A stretch of 64,000 nt of DNA from Bacteroidia bacterium (GTDB taxonomy: Bacteria; Bacteroidota; Bacteroidia; CAIKAF01), in the NCBI GenBank assembly GCA_030427255.1, contig JAUHWY010000018.1, forward strand, positions 2,359 to 66,358. Reading direction: 5' to 3'. Shown here in pieces: positions 1-64,000 of the stretch. How positions within the stretch are numbered: position 1 is the first letter of the stretch; the number at the start of each line of letters is the position of its first letter. The notes under the pieces were generated by a model. That model did not search any database. It saw nothing but the letters and a program-made list of their open reading frames with translations, and had not been told where the DNA came from. The translations under genes were made by a program, and so were the position numbers.

Positions 1-26
1 GGAACCGGGGCCCAAAACCCCTTTTC

Positions 27-1448
27 TCAATAACCCAATATTTTGAGCATGGATTTGTAGCTCTGTTCTTTGCTGAACAGTTTGGTGGTGTAGTCTCCGT
101 CCTCGTCGCGGTCAATGATTACGTGCTTTGGCGAGGGTATGAGGCAGTGTTGTATGCCTCCAAATCCGCCTAGGCTTTCTTGATACGCGCCGGTGTGAAA
201 AAATCCCAGATAAAGCGGTTGTCCTTCCGGGATTTTGGGCAGAAACACCTGTCCGATGTGTGCTTCGCTGTTGTAATAGTCTAAGCTGTCGCAGGTGAGG
301 CCGCCGAGGTTGACGCGCTGGTATGGCTGGTCCCAATGGTTGATGGCCAGCAAAATGAATCGGTGCTTAAGGCCCCAGGTGTCGGGTAGGGTGGTGATGA
401 AGCTGGAGTCAATCATGTACCAAGACTCGGTATCGTTTTGCTTTTTCACGTCCAGAATAGAGAAGAGGCTGGCGCCGCTTTCGCCAACGGTGAATGAGCC
501 GAATTCGGTGAAGATATTGGGTTCCTCAACGCCGTTGTCGTTGCAGTACTGTTTGATTTGTGCAATGATTTCTTGAATGATGTATTCGTAGTCGAAATCA
601 AATCCCAAACTATTTTTTATGGGCAGTCCGCCGCCAATGTTGAGGCTGTTGAGGCTGGGACATTCCTTTTTTAAGGCCACATATACGCTTAGGCATTTGG
701 ACAGTTCTGACCAATAATACACGTTGTCCCTAATTCCGGTATTGATGAAAAAGTGAAGCATTTTAACCTCGAAGCGCTTGTCGCCTTTGAGGTGCTCGCG
801 GTAAAAGGGTACGATGTCTTTATAGCGGATCCCCAATCGGGAAGTATAGAACTCGAAATTAGGTTCTTCTTCAGAAGCGATGCGCAGGCCTAGCTTGAGG
901 GGTTTGGCGTCTTGAGGCAAATGCTTTTTGTAAAAATCCAATTCGCCCATGTTGTCTAAAACGGGCAAAAGGTTGCTAAACCCTTGGGCATGGAAATCTA
1001 AAATGTGCTCTTGGTAAGGTTGACGCTTAAAGCCATTGCAGACCAAAAAGCGGTTTTTGTCAAACAAGCCGCGGCTGTGCAGCTCCTTAACAATCTCCAT
1101 ATCGTAGGTAGAAGAAGTTTCGATATGCACATCGTTTTTTAAAACTTCCTCGAGTACAAAGGAGAAATGAGAGCTTTTGGTGCAATAGCAATAGGTGTAG
1201 CTTCCTTGGTAATCGGCTTTGGCCATAGCCACCTTAAAGAGTATCTTCGCTTTCTGAATTTGAGTGGAGATTTTTGGAAGGTAGGTAATTTTAAGTGGGG
1301 TGCCGTATTGCTTGATTACCTCCATAAGAGGAATGTCATGAAAATACAACTCTTCGTCTTCTACCCGAAATCCGTCTTGTGGGAAATCGAAGGTTTGGTG
1401 AATAAGGTCTTCGTATTTAATTTTCATAAACCACACGCTTTGGTTCAA
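27..1448 (-). CDS. speA: Arginine decarboxylase (PLP-dependent, fold-type III decarboxylase family, SpeA-like)
   Basis: 473-aa ORF. It has the N-terminal region typical of biosynthetic ADC, an Orn/Arg/DAP decarboxylase-like Lys region (YCTKSS) and Gly-rich NIGGGLP. An arginase-family gene lies next to it. Confidence 0.7.
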   Translation of the reverse strand: MNQSVWFMKIKYEDLIHQTFDFPQDGFRVEDEELYFHDIPLMEVIKQYGTPLKITYLPKISTQIQKAKILFKVAMAKADYQGSYTYCYCTKSSHFSFVLEEVLKNDVHIETSSTYDMEIVKELHSRGLFDKNRFLVCNGFKRQPYQEHILDFHAQGFSNLLPVLDNMGELDFYKKHLPQDAKPLKLGLRIASEEEPNFEFYTSRLGIRYKDIVPFYREHLKGDKRFEVKMLHFFINTGIRDNVYYWSELSKCLSVYVALKKECPSLNSLNIGGGLPIKNSLGFDFDYEYIIQEIIAQIKQYCNDNGVEEPNIFTEFGSFTVGESGASLFSILDVKKQNDTESWYMIDSSFITTLPDTWGLKHRFILLAINHWDQPYQRVNLGGLTCDSLDYYNSEAHIGQVFLPKIPEGQPLYLGFFHTGAYQESLGGFGGIQHCLIPSPKHVIIDRDEDGDYTTKLFSKEQSYKSMLKILGY

Positions 1449-1545
1449 AGATGAGAAAATAATGCATCTGTGGTACAGTTGACATGAAAAAATAAACCAA
1501 GTGCTTTACTTTATGTTGTAAAGTAGCATGTAATCGATTCGGATT

Positions 1546-2562
1546 ATGAAAGATATTTGCTTTGTAGAGGTTAAATCGGAACTAGGTGCGGGAACCCGCG
1601 GCGCCAGTTTGGGGGTAGATGCGCTCAAGATAGCCTCTTTGCATTACGGTGACTACCTGTTTGGAAAATACAAAAGCCACGAAATACGAGACAGCAGCCG
1701 CTTGCTTTACCGCAACCCGGTGCGTACCCACGCCAAGCGCATTCGAGGCATTGAAAAGATATTCGGGAAACTGGCCAACACGGTGCAAAAAAAGCTTCAG
1801 GCCAATACCCTGCCGGTTGTGGTTTCGGGCGACCATTCCAGCGCCGGTGGAACCATAGCCGGGGTAAAAATGGCTTACCCAAACAAAAGACTTGGGGTAA
1901 TTTGGATTGATGCACACGCCGATTTGCACTCTCCCTACACCACCCCAAGCGGCAACGTACATGGCATGCCTCTGGCCACGGCTTTGGCGGTAGACAATTT
2001 GGACAATCAACTCAACGACCTGACGGACGGTGATATACAGCTGCATTGGGAGCGTCTAAAGAATACAGGAGGCATTCGGCCTAAGATAGTTCCTGAAGAT
2101 TTGGTATTCGTAGGAATCCGAGATTTGGAAAGCCCCGAAATCAATTATATCCGCGACCATAAGGTGGCCGTGCATACCGTGCAGCAATTGAGGGAACAGT
2201 CCGTTAAGAAAAAGTGCCAAGAAATTTTAGCCTACTTGTCTGATTGCGAAGTGCTGTATATTAGCTTTGATATTGACAGCTTAGATGCCCGTTTGGTTCC
2301 GGGAACCGGAACTCCGGTAGATCAAGGATTGACCTTTAGAGAGGCGGAATTGCTGCTGCAACACCTCTTGACCGACCCGCGGGTGGTTTGCTTTGAAATG
2401 ACCGAAATTAATCCATTATTGGACGAGAAAAACCATACGGCCGAGCAGGTGTATCCCCTGTTTAAAAAGGCCGTGCGGACATTGGAAAAGCATGTGAAAA
2501 AAGGAAAGGCCAAGGCCAAGACAAAGGGATCGATGGAAGCGTCCGACCTAAGCTCTGACTAA
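1546..2562 (+). CDS. Arginase/agmatinase/formiminoglutamase (ureohydrolase) family protein, probably agmatinase given its ADC neighbour
   Basis: Ureohydrolase signature motifs are present: SGDHSSAGG, IWIDAHADLHSP and SFDIDSLDA (the Mn-binding DAHxD / SxDxD motifs). The C-terminus is Lys-rich and low-complexity. Confidence 0.75.
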   Translation: MKDICFVEVKSELGAGTRGASLGVDALKIASLHYGDYLFGKYKSHEIRDSSRLLYRNPVRTHAKRIRGIEKIFGKLANTVQKKLQANTLPVVVSGDHSSAGGTIAGVKMAYPNKRLGVIWIDAHADLHSPYTTPSGNVHGMPLATALAVDNLDNQLNDLTDGDIQLHWERLKNTGGIRPKIVPEDLVFVGIRDLESPEINYIRDHKVAVHTVQQLREQSVKKKCQEILAYLSDCEVLYISFDIDSLDARLVPGTGTPVDQGLTFREAELLLQHLLTDPRVVCFEMTEINPLLDEKNHTAEQVYPLFKKAVRTLEKHVKKGKAKAKTKGSMEASDLSSD

Positions 2563-3601
2563 GGTAAACACAGTTATTTCAGGCCTAACATTAAAGCGAA
2601 TCGGCCAACTGCAACCCAATGCGCGGTTAATGTATACCCGTTTTTTATCGTCCACCTCAATATCGCCGCAGCTGTATTTTTTATTTTTTACCGGCAATAT
2701 AGGTGCTTCTAAGAAGGGCGCTTTGCATTGCCCCCCGTGGGTGTGCCCGGCCAACACATATCCTCTGTACGCACCCCAACCCGGCAAATCGCAGGCATCC
2801 GGGTTGTGGCAAAGCACCACTCCCGGGCCATCAAAATCGTAGCGGCTAAAAGTTTTTTGAATGTCCCATTGCTTGGCCCACAAGTCATCTGCACCGGCAA
2901 TTTGTAAGCCATGAACCTCCACTTGCTCGTTGCGGAGCATCTGCACTCCTTGGTTTTCCAGGATATTTTTGATGTGCTGTGCAACAGACCCCTGCGCCCA
3001 ATTTTTACCATAATCGTGGTTTCCAAGGATGCCTAGGGTAGCCATAGAACCGAAAAGTCCATGGCGCATCACCTCTTGCAATTGGCTGAATTGTTCCTGG
3101 TTTTCATAACTGACAAAATCACCGGTATATTCTGAGGCCGTTGACGCGTTGTGTTTTCAAGGCGAATTAAGGCACGGTCAAATTGAAAGTCCGCAGTTTA
3201 CTGATTGTAAATGAGGAACTTGAGATTTGGCCGTAACGCAAAGTCGCCGCCAGAATAGCAACGCGTCAACGGTCTCATACTACTAGTTCCGGTGCATAAG
3301 CCCTAGCCTTTTGCATGGACTCCATCAAATAGGAGTAAGGAAAGCGGTTGCCCACGTGCATATCGCTGATTTGGATAAGGCGTTTACCTCCCAAGGCTTT
3401 GGGAAGACCATGAATGGGCAATGGGCGCTCTACAAATTCCAAACGGTAGGGCGCCACTTTCCATGCATAAATGCCCAGGCCCAAGCTCATGCCTCCGGCG
3501 GCCCACATGCTTTTTTTTAAGAAGGAACGTCGGTTCATGGCACATGAACGGAGGCTGGGGAGGAGTGGTATGCAAGAACTGTTAAGAATCCTTGAATACA
3601 T
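2548..3601 (-). pseudogene. Calcineurin-like metallophosphoesterase with Tat-type signal, interrupted by a 145-bp insertion element
   Basis: The N-terminal ORF 3275..3601 carries a Tat-type signal (RRSFLK) and ends ...ISDMHV...YAPELVV*. The C-terminal ORF 2548..3081 has GNHDYG and GHTHGGQ. The conserved D-L-V-V-x-T-G-D motif is split: ELVV ends at 3278 and TGDFVSY resumes at 3126. The in-frame sequence between them contains stops. Confidence 0.6.
3133..3277. mobile_element. MITE-like insertion, about 145 bp, with 15-16-bp terminal inverted repeats (GGCCGTTGACGCGTTG ... CAACGCGTCAACGGTC)
   Basis: Near-perfect terminal inverted repeats at 3136-3151 and 3260-3275. It lies exactly within the conserved phosphoesterase motif. 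A diverged partial copy sits at 47148-47222. Confidence 0.6.
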
Positions 3602-3742
3602 AAGTAAGAAATGACAGAAGCAAAGAGACTTACAGCGGTCTTTCGGAAATATTGAGCATATACACTGCTTGAAAGATTTATTGAAAGCTTGGTGCCTTTG
3701 CTCCGGGTAGATTCTCTAACTTGCTTCGCAAAGTTAAATCAC

Positions 3743-4990
3743 ATGCGCAACTTTATTTTCGCTATTCTTCTGGTTTGTATTGGCCTTAGCACCTCAGCTC
3801 AAGGGGTTTTGATTGGAGACACGGCCCAGCCGCCGCATCCTGATGCCCTGCTCGAACTGCGCGGTTCAAGAGCCCTTTTGATGCCTCGGCTCAACACCAC
3901 CCAACGAAACGCCCTGCAAAATCCGGTACCCGGCATGCAGATTTACCATATTGACGACCAATGCGTCGAAGTGTATTTTCCCAGTCAAGGCTGGAGCGAC
4001 GTGGCCTGCGACTGCCCCAATCCCCCCTCGGCCGGTTTTAGCTTTAGCCCCAGCAGCCCAAACCTGAATCAATCGGTGACTTTCACTCCCGCCTCCGGTG
4101 GACTTAATTACCAATGGACCTTTGCCTCAGGAACTCCGGCAAGTTCAAACGCATCAAGCCCTCAAGTGAGCTGGACTCAAGCCGGCAACTACAATGTGCA
4201 ATTGGTGGTTACCGACAACACCGGCTGCACCGACACCAGCAACCAAAGCGTAACTGTGAACGCCTGCAACCCACAATCCGGTAACCAGACCTTCAACTAT
4301 ACCGGCAGCATGCAAACCTTTACCGTACCTGCCTGCATTACCAATTTGCAGGTAACCTTGTATGGAGCGGAGGGCGGTCAGCGCAACAGCCAGCCCGGTG
4401 GCCAAGGCGGCATGGTGAGCGGCGATTTGGCCGTAAGCCCGGGGCAGTTGGTTTATGTATATGTGGGTGGCCGAGGTGCCAATCAGCAAACCGCCGGTTG
4501 GAACGGTGGCGGCATTGGCGATTTTCAAGCCGGTGGCGAAGCCGGCGGCGGCGGCGGTGCTTCTGACCTGCGGCTGAATGGAACCAACCTTTCCGACCGA
4601 GTAGCGGTGGCTGGCGGCGGTGGCGGTTCCGGTTGGAATCGCGCCGGAGGACAAGGCGGCGGATCTACCGGCGGCGCGGGCCAGGGTCCTTACCCCGGAC
4701 AGGGAGGAACCCAAAGCGCAGGCGGTGCCCAGGGAGTAGATTTGTGCAATAACCAAACTTCAGCCCCGGGCATATTGGGCCAAGGTGGCAATGGAGCCAG
4801 TGGCGGTTGTGGTTCCGGCGGCGGAGGCGGCGGTGGCGGTGGCTACTACGGCGGCGGCGGTGGGGGCACCAACAACCCGGACTTAGGCTCCGGCGGCGGT
4901 GGCGGCTCCAATTATACCGGTGGACTCACCAATGCCAGCGGCAGCAGTGGCGTGCGCAGCGGAGACGGACAGATTTTGATTTCTTGGTAA
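3743..4990 (+). CDS. Secreted PKD-domain protein with a long glycine-rich C-terminal region (paralog of 51531..52829)
   Basis: Signal peptide MRNFIFAILLVCIGLSTSAQG. Conserved N-terminal module (ALLELRGS..LMPRLNTTQRNAL..GMQIYHIDDQCVEVY). PKD-like segment (NYQWTFASGTP...VQLVVTDNTGCTD). The TFTVPAC...GAEGG block is followed by G-rich repeats including GGGGGGGGGYYGGGGGG. The C-terminus is GDGQILISW. The ORF listed from 3689 probably starts at the Met at 3743. Confidence 0.7.
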   Translation: MRNFIFAILLVCIGLSTSAQGVLIGDTAQPPHPDALLELRGSRALLMPRLNTTQRNALQNPVPGMQIYHIDDQCVEVYFPSQGWSDVACDCPNPPSAGFSFSPSSPNLNQSVTFTPASGGLNYQWTFASGTPASSNASSPQVSWTQAGNYNVQLVVTDNTGCTDTSNQSVTVNACNPQSGNQTFNYTGSMQTFTVPACITNLQVTLYGAEGGQRNSQPGGQGGMVSGDLAVSPGQLVYVYVGGRGANQQTAGWNGGGIGDFQAGGEAGGGGGASDLRLNGTNLSDRVAVAGGGGGSGWNRAGGQGGGSTGGAGQGPYPGQGGTQSAGGAQGVDLCNNQTSAPGILGQGGNGASGGCGSGGGGGGGGGYYGGGGGGTNNPDLGSGGGGGSNYTGGLTNASGSSGVRSGDGQILISW

Positions 4991-5180
4991 GATTTTTTGG
5001 GCGGCTCATCCCGCCCTCCCTGCAAGTCCTTGCCCCCAAGGCAGGTGCGGCTAGGTGGTACGTGGGCTCTCCCTGAACTAAGGGAAAGCCTCCGCCCACC
5101 AAGCCGCAGCCTGCCTTGGTTGCTCCGGGCTTTCCGTTCGGTCGGGGCCGCAGATCTCCTTCCAGAAGGGTAGGTTTGCC
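4991..5180. repeat. GC-rich long imperfect palindromic element (core-type repeat)
   Basis: TTTTTT-GGGCGG hairpin start. Long inverted repeat CCAAGGCAGGTGCGGCTAGGTGG ... CCACCAAGCCGCAGCCTGCCTTGG. It shares CTGCAAGTCCT and GCTCCGGGCTTTCCG...GGCCGCAGA blocks with the element at 38527. Confidence 0.6.
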
Positions 5181-5259
5181 TATTCTAAAAATGGAGTCGT
5201 GTTAACCTTAAGTGGTGCATTTCGAGATAAATTCCTATTTTTGAGAAACTTTAACCGCC

Positions 5260-5838
5260 ATGAGAATTCTGGAAATTGTACTGATTGCTTTAGGTATTTT
5301 GGCCTTTACCTTTAAGCTTACCGACATACCTGGTGGAAACGTTTTATTAAATTTTGCCCTGTCGAGCCTTGCAGTGCTGCACTTTGGACTTGGCTTTGCC
5401 TTGTTTTCGGGCGTCCGATTTCGAGAGCTGATTAAGAAGGGGAGAAAGTCAATCAAAGTAAGGCCTTATGTGGTCTTAATGCAATTTGGACTGGGAGTAT
5501 TGCATTTAGGCCTGCTTTTTACTTTAATGTTTTGGCCTAATGCGGGTTTTCAACTTAAAATGGGGTTGGTGTTATCTTTGGGTGCCTTGGTTTGGGTAGG
5601 CATTGTGTCCTTCAAGCAGTTCGACCGTACTGCCAAGCTAAACCTTGTTCGTTTGGTGTTTTTCTTAGCGTTAAGTATTCCCTTGGCTTTTACCTCCGAC
5701 GACCAATTGGTGGAAATGTATTATGGCCATGACCCGGAGTATGCAGAAATAATCAAAGCTCAAATAAAGGATTCCAACAATCCCATACATTTTGAGCGAA
5801 TGGATTCTTTGCGGAGGGCGAGAGGCATGCAGCCTTAA
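5260..5838 (+). CDS. Hypothetical multi-pass membrane protein
   Basis: 192-aa ORF with about four hydrophobic helices. No recognisable motif. Confidence 0.45.
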   Translation: MRILEIVLIALGILAFTFKLTDIPGGNVLLNFALSSLAVLHFGLGFALFSGVRFRELIKKGRKSIKVRPYVVLMQFGLGVLHLGLLFTLMFWPNAGFQLKMGLVLSLGALVWVGIVSFKQFDRTAKLNLVRLVFFLALSIPLAFTSDDQLVEMYYGHDPEYAEIIKAQIKDSNNPIHFERMDSLRRARGMQP

Positions 5839-5960
5839 ACGGATTCGCCACCCAAAGCAAGCCAATGGTAAAAGAAAGCCGCGGAAATAATGGTTTTAAC
5901 CCGTTGGTTTTTTAATTTCCCCCTTCAAAATAGGCTCCACAGGGTCTTAAAAAGTGTGTA

Positions 5961-7049
5961 ATGCGTACCCTCGTTTTATTGTTGATATTGATTCATGGGC
6001 TCATCCATGGCTTAGGTTTTGTTAAAGGCTTCGGCTTGGCCGAAATCAAAGCATTAAGTACGCCTATTTCAAAGCCCATGGCTCTTTTGTGGCTTTTGAC
6101 TTTGTTCCTTTTTTTAGGCTTCGTCTTTTTGTATTGGAAGTCCATGCCGCAGGCTTGGATGGTGGGATTGGCCGCATTGGTTTTGTCGCAGGTATTGGTG
6201 TTTTGGTTTTGGAAGGACGCTAAGTTTGGTTCCATTCCTAACCTGCTTGTGGCTTTTCTTTGTTTGGTGCAATGGGGACAACTTAGGTTTCACCGAATGG
6301 TGGAACAAGATCAAAATGCCCTCATTCAGGCCACCCATGCCTCCGAATTAGATCCTATTGAATATATCGATGTAGGAGAGCTTCCTCAAGCCGTGCAGTG
6401 TTGGTTAAACACCAGTGGGGCCATGCAGAAGCCTATGCCCAAACGCATTCGAATTCAACAAAAGGCCAGCATGCAAATGAAGCCGGGCCAAAAGCAATGG
6501 ATGGATGCCCGGGCCATTCAAATAAGCAGCTTGAATCCTCCAGGATTTGTTTGGTCGGTTAGGGCCTCTCTTTTTCCCGGAGTTTCTGTTTTGGGCAGAG
6601 ACCGGTTTACGCAAGGAAAGGGCGAAATGCTCATACAATTGAACGGCCTCTTTTCTGTGGTGAATGCGCGTGGTCCCAAACTGGATCAGGGAAGCCTGCA
6701 GCGGTATTTGGGTGAAATTGTATGGTATCCTAAAATGGCTTTGAGTCCTTATATCCGTTGGTATGAAGTTGACGAAAATAAAGCAGAGGCCGAGCTAAGT
6801 TTTGGTGGAACAACGGGCAAAGGAACCTTTCATTTTGGGGCAGACGGAGCGGTAGAAAAATTTGAAGCCATGCGGTATCAAGGCAATGCGGAGGATGCCC
6901 AATTGCTCCTTTGGGAAATAAAGGTATTGGAGCATAAAGAATTTGAAGGAGTTAGAATCCCATCCAAAATGGAGTCTACCTGGCATAACCCGGAGGGGCC
7001 TTGGACTTGGTTGAAGCTAGAAGTTGTAGACTTGCGTTACCAAGAATAG
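5961..7049 (+). CDS. Hypothetical membrane-anchored protein (N-terminal 4 TM, C-terminal soluble domain of unknown function)
   Basis: 362-aa ORF. The N-terminus is hydrophobic and the C-terminal roughly 230-aa domain is hydrophilic. No family recognised. Confidence 0.45.
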   Translation: MRTLVLLLILIHGLIHGLGFVKGFGLAEIKALSTPISKPMALLWLLTLFLFLGFVFLYWKSMPQAWMVGLAALVLSQVLVFWFWKDAKFGSIPNLLVAFLCLVQWGQLRFHRMVEQDQNALIQATHASELDPIEYIDVGELPQAVQCWLNTSGAMQKPMPKRIRIQQKASMQMKPGQKQWMDARAIQISSLNPPGFVWSVRASLFPGVSVLGRDRFTQGKGEMLIQLNGLFSVVNARGPKLDQGSLQRYLGEIVWYPKMALSPYIRWYEVDENKAEAELSFGGTTGKGTFHFGADGAVEKFEAMRYQGNAEDAQLLLWEIKVLEHKEFEGVRIPSKMESTWHNPEGPWTWLKLEVVDLRYQE

Positions 7050-7101
7050 CCGGAATGAAGTGAAATTTATTTGTTTACCAATGCCTAGTTTTCTTCCCCG
7101 G

Positions 7102-8130
7102 TTAATATTTGAGAATTTTCGCCACCCGAACCAAAAGAATAAGAGCAGGAACTTCTACCAAAGGGCCAACTACACCCACAAAAGCTTGGGGTGATTGGAT
7201 TCCAAACAAAGCGATGGAAACGGCTATGGCCAATTCGAAGTTGTTTCCCGATGCTGTAAAGGCTATGGCCGCATTTTGAGGATATTCGGCGTTTAGCCAT
7301 TTCCCAATGCCAAAGGCCAGGCCAAACATGAGTGAAAAGTACAAAAGCAAGGGTAGCGCAAGGCGCAACACATCCAACGGCAAATCAAATATCACCTCAC
7401 TTTTAAGGGAGAACATCAATACCACCGTAAGCAACAATGCCACTAAGGTAAAAGGCCCAATAAATGGAAGGTATTTTTGCTCAAACCATTCCGGACTTTT
7501 TAATCGACTCCAAAAGGGGCGGCTCAATGCACCCAGAACAAAAGGGATACCCAAGTAAATACCTACGTTTTGGGCCACAAGCTGAATGGGTACGGTTAGT
7601 TGCATGCTTTCGGCTCCCAGCAAAGGCGGAACTAAGGTCAAAAACACCCACGCGTATAGGCTGTAGGCAAATACCTGAAAAAGACTGTTGAGGGCTACCA
7701 AGCCTGCACCCCAGGCATTGCTTCCTCCGGCCAAGTCGTTCCATACCAATACCATGGCAATGCAGCGCGCCAATCCTATTAGCACCAGACCTGAAAAATA
7801 GGCCGGCTCGTTTCTAAAGAAAATCCATGCCAGACCAAACATGAGCAATGGACCTATAACCCAATTGAGCACTAAGGACAACAGCAACAAACGGGGCTGG
7901 TTCATGATTTTGGGCAAGGCCTCATAACGCACTTTGGCCAGCGGTGGATACATCATTATCAGCAGTCCAATGGCCAGTGGAATATTGGTGCCACCCACGC
8001 TCCATACATGAAAGCTTATAACCCATTGAGGAAAGAAGAAACCTAGACCCAAGCCAAACGCCATGGCCAAGAATATCCAAACACTAAGCCCTCGATTTAA
8101 AAGCGAAAGTTGGGGGCCGGAATGCCTCAT
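7102..8130 (-). CDS. acr3: Arsenite efflux transporter, ACR3 family
   Basis: LSLLNRGLSVWIFLAMAFGLGLGFFFP matches the ACR3 N-terminus. There are about 10 TM segments. It is the last gene of the ars operon. The start is probably the Met at 8130 rather than the ORF start at 8163. Confidence 0.8.
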   Translation of the reverse strand: MRHSGPQLSLLNRGLSVWIFLAMAFGLGLGFFFPQWVISFHVWSVGGTNIPLAIGLLIMMYPPLAKVRYEALPKIMNQPRLLLLSLVLNWVIGPLLMFGLAWIFFRNEPAYFSGLVLIGLARCIAMVLVWNDLAGGSNAWGAGLVALNSLFQVFAYSLYAWVFLTLVPPLLGAESMQLTVPIQLVAQNVGIYLGIPFVLGALSRPFWSRLKSPEWFEQKYLPFIGPFTLVALLLTVVLMFSLKSEVIFDLPLDVLRLALPLLLYFSLMFGLAFGIGKWLNAEYPQNAAIAFTASGNNFELAIAVSIALFGIQSPQAFVGVVGPLVEVPALILLVRVAKILKY

Positions 8131-8744
8131 GCAGCAATGATTTTTTGAAGCATCCATTGCCATTCCGTAATCATGGACCGGGCGGTGCTAAGGTAGGCTT
8201 CGAGGGCTTGGTATGTACCGTCTTTTTCTCCTGGGTCTGCATAGGAAAGAACACTTCTATGTGAAGCACCGGGAACAAAGGGACATTGGGCATCGGCTTG
8301 CTCGCAAACCATTACGGCCCAGAACGATTGACCGTTGCCGGATGCCTCTTTTAAAGTTTTGGAAAAAACTGGGATGGGCTCTTGATCCTCGGCAAAATAA
8401 ATAAGGTATTCTGCCGGCGGCGCCAAGGCTTTTTCGGTTCGGAAACCTAAGTGGTTTAAGGCCTTTGCCACCGTGGGGTGCACTTGGGTTTTATGGGTTC
8501 CTGCCGAAGAGGTGCTTATGTTCAGGCGATGAGTTTTGGCCAATGCGAAACAAATGATTTGGGAAAGCTGGCTTCGTCTGGCGTTGTGGGTACACACAAA
8601 TCGAAGGTGGAGCTGCCCCTCCTTTTGCAGCCCCATTTTTATGGCCATGGCTAAGGTATTCAGCAGCTCCAGCCGCTCCGGATTTGGACTTTGATTGCGT
8701 CCCTCCATGAGGGATGCGTTGAGCTTTGGGAAGAAAGGAGTCAT
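8127..8744 (-). CDS. arsC: Arsenate reductase, LMW protein-tyrosine-phosphatase family (thioredoxin-coupled ArsC)
   Basis: C-X5-R-S P-loop (CTHNARRS). Operon context. The start is probably MTPFF at 8744; the ORF as listed extends to 8849 and overlaps arsM. Confidence 0.7.
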   Translation of the reverse strand: MTPFFPKLNASLMEGRNQSPNPERLELLNTLAMAIKMGLQKEGQLHLRFVCTHNARRSQLSQIICFALAKTHRLNISTSSAGTHKTQVHPTVAKALNHLGFRTEKALAPPAEYLIYFAEDQEPIPVFSKTLKEASGNGQSFWAVMVCEQADAQCPFVPGASHRSVLSYADPGEKDGTYQALEAYLSTARSMITEWQWMLQKIIAA

Positions 8745-8748
8745 GGAA

Positions 8749-9663
8749 TCAACAACAAGAGCCTCCCGGCGTGCAGGCTGATTTTTGGGCTTGAAGTTCG
8801 GCCAAAGAAAGCTTGGGTTTGGGCATAGTATTCCCCGGTTTTTTGGCAAAAACAGTGATGGAAAATATTCCGGTGCCGCCTAACAAGAAAGCTTCTTTTG
8901 CTTCGGCATCCAAGTATTTATCCAAAATATCCTCCGGAATTTCGATGGGCTTTTGTTTTTGAATGACCGGGGCTTCAAATCCCGCATCTTTGATGTAGGA
9001 AAGGTAATCGTCCATTTGAATGGCTCCGGCAATGCAGCCGGCATACATTTCGGCGTCTTGACGCAAGGCTTGAGGGAGTTCGCCCTTGAGCACTACATCC
9101 GAAATGCTGAAATGCCCACCGGGCTTTAATACCCGAAACATTTCTTGAAATACAGGGGGCTTTTCGGGAACCAGGTTTAGTACACAATTGCTAACGATTA
9201 CATCAGCCACGGCATCGTTTACCGGCATATGCTCAATGTCTCCTTCACGGAATTCCACATTGTTGAGGCCCAATTTTTCGGCATGGCTTCGTGCTTGGCG
9301 AATCATTTCGGGAGTAAAATCAATACCAATTACCTTTCCTTCCGGTCCGGTTTCGTGGCGGGCCACAAAGCAATCGTTGCCTGCACCTGAGCCTAGGTCA
9401 ATAACTACATCGCCGGGTTTTATTTGGGCAAATTGGGTAGGCAAACCACAACCCAAACCCAAATCAGCATCGGCTACATAACCTTGGGTTTGGCTGTAGT
9501 CGTCCATCATTATGTTGTAGACCTTGTTGGAAGAAGTGGTGGCTCCACAACAAGAGGATGCATTTGTGGCTTTGTCTTGTTTGGCGATGGAAGCGTAGCG
9601 GTCTTGGACCAATTTTTTGAGGGAATCTTTTTGCGTATGCATAACGTTTGAAATTAAGAGCAA
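8749..9663 (-). CDS. arsM: Arsenite S-adenosylmethionine methyltransferase
   Basis: SAM-MTase motif VIDLGSGAGNDCF. Conserved As-binding cysteines, C-terminal CTPGGSCC. Strong ArsM-like layout. Confidence 0.8.
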   Translation of the reverse strand: MLLISNVMHTQKDSLKKLVQDRYASIAKQDKATNASSCCGATTSSNKVYNIMMDDYSQTQGYVADADLGLGCGLPTQFAQIKPGDVVIDLGSGAGNDCFVARHETGPEGKVIGIDFTPEMIRQARSHAEKLGLNNVEFREGDIEHMPVNDAVADVIVSNCVLNLVPEKPPVFQEMFRVLKPGGHFSISDVVLKGELPQALRQDAEMYAGCIAGAIQMDDYLSYIKDAGFEAPVIQKQKPIEIPEDILDKYLDAEAKEAFLLGGTGIFSITVFAKKPGNTMPKPKLSLAELQAQKSACTPGGSCC

Positions 9664-9992
9664 CAGAGGTTTTGGGTGTTTGGGAGCTCACGGTTGAAGA
9701 AGGTGTGGAGCATTTGTTGGAGTTTTTCCCAAGCTTGGGGATCGATGCAGTAGCACATGCGGTTGCCTTCAATTTGGCCTTGGATGATGCCGAGTTGTTT
9801 GAGTTCGCGCAAATGTTGGCTTACGGTAGCCTGGGCAAGCCCGAGTTCTTGCACCAGTTGGTTGTTGATGCAGGTTCCGGTGGCAAGGAGGTGTTCAATA
9901 ATGGCGATGCGTGCGGGATGGGCAAAGGCTTTAAAGGCCTCGGCCTGTTGGTTTTGTTCTTGAGTAAAGAGATCGGTTCTGCTGGTTCCCAA
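9654..9992 (-). CDS. arsR: ArsR/SmtB family transcriptional repressor
   Basis: Winged HTH (LVQELGLAQATVSQHLRELKQLGII). C-terminal Cys cluster. First gene of the ars operon. Confidence 0.8.
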   Translation of the reverse strand: MGTSRTDLFTQEQNQQAEAFKAFAHPARIAIIEHLLATGTCINNQLVQELGLAQATVSQHLRELKQLGIIQGQIEGNRMCYCIDPQAWEKLQQMLHTFFNRELPNTQNLCCS

Positions 9993-10022
9993 GTTAAAAT
10001 TCTATATTGCAATATTACGATA

Positions 10023-10040
10023 AATAAATGAATTCATTTA
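10023..10040. promoter_or_regulatory. Perfect 18-bp palindrome ATAAATGAATTCATTTAT upstream of arsR; putative ArsR operator
   Basis: Seen directly, about 30-50 bp upstream of the arsR start. ArsR/SmtB operators are inverted repeats of this size. Confidence 0.45.
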
Positions 10041-10099
10041 TAACATTGGGCGATTCTTTTTAAGAAATCTATGATAAGGTGGAAGGGCAATGGTGAATG

Positions 10100-10545
10100 A
10101 TGAATGATGAATGATAAATGATAAATGATGAATGATAAATGATGAGGTAAAGACGGGATGCCTCCCGTCTCTCCATGATGATGTAAAGACGGGACATTTC
10201 CCGTCTCCGAATGATGAGGTAAAGACGGGATATCTCCCGTCTCCGAATGATGATGTAAAGACGGGATGCCTCCCGTCTCTCAATGATAAGGTAAAGACGA
10301 GATATCTCCCGTCTCTCCATGATGAGGTAAAGACGGGACATTTCCCGTCTCCGAATGATGATGTAAAGACGGGATGCCTCCCGTCTCTCAATGATAAATG
10401 ATGAGGTAAAGACGGGATGCCTCCCGTCTCTCCATGATAAGGTAAAGACGGGACATTTCCCGTCTCTGAATGATAAGGTAAAGACGGGATGCCTCCCGTC
10501 TCTCAATGATGAGGTAAAGACGGGATGCCTCCCGTCTCTCAATGG
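10100..10545. repeat. AATGATG/AATGATA heptamer array followed by 11 tandem 37-bp hairpin units (AATGATGAGGTAAAGACGGGA-loop-TCCCGTCTCTC)
   Basis: Units read off directly. Each unit has an 8-bp stem AGACGGGA/TCCCGTCT with a variable 4-nt loop (TGCC, CATT, TATC). There are no unique spacers between units. Confidence 0.85.
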
Positions 10546-10639
10546 GCCTTTATGTACACTTTTCGGCGGTTAAGGTAGACCTAGTTTAAGATAAAGAGGA
10601 TTAAACTCCTGCCCTTAGTTTTTTGACCTTTCCACAGAT

Positions 10640-10855
10640 GTGATTCAACCTAGAGTGGAGGGTTTTCAAAGAATGGCCCCCCGGCCAAATGGAGGGCCGT
10701 CCGATGCCGGAAAGCTGCCATGGCGCAGGCGAGGAAGCGGTGCCGATACTTCGGGAAAGCTACCGGAGCCCCGCCATGGCGCTTTCCGGCGAGGAAGACC
10801 GGAGTTAGGGCCGGATAGAATATATGGACATACTACGAAGCAGGGGCCCCAAGGC
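10640..10855. repeat. GC-rich palindromic core element
   Basis: It shares CAAAGAATGGCCCCCCGGCC with 38735. Inverted repeat CCGGAAAGCTGCCATGGCG ... CGCCATGGCGCTTTCCGG. Confidence 0.6.
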
Positions 10856-10889
10856 AAAAAAAAAGCAGCTCAAGGAGCTGCTTTTGTGG
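10856..10889 (-). terminator. Bidirectional rho-independent terminator (A9-GCAGCTC-AAGG-AGCTGC-TTTTG)
   Basis: Stem-loop flanked by an A9 run on one side and TTTT on the other. It lies immediately downstream of the minus-strand gene ending at 10903. Confidence 0.6.
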
Positions 10890-10902
10890 TGAGGTGGATT
10901 GC

Positions 10903-11733
10903 CTATTTCTTTTTCCATTCTTCAATGGAGTCGGTGTTGAGGCGCACGTAGTCCTCGTTTCCGGCTTCTTTGGCTTGGGCAATGGATTTTTCTGCCGTGG
11001 CGATGGCGTTTTTGTAGTCGCCCATTTTGGCTTGAATGAGTGCTTTTTGACGCAGCACCCAAAAACGCTCTTCCATTTCGAGGCTTTTGTTGATCCATTC
11101 GAGGGCCTGATTGAGGTCGCGGTTGGTGTCGTAGTAGTAGCGTGCGGCTTGGAAATAGGAGGTGGCCGAAACGTTGAGTGCTTCGCGGATGTTGGCGAGC
11201 ACCTTATCGTCAACCGAGGTTTCCACCTTGAAGGAGACCTTGCTGGTTTCCCAGCTGATTTCTACAAAGGCCGAGTTTCGGGTAATGTAGTTGAAATCAA
11301 TGGTGAAGGTTTCGGTAAAGGGTACGATTTCCGGTTTGGTTTTAATGCGCACCACGTCCTTAGCTTCGTCGTAGCGTGAGGTTCCTCCTTGATTCCAAAC
11401 GCTGTTTAAGATGAGTGTCCACTCTTGCGCGCCCGGAATGCTGAAGAGGCTGTATTTTCCGGGTGCCAGGTTTTTACCGCTAATGGTTACGGAGTCAGAA
11501 AACTCAATAACGGTAGCCATGTTGGCGCCGGTTCTCCACAGTTTACCGAAGGGCACCAAGTCACCAAAAATTTTGCGGCCGCGTGCACTGGGACGGGAAT
11601 AAGTGATGGTAGCGTCCATTAAGCCAATGGCTTGTTTGAGTTCGGCTTTTGGGCTGGGTTGGGGCATTTCGATTTGTGCTTGCAAAGGAGCAAGGGCTCC
11701 CAACAAGATTCCTACACAAAGGGCTTTATACAT
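10903..11733 (-). CDS. Secreted hypothetical protein (DUF2911-like beta domain plus C-terminal TPR-like helices)
   Basis: Signal peptide MYKALCVGILLGALAPLQAQ. Domain assignment is from memory and not verified. Confidence 0.4.
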   Translation of the reverse strand: MYKALCVGILLGALAPLQAQIEMPQPSPKAELKQAIGLMDATITYSRPSARGRKIFGDLVPFGKLWRTGANMATVIEFSDSVTISGKNLAPGKYSLFSIPGAQEWTLILNSVWNQGGTSRYDEAKDVVRIKTKPEIVPFTETFTIDFNYITRNSAFVEISWETSKVSFKVETSVDDKVLANIREALNVSATSYFQAARYYYDTNRDLNQALEWINKSLEMEERFWVLRQKALIQAKMGDYKNAIATAEKSIAQAKEAGNEDYVRLNTDSIEEWKKK

Positions 11734-11914
11734 GAGCTAAATGTTTGATTGATATTTTAATACAGCAAATAAACCAAAGATTAGAAATTTGGTTCGCGTC
11801 AAAGATGCAAAAATTAAGTGAGCAGGAGCAAGAAGGATGCTGAAGCCCAAGGAATGGGGAAAAGGATAAAGAAAAGGAAGCCTTAAGCTAAGATGGGGTT
11901 GTTGGGTATGGCCT

Positions 11915-12913
11915 TTACTTTGGGTCGTAGGCCCAGCGCACCAAAACGGCTCCCCAGGTGAAGCCACCCCCAAAGGCCGAGAGCACGAGGTAATCGCCTT
12001 TTTTGAGCTGTTTTTCGTAGTCCCAAAGGCAGAGCGGTAGCGTTCCGGCGGTGGTATTTCCGTATTTATGGATGTTGAGCATTACCTTTTCCGGTCCGAG
12101 CCCCATGCGTTGAGCCGTGGCGTCAATGATGCGTTTGTTGGCCTGGTGGGGAACCAACCAAGCGATGTCTTCGGCATTTAGTCCGTTGCGCTCCATAACT
12201 TGCGCAGAAACTTCAGCCATGTTGTTTACGGCAAACTTAAAAACAGCTTGTCCCTCTTGGTATACAAAGTGTTCGCGTGCATCAACGGTGGCATGGCTGG
12301 CAGGTCTGCGGCTTCCTCCTGCTTTTTGATGCAGGAATTGCGCTCCTGAACCATCGGATTTTAGGATGCTGTCCATGATGCCGTATGGTTCGTCTGAAGC
12401 TTCGAGCAAGACCGCACCGGCACCGTCTCCAAAAATGATGCAGGTAGCTCGATCGGTATAATCGATGATGGAGCTCATTTTATCGCCGCCAATGACCACC
12501 ACTTTTTTGTAGGTACCTGCTTCAATGAATTTAGCTCCTGTAACCAGGGCATAAATAAATCCGGAACAAGCGGCATTGATGTCGTAGCTAAATGCATTAA
12601 CGGCTCCTACTGCATCGGATACGATGTTTGCGGTTGCCGGGAATTGCATATCCGGAGTTACGGTAGCGCAAATGATTAAGTCTATTTCTGCGGGGTCAAG
12701 GCCTCTTTTTTTGAGGAGTCCATTTACGGCTTCGATAGCCATAACGGATGTTCCTTTGTCTTTGCCTTTAAGAATGCGTCTTTCGGCGATACCTGTACGG
12801 GACATAATCCATTCGTCGTTGGTATCTACCATTTGTTCCAGCTCTTTGTTGGTAAGCTTATCGGGGGGAACATAGCCCTCCACAGCGGTTATGGCTGCGT
12901 AGGTATCAGGCAT
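11915..12913 (-). CDS. fabH: 3-oxoacyl-ACP synthase III (KAS III)
   Basis: Typical FabH N-terminus (ITAVEGYVPPDKLTNKELEQMVDTNDEWIMSRTGI), active-site Cys region and C-terminal GGGFTWGA. The start is probably MPDTY at 12913. Confidence 0.85.
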   Translation of the reverse strand: MPDTYAAITAVEGYVPPDKLTNKELEQMVDTNDEWIMSRTGIAERRILKGKDKGTSVMAIEAVNGLLKKRGLDPAEIDLIICATVTPDMQFPATANIVSDAVGAVNAFSYDINAACSGFIYALVTGAKFIEAGTYKKVVVIGGDKMSSIIDYTDRATCIIFGDGAGAVLLEASDEPYGIMDSILKSDGSGAQFLHQKAGGSRRPASHATVDAREHFVYQEGQAVFKFAVNNMAEVSAQVMERNGLNAEDIAWLVPHQANKRIIDATAQRMGLGPEKVMLNIHKYGNTTAGTLPLCLWDYEKQLKKGDYLVLSAFGGGFTWGAVLVRWAYDPK

Positions 12914-13871
12914 GGGCCAGGGATTGTTTAATTTGTTCGGGGAGGCCATTCCGAGCAATATCCCATGAAAGACGAATCATGTGTTGGATGGCAGTAGGGC
13001 TAGAGATTCCATGACCAACCACTACGGGTCGGTTTACGCCTAAAATAGGCGATCCTCCATAAATCTCGTAATTTAATCGATCAAAGAAGGGGTGGCTGTT
13101 TAAACCGGCTTCTTTGGCAAATTCGTAGAACGTTTCGGCCAATTTCACCACTACATTACCGGTAAAACCGCTGGTAACTACAACATCGGCTTTGTCGGTA
13201 AACACATCACGGCCTTCGATATTACCGATAAAATTAATGTCACGGCATTCGGCCAGAAGTTTATGTCCGGCTATGGTAATGGCGTTTCCTTTTTCGGGTT
13301 CTTCGCCAATGGAGAGGAGGCCGATTTTGGGGTTGGAAATTTTGAGGATTTCTCTTGCGTACACAGAGCCCAGGACAGCCAGGTCGACTAAGTTCTCGGC
13401 TTTGGTATCGGCAATGGCTCCAACGTCGAGCATAACTCCATCCTTTCCACCATGAATGCGTGGAAGTGTGCTTAGCAAACAGGGCCTAAGATCGTCTCTA
13501 ACCACACCGGTTTTGAGGACAGCACCTACCAGCATGGCTCCGGTGTTACCGGCGGAGCAAAAAGCATCGATTTTACCTTCGCTAAGGTAATTTAGCCCAA
13601 CGGCGATGCTGGAATCTTGTTTTTCTTGGAGTGCACGAACGGGGCTGCTACCCATTAGAATGACTTCTTCGCAGGGGACTAGGCTAAGATTAGCGGCTAA
13701 TTCCTTGTGGTCATTTACGAAGGCATTCAGAAGGTTTTCCTGACCAAATAGGGTAATATGGAACTGTCCGGCCCAAGCATTGAGCGCGAGCTTGACCCCT
13801 TCCAAGGTAGCATCGGGGGCAAAATCCCCACCCATGATATCGATGCCGATGTTCATGCTTTGCGTATGCAA
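12906..13871 (-). CDS. plsX: Phosphate acyltransferase PlsX
   Basis: MNIGIDIMGGDFAP N-terminus, characteristic of PlsX. It sits between rpmF and fabH. Confidence 0.85.
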   Translation of the reverse strand: MHTQSMNIGIDIMGGDFAPDATLEGVKLALNAWAGQFHITLFGQENLLNAFVNDHKELAANLSLVPCEEVILMGSSPVRALQEKQDSSIAVGLNYLSEGKIDAFCSAGNTGAMLVGAVLKTGVVRDDLRPCLLSTLPRIHGGKDGVMLDVGAIADTKAENLVDLAVLGSVYAREILKISNPKIGLLSIGEEPEKGNAITIAGHKLLAECRDINFIGNIEGRDVFTDKADVVVTSGFTGNVVVKLAETFYEFAKEAGLNSHPFFDRLNYEIYGGSPILGVNRPVVVGHGISSPTAIQHMIRLSWDIARNGLPEQIKQSLAHA

Positions 13872-13896
13872 AAGAAAATCCGTGAGGATTTTCCGG

Positions 13897-14088
13897 TTAT
13901 TCTGCTGAGGTGGCTTCTACCACCAATTTCCCTTTGTAATAGAGATTGCCATCTACCATGTAAGCACGGTGACGGCGGTGCACGGTACCGGTGTTTGCGC
14001 AAGTAGAGAGGGTAGGCAAAGAAGCCTTGTAATGCGTACGGCGCTTATCGCGGCGTGTTTTCGAGATTTTTCGTTTAGGATGTGCCAT
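13897..14088 (-). CDS. rpmF: 50S ribosomal protein L32
   Basis: [18 protein letters not shown]-terminus. 63 aa. Confidence 0.85.
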
Positions 14089-14093
14089 AATTT

Positions 14094-14639
14094 CTACGAG
14101 TTATGCTTCAATTTTTTAAGAGCGTCCCAACGGGGGTCGTTTTCAGGTTCTTTTTCTTCGGTTTTGGGCTGGTATTTAGCAATACGTTGGAGCATTTCCG
14201 GGTCGCACTGTTTTTCTCCACTCAAATCCTGACTGCATCTACGAGTCCAAGGGAGCGTTACTTGCATTAGGTCGTTGAGGTAAGGGGCGAGATCAAAAGC
14301 AATTTCATTGGGACCTAAGACCAAAAGATCTTCGTCTTCTGAAGGGTTTGCTTCGGTATCTCCATCGAGCCGCACCACCAAATGTTTATTTCCTTGTAGG
14401 CCTTGGTTGTAGGACTGCAAGCATCGGTCGCAAGACATAGACACCTTTCCCTCAAACTTGATGTGGAACACCAGCATCGAGTCGTCTTTTTGCATGTCCA
14501 CCATAGTTTCAATGTGGCTATGCTCAAAGTCTTCTCGTGTAAAACCATCAAAGAACGCGTCATCCAACACAAAATCATAGTGATGGAGCCCATCTTTCAG
14601 CCCAGTAAACTCAATGTTGTATGGATTGTATGCTTTCAA
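14094..14639 (-). CDS. yceD: YceD/DUF177 family protein (large-subunit rRNA accumulation protein)
   Basis: SCDRCLQ cysteine motif. It lies immediately upstream of rpmF-plsX-fabH, the conserved arrangement. Confidence 0.7.
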
Positions 14640-14714
14640 GGTGCTGAAAATCGGAGGGCAAAGATAAGTTATGGCGGTTAATTCAACAAATCAAAGTTTG
14701 GGTATACCAAGTGC

Positions 14715-15812
14715 TTAATCATCGCGTTCCCGATCTCTTCGTTTTGAGATTTTGAGTGGGTTAGCCGTAATTTCTACATGCATAGCTCTGCATTTGCGGA
14801 TGTCTAGGGCCTGATAAATGGCCTGCATAAAGGAAGCCGGGTTTGCCTTTCCCGTACCTGCCAAATCAAACGCAGGGCCATGGTCGGGGCTGACCCGAAC
14901 AATGGGTAAACCGGCGGTGAAATTAACGCCTTCAAATCCGGTAATGCTTTTAAACCCGGTGAGTCCTTGGTCATGATACATGGCCAATACACCATCAAAA
15001 TTTCGGTAGTTCCCCGAACCAAAAAATCCGTCGGCAGGGAAAGGGCCTGCTACAAGTAGGTTGTTTTGGCTCCTAAGTTCTTGAAGGGTTGGCAAAATTA
15101 CTTCTTGCTCTTGGTTTCCAAAGCGCCCTTGATCGCTTGCGTGTGGATTTAGGGCCAAAACAGCGATTTTAGGCTTGGTAATGGCAAAGTCTTGAATTAA
15201 GGTTTGGTTAAACCTTAGTATGTGGTCTTTAAGAAGCTTAGGACTAATGGCTTTAGGCACATCTTCCAAGGGCATATGGCCTGTAAGTAAGGCTACCCTT
15301 AAACTCTCGTGGCACATAATCATTTGTGCTTTGCCCGAGGCCTTGTGTTCTAAATATTCGGTGTGTCCCGGAAAGTTCATTCCGGCTTCTACCATAAACG
15401 ATTTGTCCAATGGGGCCGTAATCAAGACATCGGCTTTGCCATTCAATACAGCTTCGGTGGCGGCTTCCAAAGAGGCAAATGCGGCCTGTGCCCCTTCCGG
15501 CGTCCGTTCTCCGGGAGTTGCCAACAAATTGGGCATGTGCTCCTGGATTAGGTTTAATTTTCCTTCCTGGGCCTCTTCTATGGATTTTATTTGATGAAAA
15601 GAAAAGGCATCGAGCTGAAGCTTTTTCTTGTAAAAAGCCATGACTTTTCCACTGGCAAACACCACCGGGGTGCACATAGACAACATGCCCGGGGTTGCAA
15701 AGCACTGCCAAATAATCTCAGGCCCTACACCATTAATGTCACCAACAGAAATTGCAATTAGGGGCTTTTCTGTTGCCTCCGGATAGGTGATTTTGGGAAT
15801 CGGTTTATTCAT
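14715..15812 (-). CDS. pdxA: 4-hydroxythreonine-4-phosphate dehydrogenase
   Basis: PdxA family motifs: ISVGDINGVGPEI, HGPAFDLAG, NPHA. Confidence 0.8.
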   Translation of the reverse strand: MNKPIPKITYPEATEKPLIAISVGDINGVGPEIIWQCFATPGMLSMCTPVVFASGKVMAFYKKKLQLDAFSFHQIKSIEEAQEGKLNLIQEHMPNLLATPGERTPEGAQAAFASLEAATEAVLNGKADVLITAPLDKSFMVEAGMNFPGHTEYLEHKASGKAQMIMCHESLRVALLTGHMPLEDVPKAISPKLLKDHILRFNQTLIQDFAITKPKIAVLALNPHASDQGRFGNQEQEVILPTLQELRSQNNLLVAGPFPADGFFGSGNYRNFDGVLAMYHDQGLTGFKSITGFEGVNFTAGLPIVRVSPDHGPAFDLAGTGKANPASFMQAIYQALDIRKCRAMHVEITANPLKISKRRDRERDD

Positions 15813-17205
15813 GGGCTTTCCATTGGGAAATAAATTGGGCTAGAAGTCGAACGCCTGCACCGGTTGCTCCTGAAGTCCAATACGCTTTGGGTGAATTTCT
15901 AAAGGAATTAGCCAAATCCAAATGAATCCAGGGGTAATCGGTAAAGTGTTTTAAGAATATTCCGGCGGTAATGCATCCTGCATAGGGCCCACCGATATTC
16001 TTTAAATCGGCGACCTCCGAGTTAAGTGCATCTTCATAAGCCTGGAGCATGGGCAACTCCACCACTACCTCGCCAACCTTGTCACCGGCAAGTTTCAATT
16101 CGTTCATAAAGGTTTGGGCTTGATGGTGCATGCCTGCCATTGCTTCAAAGCCTAAGGTTCCAACCGCAGATCCGGTAAGGGTAGCTTGGTCAATGACCAA
16201 GGCCGGGTCGTATTTTTTGGCGTACAACAAGGCGTCTGCCAACACCAGTCGTCCTTCGGCATCTGTGTTTAGCACTTCTACGGTTGTGCCATTGCTGTAG
16301 CGAATTACATCTCCGGGTACCAAAGAATCCGGGGCCAATCGATTGTCGGTAAAAGGAATGAGGCCTACAAGATGCATGGGTTGTTTGGTTTTAGCCGCCC
16401 AAACCATAGTGGCAACTACATTGGCGCCACCACACATGTCGGCTTTCATTTCCTCCATTCCCTTAGGATTCTTGAGGCTACTACCACCTGTATCGAACAA
16501 AATCCCTTTGCCCACCAAAACCAAAGGTTTTTGATTTTTTGCTTGGCTACCACGGTATTCTATTACTGCAAAAAGGGGGGGCGTTGCGCTTCCTTTATTG
16601 ACCGACAAAAGACCTTGCATGTTGAGCGACTTTAATGCCGCAGGGCCTAAGCCTTCGTAGTGCAAATCCCATTCGGCCGCCAGTTGTTCCAAGCGCGCAT
16701 GCACTTCTTGAGCATGCAGGGTGTTGTACGGGTCGTTTCCCCAATCTCGGGCAAGCCAAACGCTTTGAATCAACGCTTCCGAATGCTCAAGACCCGCTAT
16801 GTTAGGGCCATGGACGTCAATTTGAAGTTTTTCTTTCCTTAAATAGCTGTAGTTCTTGAGGCCTAGGCCTTCTAAGGCCGGCAAAATATGTTCTGCCCGG
16901 TTGGGGTGCACCAATACCCTACCTTGGTCTTTTTTTAAGGCAGGTGCTGCGCTTCTTACCTCTTCAGCCTCTTTAGCTAATCTCCAAGCATACCAGGTAT
17001 CCTTTCCTTTTTGAACAGACCAAAGGCCTGGCTCCTCCTTGGGTAAGGCTTGCAACCATTCATTTATCCAGCCATCTTCGACTTGCAACCAATCCCGACT
17101 TGGTTCGGAAATGCAAATATGCTGTGCGTAAGCCTCCTTTGGCTCTTGAATGCAGCGTAGTTGTATGGAAGGTTTTTGCATAGCAGCAAAGGTAAGAAAA
17201 GGCAC
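15805..17205 (-). CDS. pepA: Leucyl aminopeptidase (M17 family)
   Basis: NTDAEGRLVLADAL signature. The start may be the internal Met MQKPSIQ at 17181. Confidence 0.8.
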   Translation of the reverse strand: MPFLTFAAMQKPSIQLRCIQEPKEAYAQHICISEPSRDWLQVEDGWINEWLQALPKEEPGLWSVQKGKDTWYAWRLAKEAEEVRSAAPALKKDQGRVLVHPNRAEHILPALEGLGLKNYSYLRKEKLQIDVHGPNIAGLEHSEALIQSVWLARDWGNDPYNTLHAQEVHARLEQLAAEWDLHYEGLGPAALKSLNMQGLLSVNKGSATPPLFAVIEYRGSQAKNQKPLVLVGKGILFDTGGSSLKNPKGMEEMKADMCGGANVVATMVWAAKTKQPMHLVGLIPFTDNRLAPDSLVPGDVIRYSNGTTVEVLNTDAEGRLVLADALLYAKKYDPALVIDQATLTGSAVGTLGFEAMAGMHHQAQTFMNELKLAGDKVGEVVVELPMLQAYEDALNSEVADLKNIGGPYAGCITAGIFLKHFTDYPWIHLDLANSFRNSPKAYWTSGATGAGVRLLAQFISQWKAHE

Positions 17206-17470
17206 TTAGCGAAGCGGCAATTCTTAATTGGCCATTAAAGATCTTTCCCGAAAGGCTTTTCCGGTGCACACTAGATTAATGCCAACCTGACCTTTTGGCC
17301 GTATCAAAGGAAAACCTATCAGTCCTTCGGTTGATAAGAAGGATACAGAGGCTGCAGTCGGCACAGAGGTTTAGCGAACAAAAGGCCATTTTTTTTGAAA
17401 AGGCAGCACTCGTGAAGGTTTTCGTCTTGGTTTTGGTAGTATTTGGGGAGGTATTGCAGCCAAATGCAGG

Positions 17471-18028
17471 ATGAAACTTACGTACTATTGCCGTCCGCAT
17501 AGGATATGTTACCTTTGCATCCCTTTTTTAATGAGGGTTCTTATGAAGAAATTATCCTTAACACTAAACCTTTGGCAACAGGAGGCGAGCTCTTTGCCCG
17601 ACGATGAAAAAGAGTTGTTGGAAAAAGCCCGCGCGCAAGCCTCAACAGCATATGCTCCCTACAGCGCTTTTGGTGTAGGTGCAGCCTTGCTTTTGGCCAA
17701 TGGTGAAATCGTCGCTGCATCCAATCAAGAAAACAGCGCATTCCCTTCCGGAATGTGCGCCGAGCGGGTAGCACTGCAATATGCCGGTGCCCGATACCCC
17801 GGAGTTCCTGTGAAAAAGTTGGTTATTGCTGTAAAATCGGAGCGTAAAACCGCCGATGCTGTTTACGCCCCTTGCGGTGGTTGCCGTCAAGTAATGTCTG
17901 AAACAGAGTACAGACAAAACCAAGAACCAATGGAAATAATTTTTGAAGGTCCCGGCGAAAATGTCACCCGTTGCACGGGAATTTCAGAACTTATGCCCTT
18001 TACTTTCAAGCTCAACAATAAAAGCTGA
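17471..18028 (+). CDS. cdd: Cytidine deaminase
   Basis: Zinc-binding CAERVAL and PCGGCRQ motifs. The start is probably MKKLSL at 17543. Confidence 0.75.
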   Translation: MKLTYYCRPHRICYLCIPFLMRVLMKKLSLTLNLWQQEASSLPDDEKELLEKARAQASTAYAPYSAFGVGAALLLANGEIVAASNQENSAFPSGMCAERVALQYAGARYPGVPVKKLVIAVKSERKTADAVYAPCGGCRQVMSETEYRQNQEPMEIIFEGPGENVTRCTGISELMPFTFKLNNKS

Positions 18029-18101
18029 GGCATTATAGGCGTTTAGCCTTATGCTTCCACGCTTATTTATCTAACTTTGCACCATCAGATAGATTTGCAT
18101 T

Positions 18102-19121
18102 ATGGCAAAAAGACAAGCCGGTGCCGCAAAAAAAGGCACCCACAGCAAAGAAACTTGGCTAAAATGGTATGAGGAAATGCTCTTGTGGCGCCGCCTCGAA
18201 GAAAAAGCCGGACAAATGTATACCATGGGCAAAATCCGCGGGTTTTGCCACCTTTATATCGGTCAAGAGGCTTTGGTGGCCGGAGCTTGCTCAGCCATTC
18301 GACCCGACGATAACATGATTACTGCCTACAGAAATCACGTGCACCCCCTTGGAAAAGGTATGGAACCCAAGTTTATGATGGCAGAACTTTATGGAAAAGC
18401 CACCGGCTGTTCCGGTGGAAATGGCGGCTCCATGCATATGTTCTCTAAAGAACTACGCTTCTTTGGCGGTCATGGCATTGTGGGCGGACAAATTCCTCTT
18501 GGTGCAGGACTCGGATTTGCCGACGCATATAAAGGTGAAGACCGGGTAACGCTTTGTTATATGGGCGACGGCGCCGTTAGACAAGGCTCTTTCCACGAAA
18601 CCCTTAACTTGGCCATGTTGTGGAAAATTCCCACCATTTTTATCATTGAAAACAACATGTACGCCATGGGTACTTCGGTAGAACGTAGTTCCAACGTTAC
18701 CGATTTGTATAAGTTGGGCTTGGCTTACGATATGCCTTCGGAGCAGGTAGACGGCATGAAGGTAGATGAGTTTCATAAATGCATCGAAAAGGCCGCAGAA
18801 CGCGCCAGAAAAGGCGAAGGACCAACCCTCATTGAAGCAAGGACCTACCGCTACAAAGGACACTCCATGAGTGATCCTCAAAAATACCGTACCAAAGACG
18901 AAGTGGAACAGTACAAGGCTCAAGACCCCATTCTGTACGCTTTGGCCCACCTCCAAAAAAACAATTGGATAACCGACGAAGAACGGGAAACCATCGACGA
19001 TAGGGTAAAGAAACAAGTGCAAGAAGCTGTTGACTTCGCTGAGGAATCACCATTCCCCAGCCCGGAAACCCTTTGGGAAAATGTGTATTCCGACAAATCC
19101 TATCCTTTCATTAAAGACTGA
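18102..19121 (+). CDS. pdhA: Pyruvate dehydrogenase E1 component, alpha subunit
   Basis: TPP-binding region. YRYKGHSMSDP motif. Confidence 0.85.
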   Translation: MAKRQAGAAKKGTHSKETWLKWYEEMLLWRRLEEKAGQMYTMGKIRGFCHLYIGQEALVAGACSAIRPDDNMITAYRNHVHPLGKGMEPKFMMAELYGKATGCSGGNGGSMHMFSKELRFFGGHGIVGGQIPLGAGLGFADAYKGEDRVTLCYMGDGAVRQGSFHETLNLAMLWKIPTIFIIENNMYAMGTSVERSSNVTDLYKLGLAYDMPSEQVDGMKVDEFHKCIEKAAERARKGEGPTLIEARTYRYKGHSMSDPQKYRTKDEVEQYKAQDPILYALAHLQKNNWITDEERETIDDRVKKQVQEAVDFAEESPFPSPETLWENVYSDKSYPFIKD

Positions 19122-19143
19122 ACCTTTTTATTCTTAAGCAAAC

Positions 19144-20433
19144 ATGGCGGAAATTGTGCGTATGCCGAAACTTAGCGATACCATGACCGAAGGTGTGGTG
19201 GCTGCTTGGCATAAAAATGTGGGCGATAAAGTGCAAGCAGGAGATCTGTTGGCTGAAATTGAAACTGACAAAGCCACCATGGAATTCGAAAGTTTCCAGG
19301 AAGGGGTGCTTTTGCACGTTGGGGTCGAAACCGGCGGGACAGCTCCGGTCGATTCTATTCTTGCCGTATTGGGCAAAGAAGGCGAGGATATTTCTGAGCT
19401 TCTCGCTCAAGAAAAAGAAGCTCCTAAAAAGGAAAGCACCGAAGAAGCACCCAAGCAAGAGTCTGAGCCTACCCAAAAAGAAGCTCCCGCTCCTGCCGCT
19501 AAAGAAAGTACGCCAACGCCTACTCCTCAGGCTTCGGAGTCCGCTTCTCAAACATCACATGGCTTCTCGGACGATCACGGCCGAATTAAAGCTAGCCCTC
19601 TCGCCCGCAGTATGGCCAGAGATAGAGGCATTGACCTCAGAAATGTAAAAGGCTCCGGTGATCAAGGTAGAATTGTCCGAAGAGATATCGAAGACTTTAA
19701 GGGGGCTCCTCTCCCTAGCCTTAACCATTTTTCCGCTGCGCCCGCCGGGGTGGAATCTTCCAGAGATGAAAAGGTGAGCCAAATGCGCAAAACCATTGCG
19801 CGCCGACTTGCAGAAAGCAAGTTTACCGCACCCCACTTTTACCTCACCATGGATATGGACATGGATGAAGTGGTAAAGGCACGCAAAGCCATCAACGAGC
19901 GCTTAGATACCAAGGTGTCTTTCAACGATATCGTAATCAAAGCCGTTGCTCTTGCCCTTAAAAAACACCCGGAAGTCAACGCTTCTTGGTTGGGAGATAC
20001 CATTCGCTACCACGAACATGTACACATGGGAGTTGCCGTAGCAGTTCCCGACGGATTGGTGGTGCCTGTGATTCGACATGCCGACCAAAAAAGCTTGGTA
20101 CACATAGCCTCCGAAGTGCGTGATTTTGCCGGCCGTGCCCGCGAAAAGAAAATACAACCCGACGAAATGCAAGGAAATACCTTCTCCATTTCAAACTTGG
20201 GAATGTACGGTATTGAGGAGTTTACGGCCATCATCAACCCACCCGACGCTTGCATTTTGGCCGTTGGTGCCATACGTCAAGAGCCGGTAGTGAAGGATGG
20301 GCAAATTATGGTAGGCAACCGCATGAAAGTTACCCTTTCCTGCGACCACCGTGTAGTAGACGGAGCCAAAGGCTCCGAGTTTTTGCGCAGCCTTAAAGGT
20401 ATGTTGGAGCAACCTCTCATGATGCTGGCCTAA
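19144..20433 (+). CDS. Dihydrolipoamide acetyltransferase (E2) of the pyruvate dehydrogenase complex
   Basis: Lipoyl domain (ETDKATMEFES), Ala/Pro-rich linker, E3-binding domain and catalytic DHRVVDGA. Confidence 0.85.
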   Translation: MAEIVRMPKLSDTMTEGVVAAWHKNVGDKVQAGDLLAEIETDKATMEFESFQEGVLLHVGVETGGTAPVDSILAVLGKEGEDISELLAQEKEAPKKESTEEAPKQESEPTQKEAPAPAAKESTPTPTPQASESASQTSHGFSDDHGRIKASPLARSMARDRGIDLRNVKGSGDQGRIVRRDIEDFKGAPLPSLNHFSAAPAGVESSRDEKVSQMRKTIARRLAESKFTAPHFYLTMDMDMDEVVKARKAINERLDTKVSFNDIVIKAVALALKKHPEVNASWLGDTIRYHEHVHMGVAVAVPDGLVVPVIRHADQKSLVHIASEVRDFAGRAREKKIQPDEMQGNTFSISNLGMYGIEEFTAIINPPDACILAVGAIRQEPVVKDGQIMVGNRMKVTLSCDHRVVDGAKGSEFLRSLKGMLEQPLMMLA

Positions 20434-20810
20434 TGGCTTTTCTATTGCTTTTCGACGTCTCAGGCGGCGAATTCCTGCTCATTGTTTTGGTAATCATTAT
20501 CTTTTTTGGTTCCAAAGGCATACCGGATATCGCACGAGGCTTGGGCAAAGGCATTCGTGAAGTAAAAGACGCTACCGACAGCATCAAAAGAGAAATTACC
20601 GATACCGCACGCAAGGCCGAAAGAGATGCCAGAAACGAACTGGACCAAACCCTCGATCAAGCCTTTTCCGACGAGGACTACATCAAACCTCCTAAGCCCA
20701 ACCCTTACGACAGCGACTTCTCTACACCGGAAAGTTCGGAAGACGATGCTCCCCCAAAGGATGAGGACAAACCGCCGACCGAAGGATCCGACCCATCAAA
20801 AACAGAGTGA
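20433..20810 (+). CDS. tatA: Twin-arginine translocase TatA/TatB family protein
   Basis: TM helix followed by FGSKGIPDIARGLGKGIREVKDA amphipathic motif. Acidic C-terminal tail. Confidence 0.65.
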   Translation: MAFLLLFDVSGGEFLLIVLVIIIFFGSKGIPDIARGLGKGIREVKDATDSIKREITDTARKAERDARNELDQTLDQAFSDEDYIKPPKPNPYDSDFSTPESSEDDAPPKDEDKPPTEGSDPSKTE

Positions 20811-20817
20811 CATGCCC

Positions 20818-21474
20818 TCAATGACCTTGCGCAATGGCCAAATAGGCGCTTAAAAAGCAGAATCCCAACAGAATAAAAGTCCAATAGTAGGCCCAAGGCC
20901 CATAGCTGAGCCGTACGCTTTCTTTTTGACTTTGTAACCAAAAGCTGCCCAGCAATCCTAGCATTGCCGAGGGGGTAAAAAAGGGAAATCCATACCACCA
21001 CGCAAGGAAAGGACTGCTAATAGCCAATAAGCTCACCATGGGCAAAACCATGCGCTCAACTCCCGAAAACGCTTGCGCTTTTTTGCCATCTGCCACCTCC
21101 TTGGCCACCACTTCCGCCGGAATTTCCAAGCCACGCTCTGCCAATACCAAACGAGCTAATGCTAAGTTTTCCTCGCCCCATTCTTCCGATTTCCTGAAAA
21201 TTCCAATGAGCTCCAAATCCTTCATGGACCAAAAGGGATGATTTTTTGGAGGCGTTCCCAGCAGTTCCGGCAAACGTTCCCTCAATACAGCAATTTCTTC
21301 TGCCAAAACATACAGCCATAGCACCGGCGGAAAAGGTCCCCGGCCCGTAATGGCGTCAAAAGGCCTGTTTTCTATCCGGACTCTTACTGAAAACCCTTCA
21401 TCCTCAAGCAGTTCTTTCAGCGAATCGGCATTTTCTTTTACCTCATACCTACCGACCAAATGCCAATGTGCCAT
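20818..21474 (-). CDS. Hypothetical protein with C-terminal transmembrane segments
   Basis: 218-aa ORF. No motif recognised. Preceded upstream by a C6A8 homopolymer tract. Confidence 0.4.
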   Translation of the reverse strand: MAHWHLVGRYEVKENADSLKELLEDEGFSVRVRIENRPFDAITGRGPFPPVLWLYVLAEEIAVLRERLPELLGTPPKNHPFWSMKDLELIGIFRKSEEWGEENLALARLVLAERGLEIPAEVVAKEVADGKKAQAFSGVERMVLPMVSLLAISSPFLAWWYGFPFFTPSAMLGLLGSFWLQSQKESVRLSYGPWAYYWTFILLGFCFLSAYLAIAQGH

Positions 21475-21477
21475 TGC

Positions 21478-21665
21478 CTTGATTTTTTTTGGGGGGCAAA
21501 CGGGCTGTCAGCTATACGCGCCTGCGGCAACAAGGGGTGGCAGCAACCCAAAGTCGGGGCTTGCTGCGCGCCGCCGCGCCTTTGGGGCTGCCACTCCCTG
21601 TTGCCGCAGCCGGGTGCCGCTTCCATCCCTGCCCCAAAGATTATGCGCTGAAAACTCAATGCCTG
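21478..21665. repeat. GC-rich long imperfect palindromic element
   Basis: T8G6 tract, then inverted repeat CCTGCGGCAACAAGGGGTGGCAGC ... GGGGCTGCCACTCCCTGTTGCCGCAGCC. Confidence 0.6.
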
Positions 21666-21671
21666 CCAAGA

Positions 21672-23531
21672 TTACATTTGCTCAGGAGCCTCAATACACA
21701 ACAGGCTCAAGGTCTTTGCCAAATGGTCTGCTACAACCTTGGTTAAGGCCAATCGGTAATCCCGTGCTTCGGTATCTTCTGCTCTTAGAATCGGATGGTC
21801 GTGATAAAAACTACTGTAGGCCGAGGCCAACTGGTAGGCGTAGTTGGCCATTTCCGAGGGACTATAGTTCCGCGCTGCTGCGGACAATATTTCTGGAAAA
21901 CGACTCAATAAACGCACCAATTTCCATTCGGCAGCATCCGGGGAGTAGTGTCCCGACAAAGAGCTGTTTAAAAACTCCAAACCGGAAGTGGAGGCATTCC
22001 GTAAAACCGAACAACAACGGGCATGCATGTATTGAATGAATGGACCGGTATTTCCTTGGAAATCAATGCTTTCTTTAGGATTAAACACCATGCGCTTTTT
22101 AGGATCCACCCTCAAAATAAAATAGCGGAGTGCGCCTAAGCCAATAGCACTCCATATTTGCTGTTGCTCCACCTCATTCAACTGGTTGAGTCGTCCTTGT
22201 ACAGAAGCTTTTTCGCGGGCAATATCCGTTACGGTTTCTATTAAATCGTCGGCATCTACCACGGTGCCTTCCCGGCTTTTCATTTTTCCGGTCGGAAGTT
22301 CTACCATTCCGTAAGACAAATGGAACAGCTGGTCGGAGGCTTTAAGACCCAAACGCTTTAAAATTTCAAAGAGCACCTTAAAATGGTAGTCTTGTTCGTT
22401 TCCCACCACATATATGGCACGTTCAAAATCAAAATCTTGCTGCTTTTGATAAGCCAGGGCTATATCTTGGGTCATGTACACCGTGGTTCCATTGCTGCGT
22501 AAAACCAACTTTTCATCCAGACCAATGTCGGTTAGGTCTATCCAAACCGAACCATCTTCTTTTTCAAAAAATACCCCTTTTTTGAGGCCTTCCTGTACGG
22601 TTTCTCGCCCTAAATTATAGACGTCGGATTCGAAGTATACTTTGTCAAACTTTAGGTCAAGGGCTTCAAAGGTTTGGTTGACTCCCTGGTAAAACCAGTC
22701 GTTCATTTTTTGCCAAAGAGACCGAACTTCGGAGTCACCCTTTTCCCAGGCAATGGTTAATTCGTCTACTTTTTGAGCAATAGGCGCCTGCTTTTGAGCT
22801 TCTTCTTTGCTTAGTCCTTTAGCCATTAGGGCTTCGGTTTCCTCCTTCCATTGGCGGTTGTACTCCACGTAGTATGCGCCAACAAGCGCATCTCCCTTAA
22901 TATTTGCTTCCTGTGGACTGAGTTTTTCTTTGCTCTCCAAATAGGCTGCCATAGACTTGGAGATGTTGGTGCCCCGGTCGTTGAATAAATTGGTACGCAC
23001 CACGGTATGTCCTTTGGCTTCTAATATTGAGGCTAAAGAACTTCCCAGAAAGATGTTGCGTAAATGCCCTAAATGCAGTGGTTTATTGGTGTTTGGCGAA
23101 GGATATTCCATAAGCACCGTGGAACGACTACCGGGAGCTTCAAATCCGGCTTTGGGATGTTTAAGCAACCATTCGAGTGCCTCGTTCCAGTATGCTGCAC
23201 TTAGCTTAAGATTCAAAAAACCGCGCACGGTTTGGTAGCTTTCAATGGCGGGTAGGCTAGTCTTGAGTTGTTCTCCTAAAACTTGGCCCAGGTCTTCGGG
23301 GGACATACCCAAAGGCTTTATGTACGGAAACAATACCACCGCAAAGTCCTCATCCATTTCGTTGGGTGGCAATTGCACCTGTGGCTGTTTGAGTTTTTCG
23401 GGAATCTGCCACGACTTTTCTTGCGCCAAGGAGGCTATGTTTTTTTCCGCTTCAAGGGCAATACGCTCCACAATTCTTTCCATGCGGTAAAGATACAGGC
23501 CTAATGCATTTAAGGTTCCAATTTTTAGCAA
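21672..23531 (-). CDS. argS: Arginine--tRNA ligase
   Basis: Class-I HLGH motif (PLHLGHLRN), KMKS motif and DALR-type C-terminus. The start is probably the Met at 23483. Confidence 0.85.
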   Translation of the reverse strand: MLKIGTLNALGLYLYRMERIVERIALEAEKNIASLAQEKSWQIPEKLKQPQVQLPPNEMDEDFAVVLFPYIKPLGMSPEDLGQVLGEQLKTSLPAIESYQTVRGFLNLKLSAAYWNEALEWLLKHPKAGFEAPGSRSTVLMEYPSPNTNKPLHLGHLRNIFLGSSLASILEAKGHTVVRTNLFNDRGTNISKSMAAYLESKEKLSPQEANIKGDALVGAYYVEYNRQWKEETEALMAKGLSKEEAQKQAPIAQKVDELTIAWEKGDSEVRSLWQKMNDWFYQGVNQTFEALDLKFDKVYFESDVYNLGRETVQEGLKKGVFFEKEDGSVWIDLTDIGLDEKLVLRSNGTTVYMTQDIALAYQKQQDFDFERAIYVVGNEQDYHFKVLFEILKRLGLKASDQLFHLSYGMVELPTGKMKSREGTVVDADDLIETVTDIAREKASVQGRLNQLNEVEQQQIWSAIGLGALRYFILRVDPKKRMVFNPKESIDFQGNTGPFIQYMHARCCSVLRNASTSGLEFLNSSLSGHYSPDAAEWKLVRLLSRFPEILSAAARNYSPSEMANYAYQLASAYSSFYHDHPILRAEDTEARDYRLALTKVVADHLAKTLSLLCIEAPEQM

Positions 23532-23556
23532 ATTTTAGCCGCAAGTTTTACCTCTA

Positions 23557-24171
23557 TTGACAGGCTTTTATGAAATTCGTAGCATGAAATTTAATCTCAC
23601 CGACGTTACCCGTCTAATCCGAACTCGACGAAGCATTCGTCCGGAGCAGTTGCGCAACCGGAAGGTACACCGCGATCAGTTGGAGTTGATGTTTGAGGCT
23701 GCCAATTGGGCCCCAAATCATGGAAAAACCGAACCTTGGCGCTTTAAGGTATTTCAAGGAGAAGCATTGCAAGCGCTGCAGCAACAGATGGCGGATGTAT
23801 ACAAAGAGGTGAGTGCCCCCGATGCTTTTTTACAGTCCAAATACGAACAAATTCAGGCTAGAGCGCAAAAGGCTTCTGTGGCTATTGTAGTGTGGATGAA
23901 ACGCCAGGAAAGCGGCCGAATTCCTGAAGAAGAAGAGATGATGGCAGTGGCTTGTGCCGTTCAGAACATGAGTCTGGTAGCCACGGCTTATGGCATGGGG
24001 CTGTTTTGGTCTTCCGGAAAAGTGGCCTATGCGCCCTCCTTTGCCAAGTATCTGGGTATTGAATCTCCTGATCGGGTGTTGGGGGTGCTGTATCCGGGCT
24101 ATCCGGAAGAGGAGTGGCCCGAAGGCAAGCGCAACATTTGGATGAATAAGGTGGAGTGGAACGGGTTTTAA
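23557..24171 (+). CDS. Nitroreductase family protein
   Basis: RRSIRPEQL FMN-binding motif. Nitroreductase fold length. Confidence 0.7.
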   Translation: MTGFYEIRSMKFNLTDVTRLIRTRRSIRPEQLRNRKVHRDQLELMFEAANWAPNHGKTEPWRFKVFQGEALQALQQQMADVYKEVSAPDAFLQSKYEQIQARAQKASVAIVVWMKRQESGRIPEEEEMMAVACAVQNMSLVATAYGMGLFWSSGKVAYAPSFAKYLGIESPDRVLGVLYPGYPEEEWPEGKRNIWMNKVEWNGF

Positions 24172-24329
24172 CAAAAAGCTCCCATAACTTCCTTTTTTTT
24201 GCGTTTTTCTTGGGGTATGGAGCCAGCCGGGGCTCCTTTTAGCTTTTATGCCGGATGTAGAGATTTTCAAAATGTTAATTATTTGAAAATGAGATACTTA
24301 ACATTTTTTATGTAGAGATTTTTTATGGG

Positions 24330-24525
24330 GAGAGGCATTGCCCTACGGAGCTTAAAGCGCCCCGATGGAGTCGGAAAGCCCGGAAGTTGGAGGCCCGGCT
24401 CGGCTTAGCGGGTGGAGGCTGATTCCATTGGTTTGGAGAAGCCCCCGCACCGCTTAGCCGGCCGTGGCCTCCAGCTGAGGACTTGGAGACGGAAGCGGAA
24501 AAGGCGCCCAAAACTTTAAAATGCA
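24330..24525. repeat. GC-rich long imperfect palindromic element
   Basis: Inverted repeat GGAGGCCCGGCTCGGCTTAGCGGGTGG ... CCGCACCGCTTAGCCGGCCGTGGCCTCC. Confidence 0.55.
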
Positions 24526-24575
24526 ATAACCTAAAAATTGGAGCTCTTTAAAGCTTCCTTTTTTCAAATGTGGGT

Positions 24576-25157
24576 TTAGCCGAAATATTCCGGGGCGTTG
24601 CCGGGCTTCCATTTGATGTTGCAGCCCATGCTTGGTTTTTGGTCTGTGGGGATTTTATTTCCCTGCAACAGCTGTTCTACCGCTGCGGCAAGGTCAGCTC
24701 CGGTGACGGCTGCATCATTCTTTGGGCGGGCATCATCGAATTGGCCGCGGTAAACGCAGGCAAGTGCATCGTCAAACAGCATGAAATCGGGAGTGCAGGC
24801 CGCAAAATAGGCTTTGGCGGTTTCTTGCGACGCGTCGAATAAATAGGGCCAATCAAATCCATATTCTGTGGCAAGATCCTTCATTTTTTCGGGGCTGTCT
24901 TGCGGGTATTTCTCTACATCGTTGCTGGAAATAAAGGCAATTCCCAAGCCCATATCTTGCCATTCCGTGCATAAATCTACCAATTTGGGCAGGATATGAA
25001 TTACGTAGGGGCAGTGGTTGCAAATGAACACCACCAATAGACCTTTTGGACCTACCAGGTCTTCCGGGCTCCATGCTAAGGATCCAATGGTATCGGGCAA
25101 TTCAAAGTCAGGTGCTCTAAATCCCAAAGGAATTTGGTGTGTAGGTGTAGCAGCCAT
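24576..25157 (-). CDS. Thioredoxin-fold protein (AhpC/TSA or thioredoxin-family peroxiredoxin-like)
   Basis: CNHCP (CxxC) active site embedded in a thioredoxin-fold context. Confidence 0.7.
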   Translation of the reverse strand: MAATPTHQIPLGFRAPDFELPDTIGSLAWSPEDLVGPKGLLVVFICNHCPYVIHILPKLVDLCTEWQDMGLGIAFISSNDVEKYPQDSPEKMKDLATEYGFDWPYLFDASQETAKAYFAACTPDFMLFDDALACVYRGQFDDARPKNDAAVTGADLAAAVEQLLQGNKIPTDQKPSMGCNIKWKPGNAPEYFG

Positions 25158-25169
25158 ATATTGATGTTT

Positions 25170-25787
25170 TCAGCTAAGGTACGACCATTGCTTAAGACGG
25201 GCATCATGTGCTTCTTGGCAAAAGTGGCATAGCCAGTTCTGCAGCATTTGGAATCCTCCGGGCGTCATTACCGATTCGGGGTGAAACTGCAGCACGGTCC
25301 ACGGCTTGCTTTGATGCACAGCGGCCATGCAGGCTCCATCTGAGGTGTGGGCCAGGACCTGCCATTGCAGCGGATGCATTTGTTTAAAGGCCCAACTATG
25401 GTAACGGCCTACTTGGATGGGAGCCTTAATGCCTTGAAAAAGCCAATGGTTTTCTTGAGAAAGTTGCAAGTGGTCTTCTTGGCCATGGGCCACCACCGGT
25501 AGTTGCTCCAAGTGTTCTCCGGTTAATTGCCCCAGCGCTTGCATACCTAAGCAAATGCCGAGTACGGGCAAATCAGCTGGCAGTTGCCCGAGGATTTCCA
25601 TTAAGCGGCCCGAAGTGTTAGGCAATCCCGGTCCGGGAGAGAGTATAAGGGCATCGGCCTTAAAAACCTGATCAAAAGAGGGGGCGTCGTTTTGCCAAAG
25701 GTTTAGGGAGTTGTCGCTCAAAACCTCCAGGTAGTGTACCAGGTTTCCGGTAAAGGAATCGTAATTATCGATGAGGTGCAACTGCAT
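25170..25787 (-). CDS. pabA: Aminodeoxychorismate/anthranilate synthase component II (class I glutamine amidotransferase)
   Basis: MQLHLIDNYDSFT start. GICLGMQ catalytic Cys motif. C-terminal His/Glu region. Confidence 0.8.
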   Translation of the reverse strand: MQLHLIDNYDSFTGNLVHYLEVLSDNSLNLWQNDAPSFDQVFKADALILSPGPGLPNTSGRLMEILGQLPADLPVLGICLGMQALGQLTGEHLEQLPVVAHGQEDHLQLSQENHWLFQGIKAPIQVGRYHSWAFKQMHPLQWQVLAHTSDGACMAAVHQSKPWTVLQFHPESVMTPGGFQMLQNWLCHFCQEAHDARLKQWSYLS

Positions 25788-26199
25788 GCTTGTAGTGCAA
25801 ATAGAGCCAGAGGGGGCCAAAGGCATTGGCGGCCATTAAAAAGGCCAACAGGGTAGGGGCGAAGGCTCCACTTTCCATGGCGGGCAACACGCGGGTTAAG
25901 TGTTCGCTCATTAAAGGCCAGAGGTAAAGCCATGCGATGATTTCCAATCCTTTTCCCAATAGAAAAAAACGCCACCATTTTTGTTGTGGGTTTCGCCAAT
26001 ACAGCCACAAAAAGACCAATGTTGCCAGGCTAACCAAAAAAAGTAGGGCAATGGGCAGCCGCACATCGGCAAGGCCAATACCTAAATAAAAGTCCAGGTT
26101 CACTTGCATGAACCTATAAAAGTAAAGGTAAAGCCCCAGCATTGGGACTTTACCTAAAGCTAAAAGGATTGCGGAAACAGGCCGCCCTTTGAATGGCAT
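25765..26199 (-). CDS. Hypothetical membrane protein
   Basis: Hydrophobic 144-aa ORF. It overlaps the pabA start, so the true start is uncertain. Confidence 0.35.
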   Translation of the reverse strand: MPFKGRPVSAILLALGKVPMLGLYLYFYRFMQVNLDFYLGIGLADVRLPIALLFLVSLATLVFLWLYWRNPQQKWWRFFLLGKGLEIIAWLYLWPLMSEHLTRVLPAMESGAFAPTLLAFLMAANAFGPLWLYLHYKHAVAPHR

Positions 26200-26200
26200 G

Positions 26201-26665
26201 TTAGTTCACGAACTTTTTGCGGTTGGCCAAATAAATAATGGGGAAAAGAGATTTTCCTAAGAGGGCAATAAAAATTCCGGCAATCATTACACCTTCGGTG
26301 GCTGAAGCCATAGACCGGCTAAATTGAGCCATGGACAATTTCATCATGCTCACCTGAAAATCAAAGGTGATAATGGAGCTCAAAATGGTTAAAAGAATAA
26401 CAACGGCCTTGCTGATCATATACAGCTTAAACCCTTTTTGTTTGAGTTTAATCATTTGAATTGCTGCAATAAGCATAACGACATTCAAAACCGGACTGAT
26501 TACCGAGACGATTTTGGAAAAGGTAGGAATCATTGGGTTGGCCAAATTTGCCCAGCCAATTAATCCAAAAAGTGCGCCTAAGCTTTGAAAAATAATGGTC
26601 ATCACAATCAATGCCATTAGTCCTCCGGAGGCCTTTTCTTGTTCTTGTAAATCTATTTGTTCCAT
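26201..26665 (-). CDS. Hypothetical membrane protein
   Basis: Four predicted TM helices. No motif. Confidence 0.4.
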   Translation of the reverse strand: MEQIDLQEQEKASGGLMALIVMTIIFQSLGALFGLIGWANLANPMIPTFSKIVSVISPVLNVVMLIAAIQMIKLKQKGFKLYMISKAVVILLTILSSIITFDFQVSMMKLSMAQFSRSMASATEGVMIAGIFIALLGKSLFPIIYLANRKKFVN

Positions 26666-26699
26666 AGCTTTTAATTTTAAACGAATTTAGGAGAATAAT

Positions 26700-27104
26700 T
26701 CATGGTATTTTGGTTCGTTTTTGTGCTTTTAACCAACAAAGTGCCAACAGGCATGGCCAAAGTGCCCACAGACCTAGAGCCAGCAGAATGGAAGTGGCAT
26801 CCATTTTTGGAAGCTGATCCGGAGCAAAGGCCCACTGCAGAACAAAGCCCATCAGAATAAAAACCTTTCCGGCAAGGTACCATTTGAGGCAAGTTTTCCT
26901 TTGAATTGCTAGTCCATAACGCATAGCCCACAAGGCCAGTAGTGCCCCAACAATTCTAATTCCAAAATCTAGCGGGTGAACCCCACTTGTCCAAAAGGAG
27001 GCCGGTTCCATGGCATTTACCCAGCTGTTCATCAAACGCCAACATAGGCCTGGAATGGCGGCAAGGCATAACCCAAGCCATAGAAATTTAATTGGACTGC
27101 TCAT
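26700..27104 (-). CDS. Hypothetical membrane protein
   Basis: Hydrophobic 134-aa ORF. Trp/Leu-rich helices. Confidence 0.4.
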   Translation of the reverse strand: MSSPIKFLWLGLCLAAIPGLCWRLMNSWVNAMEPASFWTSGVHPLDFGIRIVGALLALWAMRYGLAIQRKTCLKWYLAGKVFILMGFVLQWAFAPDQLPKMDATSILLALGLWALWPCLLALCWLKAQKRTKIP

Positions 27105-28803
27105 GGATTCCTAACCAAAGCTTACGCAAGGACATTTGGCCGGCACTTAGCTTTTTCATGGATTCGAATTCAGGTACCGCAAAATATTTGGATGCATCGG
27201 CCTCCATTTCTACCTCAAAAGGAATTCCCAAACGCTTAAAGCCATACCTTGCTTTGCCCGGCATGAGTTCGGGTTGCCCTGTTTCCCACACATCTCCAAA
27301 GCGCAAACCGGCAAGGGCTGCAGGGCTATCCGGGGCTACCTCCACAATTTTGTTTCTTGTGCTATCGAATCTTATGCCTAAATTATGTTCCCAAACACCC
27401 CAGGGGAAAGAGTAGCTTAAGGAATAACCCAGTGCTTCCAAAGATCTTTCAAGCAATTCGTCTAAACCCTTTCTTTGCTTGAGTACTTCATTCAAATACC
27501 ATGACGAATCCTTTCCCGATAGTCGCTCAATTTCAGCAAGGTAATCGGCTAGGGTATAGCCATTTTTTCGAAGGGTTGGATTGGCGTATAAGTGCTTCAT
27601 TAGCCCTTGTATTCCTCCGGACTTGGGATTGTCTGTCAACAACCGAAGGTCAAGGATAAACGAGGCCAAAGCTCCATCGCTGTAGATGGACATTCTTCGG
27701 CCTCTCGCTCCATTTCCGTATCCGTCAATCCAAGTACTGTTGCCGGCTTCCAATAAATCCATTGCCAATCTCCCGGGGTTGAACTTATGTCTTTGCCACC
27801 AGGTGCTTAGGTCTTTTAGTGCTTTTGACTCGTCGAAAAGTCCACATCTTACTAAAGCCATCTCACCCATATAAGTGGTTACTCCCTCGGCGATGAGTGA
27901 CAAGGGCTCGGGAGCTTCTCGGTGCAAGGGATAAGGCATCCAAGAAGCCGGCCTCAATCGTTTTACGTTCCAAGCATGGTAAAACTCATGGGAGAATAAG
28001 GACAAAAGCTCTTCATAGCCTTCTTCACCTAAGCTTTTGTCGGGGCCAAGTACACATAGATTATTGGTTTCGTGTTCCACCCCATGGTGTGCTTTTAGCC
28101 TTGTGGTTTGCAGCAAAAAGCGGTAGGATTCCACATCCAATCCTCCAAAAGCATTCCATTGCCAATGACAACATAATCCAAGATCCTTGGCAATTCGATT
28201 TTTGTCTATCGGGAAATTTCCGATAACCAATAAAGATATGGCGCTTGGTGTGCCTGGGATATCTATGGAAAGCACATTTGGACCGGCCAAAAAGGGCTCG
28301 TCAACCAGTCGGTCAAAGGTACAGGCTTCAAGAACCACGGTATTTTCCTTCCGGTGCGCCTCAAGCCCTGTAGTAAAGGACCATCCCTCCGGAATCTCGA
28401 CTTCAAGACTGCAAGGAATTTGTGGCTCAGAGACGGACATTATGCACGCTTGTATGGGGTTTATTTGCAAGCGTCCTTCCATAGTTCGGGGGTCTGCATA
28501 ACAGCTGCCGGCATTTAACTCGCCTGCCCAGATTTCGTAGCGGATGCACAGTTCGGATTCCTTCCACACAAAATGCTTTTGGTCTAAGGTTTCCGGCATG
28601 ATAGGCTTGCCCTTAGGTGTAAAGGCCTGCAGGCCTCGAATCAGTTTTTCAAAATTTCCGGCTTCGTATCGGCCTGGTCGCCAAAAAGGAAACCTAAAGG
28701 TTCTTGGCTTTTCCTCTTCAAATAAAAAATGAGCTTCTACCAGCAAGAAGTCGCTGTTTTGTCCCTCTTGCATGCCTATTTTATAGACTACACCTTCCTT
28801 CAT
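27088..28803 (-). CDS. M61 family glycyl aminopeptidase with C-terminal PDZ domain
   Basis: HEFYHAWN zinc motif typical of peptidase M61. PDZ-like C-terminal region. Confidence 0.75.
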   Translation of the reverse strand: MKEGVVYKIGMQEGQNSDFLLVEAHFLFEEEKPRTFRFPFWRPGRYEAGNFEKLIRGLQAFTPKGKPIMPETLDQKHFVWKESELCIRYEIWAGELNAGSCYADPRTMEGRLQINPIQACIMSVSEPQIPCSLEVEIPEGWSFTTGLEAHRKENTVVLEACTFDRLVDEPFLAGPNVLSIDIPGTPSAISLLVIGNFPIDKNRIAKDLGLCCHWQWNAFGGLDVESYRFLLQTTRLKAHHGVEHETNNLCVLGPDKSLGEEGYEELLSLFSHEFYHAWNVKRLRPASWMPYPLHREAPEPLSLIAEGVTTYMGEMALVRCGLFDESKALKDLSTWWQRHKFNPGRLAMDLLEAGNSTWIDGYGNGARGRRMSIYSDGALASFILDLRLLTDNPKSGGIQGLMKHLYANPTLRKNGYTLADYLAEIERLSGKDSSWYLNEVLKQRKGLDELLERSLEALGYSLSYSFPWGVWEHNLGIRFDSTRNKIVEVAPDSPAALAGLRFGDVWETGQPELMPGKARYGFKRLGIPFEVEMEADASKYFAVPEFESMKKLSAGQMSLRKLWLGIHEQSN

Positions 28804-28925
28804 ACATCGAATGTACCTATTTCTTACCTTTTGCTGACAGAAACAAGGCTTTCACAAGCTCCAAACCATTGGAAGGGAACTGGGTTAAAATGTGTATTTT
28901 CGTGCCAGCTTAAAAAAATGAAGGC

Positions 28926-30314
28926 ATGCAATTTGATGTACTAGTTATAGGAAGTGGTCCCGGAGGTTATGTGGCAGCCATTCGCGCAGCCCAATTAGGA
29001 CTCAAAACCGCGGTTGTTGAGCGCGAAAGCTTAGGAGGTATTTGCCTCAACTGGGGGTGTATCCCAACCAAAGCGCTATTGAAAAGTGCTCAGGTATACG
29101 ATTATATTAAGCATGCCGGCGATTATGGAATCAAAGTAAAGGAGGCCGAAGTTGCCTTTGATGACATGATTAAGCGCTCGCGTGAGGTTGCCGGAGGCAT
29201 GAGCAAAGGCGTACAATTCCTCATGCGCAAAAACAAGATTGAGGTCCTTATGGGGCAAGGTAAGGTTGCCGGTCCCAATAAAGTGGAGGTTACCGATGCG
29301 GACAATAAAAAGACCGTGTATCAGGCCAAGCATATTATTCTGGCCACCGGAGCTCGTTCCAGAACCCTCCCCAACATTCCTCAAGACGGTAAAAAAATCA
29401 TTGGTTACCGAGAAGCCATGACACTAACCGAGCAACCCAAACGCATGGTGGTTGTAGGAAGTGGAGCCATTGGTTCTGAGTTTTCCTATTTCTATAACGC
29501 TATTGGTACTGAGGTTACTCTAGTTGAATATTTGCCGCGCATTTTGCCCGCCGAAGACGAAGAAAGCTCCAAAACCATGGAGAAGATATTTAAAAAGCAA
29601 GGCATTGAGGTGCGTACAGGCACTACGGTAGAAAAGGCAGAAATTAAAGGCAAAGAGGTGGAAGTCCACCTAGACAAAGGAGGTAAGAAAGAGGTAATCA
29701 AAGCCGATGTGGTATTGTCTGCTGTTGGCGTAGTCGCTAATATCGAAGATTTAGGTTTGGAGCAATTGGGCATTAAAACCGAGCATGGCAAAGTGCCTGT
29801 AGATGCTTTTTACCAAACCAATATTCCAGGAGTTTATGCCATTGGAGATATGATTCCAGGGCCTGCATTAGCGCACTTAGCCTCGCATGAAGCCATTGTT
29901 TGTGTCGAAAAAATTGCCGGCAAAAACCCGCAAGCTATAGATTACAACAACATCCCGGGTTGCACCTACACCTATCCTGAGGTTGCCTCTGTCGGATACA
30001 CCGAGCAGTCCGCCAAAGAAGCAGGCTATTCCATTAAGGTTGGTAAGTTTCCTTTTAGTGCTTCGGGTAAGGCAAGTGCTGCAGGTGCAAAAGACGGTTT
30101 CGTAAAATTGATTTTTGACGAAAAGTATGGAGAGCTGCTAGGAGCGCACATGGTTGGAGCTAATGTAACCGAAATGATTGCAGAAATTGTGGCAGCTAGG
30201 AAGCTAGAAACTACCGGGCACGAAATTATTACGGCAGTTCACCCGCACCCCACCATGTCGGAGGCCGTTATGGAAGCTGCGGCTGCTGCCTATGGTGAAG
30301 TAATTCACCTTTGA
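28926..30314 (+). CDS. lpdA: Dihydrolipoyl dehydrogenase (E3)
   Basis: FAD motif GSGPGGY. Redox-active GGICLNWGCIPTK. C-terminal dimerisation HPHPT. Confidence 0.9.
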   Translation: MQFDVLVIGSGPGGYVAAIRAAQLGLKTAVVERESLGGICLNWGCIPTKALLKSAQVYDYIKHAGDYGIKVKEAEVAFDDMIKRSREVAGGMSKGVQFLMRKNKIEVLMGQGKVAGPNKVEVTDADNKKTVYQAKHIILATGARSRTLPNIPQDGKKIIGYREAMTLTEQPKRMVVVGSGAIGSEFSYFYNAIGTEVTLVEYLPRILPAEDEESSKTMEKIFKKQGIEVRTGTTVEKAEIKGKEVEVHLDKGGKKEVIKADVVLSAVGVVANIEDLGLEQLGIKTEHGKVPVDAFYQTNIPGVYAIGDMIPGPALAHLASHEAIVCVEKIAGKNPQAIDYNNIPGCTYTYPEVASVGYTEQSAKEAGYSIKVGKFPFSASGKASAAGAKDGFVKLIFDEKYGELLGAHMVGANVTEMIAEIVAARKLETTGHEIITAVHPHPTMSEAVMEAAAAAYGEVIHL

Positions 30315-30325
30315 CCTAAGGGCTT

Positions 30326-32212
30326 GTGTGCGGAATTAGTGGGGCATGTTTTTTTGAGGGGCCAAAGCGAGAGCTTATGGAGGCCTCTCTTAAAAAACTA
30401 GCCCAAAGAGGGCCGGATTTTTCAAAACAGGTAGAGGTTGGCCCCTGGCTCTTTGGGCACGCTCGCCTTTCCATTATAGATACATCTACCGCTGCTCACC
30501 AACCTATTTCCGATGAGTCCGGAAGATACTGGTTGGTGTTTAATGGAGAAATTTACAATTTCAAGGAACTAAGGGATAAGCTTAGAGCAAAGGGATTTAG
30601 TTTTTCATCTAGCGGCGATACGGAAGTATTGCTTAAAGGCTTAATAGCTTGGGGTGAGGATTTGCTTCCTCAGCTGAATGGCTTTTTTGCCTTTGCATTT
30701 TACGATGCTCAAACGGAGGAGCTACTGTTGGTCCGCGACCGGATGGGTATTAAGCCTCTTTGGTATACCCAAAATACCCGGGGCTTTTTCTTTGCTTCAG
30801 AGCAAAAAGCACTGTATCCATTTGGAGTAACTAAAGAATTAAACCCTTTGTCCCTTAGGATGTACTTCCGAATGGGCTATATACCCGGGGCGGATGGCGT
30901 TTTTAAAGAAGTGCATCAATTGCTTCCGGGACATTTGATGCGTTTTCGAAATGGAAAGCCTAGCCAACCAAGTGCATGGTATAGCTTGCCCGAAACTCGA
31001 ACAGGTTTTTTATTTCAGCCTAATTCATGGAACGAGGCTTGTCATCAGGTGAGAGAGCTGACCGAAGCTGCTGTTCGCGACCGCTTAGTTTCGGACGTGC
31101 CTTTGGGAAGTTTTTTAAGCGGTGGAATAGACTCTTCGGTGGTGGTGGCTGCTGCAAGCCAATACACCAACAAGCTCCACACCTTTTCCATCGGTTTTAG
31201 AGACCAACCTTATTTTGATGAAACCCGCTACGCCGAAGAGGTTGCCCAAAAATTCAATACCAACCACAGGGTCTTTAGTTTAACCAGCGATGATTTATTG
31301 GCCGAAGTAGACCATATGTTGGATTACTTAGATATGCCCTTTGGTGACAGCTCGGCTTTGCCTGTGTATATTTTGAGTAAGGAAACTTCCAAGCATGTTA
31401 CGGTGGCTTTATCCGGAGACGGAGGCGATGAACTATTTAGCGGTTACCATAAGCATCGCGGGGAATGGCTGGCAAGAAAGCATAAAAGCAAAATATCCGC
31501 CTTGCAGTGGATGTTGCCCATATTGAACCTTTTGCCTGCTTCTCGACAGAGCACTTTAGGAAATAAAGTCAGGCAAATTAAGAAGCTCTTGAGGGCGGGT
31601 ACGCTTTCGCCTTTTGAACGTTACCGCTTGTTGGCCGGGGTAGAGTCCGACCAGTGGCCCGAAGAACTTTTACGTGCCCCTGCGGCCTTAGAAGAAGAGC
31701 GAAGCTTTCTTCTGGATTTGCTCGGAGACTTTCCAAACCCGGGAAGCCTTAACGATGTATTGCGTGCCGACCTATCTATGGTTTTGCCCTACGATATGCT
31801 TACCAAAGTAGACTTAATGAGTATGGCGCATAGTTTGGAAGTGCGTGTACCTTTGTTGGACTACCGCTTGGTGAACTTTGTTCATGGCTTACCTCAAGCA
31901 TTTAAAATGGACGGGCGCCAAAAGAAAAAGTTATTGATTGCCGCCTTTTTTGACCTCCTGCCCGAGGCGGTATACAATAGACCAAAAAAGGGCTTTGAAG
32001 TCCCTCTTTTGGAATGGTTTAGAGGCCCTATGGAGCAAAAGCTCAGGTCTACCCTGGATTTGGATAAAATTGAAGCCCAAGGTGTGCTAAATCCTAAATC
32101 TGTGGCTCATTTGCTTGACCGCTTGCATGCTCCAAACCCCGGAGAGCTTCATTTTAAACTTTGGACCTTGATAGTTTGGCAAAGTTTTTATGATCAGCAT
32201 TTTACAGATTGA
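30326..32212 (+). CDS. asnB: Asparagine synthase (glutamine-hydrolysing)
   Basis: N-terminal MCGI nucleophile. SGGIDSS PP-loop. Confidence 0.85.
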   Translation: MCGISGACFFEGPKRELMEASLKKLAQRGPDFSKQVEVGPWLFGHARLSIIDTSTAAHQPISDESGRYWLVFNGEIYNFKELRDKLRAKGFSFSSSGDTEVLLKGLIAWGEDLLPQLNGFFAFAFYDAQTEELLLVRDRMGIKPLWYTQNTRGFFFASEQKALYPFGVTKELNPLSLRMYFRMGYIPGADGVFKEVHQLLPGHLMRFRNGKPSQPSAWYSLPETRTGFLFQPNSWNEACHQVRELTEAAVRDRLVSDVPLGSFLSGGIDSSVVVAAASQYTNKLHTFSIGFRDQPYFDETRYAEEVAQKFNTNHRVFSLTSDDLLAEVDHMLDYLDMPFGDSSALPVYILSKETSKHVTVALSGDGGDELFSGYHKHRGEWLARKHKSKISALQWMLPILNLLPASRQSTLGNKVRQIKKLLRAGTLSPFERYRLLAGVESDQWPEELLRAPAALEEERSFLLDLLGDFPNPGSLNDVLRADLSMVLPYDMLTKVDLMSMAHSLEVRVPLLDYRLVNFVHGLPQAFKMDGRQKKKLLIAAFFDLLPEAVYNRPKKGFEVPLLEWFRGPMEQKLRSTLDLDKIEAQGVLNPKSVAHLLDRLHAPNPGELHFKLWTLIVWQSFYDQHFTD

Positions 32213-32263
32213 CTTTCGCTTTTTTAGAGGAATAATAGGTTAACTCCATTTTTTGGAATAGTT

Positions 32264-33502
32264 TTGTTGAAAACTAATCCTACTATGCCTAAAGTTCTCC
32301 GAATCATAAATCGGTTTAATTTAGGTGGGCCCACGTACAATGCGGCTTATCTAACCAAACACCTGGGAGAGGAATACAGAACGGTATTGATTGGTGGAGA
32401 TAAGGAAGAAAACGAAGACTCTTCAGATTTTATTTTAAAACAAATTGGGGTTAAACCCATTTTAATCCCCGAAATGCGTCGCTCTATTAGTTACAACAGC
32501 GACATCCGGGCATACTATAAAATTAAACACATCATAGATCGGTTCAAACCCGATATTGTGCATACCCACGCAAGTAAAGCAGGAAGCTTAGGGCGCATGG
32601 CTGCTCGGAATGCAGGAGTCCCCGTAATTGTCCATACCTTTCATGGACATGTGTTCCACTCTTATTTTGGCAAAACCAAAACCACTATTTATAAGCAGAT
32701 TGAGCGCAGACTGGCCAAGGCCTCTACACGAATAATCGCTCTCTCAGAAAAGCAAAAATTTGAGTTGTCTCAAGAACACCGCATTTGTTCTCCGGAAAAA
32801 ATCTCTGTAATTCCTCTTGGGTTTGATTTGCAAAGGTTTCAAGAAAACAAAGAGGAAAAACGCAAAGCTTTTAGAGCTAAGTATCATGTTGCCGACGATG
32901 AGGTAGCTATTGGCATTGTGGGAAGGTTGGTGCCGGTAAAAAACCATGATTTCTTTCTAATGGCCATTAAAAAGGTGCTCGATCATAAACCCGGAAAGGT
33001 AAAAGCCTTTATTGTAGGTGATGGAGAACGCAAAGAGGATTTGTTGATGTTGGCCGGCCAACTCGATATTCCCTTTGCCGTGGGGCCTGAAAATGCAGCC
33101 GGAAAGCCCTTGGTTTTTACAAGTTGGGAAAAGCAAGTGGATATGGTAAACGCAGGCTTGGATATTGTATGCCTTACTTCACTCAATGAGGGTACGCCCG
33201 TGAGTCTAATTGAAGCCCAAGCATCCGGAAAGCCGGTGGTTTCTACCCAAGTAGGCGGTATAGAAAATGTGGTGTTGGCCGACCAAACAGCGCTTTTGTC
33301 CCCAAAAGACGATTTAGACCTGTTCTCCAGAAACCTTTTGCAACTCATCGTTTCTCCTGAACAACGCGAACTCATGGGGCAACAAGGTTGGGATTGGGTT
33401 TCCGACCGCTTCCATTACACCCGATTGGTGAGGGATATGCGCAACCTTTATGAGGAACTGCTCATGAAGCAAAGCCCCAGCCTTCATCATAAGGTATTGT
33501 AA
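32264..33502 (+). CDS. Glycosyltransferase family 4
   Basis: GT-B fold. EGTPVSLIEAQASGKPVV E-x7-E motif. The start is probably MPKVLRI at 32285. Confidence 0.75.
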   Translation: MLKTNPTMPKVLRIINRFNLGGPTYNAAYLTKHLGEEYRTVLIGGDKEENEDSSDFILKQIGVKPILIPEMRRSISYNSDIRAYYKIKHIIDRFKPDIVHTHASKAGSLGRMAARNAGVPVIVHTFHGHVFHSYFGKTKTTIYKQIERRLAKASTRIIALSEKQKFELSQEHRICSPEKISVIPLGFDLQRFQENKEEKRKAFRAKYHVADDEVAIGIVGRLVPVKNHDFFLMAIKKVLDHKPGKVKAFIVGDGERKEDLLMLAGQLDIPFAVGPENAAGKPLVFTSWEKQVDMVNAGLDIVCLTSLNEGTPVSLIEAQASGKPVVSTQVGGIENVVLADQTALLSPKDDLDLFSRNLLQLIVSPEQRELMGQQGWDWVSDRFHYTRLVRDMRNLYEELLMKQSPSLHHKVL

Positions 33503-33514
33503 TTTGCTGTTTAC

Positions 33515-34327
33515 TTGGGCTTCAGCCGCTGTTTTTACTACCTTTGCCCGAAACACATCGAGGTGAGATTTCCGTATATATTTTTAGGAGGCTTGGCCAT
33601 GTTGCTTTTCGCTTGCAAAGCCATGAACCCAAGTATTATGCTTAGAACTCCTAAGGATTTTCAATACGATGCCTTTCCACAACAACCCGATTCCTCTTAC
33701 CGAATTGCCCCCAACGACAGACTATCCATGCAAATTCTTGGAGATGGTGGAGAACTCTACCTCAACCTAAGACGCGGCGGGCAAACCATGAATTTTAATC
33801 AGCTTGAGGTTTTGGTAGAATACGACGGTATGGCCAAACTTCCGGTACTTGGTCGCATTCCACTGGAAGGGCTCACCAAACGCGAAGCCGAAATCTATGT
33901 TGAAGACCTGTTTGAACAAACAGAAATCAACCGACCCTACGTTACCATTAATGTAACGAACCGACAAGTAATTGTTTTTCCCGGAACGGGAAGCAATGCA
34001 CAGGTTGTGCCCTTTGCACGCGAAAATATGAACCTCTTTGAGGCATTGGCTCAAGTTGGAGGAATCAATACCTTGGGCCGTGCCGACAAAATAAAACTAA
34101 TTCGAGGGGATTTTAAAAATCCACAAGTTTATCTTATTGACCTTTCCACTATTGACGGCATGAAACACGCCGACCTGTCCTTGCAAGCCAACGATGTAAT
34201 TTATGTGGAGCCTAGAAGACGACCCGTAGAACTCTTCCTTCAAAGCATTCAACCTTATTTGGCAACACTTACCGCTCTCATGAGCGTAGCAACTACCATT
34301 ATTGTAGTTCAAACGCTAAGCAATTGA
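33515..34327 (+). CDS. wza: Polysaccharide export protein (Wza-like, Poly_export plus SLBB domain)
   Basis: YRIAPNDRLSMQILG export motif. SLBB-like VFPGTGSN...VGGI. Confidence 0.7.
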   Translation: MGFSRCFYYLCPKHIEVRFPYIFLGGLAMLLFACKAMNPSIMLRTPKDFQYDAFPQQPDSSYRIAPNDRLSMQILGDGGELYLNLRRGGQTMNFNQLEVLVEYDGMAKLPVLGRIPLEGLTKREAEIYVEDLFEQTEINRPYVTINVTNRQVIVFPGTGSNAQVVPFARENMNLFEALAQVGGINTLGRADKIKLIRGDFKNPQVYLIDLSTIDGMKHADLSLQANDVIYVEPRRRPVELFLQSIQPYLATLTALMSVATTIIVVQTLSN

Positions 34328-34328
34328 T

Positions 34329-36875
34329 ATGGAAAAAAGACCGGTATCTTCCATAAATCAAGACTTGGATGTAGGCCTACTGCTTATGATGGTCCGGAAA
34401 TCCTTCTGGATTATTGTTCTATTGCTAACGCTCTCTGCGCTTTCGGTGTATGTGTACCTTAGGTATTCTGACCCCTTGTACGATGCGGAAACCATCATTC
34501 AGCTCACCGAAGACTCCAACGAAAGACCAAATTTCTTTAAAGGCGAAACCCTTTACGATGTGGATTTGGCCCGCGAAATCGAATTGCTCCGCTCTCCGGT
34601 ATTTCTAGATAGAGTGCTGGACTCCCTCGATTTACGCATTACCTACTACAGAAAAGGGGCGCTTAGGTCCACCGACTACTACAACCAAGCTCCTTACCAA
34701 GTGCAGGTGGTGTTTATGGACCCTATTTTGTACGGAACTCCCTTTACCATTGCCTCAGGTCAGGAAACCCTGTCTTTAACCTACGCAATCAACGAAGAAG
34801 AGGTGGTTTTGCCTATTTCCAGAACCGGTGTAGTAGAAGGACCTCAATTTAAGTTCAACATTCTTTTGCCCAAAGACAATGTGTTTGAACAGACCAACGA
34901 CCCTTATCTTTTTGTGGTAAACGATCCAAACAAGCTTAGAGCCACCTTTTTGCCTAACCTTAGGGTCGAACTTCACAGCGAATCAGCCAAAACCATAAAA
35001 ATCAGCACGCGTGACGTGAACGCTTCTCGTGCCGCAGATTTGGTAAACGGAATCGCCATAGCCTACGAATCCTTTTATTTGGAAAATAAGCAGGAAAGCG
35101 CCAATAAAATGCTGCGCTACATCGACGAAACTCTGGGCTTGCTGCGCGATCGTTTGGCCGAATCCGACTCCTCTCTCACCATTTTTAAAAAGCGGAATAA
35201 TTTGCTCGAAGACAAAAACAGTCCCTTCGACCAAAATTATTTTGCTTTGCTCCAATCCCTGAAAGAAAAGCAGCTAAACGACCAAGTAAACCTCAGGGTT
35301 ACTCGAAATACCTTTAGAATTCTGAGCGAAGGCAACCCCACCAATCAGGAAATTATTAGTTATACAGCCCAAATAGAAGGAGCTCCCACCATAGGTTCTC
35401 TTGCCGAGGAAATTCGCACCAAAGAAATTGAGAAGGAAGAGGCCTTGTTTACCTACAAAAAATCAAGTGCCGAAATTGAGCGCCTCAACTATACCATTAA
35501 AATTTATAGAGAACAGCTCATGGAAGCCATTGCTTCCTTTATTCGAACTCTGGAATTTAAAATTTCCGACAATCAACAACGTATTGCTGCTCTTGAAACC
35601 CAATTGTACCAAGAGCAAGGAATTGCAGATTATGTGGAGCTCTCCAGACTTCAACGCACCTTCGAAGTCAACGAGAAATACTACAATCAGCTTATTGAAC
35701 AAAAAGCAGAATACAGCTTAGCAAGAGAAGGTTATTCGCCTCCTTATCGCGTGCTAAGTTACAGCCCGGTGCCCCAAAGTCCGGTATCGCCTAACCAACC
35801 TTTGGTTATTGGCGGAGGCATTGGTGCCTGGTTCATTATTTCTGCCATGATTGTAATCTTGCGCTACCTTTTCTTCAACCAAATTTTAGGTACCGAAGAT
35901 ATCCGCAAGCATTCCCAGGCGCCCGGCCTAGGCGGCGTGCAACAAGTAAAGGGCGATTTCCCAATTTCTCAGTTGGTGGTGGACAAACGACCTAAATCTG
36001 CCATTGCCGAGGCCTTTCGAAACATCCGATCCAACCTAGATTTCCTCGACCCTTCTCCAAGCTCAAAACTGGTTGCAGTAACTTCTACCATTTCAGGGGA
36101 AGGAAAAACTTTTGTGGCCATTAACCTTGCCGGTATTTTAAACTTGGCAGGAAAAAAAGTGGTGGTTATCGATGGCGATATGCGAAAGCCTAAAATTCAC
36201 CTTGGATTTAATTCGCCCAACGAAAAAGGCCTAAGCACCTTGTTGATTGGCCGAAATACCCTGGATGAGTGCATTAGGCATTCCGAACTTCCGGGCCTGG
36301 ATTACATTACTGCCGGACCTATTCCTCCAAACCCGAGCGAACTCATCCTATCTAAAAAAATGGACGAGTTCTTTGATGAACTCCTCCGCCGGTACGATAT
36401 GGTTATTATGGATAACCCACCCATAGGTATTGTAACCGACGGTATTCCTACCCTGCGAAGAGCCGATTTCCCTATTTATGTATTCCGTGCCGGATATTCT
36501 CGTAAGTTCTTTATAAACAACCTAAACCACCTCATTGCCGAAAGCAACATTAAGGGAATGTCCTACATTGTAAACGGTCTAAAACCCGGTGGAAGAGGCA
36601 ATAAATCTTATGGTTACGGCTATGGATATGGTTATGGCTACGGCTACGGCTATGGCTATGGCTACACCAACGAAGAGGAAACCAACGACTATACACAATA
36701 TTCAGAAGCTCCTAAAAATCAGGCAACTGAAAACGATAACGACTTTGAAGCAGAACTCATGGTGGGTGCTTCTTCCAAGACCTCCAATCAACATGCACAG
36801 CATTCTTCTACATTTGATAGTTTTGACGATGAGCCATTCCTTAAAAAATTGCTCAAAAAAATCTTTAAACGATAG
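34329..36875 (+). CDS. wzc: Polysaccharide co-polymerase/tyrosine autokinase (Wzc-like) with C-terminal (GY)9 tyrosine cluster
   Basis: Two TM segments flank a periplasmic domain. Walker A SGEGKTFVAINLA. Walker B VIMDNPP. C-terminal tail SYGYGYGYGYGYGYGYGYT. Confidence 0.85.
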   Translation: MEKRPVSSINQDLDVGLLLMMVRKSFWIIVLLLTLSALSVYVYLRYSDPLYDAETIIQLTEDSNERPNFFKGETLYDVDLAREIELLRSPVFLDRVLDSLDLRITYYRKGALRSTDYYNQAPYQVQVVFMDPILYGTPFTIASGQETLSLTYAINEEEVVLPISRTGVVEGPQFKFNILLPKDNVFEQTNDPYLFVVNDPNKLRATFLPNLRVELHSESAKTIKISTRDVNASRAADLVNGIAIAYESFYLENKQESANKMLRYIDETLGLLRDRLAESDSSLTIFKKRNNLLEDKNSPFDQNYFALLQSLKEKQLNDQVNLRVTRNTFRILSEGNPTNQEIISYTAQIEGAPTIGSLAEEIRTKEIEKEEALFTYKKSSAEIERLNYTIKIYREQLMEAIASFIRTLEFKISDNQQRIAALETQLYQEQGIADYVELSRLQRTFEVNEKYYNQLIEQKAEYSLAREGYSPPYRVLSYSPVPQSPVSPNQPLVIGGGIGAWFIISAMIVILRYLFFNQILGTEDIRKHSQAPGLGGVQQVKGDFPISQLVVDKRPKSAIAEAFRNIRSNLDFLDPSPSSKLVAVTSTISGEGKTFVAINLAGILNLAGKKVVVIDGDMRKPKIHLGFNSPNEKGLSTLLIGRNTLDECIRHSELPGLDYITAGPIPPNPSELILSKKMDEFFDELLRRYDMVIMDNPPIGIVTDGIPTLRRADFPIYVFRAGYSRKFFINNLNHLIAESNIKGMSYIVNGLKPGGRGNKSYGYGYGYGYGYGYGYGYGYTNEEETNDYTQYSEAPKNQATENDNDFEAELMVGASSKTSNQHAQHSSTFDSFDDEPFLKKLLKKIFKR

Positions 36876-36883
36876 TTTGTTTC

Positions 36884-37429
36884 ATGGAGCTTATCGATAA
36901 TCAACTCAATGGATTGATGCTCTTCCGTCCTCCTTGTTTTCAGGACGATAGGGGATATTTCATGGAAACCTTTCACATGGAAAAGCTCCATGCTTTAGGC
37001 CTCAATGAATCCTTCGTTCAAGACAATGAGTCAATGTCCGACAAAGGCGTGTTGCGTGGTTTGCATTTTCAGGCGCCTCCCTACGCGCAAGGAAAGCTAA
37101 TTCGGGTAATCCAAGGAGCGGTATTGGATGTGGCTTTGGATATTCGCTCAAGCTCACCCACCTACGGCCAATTCAGAACCTTTGAACTTTCGGCCGAAAA
37201 CAAACATATGCTCTTTTTGCCTCCGGGCTTTGCCCATGGCTTTTTGTCCCTGCAAGACCAAACCATTTTTTCCTATAAGTGCACCAACGTTTACCATAAG
37301 CCCTCCGAGGGAGCTATTTTATGGAACGACCCCGACCTAGACATCCCATGGAATATTGATCAGGCCATTGTTTCGGCCAAAGACCAAGCAGCCCAGCCAT
37401 TCCGCGATTTTGTTTCGCCATTTCCTTGA
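36884..37429 (+). CDS. rmlC: dTDP-4-dehydrorhamnose 3,5-epimerase
   Basis: FQDDRGYFMETF and LRGLHFQ cupin motifs. Confidence 0.85.
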   Translation: MELIDNQLNGLMLFRPPCFQDDRGYFMETFHMEKLHALGLNESFVQDNESMSDKGVLRGLHFQAPPYAQGKLIRVIQGAVLDVALDIRSSSPTYGQFRTFELSAENKHMLFLPPGFAHGFLSLQDQTIFSYKCTNVYHKPSEGAILWNDPDLDIPWNIDQAIVSAKDQAAQPFRDFVSPFP

Positions 37430-38529
37430 TCTTTTCTACTATGATTCAATCTACGCTGCTTGTCCTTTTGTTGTTTGCTCTTATTAGTGCGGGTGTATCG
37501 CTTTTTATTAATGCATTATTGCTTAAGTTTTCTACCAATTTGGGCACCCGAAACACCGCAGGCTTGGTGCGTTGGTCAAGTCAGGTAAAGCCTTCTGTAG
37601 GTGGAATTTCCTTTTTTATTATTTTCCTCATGTCGCTGGTCTTTGGGCTTATTTATACCCCGGACCTTCAGTCAAACCTGCCTTTGCTGGGATTTTCCGC
37701 AGCCGTAGGCCTTGGTTTTCTCATTGGCCTGGCCGACGATGCCTACAATACCAAACCTCTCCTAAAATTCTCCGGCCAAGTGGCCTGTGGAATTATTCTC
37801 ATTGCCTCAGGCATTACCATTGACCTTTTCCCCCAAAAGGGCTTCGATGAGGCACTAACTTTGTTGTGGACAGTCGGCATTATGAACTCCGTAAATATGC
37901 TCGACAATATGGATGGAATTACCGCCTCCACCTCGCTTTCCATCACCGGAGGACTCACCCTAATGCATTTGGTGCAACCGGAGGCTCCAATGAGTGTGTT
38001 TTTTGTGCTGCTTCTAGGGGTTTCAGCCGGTTTGGCAGGCTTTTTGTACTACAATTGGAACCCAAGCCGAATGTTCATGGGCGACACCGGCAGCCAATTT
38101 CTGGGCGTGTTCCTGGCGGGAATGTCCGTTATTTACCTTTGGAACGGACAGTGGGTGCCGGGAGCCAATGGTGCATTCACTCAAGAACCGTTGCGTGCCT
38201 TTCTTTTGGTGTGGCTGTTTTTCTTAGTCCCCATTGCCGACACCACCACCGTGTCCATCAACCGCTTAATGAAAGGCAAGTCGCCCTTTGTTGGCGGACG
38301 CGACCACACCACCCATCATTTGGTTTACCTTGGACTAAAAGATAGACACGTGGCTTCTTTATTGCTGCTTATTTCCCTCGCCGGAGCTATGCTTGCTATT
38401 TGGTTTATTTTACCTGCTCCACAGCTCAATTTGTGGCACTTAATTATTGGATTTGGCCTTTGTTTGCTAAGTCTCATTGGCCTGTACAGCACCACTTGGC
38501 TGGCTAAGGCTCCCGAGCCGAAAAAATGA
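37426..38529 (+). CDS. Undecaprenyl-phosphate sugar-1-phosphate transferase (MraY/WecA family)
   Basis: DDxxN (LADDAYN) and NxxNxxDGIDGL-like (NSVNMLDNMDGI) motifs. Ten or more TM segments. Confidence 0.8.
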   Translation: MIFSTMIQSTLLVLLLFALISAGVSLFINALLLKFSTNLGTRNTAGLVRWSSQVKPSVGGISFFIIFLMSLVFGLIYTPDLQSNLPLLGFSAAVGLGFLIGLADDAYNTKPLLKFSGQVACGIILIASGITIDLFPQKGFDEALTLLWTVGIMNSVNMLDNMDGITASTSLSITGGLTLMHLVQPEAPMSVFFVLLLGVSAGLAGFLYYNWNPSRMFMGDTGSQFLGVFLAGMSVIYLWNGQWVPGANGAFTQEPLRAFLLVWLFFLVPIADTTTVSINRLMKGKSPFVGGRDHTTHHLVYLGLKDRHVASLLLLISLAGAMLAIWFILPAPQLNLWHLIIGFGLCLLSLIGLYSTTWLAKAPEPKK

Positions 38530-38890
38530 TGTTTTTTTTGGGCGCCTTTTGGGGCCCTCGCTGCAAGTCCTCGGCTTGGGCGCACGGAGCGCTAAGGCTT
38601 GCGGGGGCTCCGCAAAGCTCCGCCTCCACAGCCCAAGCGCTCCGGCGCCCAAGCCTCCGGGCTTTCCGCATCGGTCCCCGGCGCAGAATCTCTATACTTT
38701 GGTAGACCATCTAAACCTTAGGGTTTAGTACATTCCAAAGAATGGCCCCCCGGCCCGGGTGGACGCCCACGCTGCGGCAGGCCTTAGGTTCGGCCCGGCC
38801 TTACTAGTGGAGCTTTGCGGAACTCAGTAAGGCCGGATTGCCGACCTTAGGCCTGCCGCAGTGAGGCTGGAACCAGGGGCCGATAGATGC
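38527..38890. repeat. Two tandem GC-rich palindromic core elements
   Basis: T8-GGGCGCC start. Inverted repeat GGCTTGGGCGCACGGAGCGCT ... AGCGCTCCGGCGCCCAAGCC. Second module begins CAAAGAATGGCCCCCCGGCC, as at 10667. GTGGAGCTTTGCGGAAC is shared with 52830 and 58290. Confidence 0.6.
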
Positions 38891-38994
38891 AAAAAATGCG
38901 CTTATGGAATAGGGCCCAAAAAACCGCTTTTCGTGTAAGAGCAGCAGCCATTTCAGTCTAAAAATTAGCTTATTTCCCCTAACTTCGTGCGGCT

Positions 38995-41883
38995 TTGGCC
39001 TATCCTAAACAAAGAGGCCTCTATAGCGGTTATCGACGCATGAGCAGCAAACAAAGCTATATCGAAATTCAGGGAGCACGCGAGAACAACCTCCGCGACC
39101 TGGATTTAAACATTCCCAGAGGGGCATTGGTCGTTATTACCGGGCTTTCGGGTAGTGGTAAATCTTCGCTCGCGTTCGATACCATCTATGCCGAAGGCCA
39201 ACGCCGGTACATCGAAAGTTTTTCGGCTTATGCCCGGCAGTTTTTGGGAGGCATGGAACGCCCCGATGTAGACAGCATTCGTGGCTTAAGTCCTGTAGTT
39301 AGCATTGAGCAAAAAACCACCAATAAAAATCCGCGGTCTACCGTGGGCACCATCACCGAAATCTATGATTTTCTGCGGCTTTTGTATGCCCGGGCAGGGG
39401 AGGCTTTTTCTTACGTTACCGGGGAGCCAATGGTTCGTTATTCCGACGACCAAATCATAGATACCCTGCTCCGCGATTACCAAGGCCTGGACTTGCATCT
39501 GTTGGCGCCGCTGGTAAAAGGCCGCAAAGGCCACTACCGTGAGCTGTTTGAGCGCACGGCCAAAAACGGTTACCTTAAAGTTCGTGTCGACGGCGAAATC
39601 CGTGAAATTACCCACGGCATGAAGTTGGACCGTTATAAGGTACACGATATTGAGGTTTTGGTAGATACCATAAGCATGCGCGAAGGTCAGTTAGACCGCC
39701 TTCGTCGTTCTGCAGCAACCGCCCTTAAAATGGGTAAAGGAAGTTTGTTGGTGCAGGCCCGCGGAGCAGAGGAAGCCCGGCATTTTAGCCGCCACCTTAT
39801 GTGTCCCACCTCCGGCATTTCCTACGAAGAGCCGGCCCCCAATTTATTCTCTTTCAATAGTCCTTACGGCGCATGCCCCAACTGCAATGGCTTGGGCACC
39901 GTATTGGAAATTGATCGGGAAAAAATATTTCCTGACCCCTCCTTATCCATTAAAAAGGGAGGCGTGGCTCCTTTGGGCACCTTTAAGAACAATTGGATTT
40001 TTAGGCAATTGGAACTGTTGGGCAAGGCCATGGGCTTTGATTTAACTACTCCTGTTGGCGAGCTGGACGAGGAAGTGATTTCGGCCTTACTGCAAGGCAC
40101 TTCGGAATCCATATCCTTTAGAACCAAAGAGTCGGGCGTGTTGCAAACCGTAGATTTTGAAGGAATCGGCGTGTTTATTCAGCAACAAGCAGAAGAAGCC
40201 CAAAGCAAGCGGCTTAACCGCTGGGCTCAAGGCTTTATGCAGCGCAAAGCCTGTCCCGAATGCGAAGGGAGTCGCCTTAAGAAAGAGGCCATGTATTTTA
40301 GGATGGAGGGCTACAACATCGCAGAATTGGCTGCTCTAGACCTAAAGACCTTGCAACAGCTCTTGGAGGGCATGGAAGACCGCTTACCGCCCATGCGCAA
40401 AGCAGTGGCTACCGAGGTGCTTAAAGAAGTGCGGAAGCGTTTGGGCTTTTTGTTGGATGTGGGCTTGGCTTATTTGAGCCTGGACAGGCCTGCGCGAAGT
40501 TTGTCCGGAGGCGAAGCGCAGCGTATCCGTTTGGCTACTCAAATTGGAGCTCAACTGGTAGGGGTCTTGTATATTTTAGATGAGCCTTCTATTGGTCTGC
40601 ACCAAAGGGACAACGACCGTTTGATTGAAGCCCTGAAAAAGCTCCGTGATGGCGGAAACTCGGTGTTGGTTGTGGAGCATGACAAGGACATGATGTTGGC
40701 TTCCGACTATTTGATAGACATTGGACCCGGAGCCGGGCAGCATGGGGGCCGTGTTATGGCCGAGGGTACGGTAGAGGCTTTTCTTCAGCAGCAGAGCCAA
40801 ACCGCCAAGTACCTTTCGGGTGCTTTAGAAATTGCGGTGCCTAAAAGCCGCCGCAAGGGCAATGGAAAGTATTTGGAGTTGTTGGGAGCCACTGGTCATA
40901 ACCTTAAGTCCGTTGACCTTAAACTTCCTTTGGGCATGTTGGTATGCGTTACCGGAGTCTCGGGCAGTGGTAAGTCTTCTTTAATTAACGAGACATTATA
41001 TCCTTTACTGGCGGGAGAGCTGCACCGTGCGGAGCTGGTTCCCCTGCCTTATACCAAGCTCAAGGGCACTAAGTCCATAGATAAGGTTATTCGTATAGAT
41101 CAAAGTCCAATTGGCCGCACACCAAGATCGAATCCGGCTACGTATACCGGAGTATTTTCGGACATACGCAACCTGTTTGCCCTTTTGCCTGAAGCAAAGA
41201 TTCGGGGCTATAAACCCGGGCGTTTCTCATTTAATGTAAAAGGAGGGCGATGCGAAACTTGCGGCGGTGCAGGTTTGCGGGTAATTGAGATGAACTTTCT
41301 GCCCGATGTGGAGGTGACTTGCGAAACTTGCTTAGGTAAACGCTACAACAGAGAAACCTTAGAAGTGCGCTACAAAGGCCACAGCATTGCTGATGTTTTG
41401 AACCTTACCATTGAGCAGGCCGTAGATTTCTTTTCTTCCATTCCGGTAATCACCCGAAAAATTGGAGTGCTCAATGAAATTGGACTGGGCTATTTAACCT
41501 TAGGGCAAAGTTCCACCACCTTATCCGGTGGAGAGGCTCAGCGGGTTAAGTTGGCTTCAGAGCTCAACCGAACCGATACCGGAAAAACCCTTTATATTTT
41601 GGATGAGCCCACCACCGGTTTGCATTTTGAAGACATCCGAATGTTGTTGGATGTACTCAACAAACTGGTAGATAAAGGGAATACCGTGTTGGTTATTGAG
41701 CACAATATGGATGTAATTAAATCTGCCGACCACCTGATAGACTTAGGTCCAGAGGGCGGCAAAGAGGGAGGACAAATTTTGTTTTCAGGACTTCCCGAAG
41801 CATTGGCAAAAATCCCTGAAAACCATACCGGCCGCTTTTTGGCCAAAGAATTAATCATGCACAAAAACGTAGAACAAGTATGA
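38995..41883 (+). CDS. uvrA: Excinuclease ABC subunit A
   Basis: Two ABC ATPase modules (GLSGSGKSSLAFDT and GVSGSGKSSLINET). Zinc-finger cysteines. The start is probably MSSKQSY at 39042. Confidence 0.9.
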   Translation: MAYPKQRGLYSGYRRMSSKQSYIEIQGARENNLRDLDLNIPRGALVVITGLSGSGKSSLAFDTIYAEGQRRYIESFSAYARQFLGGMERPDVDSIRGLSPVVSIEQKTTNKNPRSTVGTITEIYDFLRLLYARAGEAFSYVTGEPMVRYSDDQIIDTLLRDYQGLDLHLLAPLVKGRKGHYRELFERTAKNGYLKVRVDGEIREITHGMKLDRYKVHDIEVLVDTISMREGQLDRLRRSAATALKMGKGSLLVQARGAEEARHFSRHLMCPTSGISYEEPAPNLFSFNSPYGACPNCNGLGTVLEIDREKIFPDPSLSIKKGGVAPLGTFKNNWIFRQLELLGKAMGFDLTTPVGELDEEVISALLQGTSESISFRTKESGVLQTVDFEGIGVFIQQQAEEAQSKRLNRWAQGFMQRKACPECEGSRLKKEAMYFRMEGYNIAELAALDLKTLQQLLEGMEDRLPPMRKAVATEVLKEVRKRLGFLLDVGLAYLSLDRPARSLSGGEAQRIRLATQIGAQLVGVLYILDEPSIGLHQRDNDRLIEALKKLRDGGNSVLVVEHDKDMMLASDYLIDIGPGAGQHGGRVMAEGTVEAFLQQQSQTAKYLSGALEIAVPKSRRKGNGKYLELLGATGHNLKSVDLKLPLGMLVCVTGVSGSGKSSLINETLYPLLAGELHRAELVPLPYTKLKGTKSIDKVIRIDQSPIGRTPRSNPATYTGVFSDIRNLFALLPEAKIRGYKPGRFSFNVKGGRCETCGGAGLRVIEMNFLPDVEVTCETCLGKRYNRETLEVRYKGHSIADVLNLTIEQAVDFFSSIPVITRKIGVLNEIGLGYLTLGQSSTTLSGGEAQRVKLASELNRTDTGKTLYILDEPTTGLHFEDIRMLLDVLNKLVDKGNTVLVIEHNMDVIKSADHLIDLGPEGGKEGGQILFSGLPEALAKIPENHTGRFLAKELIMHKNVEQV

Positions 41884-42614
41884 GTCAAGACATGGAACAG
41901 TACGCCAAATCCGGCGAAGAAAAAATCAAAGAAGCCTTTAAAGAAAAAGACTGGGTAGAAATCAGAACCAATGACTCTTGGGCCCTGTTTAAAATTATGG
42001 GCGAGTTTGTAGAGGGCTACGAAAAAATGAGCCGTATTGGCCCTTGCGTAAGTATTTTTGGTTCGGCACGTACCAAGCCCGACAACCCCTACTACCAACT
42101 TGGGGTAGATGTGGCCTACAAGCTTACCCAACAAGGTTTTGGAATCATTACAGGTGGCGGACCGGGCATTATGGAAGCTGGAAATAAGGGCGCCAAAGCC
42201 GGCGGAGGAAAGTCGGTAGGACTGAATATTGAACTTCCTTTTGAACAAGAACCTAACCCCTTTATTGATCCGGACAAGAATTTGGATTTTGATTACTTTT
42301 TTGTTCGAAAAGTAATGTTTGTTAAGTACTCTCAAGGCTTTGTGGTTTTGCCCGGTGGCTTTGGTACCCTCGATGAACTTTTTGAGTCGCTTACCTTAAT
42401 CCAAACCTATAAGATTGGGAAGTTTCCCATTGTTTTGGTGGGTTCATCTTACTGGTCCGGTTTGGTAGATTGGATGAAAGATGCCGTTTTGGCTCAGGAG
42501 AAAAACATCAATCCTCAAGACTTAGATTTGTTTAAAGTGGTAGATACCGCCGACGATGCGGTAAAAATCATTGTGGATTTCTATAGTCAGTATTCGCTTA
42601 AGCCAAACTTCTAA
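41880..42614 (+). CDS. LOG family protein (TIGR00730 Rossmann-fold nucleotide-binding; cytokinin riboside 5-prime-monophosphate phosphoribohydrolase-like)
   Basis: GGGPGIMEA and PGGFGTLDELFE motifs. Confidence 0.75.
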   Translation: MSQDMEQYAKSGEEKIKEAFKEKDWVEIRTNDSWALFKIMGEFVEGYEKMSRIGPCVSIFGSARTKPDNPYYQLGVDVAYKLTQQGFGIITGGGPGIMEAGNKGAKAGGGKSVGLNIELPFEQEPNPFIDPDKNLDFDYFFVRKVMFVKYSQGFVVLPGGFGTLDELFESLTLIQTYKIGKFPIVLVGSSYWSGLVDWMKDAVLAQEKNINPQDLDLFKVVDTADDAVKIIVDFYSQYSLKPNF

Positions 42615-42633
42615 ACAATGTATTGGGGTTTAA

Positions 42634-42670
42634 GGGGTTAAAACAAGTTTTTAACCCCTTTTTCTTTTTG
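42634..42670 (+). terminator. Rho-independent terminator (GGGGTTAAAACAAGTTTTTAACCCC followed by a T-run)
   Basis: Perfect 9-bp stem followed by TTTTTCTTTTT, just downstream of the LOG gene. Confidence 0.6.
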
Positions 42671-42726
42671 AGGTGTTTCCTTTTGTGCATTTTTCGTAAA
42701 TTAGATGTACTCAAAATGGATAACTT

Positions 42727-43443
42727 ATGGAAACATGGATTGCCCCTGGCATAAAGTCATGGGCAGAAGATGAGCGCCCCCGCGAAAAGTTATTGAGTAA
42801 AGGCAAACAACAATTAAGCAATGCCGAGCTGTTGGCAATTTTAATCGGTTCGGGAAAAAAAGGTAGAACGGCTTTGGATGTGGCTCGCGATGTGTTGCAA
42901 TTGGCCGGTCACAATTTGCATGAGTTGGCACGAATGGATGGACACCAATTAAGTAAGGTGCCAGGAATAGGTCCTGCCCGTGCCGTTGCTTTGATGGCCG
43001 CCTTAGAGTTGAGCAACCGTAGAATCCATGAAGCCACTCCAAAGCCTAAAAAAATAGGTTCGAGTAGGGATGCTTCGGAAGTCTTAGCTCCCTTGCTACG
43101 CGACTTGCCTCATGAAGAGTTTTGGGTGCTATTTCTCTCCCAAGCCAACAAAGTGAGAACCGTGCAGCGCATTAGCCAAGGAGGCATTGCAGGTACTCTT
43201 GCCGACCTGCGGTTGATTTTTAGATTGGCCATAGAACATTTTGCCACCGGTATTATTTTGTGCCATAACCACCCCAGCGGAAATTTAAAACCCAGTCAAG
43301 CCGACCTTAGGCTAACCCGAAAAATTGTACAAGCGGGCCAGCTTATGGATGTGGCGGTTTTAGACCATTTGATTATTGCCGGAGATGCGTATTTCTCTTT
43401 CGCCGACGAAGGGCGCATGCCAAGTGTTGGGGTAGTGCCCTAA
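42727..43443 (+). CDS. radC: RadC-family JAB-domain protein
   Basis: HhH N-terminal region. JAMM-like HNHPSGNLKPSQADLRLT. Confidence 0.8.
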   Translation: METWIAPGIKSWAEDERPREKLLSKGKQQLSNAELLAILIGSGKKGRTALDVARDVLQLAGHNLHELARMDGHQLSKVPGIGPARAVALMAALELSNRRIHEATPKPKKIGSSRDASEVLAPLLRDLPHEEFWVLFLSQANKVRTVQRISQGGIAGTLADLRLIFRLAIEHFATGIILCHNHPSGNLKPSQADLRLTRKIVQAGQLMDVAVLDHLIIAGDAYFSFADEGRMPSVGVVP

Positions 43444-43565
43444 CCTTTTGGCAAAGCTGTGGTGCCTACTTTTGGCTTGCAGGGCCTTTTTTTCTGTTTT
43501 GGCCGGCTCAGTTTCTATTGTGCTTCTTTAAAGCATAGCTTTAGGGAATTGGCTAATATTGCACC

Positions 43566-44699
43566 ATGGCTTCTGTACCCTCTATTGTAGTTTTTGCCGG
43601 AACCAGACCGCAGCTCATTAAAAGTGCCGCCCTGTTTCATGCCTGGCAAGATGGTTTTCAAGACCTCTGTCGTCTTGCATGGGTACATACCGGCCAACAT
43701 TACGACGCCAATATGTCTGAGGTGTTTTTGGAGGAGTTGGAATTGCCTAAACCTTTGGCTCATTTTGACTTAGATAAGTCTCTCGATGCCTTAGGACAAA
43801 TGGCGCAAATGATGCAATCTGCTAAGGCTTGGCTAAGTGCCCACAAGCCTTCGGTTGTGCTCGTCTTTGGCGATACCAACAGCACCTTGGCAGCCGCATT
43901 GGCGGCGGTACGAGAAAAAATACCTGTGGCCCATGTAGAAGCAGGTTTGCGTTCAGGGGATTTTGCCATGCCTGAGGAGCAAAACAGAATTATCACCGAC
44001 CGGCTTAGTCGGTGGTTGTTTGTAAGCTCGGAGCAGGAAATGCAGCAGCTAAACCGGGAGGGAGTACCTCAAGAAAGCGGCAATTTGCAACCCGAAATTC
44101 ATGTGACCGGCGACATTATGGCCGATTTGTGCCTTGCTTGGCAAAAAAAGGAAGATCAGCGCCAAGCCGTTTTGGAAGGGTATGGTCTCCGGGAAGGAGA
44201 ATACTTGCTGGCTACCCTGCATCGTGATTTCAATACCGCAGCTAAGGATTCCATTTTGAGTCATTTTCAATCGCTCCAGGCCTTAGCAGAACGTATGCAC
44301 CTACGCATGCTTGTGTTTGTTCACCCGCGTGTGGCCAAGCTTTTGCCCCTAGACGATGAGGCCTTACAAGGCTTTTCTTTTTTGAGTTTTTGTTCTCCTG
44401 CATCCTATGGAACCATGCAACATTTATTGGCAGGTTGCAGGGCTTTGTGTACCGATTCGGGCGGTTTGCAAAAGGAAGGAGCCTGGCATCAAAAGCCCGT
44501 AATTGTTTTACGGCCTTCTACGGAGTGGAAAGCCTTAGTAGAACATTCGTTTTGTTGGGTCAACGGCCCCGGCATATTACGCCTTGAGCCTGCCTTAGAC
44601 TTTATTCACAATTACCGTTCGGTAGGTTTTCCTACCTTTTATGGAGAAGGACAATCTGCAGCGCGAATATTACATTACCTTTTGCATCCTAAAACGTAG
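43566..44699 (+). CDS. wecB: UDP-N-acetylglucosamine 2-epimerase (non-hydrolysing)
   Basis: VFAGTRPQLIKSAAL N-terminus. HVEAGLRSGD motif. Confidence 0.8.
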   Translation: MASVPSIVVFAGTRPQLIKSAALFHAWQDGFQDLCRLAWVHTGQHYDANMSEVFLEELELPKPLAHFDLDKSLDALGQMAQMMQSAKAWLSAHKPSVVLVFGDTNSTLAAALAAVREKIPVAHVEAGLRSGDFAMPEEQNRIITDRLSRWLFVSSEQEMQQLNREGVPQESGNLQPEIHVTGDIMADLCLAWQKKEDQRQAVLEGYGLREGEYLLATLHRDFNTAAKDSILSHFQSLQALAERMHLRMLVFVHPRVAKLLPLDDEALQGFSFLSFCSPASYGTMQHLLAGCRALCTDSGGLQKEGAWHQKPVIVLRPSTEWKALVEHSFCWVNGPGILRLEPALDFIHNYRSVGFPTFYGEGQSAARILHYLLHPKT

Positions 44700-44705
44700 A
44701 CCTGT

Positions 44706-44993
44706 ATGGAATTGAAGGAAATAGAAGCACTATTAGAAAAGGTTCAGGGAGAAGTAGCAGACCTTATGGAGGGAGCGTCCTATCAGGATTGGGATAAAGA
44801 CGAAAAATGGCAGTTCATGCTGCAATTGGAAGAGCAGTTAGGCGATATGCCCTGGGCAATTGAGCTGCCTTTTGAACCCGGATTTAGCGAAAAGGGTTTT
44901 CCCGAGTACATAAAAACTACCAAAGACATGGCCAGTCATTTGCTAAACATGCTTCAGGAGAGCAAGCGCAAGGCTAAAAGGGCAGAGGACTAA
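44706..44993 (+). CDS. Hypothetical protein
   Basis: 95-aa acidic ORF. No motif. Convergent with the Hpt gene. Confidence 0.35.
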   Translation: MELKEIEALLEKVQGEVADLMEGASYQDWDKDEKWQFMLQLEEQLGDMPWAIELPFEPGFSEKGFPEYIKTTKDMASHLLNMLQESKRKAKRAED

Positions 44994-45391
44994 AGCGTGT
45001 CTTGGTTAAGCTTTTCGGTGAGCTTGGTTTTACCGGCTTCCAAGCCGTCAATGAATTTTTGGAGTTCTTGGCTAGGAAAATGCCCGGACCTCAGAGCGCT
45101 TTCCAAAAAAATACACAATTCCCTTTCCTCTTTCATATCCATATAGTTTAAAGAGGATTTGAGCCGGTGGCATGTTTTTGCTAAGGTGTCGCTATCCTTT
45201 GCTTCAAAGGCAGCTTTAAATTCCGGCAAGTCGTTATTCAGTTGCCGAATAAAACTATCGATCATGCGGCGCATAAACACTTGGTCGCCGTTACTTACCT
45301 CCCGTAGTAATTGAAATGTTGAAGCTTGGTCCATAATGCTATCACGAGCAAAAGTAACAACGGAAGGCAAGACTGGTTCAGTTTTGGGCAT
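44990..45391 (-). CDS. Hpt (histidine phosphotransfer) domain protein
   Basis: Four-helix Hpt-like sequence with phospho-His motif HRLKSS. It lies directly downstream of the response regulator on the same strand. Confidence 0.65.
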   Translation of the reverse strand: MPKTEPVLPSVVTFARDSIMDQASTFQLLREVSNGDQVFMRRMIDSFIRQLNNDLPEFKAAFEAKDSDTLAKTCHRLKSSLNYMDMKEERELCIFLESALRSGHFPSQELQKFIDGLEAGKTKLTEKLNQDTL

Positions 45392-45409
45392 TCAAAGCTG
45401 CTTTTCGCC

Positions 45410-46774
45410 TTATTTGGCTTTTTTCCTGTCGTTTTTGAGCATGTTATAGATGGTGCTCTTAGATATCCCTAGCTTGTCGGCTACCAACAATACCTTTTGG
45501 TCGTACTTGTCCAAATAGAAATTTATGATGTCTCGCGTGTAGTCTTCCAAACGTTTTTCTTCTTGCAAAAATCCGGTTTGGTTTTTTTGCACTTTATGGA
45601 TAATAATATCCTTGTCCGAAATCACCTCGGAATTGCTTACCACGCAGGCCAGTTCAATCATTGCCTTTAGTTCGCGCACGTTACCCGGAAAGCTGTATTT
45701 TTTAAGCTTCACCATGGCCTCATCGCTGAGGGTTTTTACCGGCCGGTTGTTTTGGGTGGCATATTGCTTTAAGAAAAAGCCGGTTAGAATGGGCAAATCC
45801 TCTAAACGGTCCCTTAGCGCAGGTAAGGCAATAATTAGCCCAAGCATGGAATAATATAAATCTTCCCTAAAGATTCCTTCTTTAACCAGTTCCTCAAGGT
45901 TTTTGGTAGTGGAAAAAAGAAAGCGTAAATCAATGGGGATGGTTTTGGTTCCCCCCACCCGCGTTAAGGTTTTGTTTTGAATGGCTTGCAAAAGGCGTCC
46001 TTGAACAGCCAAGGGTAAATCGCAAATTTCATCAAGAAGCAAGGTGCCTCCCTGCGCCTGTTCCAAAAGCCCCGGCCTAGAGACGGGCGACTTAGGATCA
46101 GGCCCCGGTTTTTCGGAACCAAACAAGGTTTCTTCAATGTCTTTTTCGGGAACACCGGTAATGTTTACCTGAACAAAGGGTTGCGCTTTTCTGGACGATC
46201 TAAAATGAATGGCTCTAGCCACCAGTTCTTTACCTGTGCCTGTCTCTCCGGTTATGGTAACATGGATTTGTGTGTCTGCGGCTTTTTGAACCAAATTGGC
46301 CACTTCTTGCATGGCAGCTCCTTGGCCAACCAAGCTTTTGGAAGGGTTCAATTGCTCGCCAAGCTGCTTACGTAAATCTCGGTTCTCTTTTTCCAAGGCA
46401 GTTGCTTTGGAAATGTTATTTACAACCTTCCAAAGTCTTTCTTTGGTGTCGTCGTCTTTTACAATATAATCGTAGGCACCTTCTTTGAGCAGCGTTACTG
46501 CCGTTTTAATGTCTTCTTGTCCCGATATTATAATGACCTTTTGCTCCGGATTGTAGGCTAAAATTTTTTCTAAGGCCAAACTACCCGGCATGTCCGGTAA
46601 TCGATAATCCAGCGTAATTAGGTCCGGATTCAGGTGCAAATAATCCAAGCACTCTCCTGCCGATTGGAATTTAGTAATAGAGTTTGCGGGAGACATTCCT
46701 AAATAGTACTCCAAAAACTCTCCATACCAAGGATCGTCCTCAACTATAAATATGGTTAATCCTCCTTGTACCAT
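45410..46774 (-). CDS. Sigma-54-dependent response regulator (NtrC family: REC, AAA+, Fis-type HTH)
   Basis: REC domain with the conserved Asp (IFIVEDD...D). Walker A GETGTGKE. ESELFGH-like and GAFTGA-region AAA+ motifs. C-terminal HTH. Confidence 0.85.
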   Translation of the reverse strand: MVQGGLTIFIVEDDPWYGEFLEYYLGMSPANSITKFQSAGECLDYLHLNPDLITLDYRLPDMPGSLALEKILAYNPEQKVIIISGQEDIKTAVTLLKEGAYDYIVKDDDTKERLWKVVNNISKATALEKENRDLRKQLGEQLNPSKSLVGQGAAMQEVANLVQKAADTQIHVTITGETGTGKELVARAIHFRSSRKAQPFVQVNITGVPEKDIEETLFGSEKPGPDPKSPVSRPGLLEQAQGGTLLLDEICDLPLAVQGRLLQAIQNKTLTRVGGTKTIPIDLRFLFSTTKNLEELVKEGIFREDLYYSMLGLIIALPALRDRLEDLPILTGFFLKQYATQNNRPVKTLSDEAMVKLKKYSFPGNVRELKAMIELACVVSNSEVISDKDIIIHKVQKNQTGFLQEEKRLEDYTRDIINFYLDKYDQKVLLVADKLGISKSTIYNMLKNDRKKAK

Positions 46775-47147
46775 AAATCAAAAGTGCCTAATAGCGTATG
46801 TATTGTTTAGAGGACAAATACCAAACTTAGTAAACCGAGCCCATCCAAAATGCTGCATTACACCCATGTTGTCTTAAGTTTGACTTTCACTCCATGTCTC
46901 AAAAATACACTACCCGTTAGGATTTCCAAAATTTAGAAATTATTAAACTTTGTCCTCCCTTTTGTTTTACTTTTGGCTGTGGTCATAATCATCAGAAAAT
47001 CAATATGCTATTTTTTTAGTCTTGGTTTTTTGTGGCATTATTTAATTTTATTTATTGATAAATTGCTCCAATTTATGGAAAATGGGATGCCTAGTCTATC
47101 GGCTTATCCCGTGTCCGTCATTTTTTGATTTTTTTGACTTTGAGCCC

Positions 47148-47222
47148 CTTGATGCCTTGTGTTTTTAAGCCAAGCATCCTAGCCCAAACCTAAAGATAGA
47201 ATCGCCACCAGAATAGCAGCGA
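47148..47222. repeat. Diverged or deleted copy of the MITE found at 3133-3277
   Basis: CTTGATGCCTTGTGTTTTTAAGCC matches the left end GTTGACGCGTTGTGTTTTCAAGG. CGCCACCAGAATAGCAGCGAGCCAAC matches the right end CGCCGCCAGAATAGCAACGCGTCAAC. Confidence 0.5.
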
Positions 47223-47257
47223 GCCAACATTCTCCTTTTGGTGCAGATTCCAGGGCT

Positions 47258-47854
47258 TTGTATTTTTGCTGTATGTTGCGATTGGCTTTACCTACTGACC
47301 CCCGTTGGGCCCATGCCGCTCAAATGGATATTTCCGAGATATTGACCGACCATGCTTGGTGTGAGCAAAAGGCAGCCAGCTCTGCCATATCCCTCATGGT
47401 TCAATACCCGGAATTCCCGGACTTGGTGCGTCAAATGGCCGAACTCGCACGGGAAGAAATGGAACATTTTCAGCGGGTACATCAGCGCATTCAAGACCGA
47501 GGACTTAGCCTTGGAAGAGAGCGGAAAGACCCCTACGTACATGCCTTAATTTCTTTCCAAATCAAACAGGGCACTAAAGAGCAAAGGTTAAGAGACAAAC
47601 TTTTAATGGCTGCCCTAATTGAAGCCCGCAGTTGCGAAAGGTTTAGGTTGCTGAGCGAAGAAATAGCAGACCCTTCTTTAGCCGATTTTTACAGAGAATT
47701 AATGGAAAGCGAAGCTGCTCATTACACCTTATTCATAACCTTGGCCAGAGATTTAACCGGGAGAGAAGCCACCGATGTACGGTGGAGTGAATGGCTAAAC
47801 TACGAAGCCGAACAAATTCAAAAATTCCAGAGCGGAAAAGGCATACATGTTTAA
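47258..47854 (+). CDS. miaE: tRNA-(ms2io6A37) hydroxylase MiaE (ferritin-like di-iron)
   Basis: ILTDHAWCEQKAASSAISLM matches the MiaE signature region. ExxH di-iron motifs (EEMEHF, ESEAAHY). The start is probably the Met at 47324. Confidence 0.7.
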   Translation: MYFCCMLRLALPTDPRWAHAAQMDISEILTDHAWCEQKAASSAISLMVQYPEFPDLVRQMAELAREEMEHFQRVHQRIQDRGLSLGRERKDPYVHALISFQIKQGTKEQRLRDKLLMAALIEARSCERFRLLSEEIADPSLADFYRELMESEAAHYTLFITLARDLTGREATDVRWSEWLNYEAEQIQKFQSGKGIHV

Positions 47855-49440
47855 GGTCTCTCCCTATAAATGTCCATCGGACTTTTGGGTCGATCTGCCG
47901 CTTGCCAACTAAAACCCTCCAAACGGTAGGCCTTGGGATCTACATCTTCCCATGGAAACATGGTGCCGTAGGGCTCTTCCAAAAACACAATCTTCACCAC
48001 TTGGTTTTCTTCAATGTAAATATGCATGTTGCGGCTGAACACTTCGTTTAGCCCGGTTAGGCTGCTGTCCTCTTCCCTAGGGTGATAAATGCTCCTTCCT
48101 TGTTCAAACACATCCAAGCGGTACATGGTATTCTCTCGAAAATAACCATGCATGCGTTCTCCCGCCACCTGATTAAACCGAATGCTGTCGTCTCGACTTA
48201 TCATTAAGGCCAAACTGTCTAAATCCAAGCCCAAAATTTCGCCTTCGGCCATGGTAATGTTTATGCGCTTTGCCGTCATTTGACTTGAGTCGCTCCACAT
48301 CACCGGCCTACCTCTCAGGCGCATCAAAGAGTCGTTTTCGCTGTAAAAAAGACTATCGCTGGCGCCTTGCAAATCAGACTTGTAAAACTTTACGTGCGCA
48401 TAAGCTCGGATGGAATGCAAATCCATGCTGTCTCTTTTGCCAAATAGGGTGTCCCCGGTTACAAAAAGGGTGTCTTGGTCAAATACCTGGGTCATAAGCA
48501 CCGAGTCGGTTACATAATACCTCCTCAAATCTTCCCAAGTTTCAGAAAACTGACCGGAAACGGTGACTTTTTCTACGGTATCTACCAGCAATACATTTCC
48601 AATGCCCTTGCCGTAGCCCGACCTTCGTTCGTAATATAAACTGTCGCCGGTAAGCACCCGCGTATCGGAGGTGACTTTGGCATCTTTATTAAACTGCGCT
48701 CTGTCTTGCTTTTTGTCGTACCAACCGTTTCTGCATTCAATAATGCTGCCCTCACTGTAAATGGTGCTTGGCCCCCTAAAATAGGCAATGTCGCTGCGGG
48801 TGTCGTAATGAAGGGTGTCTGAGTAAAGCTGGTATTCGGGATTGGTAATGACCACATCGTCCTTAAAGGTAAAGCTCCGTGTTCGGGTATCGTAAACACC
48901 GGTTTTAGAGGATATGTCGTCTTGCCCGTTACGTATCTCGGCCGCTTGAGGATACCATACTTTCCCGGTATTTCGGTCATATTCCATTCGGGTGGTTTCC
49001 AAACTCACTTGCGGATCAAGCATGCGCACCCTGCTCCAAATTTCTGCCTTGCGGGTGTTGCCATCGTAGTGCAAGCTGTCGCCGTAAAGGCTTAGGGTGT
49101 CTCCCTGCCGAATGTGAATGTGCCCAAAAGCATCCATGGAGTTGGTCGACTCATAGATTAATGCAGAGTCGGCATACATAAAGGCACCTTCATGAAACAA
49201 TACCACCCTGCCACGCAGGGTTTGTATGCTTTGCCCTTCTTCTCTGCTGCCCAACAGCAAGTCGGCATTTCGTATTTCAATAACTTTGCTCGTGTCGCTG
49301 CCCGGCTGTTGTGACCAAAGGGTGGAAACAAAAGAGCAAAAGAAAAAGATAAGAAGGAACCTGGAGGCTGTGTGCATTACCGCATTAAGGTTTCGGTGCG
49401 ACCAGGGCCAATGGACACCAAACGTACCGGAACCCCGCAA
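47851..49440 (-). CDS. OstA-like (LptD N-terminal/OstA_2 family) secreted protein
   Basis: Signal peptide. Repeated beta-rich segments typical of OstA-like proteins. Family assigned from overall pattern only. Confidence 0.5.
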   Translation of the reverse strand: MRGSGTFGVHWPWSHRNLNAVMHTASRFLLIFFFCSFVSTLWSQQPGSDTSKVIEIRNADLLLGSREEGQSIQTLRGRVVLFHEGAFMYADSALIYESTNSMDAFGHIHIRQGDTLSLYGDSLHYDGNTRKAEIWSRVRMLDPQVSLETTRMEYDRNTGKVWYPQAAEIRNGQDDISSKTGVYDTRTRSFTFKDDVVITNPEYQLYSDTLHYDTRSDIAYFRGPSTIYSEGSIIECRNGWYDKKQDRAQFNKDAKVTSDTRVLTGDSLYYERRSGYGKGIGNVLLVDTVEKVTVSGQFSETWEDLRRYYVTDSVLMTQVFDQDTLFVTGDTLFGKRDSMDLHSIRAYAHVKFYKSDLQGASDSLFYSENDSLMRLRGRPVMWSDSSQMTAKRINITMAEGEILGLDLDSLALMISRDDSIRFNQVAGERMHGYFRENTMYRLDVFEQGRSIYHPREEDSSLTGLNEVFSRNMHIYIEENQVVKIVFLEEPYGTMFPWEDVDPKAYRLEGFSWQAADRPKSPMDIYRERP

Positions 49441-50663
49441 CTTTGTTCTATGCGTTCAATATACTTCTGCAAACCTTTCGGCATTTCGGTTTTTCCCGGG
49501 TTAGCTAAATCTCCCTCAAGCAATTCGGCGGGATCAAAGTCCCAGCCTTCCATGGTTTCGTAGATGGGAGTGGCTGTGCTTAGGTCAAAGGGCATTTGAC
49601 TGCTTTCTTTTCCATCAACACGGTATGCGGTACAAAGCTTAACTTCCTTCATGCCGCAAAGCACATCGGCTTTCATCATAGCCAATTCGGTAACTCCATT
49701 AATCATTACCGCATATTGCAAGGCAGTTAAATCTAACCAACCGCAACGTCTGGGGCGACCTGTGGTGGATCCGAATTCATGGCCCTTTGTGCGAATGAAA
49801 TCGCCGGCATCATCAAACAGTTCAGTTGGGAAGGGGCCACTACCAACTCGGGTGCAATAGGCTTTAAAAATACCGGTAATGTTGCCCAGCTGAGAAGGCG
49901 CCAACCCCAAGCCGGAACAGGCCCCCGAAGCCAGAGTGTTGGAAGAGGTCACGTAGGGGTAACTCCCAAATTCCAAATCGAGCAGGGTGCCTTGAGCCCC
50001 CTCTGCTAGTACCTTTTGATCTTGTTTCAGGGCCTCCTGAATCAAGTATTCGGTATTGTCGGTCTTGAGTTGCCTCAATTTATCTACCGCCTCTAAAAAG
50101 GCAGCTTCATCGGGTATTTCATCCGGGGTTTCCCAATCCATGGCTGCTAAAAGCCGTTGGTGTTTGGCCTTTAACTTGCCGTACCGTTGGTCAAAGTCCG
50201 CCGCAAGTAAATCACCCATGCGCAATCCGTTTCTACCGGTTCTGTCCATATAGGCAGGACCTATGCCCCGCAAGGTGCTTCCAATTTTTTCTTTACCCTT
50301 GGCTTGCTCTGAGGCCGCATCCAACAACCGATGGGTGGGCAAAATCAAATGAGCGCGACGGCTAATGACCAATTGCTTTTCCGGAGAAAAGCCTGCGGCT
50401 CGCAAGCCTTCCAATTCCCTCATAAAGCCAATGGGGTCTAAAACCACTCCATTGCCGACAATATTGAGGCATCCTTCGGTAAAAATACCGGAGGGAACCG
50501 TGTGCAAAACAAACTTTTTGCCCTCAAAGGAAATGGTATGCCCGGCATTGGGGCCACCCTGAAACCTAGCCACCAATTGATACTTTGAGGCTTTTACGTC
50601 AACAACTTTTCCTTTGCCTTCGTCGCCCCACTGGAGCCCTAACAAAACATCCGCTTTGGTCAT
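49377..50663 (-). CDS. purA: Adenylosuccinate synthetase
   Basis: QWGDEGKGK P-loop. GTTGRGIGP-like motif. The start is the Met at 50663 (MTKADVLLG). Confidence 0.9.
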   Translation of the reverse strand: MTKADVLLGLQWGDEGKGKVVDVKASKYQLVARFQGGPNAGHTISFEGKKFVLHTVPSGIFTEGCLNIVGNGVVLDPIGFMRELEGLRAAGFSPEKQLVISRRAHLILPTHRLLDAASEQAKGKEKIGSTLRGIGPAYMDRTGRNGLRMGDLLAADFDQRYGKLKAKHQRLLAAMDWETPDEIPDEAAFLEAVDKLRQLKTDNTEYLIQEALKQDQKVLAEGAQGTLLDLEFGSYPYVTSSNTLASGACSGLGLAPSQLGNITGIFKAYCTRVGSGPFPTELFDDAGDFIRTKGHEFGSTTGRPRRCGWLDLTALQYAVMINGVTELAMMKADVLCGMKEVKLCTAYRVDGKESSQMPFDLSTATPIYETMEGWDFDPAELLEGDLANPGKTEMPKGLQKYIERIEQSCGVPVRLVSIGPGRTETLMR

Positions 50664-51052
50664 GCGTCTTCTTTGCGTTTGCTGTTTGGGGCTTGTATTT
50701 CTTGAAATGCTTCTTCCGGCCCCGAAACCGTAGCAAAAATATGATGAATTTTGGTGAGGATAAAAAGTTCGTTTAAGGAATCGTTGCTTCCGCCAATCCA
50801 TGCCTCACCTCCGCTGTTTCGACTCATGGTGAGCAGTTTCAGCAATACGTTCAATCCTTCCGAATTGATGTATTCCAAGCCTTTTAAATCCAAATACAAA
50901 TACAAGGGTTTTTCTTCCCCCAATTGCTCTTGAACGGTTCTTAAAAAGCGTTGGGCATCGTAGGCCGACAAAAGCTTGCCTTCCAGCACCAAAACGTGTA
51001 AGGGTGCCTGCGTGCTATCTATTTGGTAGGAAAAGGGGTTTTCTAAGTCCAT
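50660..51052 (-). CDS. STAS-domain protein (anti-sigma factor antagonist-like)
   Basis: SpoIIAA-like fold length. Sequence pattern LVLEGKL...LDLKGLEYINSEGLNVLL. 4-bp overlap with the purA start. Confidence 0.55.
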   Translation of the reverse strand: MDLENPFSYQIDSTQAPLHVLVLEGKLLSAYDAQRFLRTVQEQLGEEKPLYLYLDLKGLEYINSEGLNVLLKLLTMSRNSGGEAWIGGSNDSLNELFILTKIHHIFATVSGPEEAFQEIQAPNSKRKEDA

Positions 51053-51074
51053 GGGGCAAGGTAAGGAAATATAC

Positions 51075-51480
51075 GAATGATTAATGATTAATGATGAGTG
51101 ATGCAGTAAAGACGCAACATCTTGCGTCTCATGCGTCTCATGCGTCTCAAGCGTCTCATGCCTCCCCTGCGTCTCAAACCGCAGTAAAGACGCAACATCT
51201 TGCGCCTCATTTTTTTGGCCGCCTTATCCTGCTGTCTGCGGTAGTGCCCCGTCTCCGGCCCACGGTCTGCGGCCGCTCCGGGGTCTTCGTTCCTCAGCCT
51301 CCTCGCTTGGCCGCATACCGGGGCCGGAGCCGCGTCAGCTACCTGCTTCCATCAGGGGCGGAGGATTACTAAAACTTTAAGAGAGGGGTGAGGTAAAGAC
51401 GCAATATCTTGCGTCTCAAACCGCAGAAAAGACGCAGTATCTTGCATCTCAAAAGTCTCAACTTGTTTTCAACACCCCAC
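51075..51480. repeat. Composite repeat: heptamer array, GGTAAAGACGCAA-loop-TTGCGTCTCA hairpin units, GC-rich palindromic core, then more hairpin units
   Basis: Read off directly. TGCGTCTCA nonamer repeats. The core has inverted repeat CTCCGGCCCACGGTCTGCGGCC ... GGCCGCATACCGGGGCCGGAG. Confidence 0.8.
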
Positions 51481-51530
51481 GCCCAACCGCTCTTTTGTCC
51501 TTACCTTTATCTTTCAACTTATTTTTCTTT

Positions 51531-52829
51531 ATGAAGTTCCTTTATTTCTTGCTTAGCCTTCTTTGGTCCGCCGGACTTTATGCGCAATCCGTTCGCATTG
51601 CTTCGTCTCCCGGACAGGCCGACCCCAGCGCCGGTTTGGATGTGGATTTTAACGACCGGGGCCTGCTTTTGCCCAGGTTAACCACCACCCAACGCAATGC
51701 CATCGCCAGTCCTGCCGATGGGCTTCAAATATTCAATACCACCAGCCAATGCATGGAAGTCTTTATTTCCAACAGTTGGTTTGCAGTGGCTTGCCCTTGC
51801 CAATATTTTCCCAACGCTCAGTTTTCGTTCTCTCCTTCCAATCCGGGAGCAGGAAATGCGGTGAGTTTTAGTCCCCAGCAATCAGGACTGCAATACCAAT
51901 GGTTGTTTGCCTCCGGTACACCGGCCTCTTCTTCCCAAGCCAACCCTTCCGTTACTTGGGCCAATGCAGGTACTTATTCGGTGGTGCTTCAGGTGACCGA
52001 CAACCAAGGATGCACCGCATCCGATACCCAAAATGTGGTGGTGAGCAGCTGCCCTCCCGGTTCTCAAACCTTTACCGCCAACGGCACGCTAGCCTCGGGT
52101 AGCATTCAAAGTTTTACGGTGCCGGCCTGTGCAACCTCAGTTACGGTAGAAGCCTGGGGCGCACAAGGCGGAAGTACCTCCAACACCAACGGTGGTTTGG
52201 GCGCCTACATCAAAGGCACTTTCTCGGTGTCGGGCGGTGAAGTACTGCGCGTCTTGGTGGGTCAACAAGGCGAAGCCGGCTCTTCTGGTCACGGCAACTG
52301 CGGTGGCGGCGGTGGCGGCTCTTTTGTGACCCGCAGCAACAACCAGCCCATGGTGGTGGCCGGTGGAGGCGGCGGTGCAGGAACCGCTTCCAACATCAGC
52401 ATTCGTACGCCCGATCCGGGACAAACTGGAAACAGCGGAACGGCAGGAAAAGGAAATGGAATGCCCGGCGGCACCGGAGGAAATGGTGCTCCGGGAGTTT
52501 GTTCAAGTTGTGGCGCAACCAATGGAGCCGGTTTGCAGAGCAACAGCCAAGCCTATGGCAGCTCTTATGGAACCTCAGCCATTGCTTTTACCAATGGTGG
52601 AGGAGGGGCTACCTCCAGTAGTGGATACGACGGTGGATTTGGGGGTGGCGGAGCAGGAGCTTTTGGTGCCGGCGGCGGCGGAGGTTATTCCGGTGGAGGT
52701 TCAGGAAACTATTCCGGTACCACGGACAACAGCGGCGGCGGCGGTGGCGGCTCTTTTAATGGAGGCACCAATCCGAGCAATCAAGCCGGAGTGAGGAGTG
52801 GGAATGGGCAAGTAATCATTAGTTGGTAA
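51531..52829 (+). CDS. Secreted PKD-domain/glycine-rich protein (paralog of 3743..4990)
   Basis: Signal peptide MKFLYFLLSLLWSAGLYAQ. Same N-terminal module (GLLLPRLTTTQRNAI...GLQIFNTTSQCMEVF). PKD-like segment. SFTVPACATSVTVEAWGAQGG. G-rich tail ending GNGQVIISW. Confidence 0.7.
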   Translation: MKFLYFLLSLLWSAGLYAQSVRIASSPGQADPSAGLDVDFNDRGLLLPRLTTTQRNAIASPADGLQIFNTTSQCMEVFISNSWFAVACPCQYFPNAQFSFSPSNPGAGNAVSFSPQQSGLQYQWLFASGTPASSSQANPSVTWANAGTYSVVLQVTDNQGCTASDTQNVVVSSCPPGSQTFTANGTLASGSIQSFTVPACATSVTVEAWGAQGGSTSNTNGGLGAYIKGTFSVSGGEVLRVLVGQQGEAGSSGHGNCGGGGGGSFVTRSNNQPMVVAGGGGGAGTASNISIRTPDPGQTGNSGTAGKGNGMPGGTGGNGAPGVCSSCGATNGAGLQSNSQAYGSSYGTSAIAFTNGGGGATSSSGYDGGFGGGGAGAFGAGGGGGYSGGGSGNYSGTTDNSGGGGGGSFNGGTNPSNQAGVRSGNGQVIISW

Positions 52830-52985
52830 GACCGGCCAGGGACCGGCACGGAAAGCCCGGATGACGCCGGCGGATGCCAAGGCAGGCCTGCCGCGGTGGA
52901 GCTTTGCGGAACCCCGGCAGAACTAGCCTTGGCTCCGCTGGCGTCACCGGACTTGGAGGGAGGGCCCGGCAGGCCGCCCAATGAA
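52830..52985. repeat. GC-rich palindromic core element
   Basis: Inverted repeat GACGCCGGCGGATGCCAAGGC ... GCCTTGGCTCCGCTGGCGTC. GTGGAGCTTTGCGGAAC is shared with 38800. Confidence 0.6.
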
Positions 52986-53021
52986 ACCTACAAATCCCTA
53001 TTTGCGTATCTTTGACTTTGC

Positions 53022-55280
53022 ATGGAAAGCCACAAAATCGATGACTATTTGGCCGAAGAACAGGCCGAAATCAAAAAGCAATACCGCGCCCTGTTGCGGG
53101 CTGCCGGCAAAAATGTGGACAAGCCGGAGGACAAAAAGCGCATTCGTAGGGCCTTTGATTTGGCCGTAGATGCCCACAAAGAAATGCGCCGAAAGTCAGG
53201 AGAACCCTACATTTATCACCCCATTGCCGTGGCGCGCATTGTGTCGGAGGAGATGGGGCTGGGGGCCACCAGCATCATTTGTGCTTTGCTGCACGATACG
53301 GTAGAAGATACCGAAATTACCCTCGAAGATATTGAGCAGTTTTTTGGCCCAAAAGAGTCCAAAATCATCGATGGGCTCACCAAAATGGAAGGGGTATTTG
53401 ACCATACGCAATCCATTCAGGCCGAGAATTTTCGGAAGATTGTACTTACCCTCGCCGAGGACATTCGGGTAATTCTTATAAAAATCGCCGATCGCCTGCA
53501 CAACATGCGCACGCTCACCCACATGCGGCGCGATAAGCAACTTAAAATCGCCTCTGAAACGCTCTATTTGTATGCGCCTTTGGCCCATCGCCTTGGCCTG
53601 TACAACATCAAAACGGAGCTGGAAGACTTGAGCCTCTGCTATTTGGAACCCGAAGCTTTTGCCGATATTGAAGCCAAGCTCGAAAAAAGCAAAGAAGTAC
53701 GCGATCGCTTCGTTACCCATTTTGTGTATCCAATCCGCAAGGCCCTAAAGGCTCAAGAAATTGATTTTGAAATAAAAGGAAGAACCAAGTCCATTTATTC
53801 CATTTACAATAAGATTCGTAAGAAGGGTGTTCCTTTTGAGGAGATTTACGACATTTTTGCCATCCGAATCATTTTGGATGTGCCGCCCGAACGCGAAAAG
53901 GCTGAAATTTGGCGCACCTATTCTCTGGTCACCGATGTGTATCAACCCAAGCCGGACCGCCTGCGCGATTGGATTAGCTTTCCCCGGGCCAACGGCTACG
54001 AAAGTTTGCACGTTACGGTGATGAGTCCCACCGGCAAATGGGTGGAAGTACAAATCCGCAGCCGGCGCATGGACGACATGGCCGAAAAGGGCTATGCCGC
54101 CCATTGGAAGTACAAAGAGAATCAAGCCGAATCGGCCATTGACGAGTGGATTACCCGCGTGCGCGAAATGCTCGAAAGCCATCAGGAAGGGGAAGCCCTC
54201 GATTTTATGGACTCCTTTAAGTTGAACTTGTACAACGAGGAGATTTATACCTTTACACCTAAGGGAGAGCTGCGCACCATGCCTTCGGGTGCCACGGCCC
54301 TGGATTTTGCCTACGATATCCATTCCGAACTGGGCGACCACTGCCTTGGCGCCAAGGTCAACAACAAACTGGTGCCGCTAAGCTATGTGCTCAAAAGCGG
54401 CGACCAAATCGAAATTCTAAGCTCCAAAAAGCAAAAGCCCAAGGAAGATTGGCTCAGCTTTGTGGTAACCGGCAAAGCCCGCAGCCGCATCAAAGCTGCC
54501 CTCAAAGACGAAAAACGCCGCATTGCTGCCGAAGGAAAAGAAGTATTGGAACGCAAACTGCGCCGCCTTAAAATTCATTTTACCGAGGACGACCTGCCCA
54601 AAATGCTTAAATACTTCTCGGTGGACGATCCCTTGGAATTTTATTTTCAGGTGGGTACTGCGGCCATCAGCTCCCAACAAATTCGCGATTTTTATCGGGC
54701 AGAGAGCAACCGCAGCTGGTACCGCTACCTCACCACCAAGTTTAAGCGCAGCCAAATCAACGAAAAGGCCGAGGACAAAGACCAGCAGCTGCTCAAAAAG
54801 CTCAAGCAAGAAGAGAATCAACTACTGATTGGCGACAATTTAGAGAAGTTGGACTATAGCTTGGCCCCCTGTTGCAACCCCATTCCCGGCGACGAGGTAT
54901 TTGGCTTTGTTACCGTGGGCGACGGCATTAAAATCCACAAAACCAATTGCCCCAACGCCGTACAACTGCTCTCCAACTACGCCTATAGAGTGGTGAAAGC
55001 CAAGTGGACCAGTTCCGACGAACCTGCCTTTTTGGTGGGCATTCGCGTAACGGGCGTAGACGATGTGGGCATAGTGAATAAAATTACCCGCCTCATTTCC
55101 AATCAAATGAAGGTGAATATACGCTCTTTGAGTTTCGACTCAAATGATGGTATCTTTGAAGGCAGAATGACCCTGTTTGTGCAACATACCCTGCATTTGA
55201 ACGAACTCATCGGCAAATTGCGCGATTTGGAGGGGGTTATTGATGTGGAACGCATTACCCCTGAGCACCCAACGGCATGA
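53022..55280 (+). CDS. Bifunctional (p)ppGpp synthetase/hydrolase, RelA/SpoT family
   Basis: HD hydrolase motif (ALLHDTVEDT). Synthetase domain. TGS and C-terminal ACT regions. Confidence 0.9.
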   Translation: MESHKIDDYLAEEQAEIKKQYRALLRAAGKNVDKPEDKKRIRRAFDLAVDAHKEMRRKSGEPYIYHPIAVARIVSEEMGLGATSIICALLHDTVEDTEITLEDIEQFFGPKESKIIDGLTKMEGVFDHTQSIQAENFRKIVLTLAEDIRVILIKIADRLHNMRTLTHMRRDKQLKIASETLYLYAPLAHRLGLYNIKTELEDLSLCYLEPEAFADIEAKLEKSKEVRDRFVTHFVYPIRKALKAQEIDFEIKGRTKSIYSIYNKIRKKGVPFEEIYDIFAIRIILDVPPEREKAEIWRTYSLVTDVYQPKPDRLRDWISFPRANGYESLHVTVMSPTGKWVEVQIRSRRMDDMAEKGYAAHWKYKENQAESAIDEWITRVREMLESHQEGEALDFMDSFKLNLYNEEIYTFTPKGELRTMPSGATALDFAYDIHSELGDHCLGAKVNNKLVPLSYVLKSGDQIEILSSKKQKPKEDWLSFVVTGKARSRIKAALKDEKRRIAAEGKEVLERKLRRLKIHFTEDDLPKMLKYFSVDDPLEFYFQVGTAAISSQQIRDFYRAESNRSWYRYLTTKFKRSQINEKAEDKDQQLLKKLKQEENQLLIGDNLEKLDYSLAPCCNPIPGDEVFGFVTVGDGIKIHKTNCPNAVQLLSNYAYRVVKAKWTSSDEPAFLVGIRVTGVDDVGIVNKITRLISNQMKVNIRSLSFDSNDGIFEGRMTLFVQHTLHLNELIGKLRDLEGVIDVERITPEHPTA

Positions 55281-55741
55281 ATCAGAACCAGATGGAAGAA
55301 GTGCGCGACATTTTTAGTCGTTATTTGGAGGCCAATGGCCACCGCAAAACCCCGGAACGTTTTGCCATCCTCGAAGAAATTTACAGCCGCAACCACCATT
55401 TTGACGTTGAGGAGCTCTTTAAATCCATGAAAGAGCGCAACTATAGGGTGAGCCGGGCCACCGTGTACAATACCTTGGACCTTTTGCTCAATTGCCATTT
55501 GGTGCGCAAACACCAGTTCACCGGCAATTTGGCCCAATACGAAAAAAGCCACGGCTACAGCCAGCACGACCACCTCATTTGCAACCAATGCCACAAGGTT
55601 ACCGAGTTTTGTGATCCGCGCCTACACCACATCCAAACCGGCGTGGGCGATTTGCTCGGTTTTCAAATCAAACATCATTCCTTTATTCTGTACGGGGATT
55701 GCAACCAATCCGACTGCCCGGATCGACCGGATGCGCCGTAA
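55277..55741 (+). CDS. fur: Fur family transcriptional regulator
   Basis: Winged-helix N-terminus. HHDHLIC...C and C-terminal Cys/His metal-site motifs. Confidence 0.8.
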   Translation: MNQNQMEEVRDIFSRYLEANGHRKTPERFAILEEIYSRNHHFDVEELFKSMKERNYRVSRATVYNTLDLLLNCHLVRKHQFTGNLAQYEKSHGYSQHDHLICNQCHKVTEFCDPRLHHIQTGVGDLLGFQIKHHSFILYGDCNQSDCPDRPDAP

Positions 55742-55805
55742 CCACGGGATATGTTGCGTCTCTGCATGCCAATTATTCCGCGCTGAAGCCTTTGCGCCTC
55801 TAAGA

Positions 55806-55953
55806 CATCGGCATCCGCGCCTGCGCCGTCCAATCCAGCGACCCCTTGGCCCCGCTCCGATATTTCATTAGCCCCGCCATGGCAATCATGGCCGCATTGT
55901 CGGTGCAATAAGCCAATTTGGGGATGTGCAATTCCCAGCCTTTTTGGGTGCAG
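55806..55953. repeat. 147-bp direct repeat copy A: displaced duplicate of the tsaD 3-prime end (putative attL)
   Basis: 143/147 identity with 57112-57262. Read on the minus strand it encodes a TsaD-like C-terminus ending ...QARMPMS* with no upstream coding continuation. Confidence 0.75.
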
Positions 55954-56107
55954 GAATTTTTTAGAAATCTGTATTCAACATGGGTAGCGGTAATTTTATA
56001 ATGTAGAAAACTCTTAGAGAAAGCACAAATGCTATTTAAAACTATAGTTTTGAAACAATTTTAATTTTTTTTCGTATAACCTTTTGTTTTATAAAAAATA
56101 TTAGCGA

Positions 56108-57067
56108 ATGAGAACTGTAAAAGATTACATGTTAAATCCAGAATTATTTGATAATGATAATTTTAATGAAATCGAGGCGTACCATTTTTTCTCAAAAACC
56201 TTAAATAGAGTAAGGCTACCTATTATAAATGTTACTGTAGCAAATAATTTTATTGATAGGCTTAGAAGGTTAGAAGGTGATAAACTTCATACTAGTTTGG
56301 CAGACTATCTTCCGGTGTCTTCAACAAATTATGAGGTTTTAGAAAAAATTTCTGGAGGTAGAGCTAACTTGCCCAGACAATCCGTTTTTTATGGTAGTTT
56401 AAGAACAGAGGAAAATCCTTACAGCCGTATTACTGCTTTAACAGAGGTTTCTGCGAATCATAGGCGTCCAGCAATTAATAAAGTGCAGTTAAAAGACTTA
56501 ACAAGATTTCAAGAAAATGAAGAGAGTAGTAACTTAAAGGATTTTTTTTATTCTTTTTCACGGTGGGAAATTAGGAAGCCATTAGAGCTTGCAGTTGTAA
56601 TGCCTTTTGGGAGTTATGCAAATTCAATGAATAGGCAAATAATGGAGCAGTGTCAGCAAAAATTTAATTCACTTTCCACAAGAGATAAAGAGTTAATAAG
56701 ACTTCTTTCTGACTCATTCTTAAATAATAAAAGTACTCGTTGGAAGTACTATTTTTCTGCATATTACGCAAACTGTTTATATAGGGAATTTGATGGAATT
56801 CTTTACCCGAGTATGCAATCAAACCAAGAAGGGCAAAATATTGTTTTAAGGAGTGATGTAGTTCTAAATAAGTTAAGCTTAGATAAAATAGCTCTTTTAG
56901 AAGAAAGAGTTATAAATGACAATAAAAGCCCTCACACAGTGGTAGATATAATTGGTGTTGGAGATTTTTCGAATGATGATATTTTTTTCTATACATTAAA
57001 GAATGGAGTAATTAGTTCCACAAGAAAATGTTATTGTAAAGACCAATTGAAACAAATGGCGAAATAG
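56108..57067 (+). CDS. Orphan extended RES-domain-like protein on an AT-rich islet (putative NAD+-targeting toxin or defence effector)
   Basis: Arg motif SGGRANLP (GGRxN-like). VFYGSL...ALTEV (Y-x-S...A-L-E). DGILYPSMQSNQEGQNIVL (Ser motif plus N-[IL]-V-L). GC is about 30% against a 50% background. Confidence 0.5.
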   Translation: MRTVKDYMLNPELFDNDNFNEIEAYHFFSKTLNRVRLPIINVTVANNFIDRLRRLEGDKLHTSLADYLPVSSTNYEVLEKISGGRANLPRQSVFYGSLRTEENPYSRITALTEVSANHRRPAINKVQLKDLTRFQENEESSNLKDFFYSFSRWEIRKPLELAVVMPFGSYANSMNRQIMEQCQQKFNSLSTRDKELIRLLSDSFLNNKSTRWKYYFSAYYANCLYREFDGILYPSMQSNQEGQNIVLRSDVVLNKLSLDKIALLEERVINDNKSPHTVVDIIGVGDFSNDDIFFYTLKNGVISSTRKCYCKDQLKQMAK

Positions 57068-57087
57068 GCGAGTAGAAATAGTTGATT

Positions 57088-58125
57088 TTAAGAAACCTTA
57101 TTGGGGTGTATCATCGGCATCCGCGCCTGCGCCGTCCAATCCAGCGACCCCTTAGCCCCGCTCCGATATTTCATTAGCCCCGCCATGGCAATCATAGCCG
57201 CATTGTCGGTGCAATAAGCCAATTTGGGGATGTGCAATTCCCAGCCTTTTTCGGTGCAAGCCTCCAGCAAAAAGCCCCGAAGCCCTTTATTGGCCGATAC
57301 CCCGCCTGCCAGCACCACCCGATGCACGCCCGTGGCCTCAACCGCCTCTTGCAGTCCCTTCCACAAAGTGGCAATAATCGCATCCTGATAATCGCGCGCC
57401 AAATCGGCCAAAGCTTGTCCCTCAGGAACCGCTTCCTGCTTTTGCAAGTACTGATACAAACTGGTTTTTAGTCCCGAAAAACTAAAATGCAGCGGTCCGG
57501 CCTTAGGCACAGGGAAGCGATGATTTCCGGGGCGACCTTGCGCGGCCAAGCGATCGATTTCCGGTCCTCCGGGATAGGGCAGCCCCAGCAATTTGGCGGC
57601 CTTGTCAAAGGCTTCGCCGGCGGCGTCGTCCAGGGTTTGACCGAGCAGTTCCAGACGGGTAGGGGAGTGCACCAGCACCAATTGCGTATGCCCCCCCGAC
57701 ACCGTAAGGCTCAGAAAAGGAAAATCGGGAGGATTTTTGCCGCTGATTTCCGCATCCTCAATAAAATGCGCCAGCACATGCGCTTCCATGTGGTGCACAT
57801 CAATAAGCGGAAGATTCAGCGCCAAGCTAAGTCCCTTGGCAAAGGAGCTGCCCACCAGCAGCGAACCCAGCAAACCGGGACCACGGGTGCAGGCAATCAG
57901 TTCCAAATCCTCCAGACGGCATTGCGCTTGCGCCAGGGCCTGATGCACCACCGGCAGAATGTGGCTCATATGGGCACGGGAGGCCAATTCGGGCACCACG
58001 CCACCGTATTGTCGGTGCACCTCCTGATTGGCGGTGACGTTGGCCAGAACGCGCGAGCCACTAAGCACGGCCGCGGAAGTATCGTCGCAGGAGCTTTCGA
58101 TGCCAAGAATAAGCGGTGGGCGCAT
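57088..58125 (-). CDS. tsaD: tRNA N6-adenosine threonylcarbamoyltransferase TsaD
   Basis: ILGIESSCDDTSAAV N-terminus. Conserved His pair and Kae1/TsaD fold length. The last roughly 150 bp are the copy B repeat, and the final 7 codons lie on the islet side. Confidence 0.85.
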   Translation of the reverse strand: MRPPLILGIESSCDDTSAAVLSGSRVLANVTANQEVHRQYGGVVPELASRAHMSHILPVVHQALAQAQCRLEDLELIACTRGPGLLGSLLVGSSFAKGLSLALNLPLIDVHHMEAHVLAHFIEDAEISGKNPPDFPFLSLTVSGGHTQLVLVHSPTRLELLGQTLDDAAGEAFDKAAKLLGLPYPGGPEIDRLAAQGRPGNHRFPVPKAGPLHFSFSGLKTSLYQYLQKQEAVPEGQALADLARDYQDAIIATLWKGLQEAVEATGVHRVVLAGGVSANKGLRGFLLEACTEKGWELHIPKLAYCTDNAAMIAMAGLMKYRSGAKGSLDWTAQARMPMIHPNKVS

Positions 58126-58146
58126 GGCGCAAAGGTAGGATATCTT

Positions 58147-58640
58147 GGAATGATGAATGATGGATGATGAATGATGAGTGATGAATGATGAGGTAAAGAC
58201 GCAACATCTTGCGTCTCATGCGTCTCATGCGTCTCCACCCCCCAGTAACGACGCAACATCTTACGTCTTATGCGTCTCATGCGTCCCAAACGGCGCTTCT
58301 TGGGCCTTCCTTCCATAGGAAACCTAAGTTCCATATCCGCCCCTTTTCATCGGTCAGGCCCCGCCCCAAGCAAGCCGATCTAGGGCTCCGGTGGTTCCGC
58401 AAAGCTACACCTCCTCGCCCAAGTTCGGCTAGCCTGGGTCAGGGCGGCTTACAGCCCTGACCCTAGCGTCAGGGGCCCTCTGTGGGGGGCGGGAGGCGCA
58501 ACAAAAGGGCGTAGTGACGCATTGCCATGCGTCTACAGCAAGAGGGTAGCGACGCAAAATGTTGCATAATGGTGTTGTGGTTTATGGAGACGCAAAGTAT
58601 TGCGTCTTTACATCATTCATCATTAACCATTCATGATTAA
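58147..58640. mobile_element. MITE-like composite element with inverted termini (heptamer array plus GACGCAA hairpin units at both ends, in opposite orientation, flanking a GC-rich palindromic core)
   Basis: Left end 58147-58285 is GAATGATG array then GGTAAAGACGCAACATCTTGCGTCTCA. Right end 58587-58640 is GAGACGCAAAGTATTGCGTCTTTACATCATTCATCATT, the reverse complement of the same module. The core 58286-58560 contains GCTCCGGTGGTTCCGCAAAGCT, the inverted form of a block shared with other cores. Confidence 0.6.
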
Positions 58641-58687
58641 CCATTCCCTATACGTACTTTTGTTCCTTATTCTGCGTTGGGCACCTA

Positions 58688-61600
58688 ATGACATCGACCG
58701 AAGCTCCGAATCCTACTCCTGCTGCGGCTCCAAAAAAGGGCCGGTTCTTTCGGCGTGTCGGTCGCATTTTTCTCGGTTTTTTTCTCTTTTTGCTTAGCCT
58801 GCTTGTGGCGCTGCAACTGCCTTTTGTGCAATCTTGGTTGGGTAGCTTGGCTGCCGATTGGCTCAGCAATAAAACGGGACACGAGGTGCGGGTAGAAGCA
58901 CTTCATATCGATTTCTTGGACTTGGCGGTCGATTTAAAGGGCCTGTATTTGGGGGATTTGCATGGCGATACGCTGATCTTTGCAGAGAATCTACATGCGG
59001 TTTTGGGAGAGGTGCAACAGGAACGCCGCGCTATTGTCATTGACGAAGTGGCGCTCGAAAACGGGGGGATTTTTTTGGTGAAGTATCCCGGGGAATCCGG
59101 AATGAACCTCGATACTTTTTTGGCAAGGCTTAAACCTGAGCAGCCCGATACCCTTTCCACCGCCGAGCCTTGGATTATAGAGTTTGACAAGGTGCGCTTG
59201 GATCGCGCCTCTTTTCGCCTTCAAAATCCGGAAATTACCGGTACCGAGGCCGCGTTTCAGCCCTCCGATATCGGCCTGAGCGATATTTCGGTGACGGTGC
59301 ATAGTTTTCATGTGCGGCAGGATACGGTCATGATGCATGTGGATTCACTGGTGGCTCGAGATAAGGGGGGCGCTCAACTCCGGGCACTAAGTGGAGATTT
59401 CTTGTATTGCAAGCATCAATTGAGTTTGGAGGATTTTTCCCTCAGTACGGGACGAAGCACCATCCGTGGCTTTATGTCCATGAGTTTTGAGGACCCCAGC
59501 GCCTTTCAACATTTTGAAGAAAAGGTGGATTTGCATGCTCAACTGGCCCTTTCCAATGTGCACATGGGCGATATTGCTTGGTTTGCGCCGGGATTGCGGG
59601 GCTTGGAAAGCAGCTTTAGAATCCGCGGGAAAATCAAAGGCCAACTCAACAATTTAAGGGCCGAGGGTTTGCGGATTTTGTTTGGTTCGGTAACCCAGCT
59701 CGATGGACGTTTGCACCTAAAGGGCCTGCCGGATATCCAAAATACGCACATGGATATCGATTTGGACCGCATGGTGACCAATGGCTACGATTTGGAGCGG
59801 ATTCCCTTGCCTCCATTTCCTGAACAACGCTATGTGCAGGTGCCTGCCGAGCTCAAACGCTTGGGCGTACTTAAGTTTAATGGTCATTTTGATGGCTATT
59901 TGCGCGATTTCAATGCTTTTGGGCAGCTGCAAACCGGTTTGGGCAGTGCTTCGCTCGATGTGCATATGGTGCAACCTGCCAAGGGGCTTCCTTATTATGA
60001 GGGTTTTGTGGACTTAAAAAAGTTTCAGGCCGGAGCATTGGCCGGAAAGCAATTGGGTTTGGGTATGGTAAGCGCCTCCGGCGAAATTCGCGGCGAAGGT
60101 TTTTCCGGCGAAGACTTTTTTGCCGCTTTTGATGGGGGAGTAAGTCTTTTGGAAATTAACGGATATACCTATCAAGGCTTGGTGGTTAATGCCGATGTGG
60201 GGCCGGGGGTGTTTACCGGAAGGGTTTTGGTGGACGATCCCAACGCCAAACTGGACTTTAACGGCCGCATCGATTTCAGTCAAGAAAAACCCTCCTTTGA
60301 CTTTATTGCCCGGCTTAGCGAAGTGGATTTGGGTCGTTTGAACGTAATTGCTTTGGACAGCAGCAGCAGCTTGTCTACCAATATATACATAAACGCCAGC
60401 GGAGACGAACCCGACAACATCATGGGAAGTTTAAGGGTAGACAACACCCGCTTTTCCTTAGGCAGCCGGGAGTACCAAATGGATGAGCTTACCCTCAGTT
60501 CCGAGTTGCTTCCGGAGGGAAAAACCTTGTCCTTGCATTCCGACTTTATCGATGCTGATGTTGATGGACAGTACCGCTTTGTGCCCTTGTTTCAACATTT
60601 AGGCAATCAGTTGGCCGCCATAAATCCGTCTTCTGGTTTAGAAAAGGTTGAGATATTGGACAGTTTGCCGCAGAATTTTACTTTTTCGGTGCACTTAAAA
60701 GAGACTGCTGCGCTTACCGATTTGTTTGTGCCAGGCTTGTCCATTCATCCCAATTCCATAGCCTACGGCCAATACAACAGCGCAGCGCGCGACATACGCC
60801 TAAACCTGCGCAGCGGCAAAGTGCAATGGAAGCAATGGGAACTGGACAGCTGGACACTTAGGGCCGATACCCGCAACGATTCCCTTACCGTTCAAACACG
60901 GGTGGCGCATGTGCGCATGAACGATAGTTTGCAGTTGGACCGTTTTATGGGTAGGGTGCAGTGGTTGCGCGATACCTTAGTATTTGATTTAGGCTTCAGC
61001 AACGAAACCGCCAAGCTCAATGCCTTGAGTTTGCATGGTACCACGCGTCTTGGCGACAGCCTGGGCTTGCCTGTGGAGCTAAGCAATAGTTACGGCTATT
61101 ATCAAGACGGTTTATGGCGGCTGCAAGATGGGGCTTTTGTGTTGTTGGGCGCCGACCGCCTAGCCTTTAGAGATTTTAAGGTGGAATCAGAGCAGCATAA
61201 GCTACCACTGCTCAGTATTTCCGGAGCCGCAGGGTTAAACGAGAAGGAAAAGCTGGACATTTCCTTTGCCGATTTCCCGGTGGCCTTGTTGGGAGAATTT
61301 ATTCCGGGCGGAGGATTGGAGCCTTCCGGGAATTTATCGGGAACGCTCTCGCTATATCGGCTGTTCTCCGAAGAAATGCCCCTAATGACTTCCAACCTAA
61401 AGATTGATGATTTAAGCATGAATGGTCTTGCCCTAGGAAAGCTTAGCGTGGACAGCCGCTTTGGAGCCGAGGGCAAAGTATTGGAAATTGGCGCACTTCT
61501 GCAAAAAGATGGTGTGGATTTGCTTAAAATTTCCAACAGCAAGGTGCGGCCTTTTGAGCCGGAGCAGCTTTTAGATATTGAAGCCAATATAGAGGGCTTG

Positions 61601-63448
61601 CCTTTGGAAACCATAAAGCCCTTTGCCGGTGATTTATTCAAAAGCCTTTCCGGAAAAGCCTCCGGGCGCTTGTTGGTGAAGGGCAGCGGCGACAATCCCC
61701 AAATCAATGGTGCCCTGTATTTGACCAAGCCTCAAATGAACTTGGCCTTTTTAAACAGCCCCATGAAGCTGGATTTAAAAGGCGAGCCTATTTTGTTTAC
61801 CAGCCATTCCATCATTTTGCCGGACATCCGTATTACCGACAGCAAAGAAGGTTCCGCTCACTTGATTGGTGTATTGTTTCATAGAAACTTCGCCGATTTA
61901 GAAATGCGCCTGAACTTGGACCGGATTAAGAATTTCCAAGCCATGGCCACCACGGTGAAAGACAACGAACAGTTTTACGGCAAGGCCGTGGTAACCAGTC
62001 AAGATCTGGTCCCCAAAGGCAATGGTAGAGCAGTGGAAATCAGCGGTCCTCTCAACGATTTGTACATCAAAGCCAATTTGGAGGTGGGGGCAGGTACGTC
62101 CATCAATCTACCCATATCGGGCGGGGCAACGGCCCAGGAAAACAACTTTGTACGCTTTGTAGACCGCGACAGCATGCAAATCAAAGGCAAGCTTGGCGGA
62201 AATCAAGCCAATGGGGCGGAGGCCGATGAAGGAAACCTTACCATTGAGCTGCATTTGCGCACGACCGCAGATGCGGAATACCGCGTAATTTTTGATGAAA
62301 CCGTGGGCGACGTACTCACCGCAAGAGGCACTTCCGACCATTTGGCCATTACCTTAGACATGAAGGACCGTTTTGAAATGGACGGTACCTTTACCATTGC
62401 CAAGGGCGATTATCTGTTTACCCTTTCCAACCTGGTCAATAAGCCGTTTATCATTAAACCCGGCAGTTTTGTTACCTGGAGCGGAGACCCGCTTGAGGCC
62501 CAAATCAATGCCACGGCCATTCATCCGGCGCGGGCTTCTTTGTATCCTTTGGTATCGCCTTTTACCAGCGATCCTGCTCAAGCCGAACGCTACCGCAGAG
62601 CCAGCAGGATATTTTGCGAACTTAATTTGACCGACCGATTGATTGACCCGCGCATTGGTTTTGGTCTTTCCCTTCCCGACGAGGACGAGAGCACCCGTGC
62701 GTTGGTGCGTTCGGTCATGAATTCGGAAGAAGAGGTCAATCGCCAGGTGTTTTCGCTATTGATCATCAATTCGTTTTTGCCACCGGAGTCCATTGGTTCC
62801 GGAGGTTTGGGCGGTGGTGCCTTGGCGGCCTCAGGTTTGGGAAGCAACTCTTTGAGCTTGTTGAGTGGTCAACTGAACAATTGGTTGGGAAAATTCACCA
62901 AGGATGTGAACATCAATTTGGATTACCAGGCAGGCGAACAAAACCGTGCCGAGCGGGTGATGGTAGGTTTGCAAACTCAGCTGTTCGACAACCGGGTAAT
63001 CATCGATACCGACCTTGGCGTGGGTGGGGGCGATCAAAGTCAAGCCGACAATACCAATACGGTAGTTGGAAACGTAAATGTGGAGGTAAAAGCCACCGAG
63101 GACGGACGTTTGAGGATTCGGGCCTTTAATCGAAGCAACGAATACAACCTGCTTAAAAACAGTGTGCCTTATACCCAAGGGGTGGGCTTGAGTTATCAGC
63201 GAGAGTTTGATGCATGGTCCGATTTGTTTAGGCCATCCAAAACCAAGGACAGCCTAAAGGTTAGACCGCCGGATGGCACCGAAAAGCAAGAAACAGAGCA
63301 ACAACCCGAACTCATCAACGATTCGGATCCGGAATATTTGCAGCAGCAGAAAGGAGCCTTTGATGGAGATGGGAATGCGCCAACGCCGCCTCCAAATCCG
63401 CCGCCATCTAAGGGTATTTTGGTTCCGGATCCTACGGATATGGACTAG
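58688..63448 (+). CDS. tamB: Translocation and assembly module protein TamB (AsmA-like, DUF490 C-terminus)
   Basis: 1586 aa. N-terminal signal-anchor. Long beta-rich repetitive body. Conserved TamB C-terminal domain. Confidence 0.8.
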   Translation: MTSTEAPNPTPAAAPKKGRFFRRVGRIFLGFFLFLLSLLVALQLPFVQSWLGSLAADWLSNKTGHEVRVEALHIDFLDLAVDLKGLYLGDLHGDTLIFAENLHAVLGEVQQERRAIVIDEVALENGGIFLVKYPGESGMNLDTFLARLKPEQPDTLSTAEPWIIEFDKVRLDRASFRLQNPEITGTEAAFQPSDIGLSDISVTVHSFHVRQDTVMMHVDSLVARDKGGAQLRALSGDFLYCKHQLSLEDFSLSTGRSTIRGFMSMSFEDPSAFQHFEEKVDLHAQLALSNVHMGDIAWFAPGLRGLESSFRIRGKIKGQLNNLRAEGLRILFGSVTQLDGRLHLKGLPDIQNTHMDIDLDRMVTNGYDLERIPLPPFPEQRYVQVPAELKRLGVLKFNGHFDGYLRDFNAFGQLQTGLGSASLDVHMVQPAKGLPYYEGFVDLKKFQAGALAGKQLGLGMVSASGEIRGEGFSGEDFFAAFDGGVSLLEINGYTYQGLVVNADVGPGVFTGRVLVDDPNAKLDFNGRIDFSQEKPSFDFIARLSEVDLGRLNVIALDSSSSLSTNIYINASGDEPDNIMGSLRVDNTRFSLGSREYQMDELTLSSELLPEGKTLSLHSDFIDADVDGQYRFVPLFQHLGNQLAAINPSSGLEKVEILDSLPQNFTFSVHLKETAALTDLFVPGLSIHPNSIAYGQYNSAARDIRLNLRSGKVQWKQWELDSWTLRADTRNDSLTVQTRVAHVRMNDSLQLDRFMGRVQWLRDTLVFDLGFSNETAKLNALSLHGTTRLGDSLGLPVELSNSYGYYQDGLWRLQDGAFVLLGADRLAFRDFKVESEQHKLPLLSISGAAGLNEKEKLDISFADFPVALLGEFIPGGGLEPSGNLSGTLSLYRLFSEEMPLMTSNLKIDDLSMNGLALGKLSVDSRFGAEGKVLEIGALLQKDGVDLLKISNSKVRPFEPEQLLDIEANIEGLPLETIKPFAGDLFKSLSGKASGRLLVKGSGDNPQINGALYLTKPQMNLAFLNSPMKLDLKGEPILFTSHSIILPDIRITDSKEGSAHLIGVLFHRNFADLEMRLNLDRIKNFQAMATTVKDNEQFYGKAVVTSQDLVPKGNGRAVEISGPLNDLYIKANLEVGAGTSINLPISGGATAQENNFVRFVDRDSMQIKGKLGGNQANGAEADEGNLTIELHLRTTADAEYRVIFDETVGDVLTARGTSDHLAITLDMKDRFEMDGTFTIAKGDYLFTLSNLVNKPFIIKPGSFVTWSGDPLEAQINATAIHPARASLYPLVSPFTSDPAQAERYRRASRIFCELNLTDRLIDPRIGFGLSLPDEDESTRALVRSVMNSEEEVNRQVFSLLIINSFLPPESIGSGGLGGGALAASGLGSNSLSLLSGQLNNWLGKFTKDVNINLDYQAGEQNRAERVMVGLQTQLFDNRVIIDTDLGVGGGDQSQADNTNTVVGNVNVEVKATEDGRLRIRAFNRSNEYNLLKNSVPYTQGVGLSYQREFDAWSDLFRPSKTKDSLKVRPPDGTEKQETEQQPELINDSDPEYLQQQKGAFDGDGNAPTPPPNPPPSKGILVPDPTDMD

Positions 63449-63840
63449 GGTGAATGATGAATGGTGAATGATGAATGGTGAATGATGAATGATGAATGGT
63501 GAATGATGAATGGTGAATGATGAATGGTGAATGGTGAATGATGAATGGTGAATGATGAATGGTGAATGATGAATGGTGAATGATGAATGGTGAATGATGA
63601 ATGGTGAATGATGAATGATGAATGGTGAATGATGAATGATGAATGATGAATGATTAGGGGTGAGGTAAAGACGCAACATCTTGCGTCTCATTAGGGGTGA
63701 GGTAAAGACGGGGTGCCTCGCGTCTCATTAGGGGTGAGGTAATGACGGGATGCCTCGCGTCTCTTAATGATGAATGGTGTATGGTGAATGATGAATGATT
63801 AGGGATGAGGTAAATACGGGATGCCTCCCGTCTCTTAATG
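63449..63840. repeat. (GAATGATGAATGGT)n 14-bp array of about 15 copies, then mixed GACGCAA-type and GACGGGA-type hairpin units each preceded by TTAGGGGTGAGG
   Basis: Starts on the base after the tamB stop. Both hairpin families occur in one array. Confidence 0.85.
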
Positions 63841-64000
63841 ATGAATGGACTCTGCGTGCCCTTACACCGCGACAGCGGTTTCACGCAAAGTCGCCAAGCC
63901 GCAAAGGGGCGTTTGACGGCGCTATCTATTTCACAAATAGTTCCTTCCGCGCTAAAGCCTTTGCGCCTTCGCGTTTCTGCATGCCAATGCTTCCGCGCTA
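63841..64000. repeat. GC-rich core element, truncated by the window end
   Basis: Shares TTCCGCGCTAAAGCCTTTGCGCC and TCTGCATGCCAAT blocks with 55758-55800. Confidence 0.5.

Follow-up and report, generated by a model that had tools for sequence, protein, structure and literature searches.

A single-gene islet encoding a RES-domain protein, bracketed by 147-nt direct repeats at the 3′ end of tsaD

Prophage e14 of E. coli K-12 and phage 21 reside within the 3′ end of icd, a housekeeping gene. Approximately the last 50 codons of the gene are duplicated at the flanks of the element (165 nt in the case of e14); the gene is whole with one of these copies, and the second (icdC) is left at the far end as a displaced pseudogene fragment. 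The e14 element is 15 kb in length and carries its own intE and xisE. The cis-mobilizable elements (CIMEs), of which Streptococcus thermophilus provides examples, are flanked by att sites and are devoid of integration and transfer genes (PMC6323972). The aRES proteins are standalone RES proteins of 300-600 aa that are encoded in defence islands and function as NAD+ phosphorylases (Osterman et al. 2026 preprint; 10.64898/2026.01.28.702374).

The locus described here lies in a 64,000-nt stretch of DNA from an uncultured Bacteroidota lineage (the window in what follows) and resembles e14/icd in that an insert is found within the 3′ end of tsaD, likewise a housekeeping gene, with 147 nt duplicated at its flanks, one copy completing the gene and the other persisting as a displaced fragment. 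In contrast with e14, the islet is only 1.16 kb long and has one gene and no recombinase. Its repeat copies are set apart by 3 mismatches in 147 positions and have substitutions of the host lineage in common, whereas the e14 copies differ at 12 of 165, and its replacement of the gene terminus is imperfect, since the islet makes the TsaD tail 6 aa longer than the native one. The islet is comparable with CIMEs in being flanked by direct repeats at a gene 3′ end and in lacking integration and transfer genes. On the other hand, the CIME class is defined by reference to a known ICE or IME partner that shares the att site and can mobilise the CIME by accretion. The repeats of the islet are intact, but 80 Bacteroidota tsaD loci, IMG/VR and the literature yielded neither such a partner nor an integrase specific for tsaD, and none is known. 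An Xer-dependent (IMEX-type) element was a further candidate; its dif site would comprise 28 nt, as against 147 nt of coding sequence here.

The insertion at the 3′ end of tsaD

The tRNA-modification gene tsaD is universally conserved and is essential in most bacteria. In the window it is read from the minus strand (58125 to 57088) and specifies an intact 345-aa protein (Pfam TsaD, E = 1.6e-90) that extends through the right copy of the repeat (57112-57258, minus strand), which constitutes the working 3′ end of the gene. The protein terminates in ...ARMPM-IHPNKVS, the last seven codons and the stop being contributed by the islet (57088-57111, minus strand) in place of the native Ser-stop. This protein is identical to the sole long-tailed (IHPNKVS) member of its 90% cluster, in which six members have the native Ser terminus and one 79-aa fragment extends beyond Ser. 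The displaced native 3′ end (55800-55952, minus strand) consists of the left copy of the repeat (55806-55952; 49 codons, T290 to M338 of TsaD) together with the Ser codon and stop (55800-55805, the stop itself at 55800-55802), and ends in ...ARMPMS. It is a promoterless pseudogene fragment that is decaying. The order of the components is thus tsaD body, right repeat, cassette, left repeat, native Ser-stop and fur, the last (55277-55741, plus strand) being the ancestral convergent neighbour of tsaD.

The two repeat copies are identical at 144 of 147 positions, the mismatches falling at 55848 (G/A), 55890 (G/A) and 55946 (G/C), and the longest exact block that they have in common is 55 nt. (The first-pass annotation had recognised this pair, which is real, but had put the identity at 143 of 147 and placed the ends at 55953 and 57262, which is 1 and 4 nt too far.) A 42-mer taken from the repeat has exactly two occurrences in the window (0.00 expected by chance), and a repeat scan of the whole window returns just the two 147-nt copies. 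The 147 nt are conserved tsaD coding sequence that is single-copy in each relative. Membership in a dispersed repeat family, which had been considered as an alternative in the first-pass annotation, is rejected on these grounds.

The DNA between the repeats (55953-57111) comprises 1,159 nt with a GC content of 30.7%, the lowest of any kilobase in the window; neighbouring genes have 50-58% GC. It contains a single real ORF (56108-57067, plus strand; 319 aa) and no further ORF of at least 60 aa, in agreement with its original description as an AT-rich, ~30% GC segment holding one gene. The GC content at third codon positions (GC3) is 0.24 for this ORF, compared with 0.56-0.65 for its neighbours. 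By composition, the insert is foreign. The window has no tRNA gene. (The only other reading frames within the 319-aa ORF are two antisense ones, of 39 and 52 aa.)

Empty-site alleles, which the first-pass annotation had proposed to look for, are present in six related contigs that represent three lineages of the same genus and were obtained through the TsaD protein cluster and by exact look-ups. In these contigs the inserted DNA is missing, and tsaD, ending in ..MPMS, adjoins fur, which is separated from the tsaD stop by 20-250 nt in all six; the gene order tamB/tsaD/fur/relA is kept. The window's own lineage is not represented by an empty site among the six contigs found. (GTDB species representatives yield only TsaD relatives of 58% identity or less, which are too distant for comparison of empty sites.) The islet is a genuine insertion at the 3′ end of tsaD, with an att-like duplication that leaves tsaD whole through the right copy, much as had been surmised.

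Comparison with four of the empty-site alleles identifies four lineage-specific substitutions that are common to both repeat copies. Beyond these, the left copy has two derived changes, one of which is non-synonymous (E to Q), and the right copy has one, which is synonymous. The end that the element appeared to supply does not seem to be foreign, since both copies carry the substitutions of the host lineage. The earlier interpretation of this segment as a replacement end supplied by the element is not supported where it implies a foreign origin; in e14/icd the copies are more divergent. Gene conversion could, however, mask a separate history of the element-borne copy.

The cargo gene

The 319-aa protein contains a RES domain (Pfam), in which the R-E-S triad is conserved as R85, E113 and S235; the family assignment is based on the Pfam match, the conserved triad and the fold. 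A sequence profile of the protein matches none of the PDB chains, and PADLOC (the 2023 version, which lacks an aRES model), PHROGs and NCBIfam likewise provide no match. Its closest homologues are at most 33% identical. All four of the homologue contexts that were examined have defence-type neighbours: one homologue is encoded within a type I restriction-modification locus, a second adjoins GmrSD_N, a third is close to a TIR protein and a HigBA-like pair, and a fourth adjoins YaaC and AAA_13. No repeats flank these four RES-family homologues. The copy in the window sits alone between tsaD and fur.

RES-domain toxins are also components of type II toxin-antitoxin modules with Xre-type partners (MbcTA, NatRT, ParST). 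The islet differs from these in having no Xre-type antitoxin gene, and the cargo protein differs from minimal RES toxins in being about twice their size, with additional N- and C-terminal parts. A toxin-antitoxin module was considered and rejected: there is no antitoxin (Xre/COG5642) ORF, and the space available on the two sides of the cargo gene is just 155 nt (upstream) and 44 nt (downstream).

The likeness to aRES proteins is closer. The cargo protein shows the fold and triad of RES proteins, is encoded with neither an operon partner nor an antitoxin, and at 319 aa falls within the range of 300-600 aa; its homologues are located among defence genes. A standalone RES protein whose homologues have defence-type neighbours resembles aRES single-gene defence. 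The setting is different, in that the gene occupies an islet of its own and not a defence island, and the tested aRES proteins enter this comparison by their description. On the basis of fold and homologue contexts, the cargo, a RES-domain enzyme of the ADP-ribosyltransferase fold, would most likely deplete NAD+ upon phage infection in the manner of aRES, and it is probably a toxin-like, anti-phage gene.

The cargo gene is preceded by an AT-rich non-coding leader (55953-56107, plus strand) with two candidate promoter sequences, each identified as a consensus match only. One, TAGTTTTG at 56045-56052, the end of which lies 55 nt upstream of the ATG, matches the Bacteroidota-type -7 consensus (TAnnTTTG); the other is a σ70-like match at 55975-56002.

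Probable origin and possible mobility of the islet

We lean towards the islet being the product of a single, Campbell-type crossover that has become a recombinase-less, CIME-like element with a cargo that is likely aRES-like. The starting form would be a circle of ~1.3 kb, composed of the cassette and a 147-nt duplicate of the end of tsaD, and one reciprocal crossover between this circle and chromosomal tsaD would generate the repeat-bracketed islet. The tsaD copy of the circle would have come from the same host lineage or would have been homogenised later by gene conversion. For the original join, an integrase and RecA are about equally likely as agents. Loss might proceed by RecA-dependent recombination across the 147-nt repeats, yielding a scarless tsaD and a released circle; exchange by way of the flanking core genes, or an integrase acting in trans, would provide alternative routes of movement. 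Selection for the cargo may retain this easily lost insert, and would explain its persisting until the repeats had diverged by 2%.

What speaks against the single-crossover origin is that neither a parent element nor a near relative of the cassette, nor any other element targeting tsaD, is present in the collections that were searched. A word-indexed search of 5.8 billion proteins returned the cargo protein itself only; neither a 36-mer of the filled junction nor a degenerate RES-motif pattern found anything in JGI metagenomes; and tblastn against plasmids and phages detected no relative of the cassette. Among 80 Bacteroidota tsaD loci, none has a second copy of the tsaD 3′ end within 6 kb, and Phage_integrase is outside the 25 most frequent families among 134 ORFs downstream of tsaD, which means that fewer than three of these ORFs carry it. 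Neither a circular form nor an excision product has been seen, and the explanation presupposes that a foreign gene and a fragment of host tsaD were first joined in one circle.

It is possible, if rather unlikely, that the islet is instead a decayed site-specific element: the residue of a prophage, ICE or IME with a tsaD-targeting integrase and a replacement 3′ end, or a satellite of an integrase encoded elsewhere. (This alternative is the strong form of the enzymatic route that is already contained in the single-crossover explanation.) The layout is that of e14/icd, with a duplicate at the far end, the empty site is present in relatives, and CIMEs provide a recognised class for such a remnant (PMC6323972). 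The repeat also spans the most conserved C-terminal motif of TsaD, which is presumably the type of target that integrases prefer. However, the islet has no recombinase, as the first-pass annotation had remarked (its sole ORF encodes the RES protein), and Pfam scans of 20 window ORFs detected no integrase or transposase. The element-borne copy has all four of the host-lineage substitutions, which requires gene conversion or very recent capture. Elements of this kind are lacking at tsaD in the 80 Bacteroidota loci, a C-terminal TsaD peptide has no match in IMG/VR, and the literature search produced no record of an element targeting tsaD. Deletions would, moreover, have had to strip away all but 1.16 kb and yet leave both repeats in place.

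A reading that we consider unlikely is that the islet is a recombinase-independent mobile cassette, in which a defence gene is coupled to 147 nt duplicated from the end of tsaD, serving as a portable homology arm, so that host RecA would suffice both for insertion, by a Campbell crossover sparing tsaD, and for scarless removal. The host-lineage identity of both copies is consistent with this reading, as is the lack of any recombinase or parent element, though neither is proof.

Less probable still is a one-step illegitimate insertion, in which foreign DNA would have been captured between sister chromosomes or at a double-strand break with staggered ends, with fill-in synthesis duplicating 147 nt and with no part played by a circle, att sites or homology. 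This would account directly for the lineage substitutions in both copies, as well as for the missing recombinase, terminal inverted repeats and related elements; gene conversion is, however, just as good an explanation of the shared substitutions. Such an insertion also calls for two simultaneous illegitimate joins that happen to spare the reading frame of an essential gene, and a bacterial target duplication of 147 nt would, to our knowledge, be unprecedented. Target duplications made by transposases and casposases are shorter than ~15 nt. An insertion sequence or transposon was rejected: the islet is without terminal inverted repeats, its ORF is not a transposase, and 147 nt far exceeds known target duplications.

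The window contig seems to derive from an assembled metagenome (its relatives are MAGs or metagenome contigs), and an assembler might in principle thread an AT-rich circle or foreign contig sharing ~147 nt with tsaD into a chromosome. Both islet junctions are found at 100% identity in Logan assemblies of two runs, which possibly share the reads of the window contig. Contig L001, corresponding to 55916-57141 of the window (ERR3428543; the identical contig is recorded in two samples), connects the G at 55946 that is specific to the left repeat with the left end of the islet. Two others, L082 (SRR24442558) and L083 (ERR3428543), end 30 nt inside the left repeat, as is expected of a k=31 graph at a repeat, and such contigs alone cannot separate an integrated form from a circle accompanied by an empty site. 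The mismatches between repeats leave exact blocks of no more than 55 nt, however, so that an assembler k above ~57, as is normal, should phase both copies unambiguously, joining tsaD body to right repeat to islet and islet to left repeat to fur. With these linkages and identical junction contigs in two runs, with a pseudogene-like change in the displaced copy and only a synonymous one in the copy within the gene, and with a 1.3-kb circle that has no replication gene presumably unable to persist by itself, an assembly artefact is very improbable.

A probable defence gene housed in tsaD

With its filled and empty alleles, the locus offers a clean natural example of a single, probable defence gene that is housed harmlessly in tsaD with no visible recombinase, and tsaD joins the protein-coding genes whose 3′ ends serve as insertion sites, a role of which the literature search gave no prior record. 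An aRES-like, presumably NAD+-targeting gene is placed in an uncultured lineage of Bacteroidota. Software that finds islands by keying on integrases or tRNA genes would overlook an islet of this kind. If the cassette is in fact a defence gene joined to a portable homology arm, it would represent a minimal hitch-hiking strategy, invisible to integrase-based finders; and if RecA alone moves it, this would constitute a simple and under-appreciated route of defence-gene flux.

The islet at the 3' end of tsaD

The islet occupies 55953-57111, between the copies of a single long direct repeat of 147 nt, the left copy (L) at 55806-55952 and the right copy (R) at 57112-57258 (repeat scan, with 54400-58400 read directly). 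On pairwise alignment the copies differ by three mismatches (L/R: G/A at 55848, G/A at 55890 and G/C at 55946), and similarity drops sharply outside both ends. One 42-mer of the repeat has exactly two occurrences in the 64 kb of the window (0.00 expected by chance), and scanning the whole window yields no third copy of the 147 nt. The first-pass annotation had the existence and position of the pair right; the identity is 144/147, not the 143/147 that it gave, and the copies end at 55952 and 57258.

The DNA between the copies (1,159 nt) is foreign in composition: at 30.7% GC, as against 50-58% in the flanking genes, it is the most AT-rich kilobase of the window, and GC3 of the cargo ORF is 0.24, as against 0.56-0.65 in relA, fur, tsaD and tamB. 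(The window's two GC-rich patches, ~60% GC, lie in or by ORF 3689-4990, which matches PKD and an ALK/LTK-type glycine-rich domain, and ORF 51495-52829, whose counterpart on related contigs is annotated PKD.) The only credible ORF of the insert, at 56108-57067 on the + strand, encodes 319 aa. The tsaD gene, read on the - strand from 58125 to 57088 (Pfam TsaD, E 1.6e-90), is intact: it runs across the R copy, takes in seven codons of the islet and ends in ...ARMPM-IHPNKVS*. The displaced L copy reads ...ARMPMS*, after which comes the fur terminus. The earlier description of an AT-rich islet bounded by repeats stands, small errors aside, as regards its GC content of about 30%, its single gene and the tails of its two tsaD ends, IHPNKVS* on the fused copy and S* on the displaced one.

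A putative terminator-like hairpin with a T-run (a consensus match only) lies within the repeat, at 55918-55938 and 57224-57244 on the + strand, which is that of fur; its position in an empty site would be just 3' of fur. Duplication of the repeat would thus have kept a putative relA-fur terminator by fur and put a second one 3' of the cargo gene. The stop codons of cargo ORF and tsaD converge, 20 nt apart (57068-57087), with no terminator between them, so that convergent transcription could run into the 3' end of tsaD.

The islet holds no second gene, and its sole gene encodes a RES protein, which upholds the initial remark that it carries no recombinase. Pfam finds no integrase, resolvase or transposase domain in the 20 window ORFs of unknown look (the remaining ORFs, outside the Pfam scan, were judged ordinary housekeeping genes from their opening residues), and there is no tRNA gene in the window. 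Elsewhere, an SBF-family transporter (Pfam sodium/bile-acid symporter family) lies near a SAM-dependent methyltransferase (7102-8163 and 8749-9663); from their look the two might be an arsenic-resistance-type pair.

Empty sites and the ancestry of the two copies

The closest TsaD among GTDB representatives is 58% identical, and no near relative is found there. In a large protein collection, a 90% cluster surrounds the TsaD of the window. Six of its members terminate in native ...ARMPMS, one 79-aa fragment continues beyond the native Ser, and the IHPNKVS tail occurs within the cluster only in the window's own 345-aa TsaD (P0278). Four cluster members were traced to contigs, and in every contig recovered tsaD is followed directly by convergent fur and then by relA. 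The AT-rich insert and a second 147-nt copy are absent from L084 (an ENA scaffold of 53.8 kb, 93-97% identical to the window in nucleotide sequence), L090 (NCBI GCA_964545365.1) and the Logan contigs L085 and L091; also retrieved were L092 (GCA_018401695.1, a 521-kb contig of a more distant species) and the Logan contig L093. A search for uninterrupted tsaD-fur alleles had been proposed as a check on the first-pass annotation; such alleles exist and favor a true insertion, which is derived and, as far as sampled, limited to one lineage.

The window is collinear with L084 and L090 from 45.4 to 63.5 kb except for spacer repeats. The parts that differ in length are spacers with GC-rich hairpins of a REP/MITE-like family (GTAAAGACG..loop..CGTCTC), which in most cases have an AATGATG-type microsatellite ahead of them and are found at 10043-10580, 51062-51473, 58149-58292 and 63400-63850. 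The hairpins form tandem arrays, such as that at 10095-10580, where 11 or more units with a 36-nt period give rise to a spurious 157-aa ORF. A single degenerate copy (55738-55762) lies in the fur-tsaD spacer right by the L copy, and the corresponding spacer of L084 (8645-8806) is ~190 bases longer and includes an N run and hairpin-repeat copies. The spacer beside the islet's insertion point is a hotspot of small-repeat turnover in its own right.

When both window copies are aligned with four empty-site alleles from two sub-lineages (alignment A4), L and R are seen to have in common four substitutions (columns 86, 122, 175 and 194; one changes KYQ to KYR) that are absent from all four empty alleles, and are therefore each other's closest relatives. 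L is derived at two of the three sites at which they differ, one change being non-synonymous (E to Q in an otherwise conserved TEKGW motif); R is derived at the third, synonymously. This pattern, which at three sites is no statistical proof, would fit a constrained working copy (R) and a decaying fragment (L). The proposal that the element supplies a foreign replacement end is not borne out: both copies carry the four host-lineage substitutions and, judged by sequence, neither looks like an end imported from elsewhere. The segment would have come from the host lineage (at insertion, or from a sibling cell) or would have been homogenized later by gene conversion.

The RES-domain cargo

The match of the cargo protein to Pfam RES is short (residues 213-247) and above threshold (E 1.1e-5). 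Its relatives are distant: 162 of them, ~23-38% identical and mostly ~260-340 aa long, came up in a full HMMER scan of 1.84 billion representatives. R85 is invariant in an alignment of 41 relatives (23 of them matching Pfam RES), with next to no variation at E113 or in the motif Y233-P234-S235; the RES triad sits in the motifs GRAN.P.Q..FYG and GI.YPS. The AlphaFold2 model built from this alignment is confident (pLDDT 82, pTM 0.82) and has the RES fold; Foldseek ranks NatT, which is the RES toxin of NatRT, first among its matches (E 5e-5). The islet has neither an antitoxin ORF beside the cargo nor room for one; PADLOC, PHROGs and NCBIfam contain no matching model.

Each of the four homologue contexts examined has defence-type neighbours. 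One homologue (P0152, within 563-9938 of contig L086) lies between hsdS and hsdR of a type I R-M locus, one is beside a GmrSD_N protein, one has a TIR protein and a HigBA-like pair nearby, and one is beside YaaC and AAA_13 genes. Flanking repeats like those of the islet are found at none of the four loci. P0152 is accompanied by six further ORFs (four without Pfam match, plus DUF4325 and DUF6088); this hsdS-hsdR gap is a typical slot for defence-gene insertion and could help to define partners of the RES subfamily. Standalone RES-domain anti-phage proteins (aRES) of 300-600 aa are reported in a 2026 preprint to be found in defence islands and to deplete NAD+ by phosphorolysis upon infection (10.64898/2026.01.28.702374). 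The predicted cargo protein resembles these and fits their description, by which alone the two were compared.

Possible routes of insertion

The order tsaD body-R-insert-L-downstream would be the product of a single reciprocal crossover between chromosomal tsaD and a circle consisting of the insert and one 147-nt tsaD copy. We lean toward a Campbell-type insertion of this sort, giving roughly even weight to a site-specific integrase and to RecA as its agent. The topology is that of e14 in icd of E. coli K-12, where the element supplies the final 165 nt of icd, from which the displaced icdC pseudogene differs at 12 positions. However, e14's signature of a foreign end is missing from the islet, and e14 encodes intE and xisE, whereas the islet has no recombinase and on that account is rejected as an autonomous integrative element.

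If an integrase made the crossover, as for e14, the islet would now be a CIME-like remnant or a satellite. Such structures most commonly arise in this way, by a wide margin, but this route has to contend with the lack of any integrase or sister element found, with a "replacement" copy that is host-like, and with deletions that must have spared both repeats. In gene content the islet resembles the cis-mobilizable elements (CIMEs; PMC6323972), a likeness only, since no cognate ICE or IME is known for tsaD. Among 80 tsaD loci of Bacteroidota, not one shows a second copy of the tsaD C-terminal part within 6 kb. Phage_integrase is outside the 25 most frequent Pfam families of the 134 ORFs immediately 3' of tsaD, and thus occurs in fewer than three of them (the rarest family listed has three members). 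No tsaD C-terminal fragment is found in IMG/VR, no record of tsaD as an attachment site was found in the literature searched, and no near relative of the cassette appears in 5.8 billion proteins, JGI metagenomes, plasmids or phages.

For RecA the repeat is amply long: efficient homologous recombination requires a minimum well short of 147 nt. The reverse reaction would excise the islet scarlessly, releasing a 1,306-nt circle. This would be a self-consistent life cycle without a recombinase, but leaves unexplained how the circle first joined a 30%-GC gene with a piece of this host's tsaD; a cassette cycling by RecA only seems to us doubtful. Repeats this long should delete readily, yet these are 2% diverged, so the islet is probably kept by selection on its cargo.

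Illegitimate insertion in one step, with fill-in duplicating 147 nt, would account most simply for host-like copies; we know of no bacterial precedent for such a duplication, and consider it improbable. As to the assembly itself, short Logan contigs were retrieved by exact-protein look-ups. L001 (ERR3428543; the contig occurs in two samples) is 100% identical to window 55916-57141 and links the L-specific base at 55946 with the left end of the islet. L082 (SRR24442558) and L083 (ERR3428543) equal the window on the relA-fur side and both end at 55835, 30 nt inside the L copy, as expected of a k=31 graph at a true two-copy repeat. These contigs alone fit an integrated islet or a circle plus an empty site equally, but an artefact of assembly is very improbable, since the three mismatches leave no exact block of the repeat longer than 55 nt, which should let an ordinary assembler k phase the copies unambiguously, and since a 1.3-kb circle without a replication gene would not last alone.

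The islet is of the att-flanked, recombinase-less kind already known. Three features are unusual: tsaD is a new target gene, the islet is extremely small, with one gene in 1.16 kb, and its repeats are host-like, not foreign. It is well delimited, and would be of greater interest if the RecA-only cycle were true.

Follow-up and report, generated by a model that had tools for sequence, protein, structure and literature searches.

A 319-amino-acid (aa) RES-domain protein, encoded with no partner gene beside it, is the sole cargo of a 1,159-bp, low-GC islet inserted at the 3′ end of tsaD in the 64-kb window (the whole stretch of DNA analysed here). Our leading reading, to which we assign a probability of roughly 55%, is that this protein is a stand-alone, auto-inhibited RES defence enzyme that degrades NAD+ and that was acquired on the one-gene islet; we infer its enzymatic activity, trigger and auto-inhibition, together with the mechanism of insertion. 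The original prediction of an orphan RES protein as the only cargo of the islet is backed by a profile match, the fold, the catalytic residues and the missing partner. The features on which the analysis rests are as follows.

55277..55741, plus strand: Fur-family regulator (Pfam FUR and NCBIfam Fur-family matches), the native left neighbour, outside the islet
55806..55952, minus strand: direct repeat copy A, the displaced original tsaD 3′ end (49 codons)
55953–57111: islet, the low-GC stretch between the repeats (1,159 bp; GC 0.30, compared with about 0.5 for the region)
55953..56107, plus strand: AT-rich leader (155 bp; GC about 0.27–0.29), with candidate promoter elements and ORFs of at most 27 aa
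56108..57067, plus strand: RES gene ('long RES', 319 aa, stand-alone), with an ATG start and predicted catalytic residues R51, R53, R85, Y95, E113 and S235
57068..57111: islet trailer (44 bp), which gives tsaD (minus strand) a new 3′ end
57088..58125, minus strand: tsaD, tRNA t6A37 transferase subunit and insertion target (NCBIfam TIGR03723, 401.5 bits, cut-off 296.1)
57112..57258, minus strand: direct repeat copy B, inside the intact tsaD

A one-gene insertion with duplication of the tsaD 3′ end

The islet described in the original prediction is borne out by base composition, with GC content at 0.27–0.36 across about 55900–57100 and at 0.47–0.58 in the flanks, and by an independent read-level assembly: a Logan unitig (ERR3428543) corresponds to window positions 55916–57141, spans both junctions and ends where the repeated k-mers start. 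The contig with the RES islet was seen in two samples, and fur-bearing unitigs from two samples end at the same repeat boundary. Because the independent unitig spans both junctions and the fur unitigs stop at the repeat boundary, the islet is no assembly artefact, and an assembly chimera is ruled out on the same grounds.

The two copies of the 147-nt direct repeat are 98% identical (3 mismatches). Copy A runs into the native last codon and stop codon of tsaD at 55800–55805 (...ARMPMS*), and the trailer adds six sense codons and a new stop (57088–57090) to the gene, changing its end from ...PM-S* to ...PM-IHPNKVS*. TsaD here is 345 aa long and ends in ARMPMIHPNKVS; relatives at least 90% identical to it have 339 aa and end in ARMPMS. 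The corresponding empty site was found on a 53.8-kb contig of about 96% nucleotide identity (L156), which carries TamB–TsaD–Fur–RelA/SpoT with no islet and holds the 147-nt stretch as a single copy (L156rc 4007–4153); in the window, likewise, relA/spoT lies on the Fur side and a 1,586-aa TamB-like gene lies to the right of tsaD. Both window copies carry their own lineage's substitutions relative to the empty-site contig, and they differ from each other at 3 of the 147 sites: the pseudogene copy A has two private changes, and copy B has one, which is synonymous. Because both copies carry host-lineage single-nucleotide differences, the repeat is a duplicated host target and was not brought in by the element as an att site of distant origin. 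The insertion, 1,159 bp long, added a single gene and left 147 bp of the host tsaD 3′ end duplicated. On the bases of GC content (0.30 versus about 0.5) and of the empty site in the relative, we regard the acquisition as recent and horizontal, the RES gene probably having come from a low-GC donor into the last tsaD codons.

No recombinase was found in or next to the islet, and no attC-like hairpin in its leader or trailer, only 44 nt following the ORF; one homologue (L092) is bracketed by attC-like hairpin repeats of about 130 nt. An integron gene cassette was rejected on the lack of an attC hairpin at the islet ends, and a site-specific integrative element on the lack of a recombinase gene and of a distinct element-borne att copy. 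CIMEs (cis-mobilisable elements) are integrase-less islands between att-like direct repeats. The islet resembles CIMEs and integron cassettes in being a short, cargo-only insert that direct repeats enclose where a conserved gene ends (3′), with the target kept functional, but differs from them in that its repeat is a target duplication and in that it has neither an attC-like hairpin nor a recombinase. Possible routes of insertion are a Campbell-type single crossover of a circle that carried the gene and a tsaD fragment, and the repair of a widely staggered break.

We also asked how widely such arrangements occur. A TsaD search of genome contigs (80 loci, with TsaD at most 57% identical) returned no empty site, no tsaD-3′ duplication and no RES homologue nearby. 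At loci of other family members (L089, L103, L108, L122 and L153), an intact gene or terminator is followed by the RES gene and then by a duplicated 3′ remnant. Flanking direct repeats accompany 4 of 32 RES genes, and control genes taken from these loci have them in 4 of 100 cases; because this controlled count gives a Fisher p of about 0.1, the pattern is a lead and not a finding, and flanking repeats were set aside as a family-wide signature, the difference from control genes not being significant. That long RES genes might travel generally as recombinase-less one-gene cassettes, which would land at the 3′ ends of genes and duplicate long stretches of the target, is very doubtful.

The RES domain, its predicted active site and its family

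The 319-aa ORF at 56108–57067 is present as originally described, with an ATG start on the plus strand, and the proposed profile check gave a match to Pfam RES (PF08808) at 25.9 bits, above the gathering score of 23.2 (E = 1.1e-5). The three RES motifs read from the sequence were all found in order and coincide with conserved positions of a real family, represented here by an alignment of 59 sequences: the Arg motif GGRAN (R85, nt 56360–62), the Glu motif YSRITALTEV (E113, nt 56444–46) and the Ser motif GILYPS...NIVL (S235, nt 56810–12; N244). In that alignment R85, Y95, E113, W153 and Y214 are invariant and R51, P234, S235 and N244 nearly so; in a closer sub-alignment R51, R53, R85, Y95, E113 and S235 are all invariant. 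Structure prediction, also proposed at the outset, yielded a RES/ADP-ribosyltransferase-like fold, as established by fold comparison of the model. From the single sequence AlphaFold reached a pLDDT of 33, and the confident AF2 model (pLDDT 82.8, pTM 0.83) needed the family alignment. Its sole disordered part is a loop of about 20 residues (122–141; pLDDT below 50), which is private to this protein. The protein is predicted to be a catalytically competent RES-domain enzyme.

The closest solved structures by fold are all toxins of toxin–antitoxin (TA) systems with Xre/DUF2384 antitoxins, with the NAD-degrading NatT and MbcT scoring above ParT. Neither the protein nor the family profile matched any PDB sequence, and only fold comparison worked; the long RES family is therefore remote from the characterised toxins. 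Viral structures in BFVD gave weak matches only (TM below 0.33), and PADLOC 2.0, PHROGs and NCBIfam gave no meaningful match for the RES protein.

Exhaustive scanning of 1.84 billion protein representatives with HMMER recovered 162 relatives at E ≤1e-3, most of them 280–320 aa long and aligned over residues of about 15–300, with none above 33–35% identity; the family comprises at least 162 clusters at 50% identity, every one of them less than 35% identical to the 319-aa protein. A word-indexed search of 5.8 billion proteins found only the query itself with the single sequence and seven proteins with the family profile. With a degenerate DNA pattern that stands for GRANxPxQxxFYG, 62 loci were drawn from metagenomes, and 58 of them code for a member of the family, typically of 285–330 aa. 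PF08808 matches 31 of the 59 aligned members. The shared architecture consists of an N-terminal helical segment (about 1–40), a helical insert (about 165–228) and a C-terminal beta-hairpin module (about 256–300) on the RES fold. As judged by sequence, these long RES proteins are a separate, uncharacterised family of compact (about 300 aa) proteins without the aRES N-terminal domain PF18870.

This architecture changes how the size of the protein is to be read. The original prediction had called it 'enlarged', which holds relative to the RES toxins of TA systems (144–183 aa) but is normal for a family of about 300 aa, and because this is the normal architecture of a separate family, 319 aa is unremarkable. 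There are indeed extra residues at the N terminus, but only about 40 lie outside the RES fold and not the predicted 85 or so, residues 43–84 aligning within the aRES RES core, to the segment bearing two further arginines (R182/R184 in aRES, R51/R53 here). The insert of about 50 residues between the Glu and Ser motifs was likewise described correctly, but is common to the whole family (one member, P0003, spans 130 HMM positions with 180 residues), and only the loop at 122–141 is this protein's own.

The surroundings of family members are heterogeneous. No upstream or downstream partner family recurs in the 58 metagenomic loci, and gene orientation relative to neighbours varies freely. Neighbours that could be identified include GmrSD-type nucleases, AbiJ, DUF4917/SIR2-like proteins, a UvrD-like helicase, an HSP90-like ATPase (HATPase_c_3), a Bacteroidota-type tyrosine integrase and, in four loci, a small serine resolvase convergent with the RES gene and overlapping it by 4 nt; in loci obtained by exact look-up, family members adjoin TIR, SIR2_2, Patatin and HipA_C genes. 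Members are mostly stand-alone genes near defence or mobile-element genes. An HTH_3 protein lies directly upstream in only 2 of about 45 loci (L130 and L103), and another member (P0152) has a tightly coupled 120-aa ORF upstream, in three contigs. PADLOC 2.0 matched none of the 59 family members, and a scan of 2.9 million viral contigs for the family motif found none. The neighbour pattern together with the absence from these viral contigs is the signature of a cellular gene tied to defence and mobile elements.

Partner search and comparison with known RES systems

RES toxins of type II RES–Xre (DUF2384) systems sit immediately downstream of an Xre-type antitoxin. At the islet, the adjacent and co-transcribed Xre/DUF2384 antitoxin gene that characterises these systems (MbcTA, ParST and NatRT) is missing: the RES ORF is the only islet ORF, the 155-bp leader and 44-bp trailer holding only ORFs of up to 27 aa that overlap the repeat, which agrees with the earlier statement that no partner lies in the leader or downstream. 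A small antitoxin ORF that this first reading might have missed upstream was searched for in the leader, and none was found. The suggested search for Xre/DUF2384 homologues was carried out on the window by comparing its non-overlapping small ORFs (≤300 aa; nine of ten batches) with Pfam, and no HTH_3, Xre-like or DUF2384 protein was among them, and over those 64 kb the orphan status stands. A fused Xre/DUF2384 module in the extra parts of the protein, another option originally raised, was not borne out, HMMs detecting none there. The islet also gave no match to an Rfam family, and neither leader nor trailer is more stably folded than shuffled sequences (z = +0.7 to +1.4; leader +1.1, +1.4), on which grounds an RNA antitoxin or riboswitch was set aside. 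The leader does contain a sigma-70-like TCAACA-16-TATAAT at 55975–56002 and a Bacteroidota-type −7 box (TAGTTTTG) at 56045–56052, 55 nt ahead of the ATG, each a consensus match only.

The structurally characterised toxins MbcT, ParT and Res (PDB 6fkg, 6d0h, 6gw6/9r35 and 8gug) resemble the 319-aa protein in their RES fold and in the R/Y/E/S set of catalytic residues, but their matched chains are 144–183 aa long, whereas the 319-aa protein has additional residues at its termini, the shared insert of about 50 residues and no antitoxin gene. NatT of the Pseudomonas aeruginosa NatR–NatT system (PDB 8qnl) is a core-genome toxin neutralised by the adjacent NatR (EMBO J 2024, PMC11535050). The 319-aa protein, in contrast, is 11% identical to NatT, has no partner and lies on a foreign islet.

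A closer functional parallel comes from aRES, RES proteins that stand alone in defence islands, that defend Escherichia coli against phages through the conversion of NAD+ into nicotinamide plus ADP-ribose-1′′-phosphate (ADPR-1′′-phosphate), and that are defined by a length of 300–600 aa and by RES plus PF18870 (HEPN/RES-NTD1; HHsearch probability above 80%) (Osterman et al., bioRxiv 2026, 10.64898/2026.01.28.702374). Six residues of the E. coli UC5 protein (R182, R184, R215, Y225, E236 and S334) were mutated to alanine in that work, and point mutations at predicted active-site residues abolished defence (10.64898/2026.01.28.702374). Using the E. coli UC5 sequence (Table S4 of 10.64898/2026.01.28.702374) as reference, hhalign aligned our family profile over residues 43–248 to aRES 173–353 (87% probability, E = 4e-6), and all six mutated positions have the same residue in the 319-aa protein (R51, R53, R85, Y95, E113 and S235, respectively). 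The protein is further like aRES in having no operonic partner, in a length within the 300–600-aa range, in a RES core that aligns and in having relatives among defence genes.

There are also differences. About 170 residues precede the RES core in aRES and about 40 in the 319-aa protein, and PF18870 is absent: hmmscan found none in the 319-aa protein (E up to 10), in the 59 family members (E up to 0.01) or in 8 further homologues (E up to 1), and the same scan detected it in two aRES control proteins at residues 29–147. The stretch of about 40 residues ahead of the core is too short to hold PF18870, with its 131 positions. The 319-aa protein carries a C-terminal beta module that may set it apart from aRES, and its identity to aRES is at the profile level only. 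At this locus the siting differs as well, aRES genes lying in defence islands and this gene lying alone between fur and tsaD with relA/spoT and tamB nearby; many long RES homologues adjoin GmrSD, AbiJ, DUF4917, UvrD, TIR or SIR2 genes, but the window gene does not. As far as sequence can tell, the protein would work in the manner of aRES, yet it lacks the feature that defines aRES membership, and because PF18870 and an antitoxin are both absent we file it as a stand-alone RES defence variant, neither an aRES member nor a TA toxin. That aRES are known removes most of the surprise of a RES protein without an antitoxin.

Several observations were counted against a defence role: the gene is outside a defence island and without PADLOC 2.0 or PHROGs matches, PF18870 is absent, relatives above 35% identity are lacking, the disordered loop is private and antisense read-through could silence the gene.

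Proposed role and alternative explanations

For the RES enzyme we propose the following course of events. It would be made in an auto-inhibited form and work alone; a trigger, most likely phage infection, would release it; and it would then destroy NAD+, probably by phosphorolysis to nicotinamide and ADP-ribose-1′′-phosphate as in MbcT and aRES, with the loss of NAD+ arresting the infected cell. Candidates for sensing and auto-inhibition are the N-terminal helices (about 1–40), the helical insert (about 165–228) and the C-terminal beta-hairpin (about 256–300), and PF18870 is presumed to have a regulatory part in aRES. Among the three options of the original prediction, an abortive-infection-type effector is the best supported, by the aRES precedent, the six matching residues and the defence-gene neighbours of homologues. 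More tentatively, long RES might be a single-protein immune sensor–effector in which the helical insert and/or the beta module serves as an intramolecular antitoxin that a phage cue would free. If true, this would make it a single-chain counterpart both of the two-protein RES–Xre systems and of the aRES N-terminal domain.

An orphan type II toxin, with its antitoxin acting in trans or lost (and, if lost, harmless through low expression or partial inactivation), is unlikely but the foremost of the other explanations. That the closest solved structures are all toxins with Xre/DUF2384 antitoxins is consistent with it, as are the small HTH_3 (Xre-family) proteins directly upstream in 2 of about 45 loci and the coupled 120-aa ORF upstream of one family member, and our antitoxin search spans 64 kb of the genome. 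Within those 64 kb, however, the small ORFs scanned include no Xre, HTH or DUF2384 protein, a partner gene would not fit in the islet and no partner family recurs beside the 58 metagenomic loci. The empty site, moreover, indicates that the gene arrived alone, and a single active toxin would be counter-selected on arrival, whereas aRES provides a precedent for RES proteins that stand alone.

The chemistry of the proposed defence enzyme could also differ. The RES fold also supports protein ADP-ribosylation, as in ParT, and NAD+ phosphorolysis is the likelier chemistry of the two. A ParT-like ADP-ribosyltransferase, which would act on one particular protein or nucleic acid of the cell or the phage and would not deplete NAD+, would be compatible with a defence role, but we consider it quite improbable, given that the R-R...R-Y-E-S set matches that of aRES, whose product is ADPR-1′′-phosphate, and that the NAD-degrading toxins outscore ParT in the fold comparison.

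Control by RNA has little probability in our view, whether by a small RNA encoded in cis or by antisense transcripts that would read through from the constitutively expressed, convergent tsaD and serve as a de facto antitoxin or silencer. The geometry would allow it: the tsaD and RES stops are 20 nt apart, and no terminator-like site was found on the minus strand in 55700–57300, so tsaD transcription probably continues antisense across the entire RES gene as far as the native terminator region past copy A. Neither an Rfam family nor thermodynamically unusual structure was found in the leader or trailer, however, and because orientation to neighbours varies freely among loci, antisense transcription cannot be the family's general means of control.

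There is a similarly small chance that the gene is an inert passenger or decaying remnant, unexpressed or inactive, that persists because the insertion is recent. The lack of any relative above 35% identity among the 1.84 billion representatives, the private loop at 122–141 and the unameliorated GC content fit such a gene, but 319 codons of AT-rich DNA are open without interruption, every residue that is invariant in the family is kept, the model is confident and the contig occurs in two samples, with the second-sample fur unitig breaking at the same boundary. The repeat copies have already accumulated 3 differences over 147 positions, so the reading frame has persisted for a while.

If the stand-alone RES enzyme proposed here is active, one-gene NAD+ depletion by RES proteins would not be bound to the aRES domain architecture, and defence of this kind would extend to a second, Bacteroidota-rich family that is missed by PADLOC 2.0. 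The filled site and the empty site of the relative make a clean natural before-and-after pair, in which the gene for a potentially lethal enzyme has landed alone in the 3′ end of an essential gene that was itself preserved, and the islet offers a tractable case for how a RES toxin stays silent without an antitoxin.

Layouts shared with other loci and consequences for tsaD

At two other loci carrying homologues of the RES protein, the order is the same as that of the tsaD case in the window: a gene, then the RES gene, then a remnant of the first gene's 3′ end. In L153, the homologue has on one side an intact tyrosine integrase of the Bacteroidota type and on the other a remnant of that integrase's 3′ end carrying an internal deletion. 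The L089 homologue is flanked by a small open reading frame (ORF) and a duplicate of the last 15 codons of that ORF.

Repeats flanking RES homologues
L153, 1136–1230: first repeat
L153, 2741–2835: second repeat
L089, 96–141: first repeat
L089, 1221–1266: second repeat

In the window, the insertion changed the TsaD C terminus from ...PMS to ...PMIHPNKVS (339 to 345 amino acids; 57068–57111) and cut tsaD off from its native downstream region; tsaD transcripts therefore probably pass antisense across the RES gene.

Variation and repeats around fur and tsaD

Relative to the window, the fur–tsaD spacer of L156, the relative with an empty site, holds approximately 160 additional nucleotides (3797–3956 of its reverse complement, against window position ~55785), which are similar to repeats at 63847–64000 of the window. 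This extra sequence implies that the spacer is a site of variation in its own right, quite apart from the RES islet (the low-GC insertion).

The window also contains a REP-like palindrome, GACGCAACATCTTGCGTC, with 10 matches across both strands at six loci (0 expected). The copies are intergenic, and upstream of tsaD the palindrome forms part of longer tandem units (58148–58285).

Loci of the palindrome
51111–51128
51189–51206
51398–51415
58198–58215
58250–58267
63670–63687

A degenerate copy lies directly past the fur stop codon (55738–55762). Separately, GC content reaches 0.57–0.61 in two short stretches of the window (4001–5500 and 51500–53000), far higher than the usual ~0.41–0.54.

Recurrent neighbours and cassette-like arrays

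Among RES homologues, four loci (L101, L104, L119 and L142) share a downstream serine resolvase (Resolvase plus HTH_7 domains; 191–222 amino acids; 74–99% mutual identity), in every case convergent with the RES-family gene and overlapping its 3′ end by 4 nt. On three other contigs (L082, L083 and L084), a conserved 120-amino-acid lipoprotein-like ORF with a weak BamE match ends 2 nt before the gene for the family member P0152, and is possibly a subgroup-specific partner of it.

Repeats punctuate two further loci.

L092, 2188–2327, 4375–4517 and 6034–6175: three GC-rich repeats, ~140 nt (contig GC 30%)
L114, 1131–1486, 1988–2349, 3112–3441 and 5905–6269: four copies of a ~350-nt repeat, 80–85% identical

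The L092 repeats, which matched neither Rfam nor tRNA, flank a two-gene unit (a RES-family gene, then a 189-amino-acid ORF 6 nt downstream). Their fold is a long, imperfect hairpin whose ends are conserved (...AACAAGGGGTGTAACC... / ...CACACCCCCAGCCGTT...), with compensatory changes at 10 pairs; they resemble integron attC sites. The L114 copies sit between single minus-strand genes, including a RES homologue and a DUF4917/SIR2-like gene, a layout like that of a cassette array.
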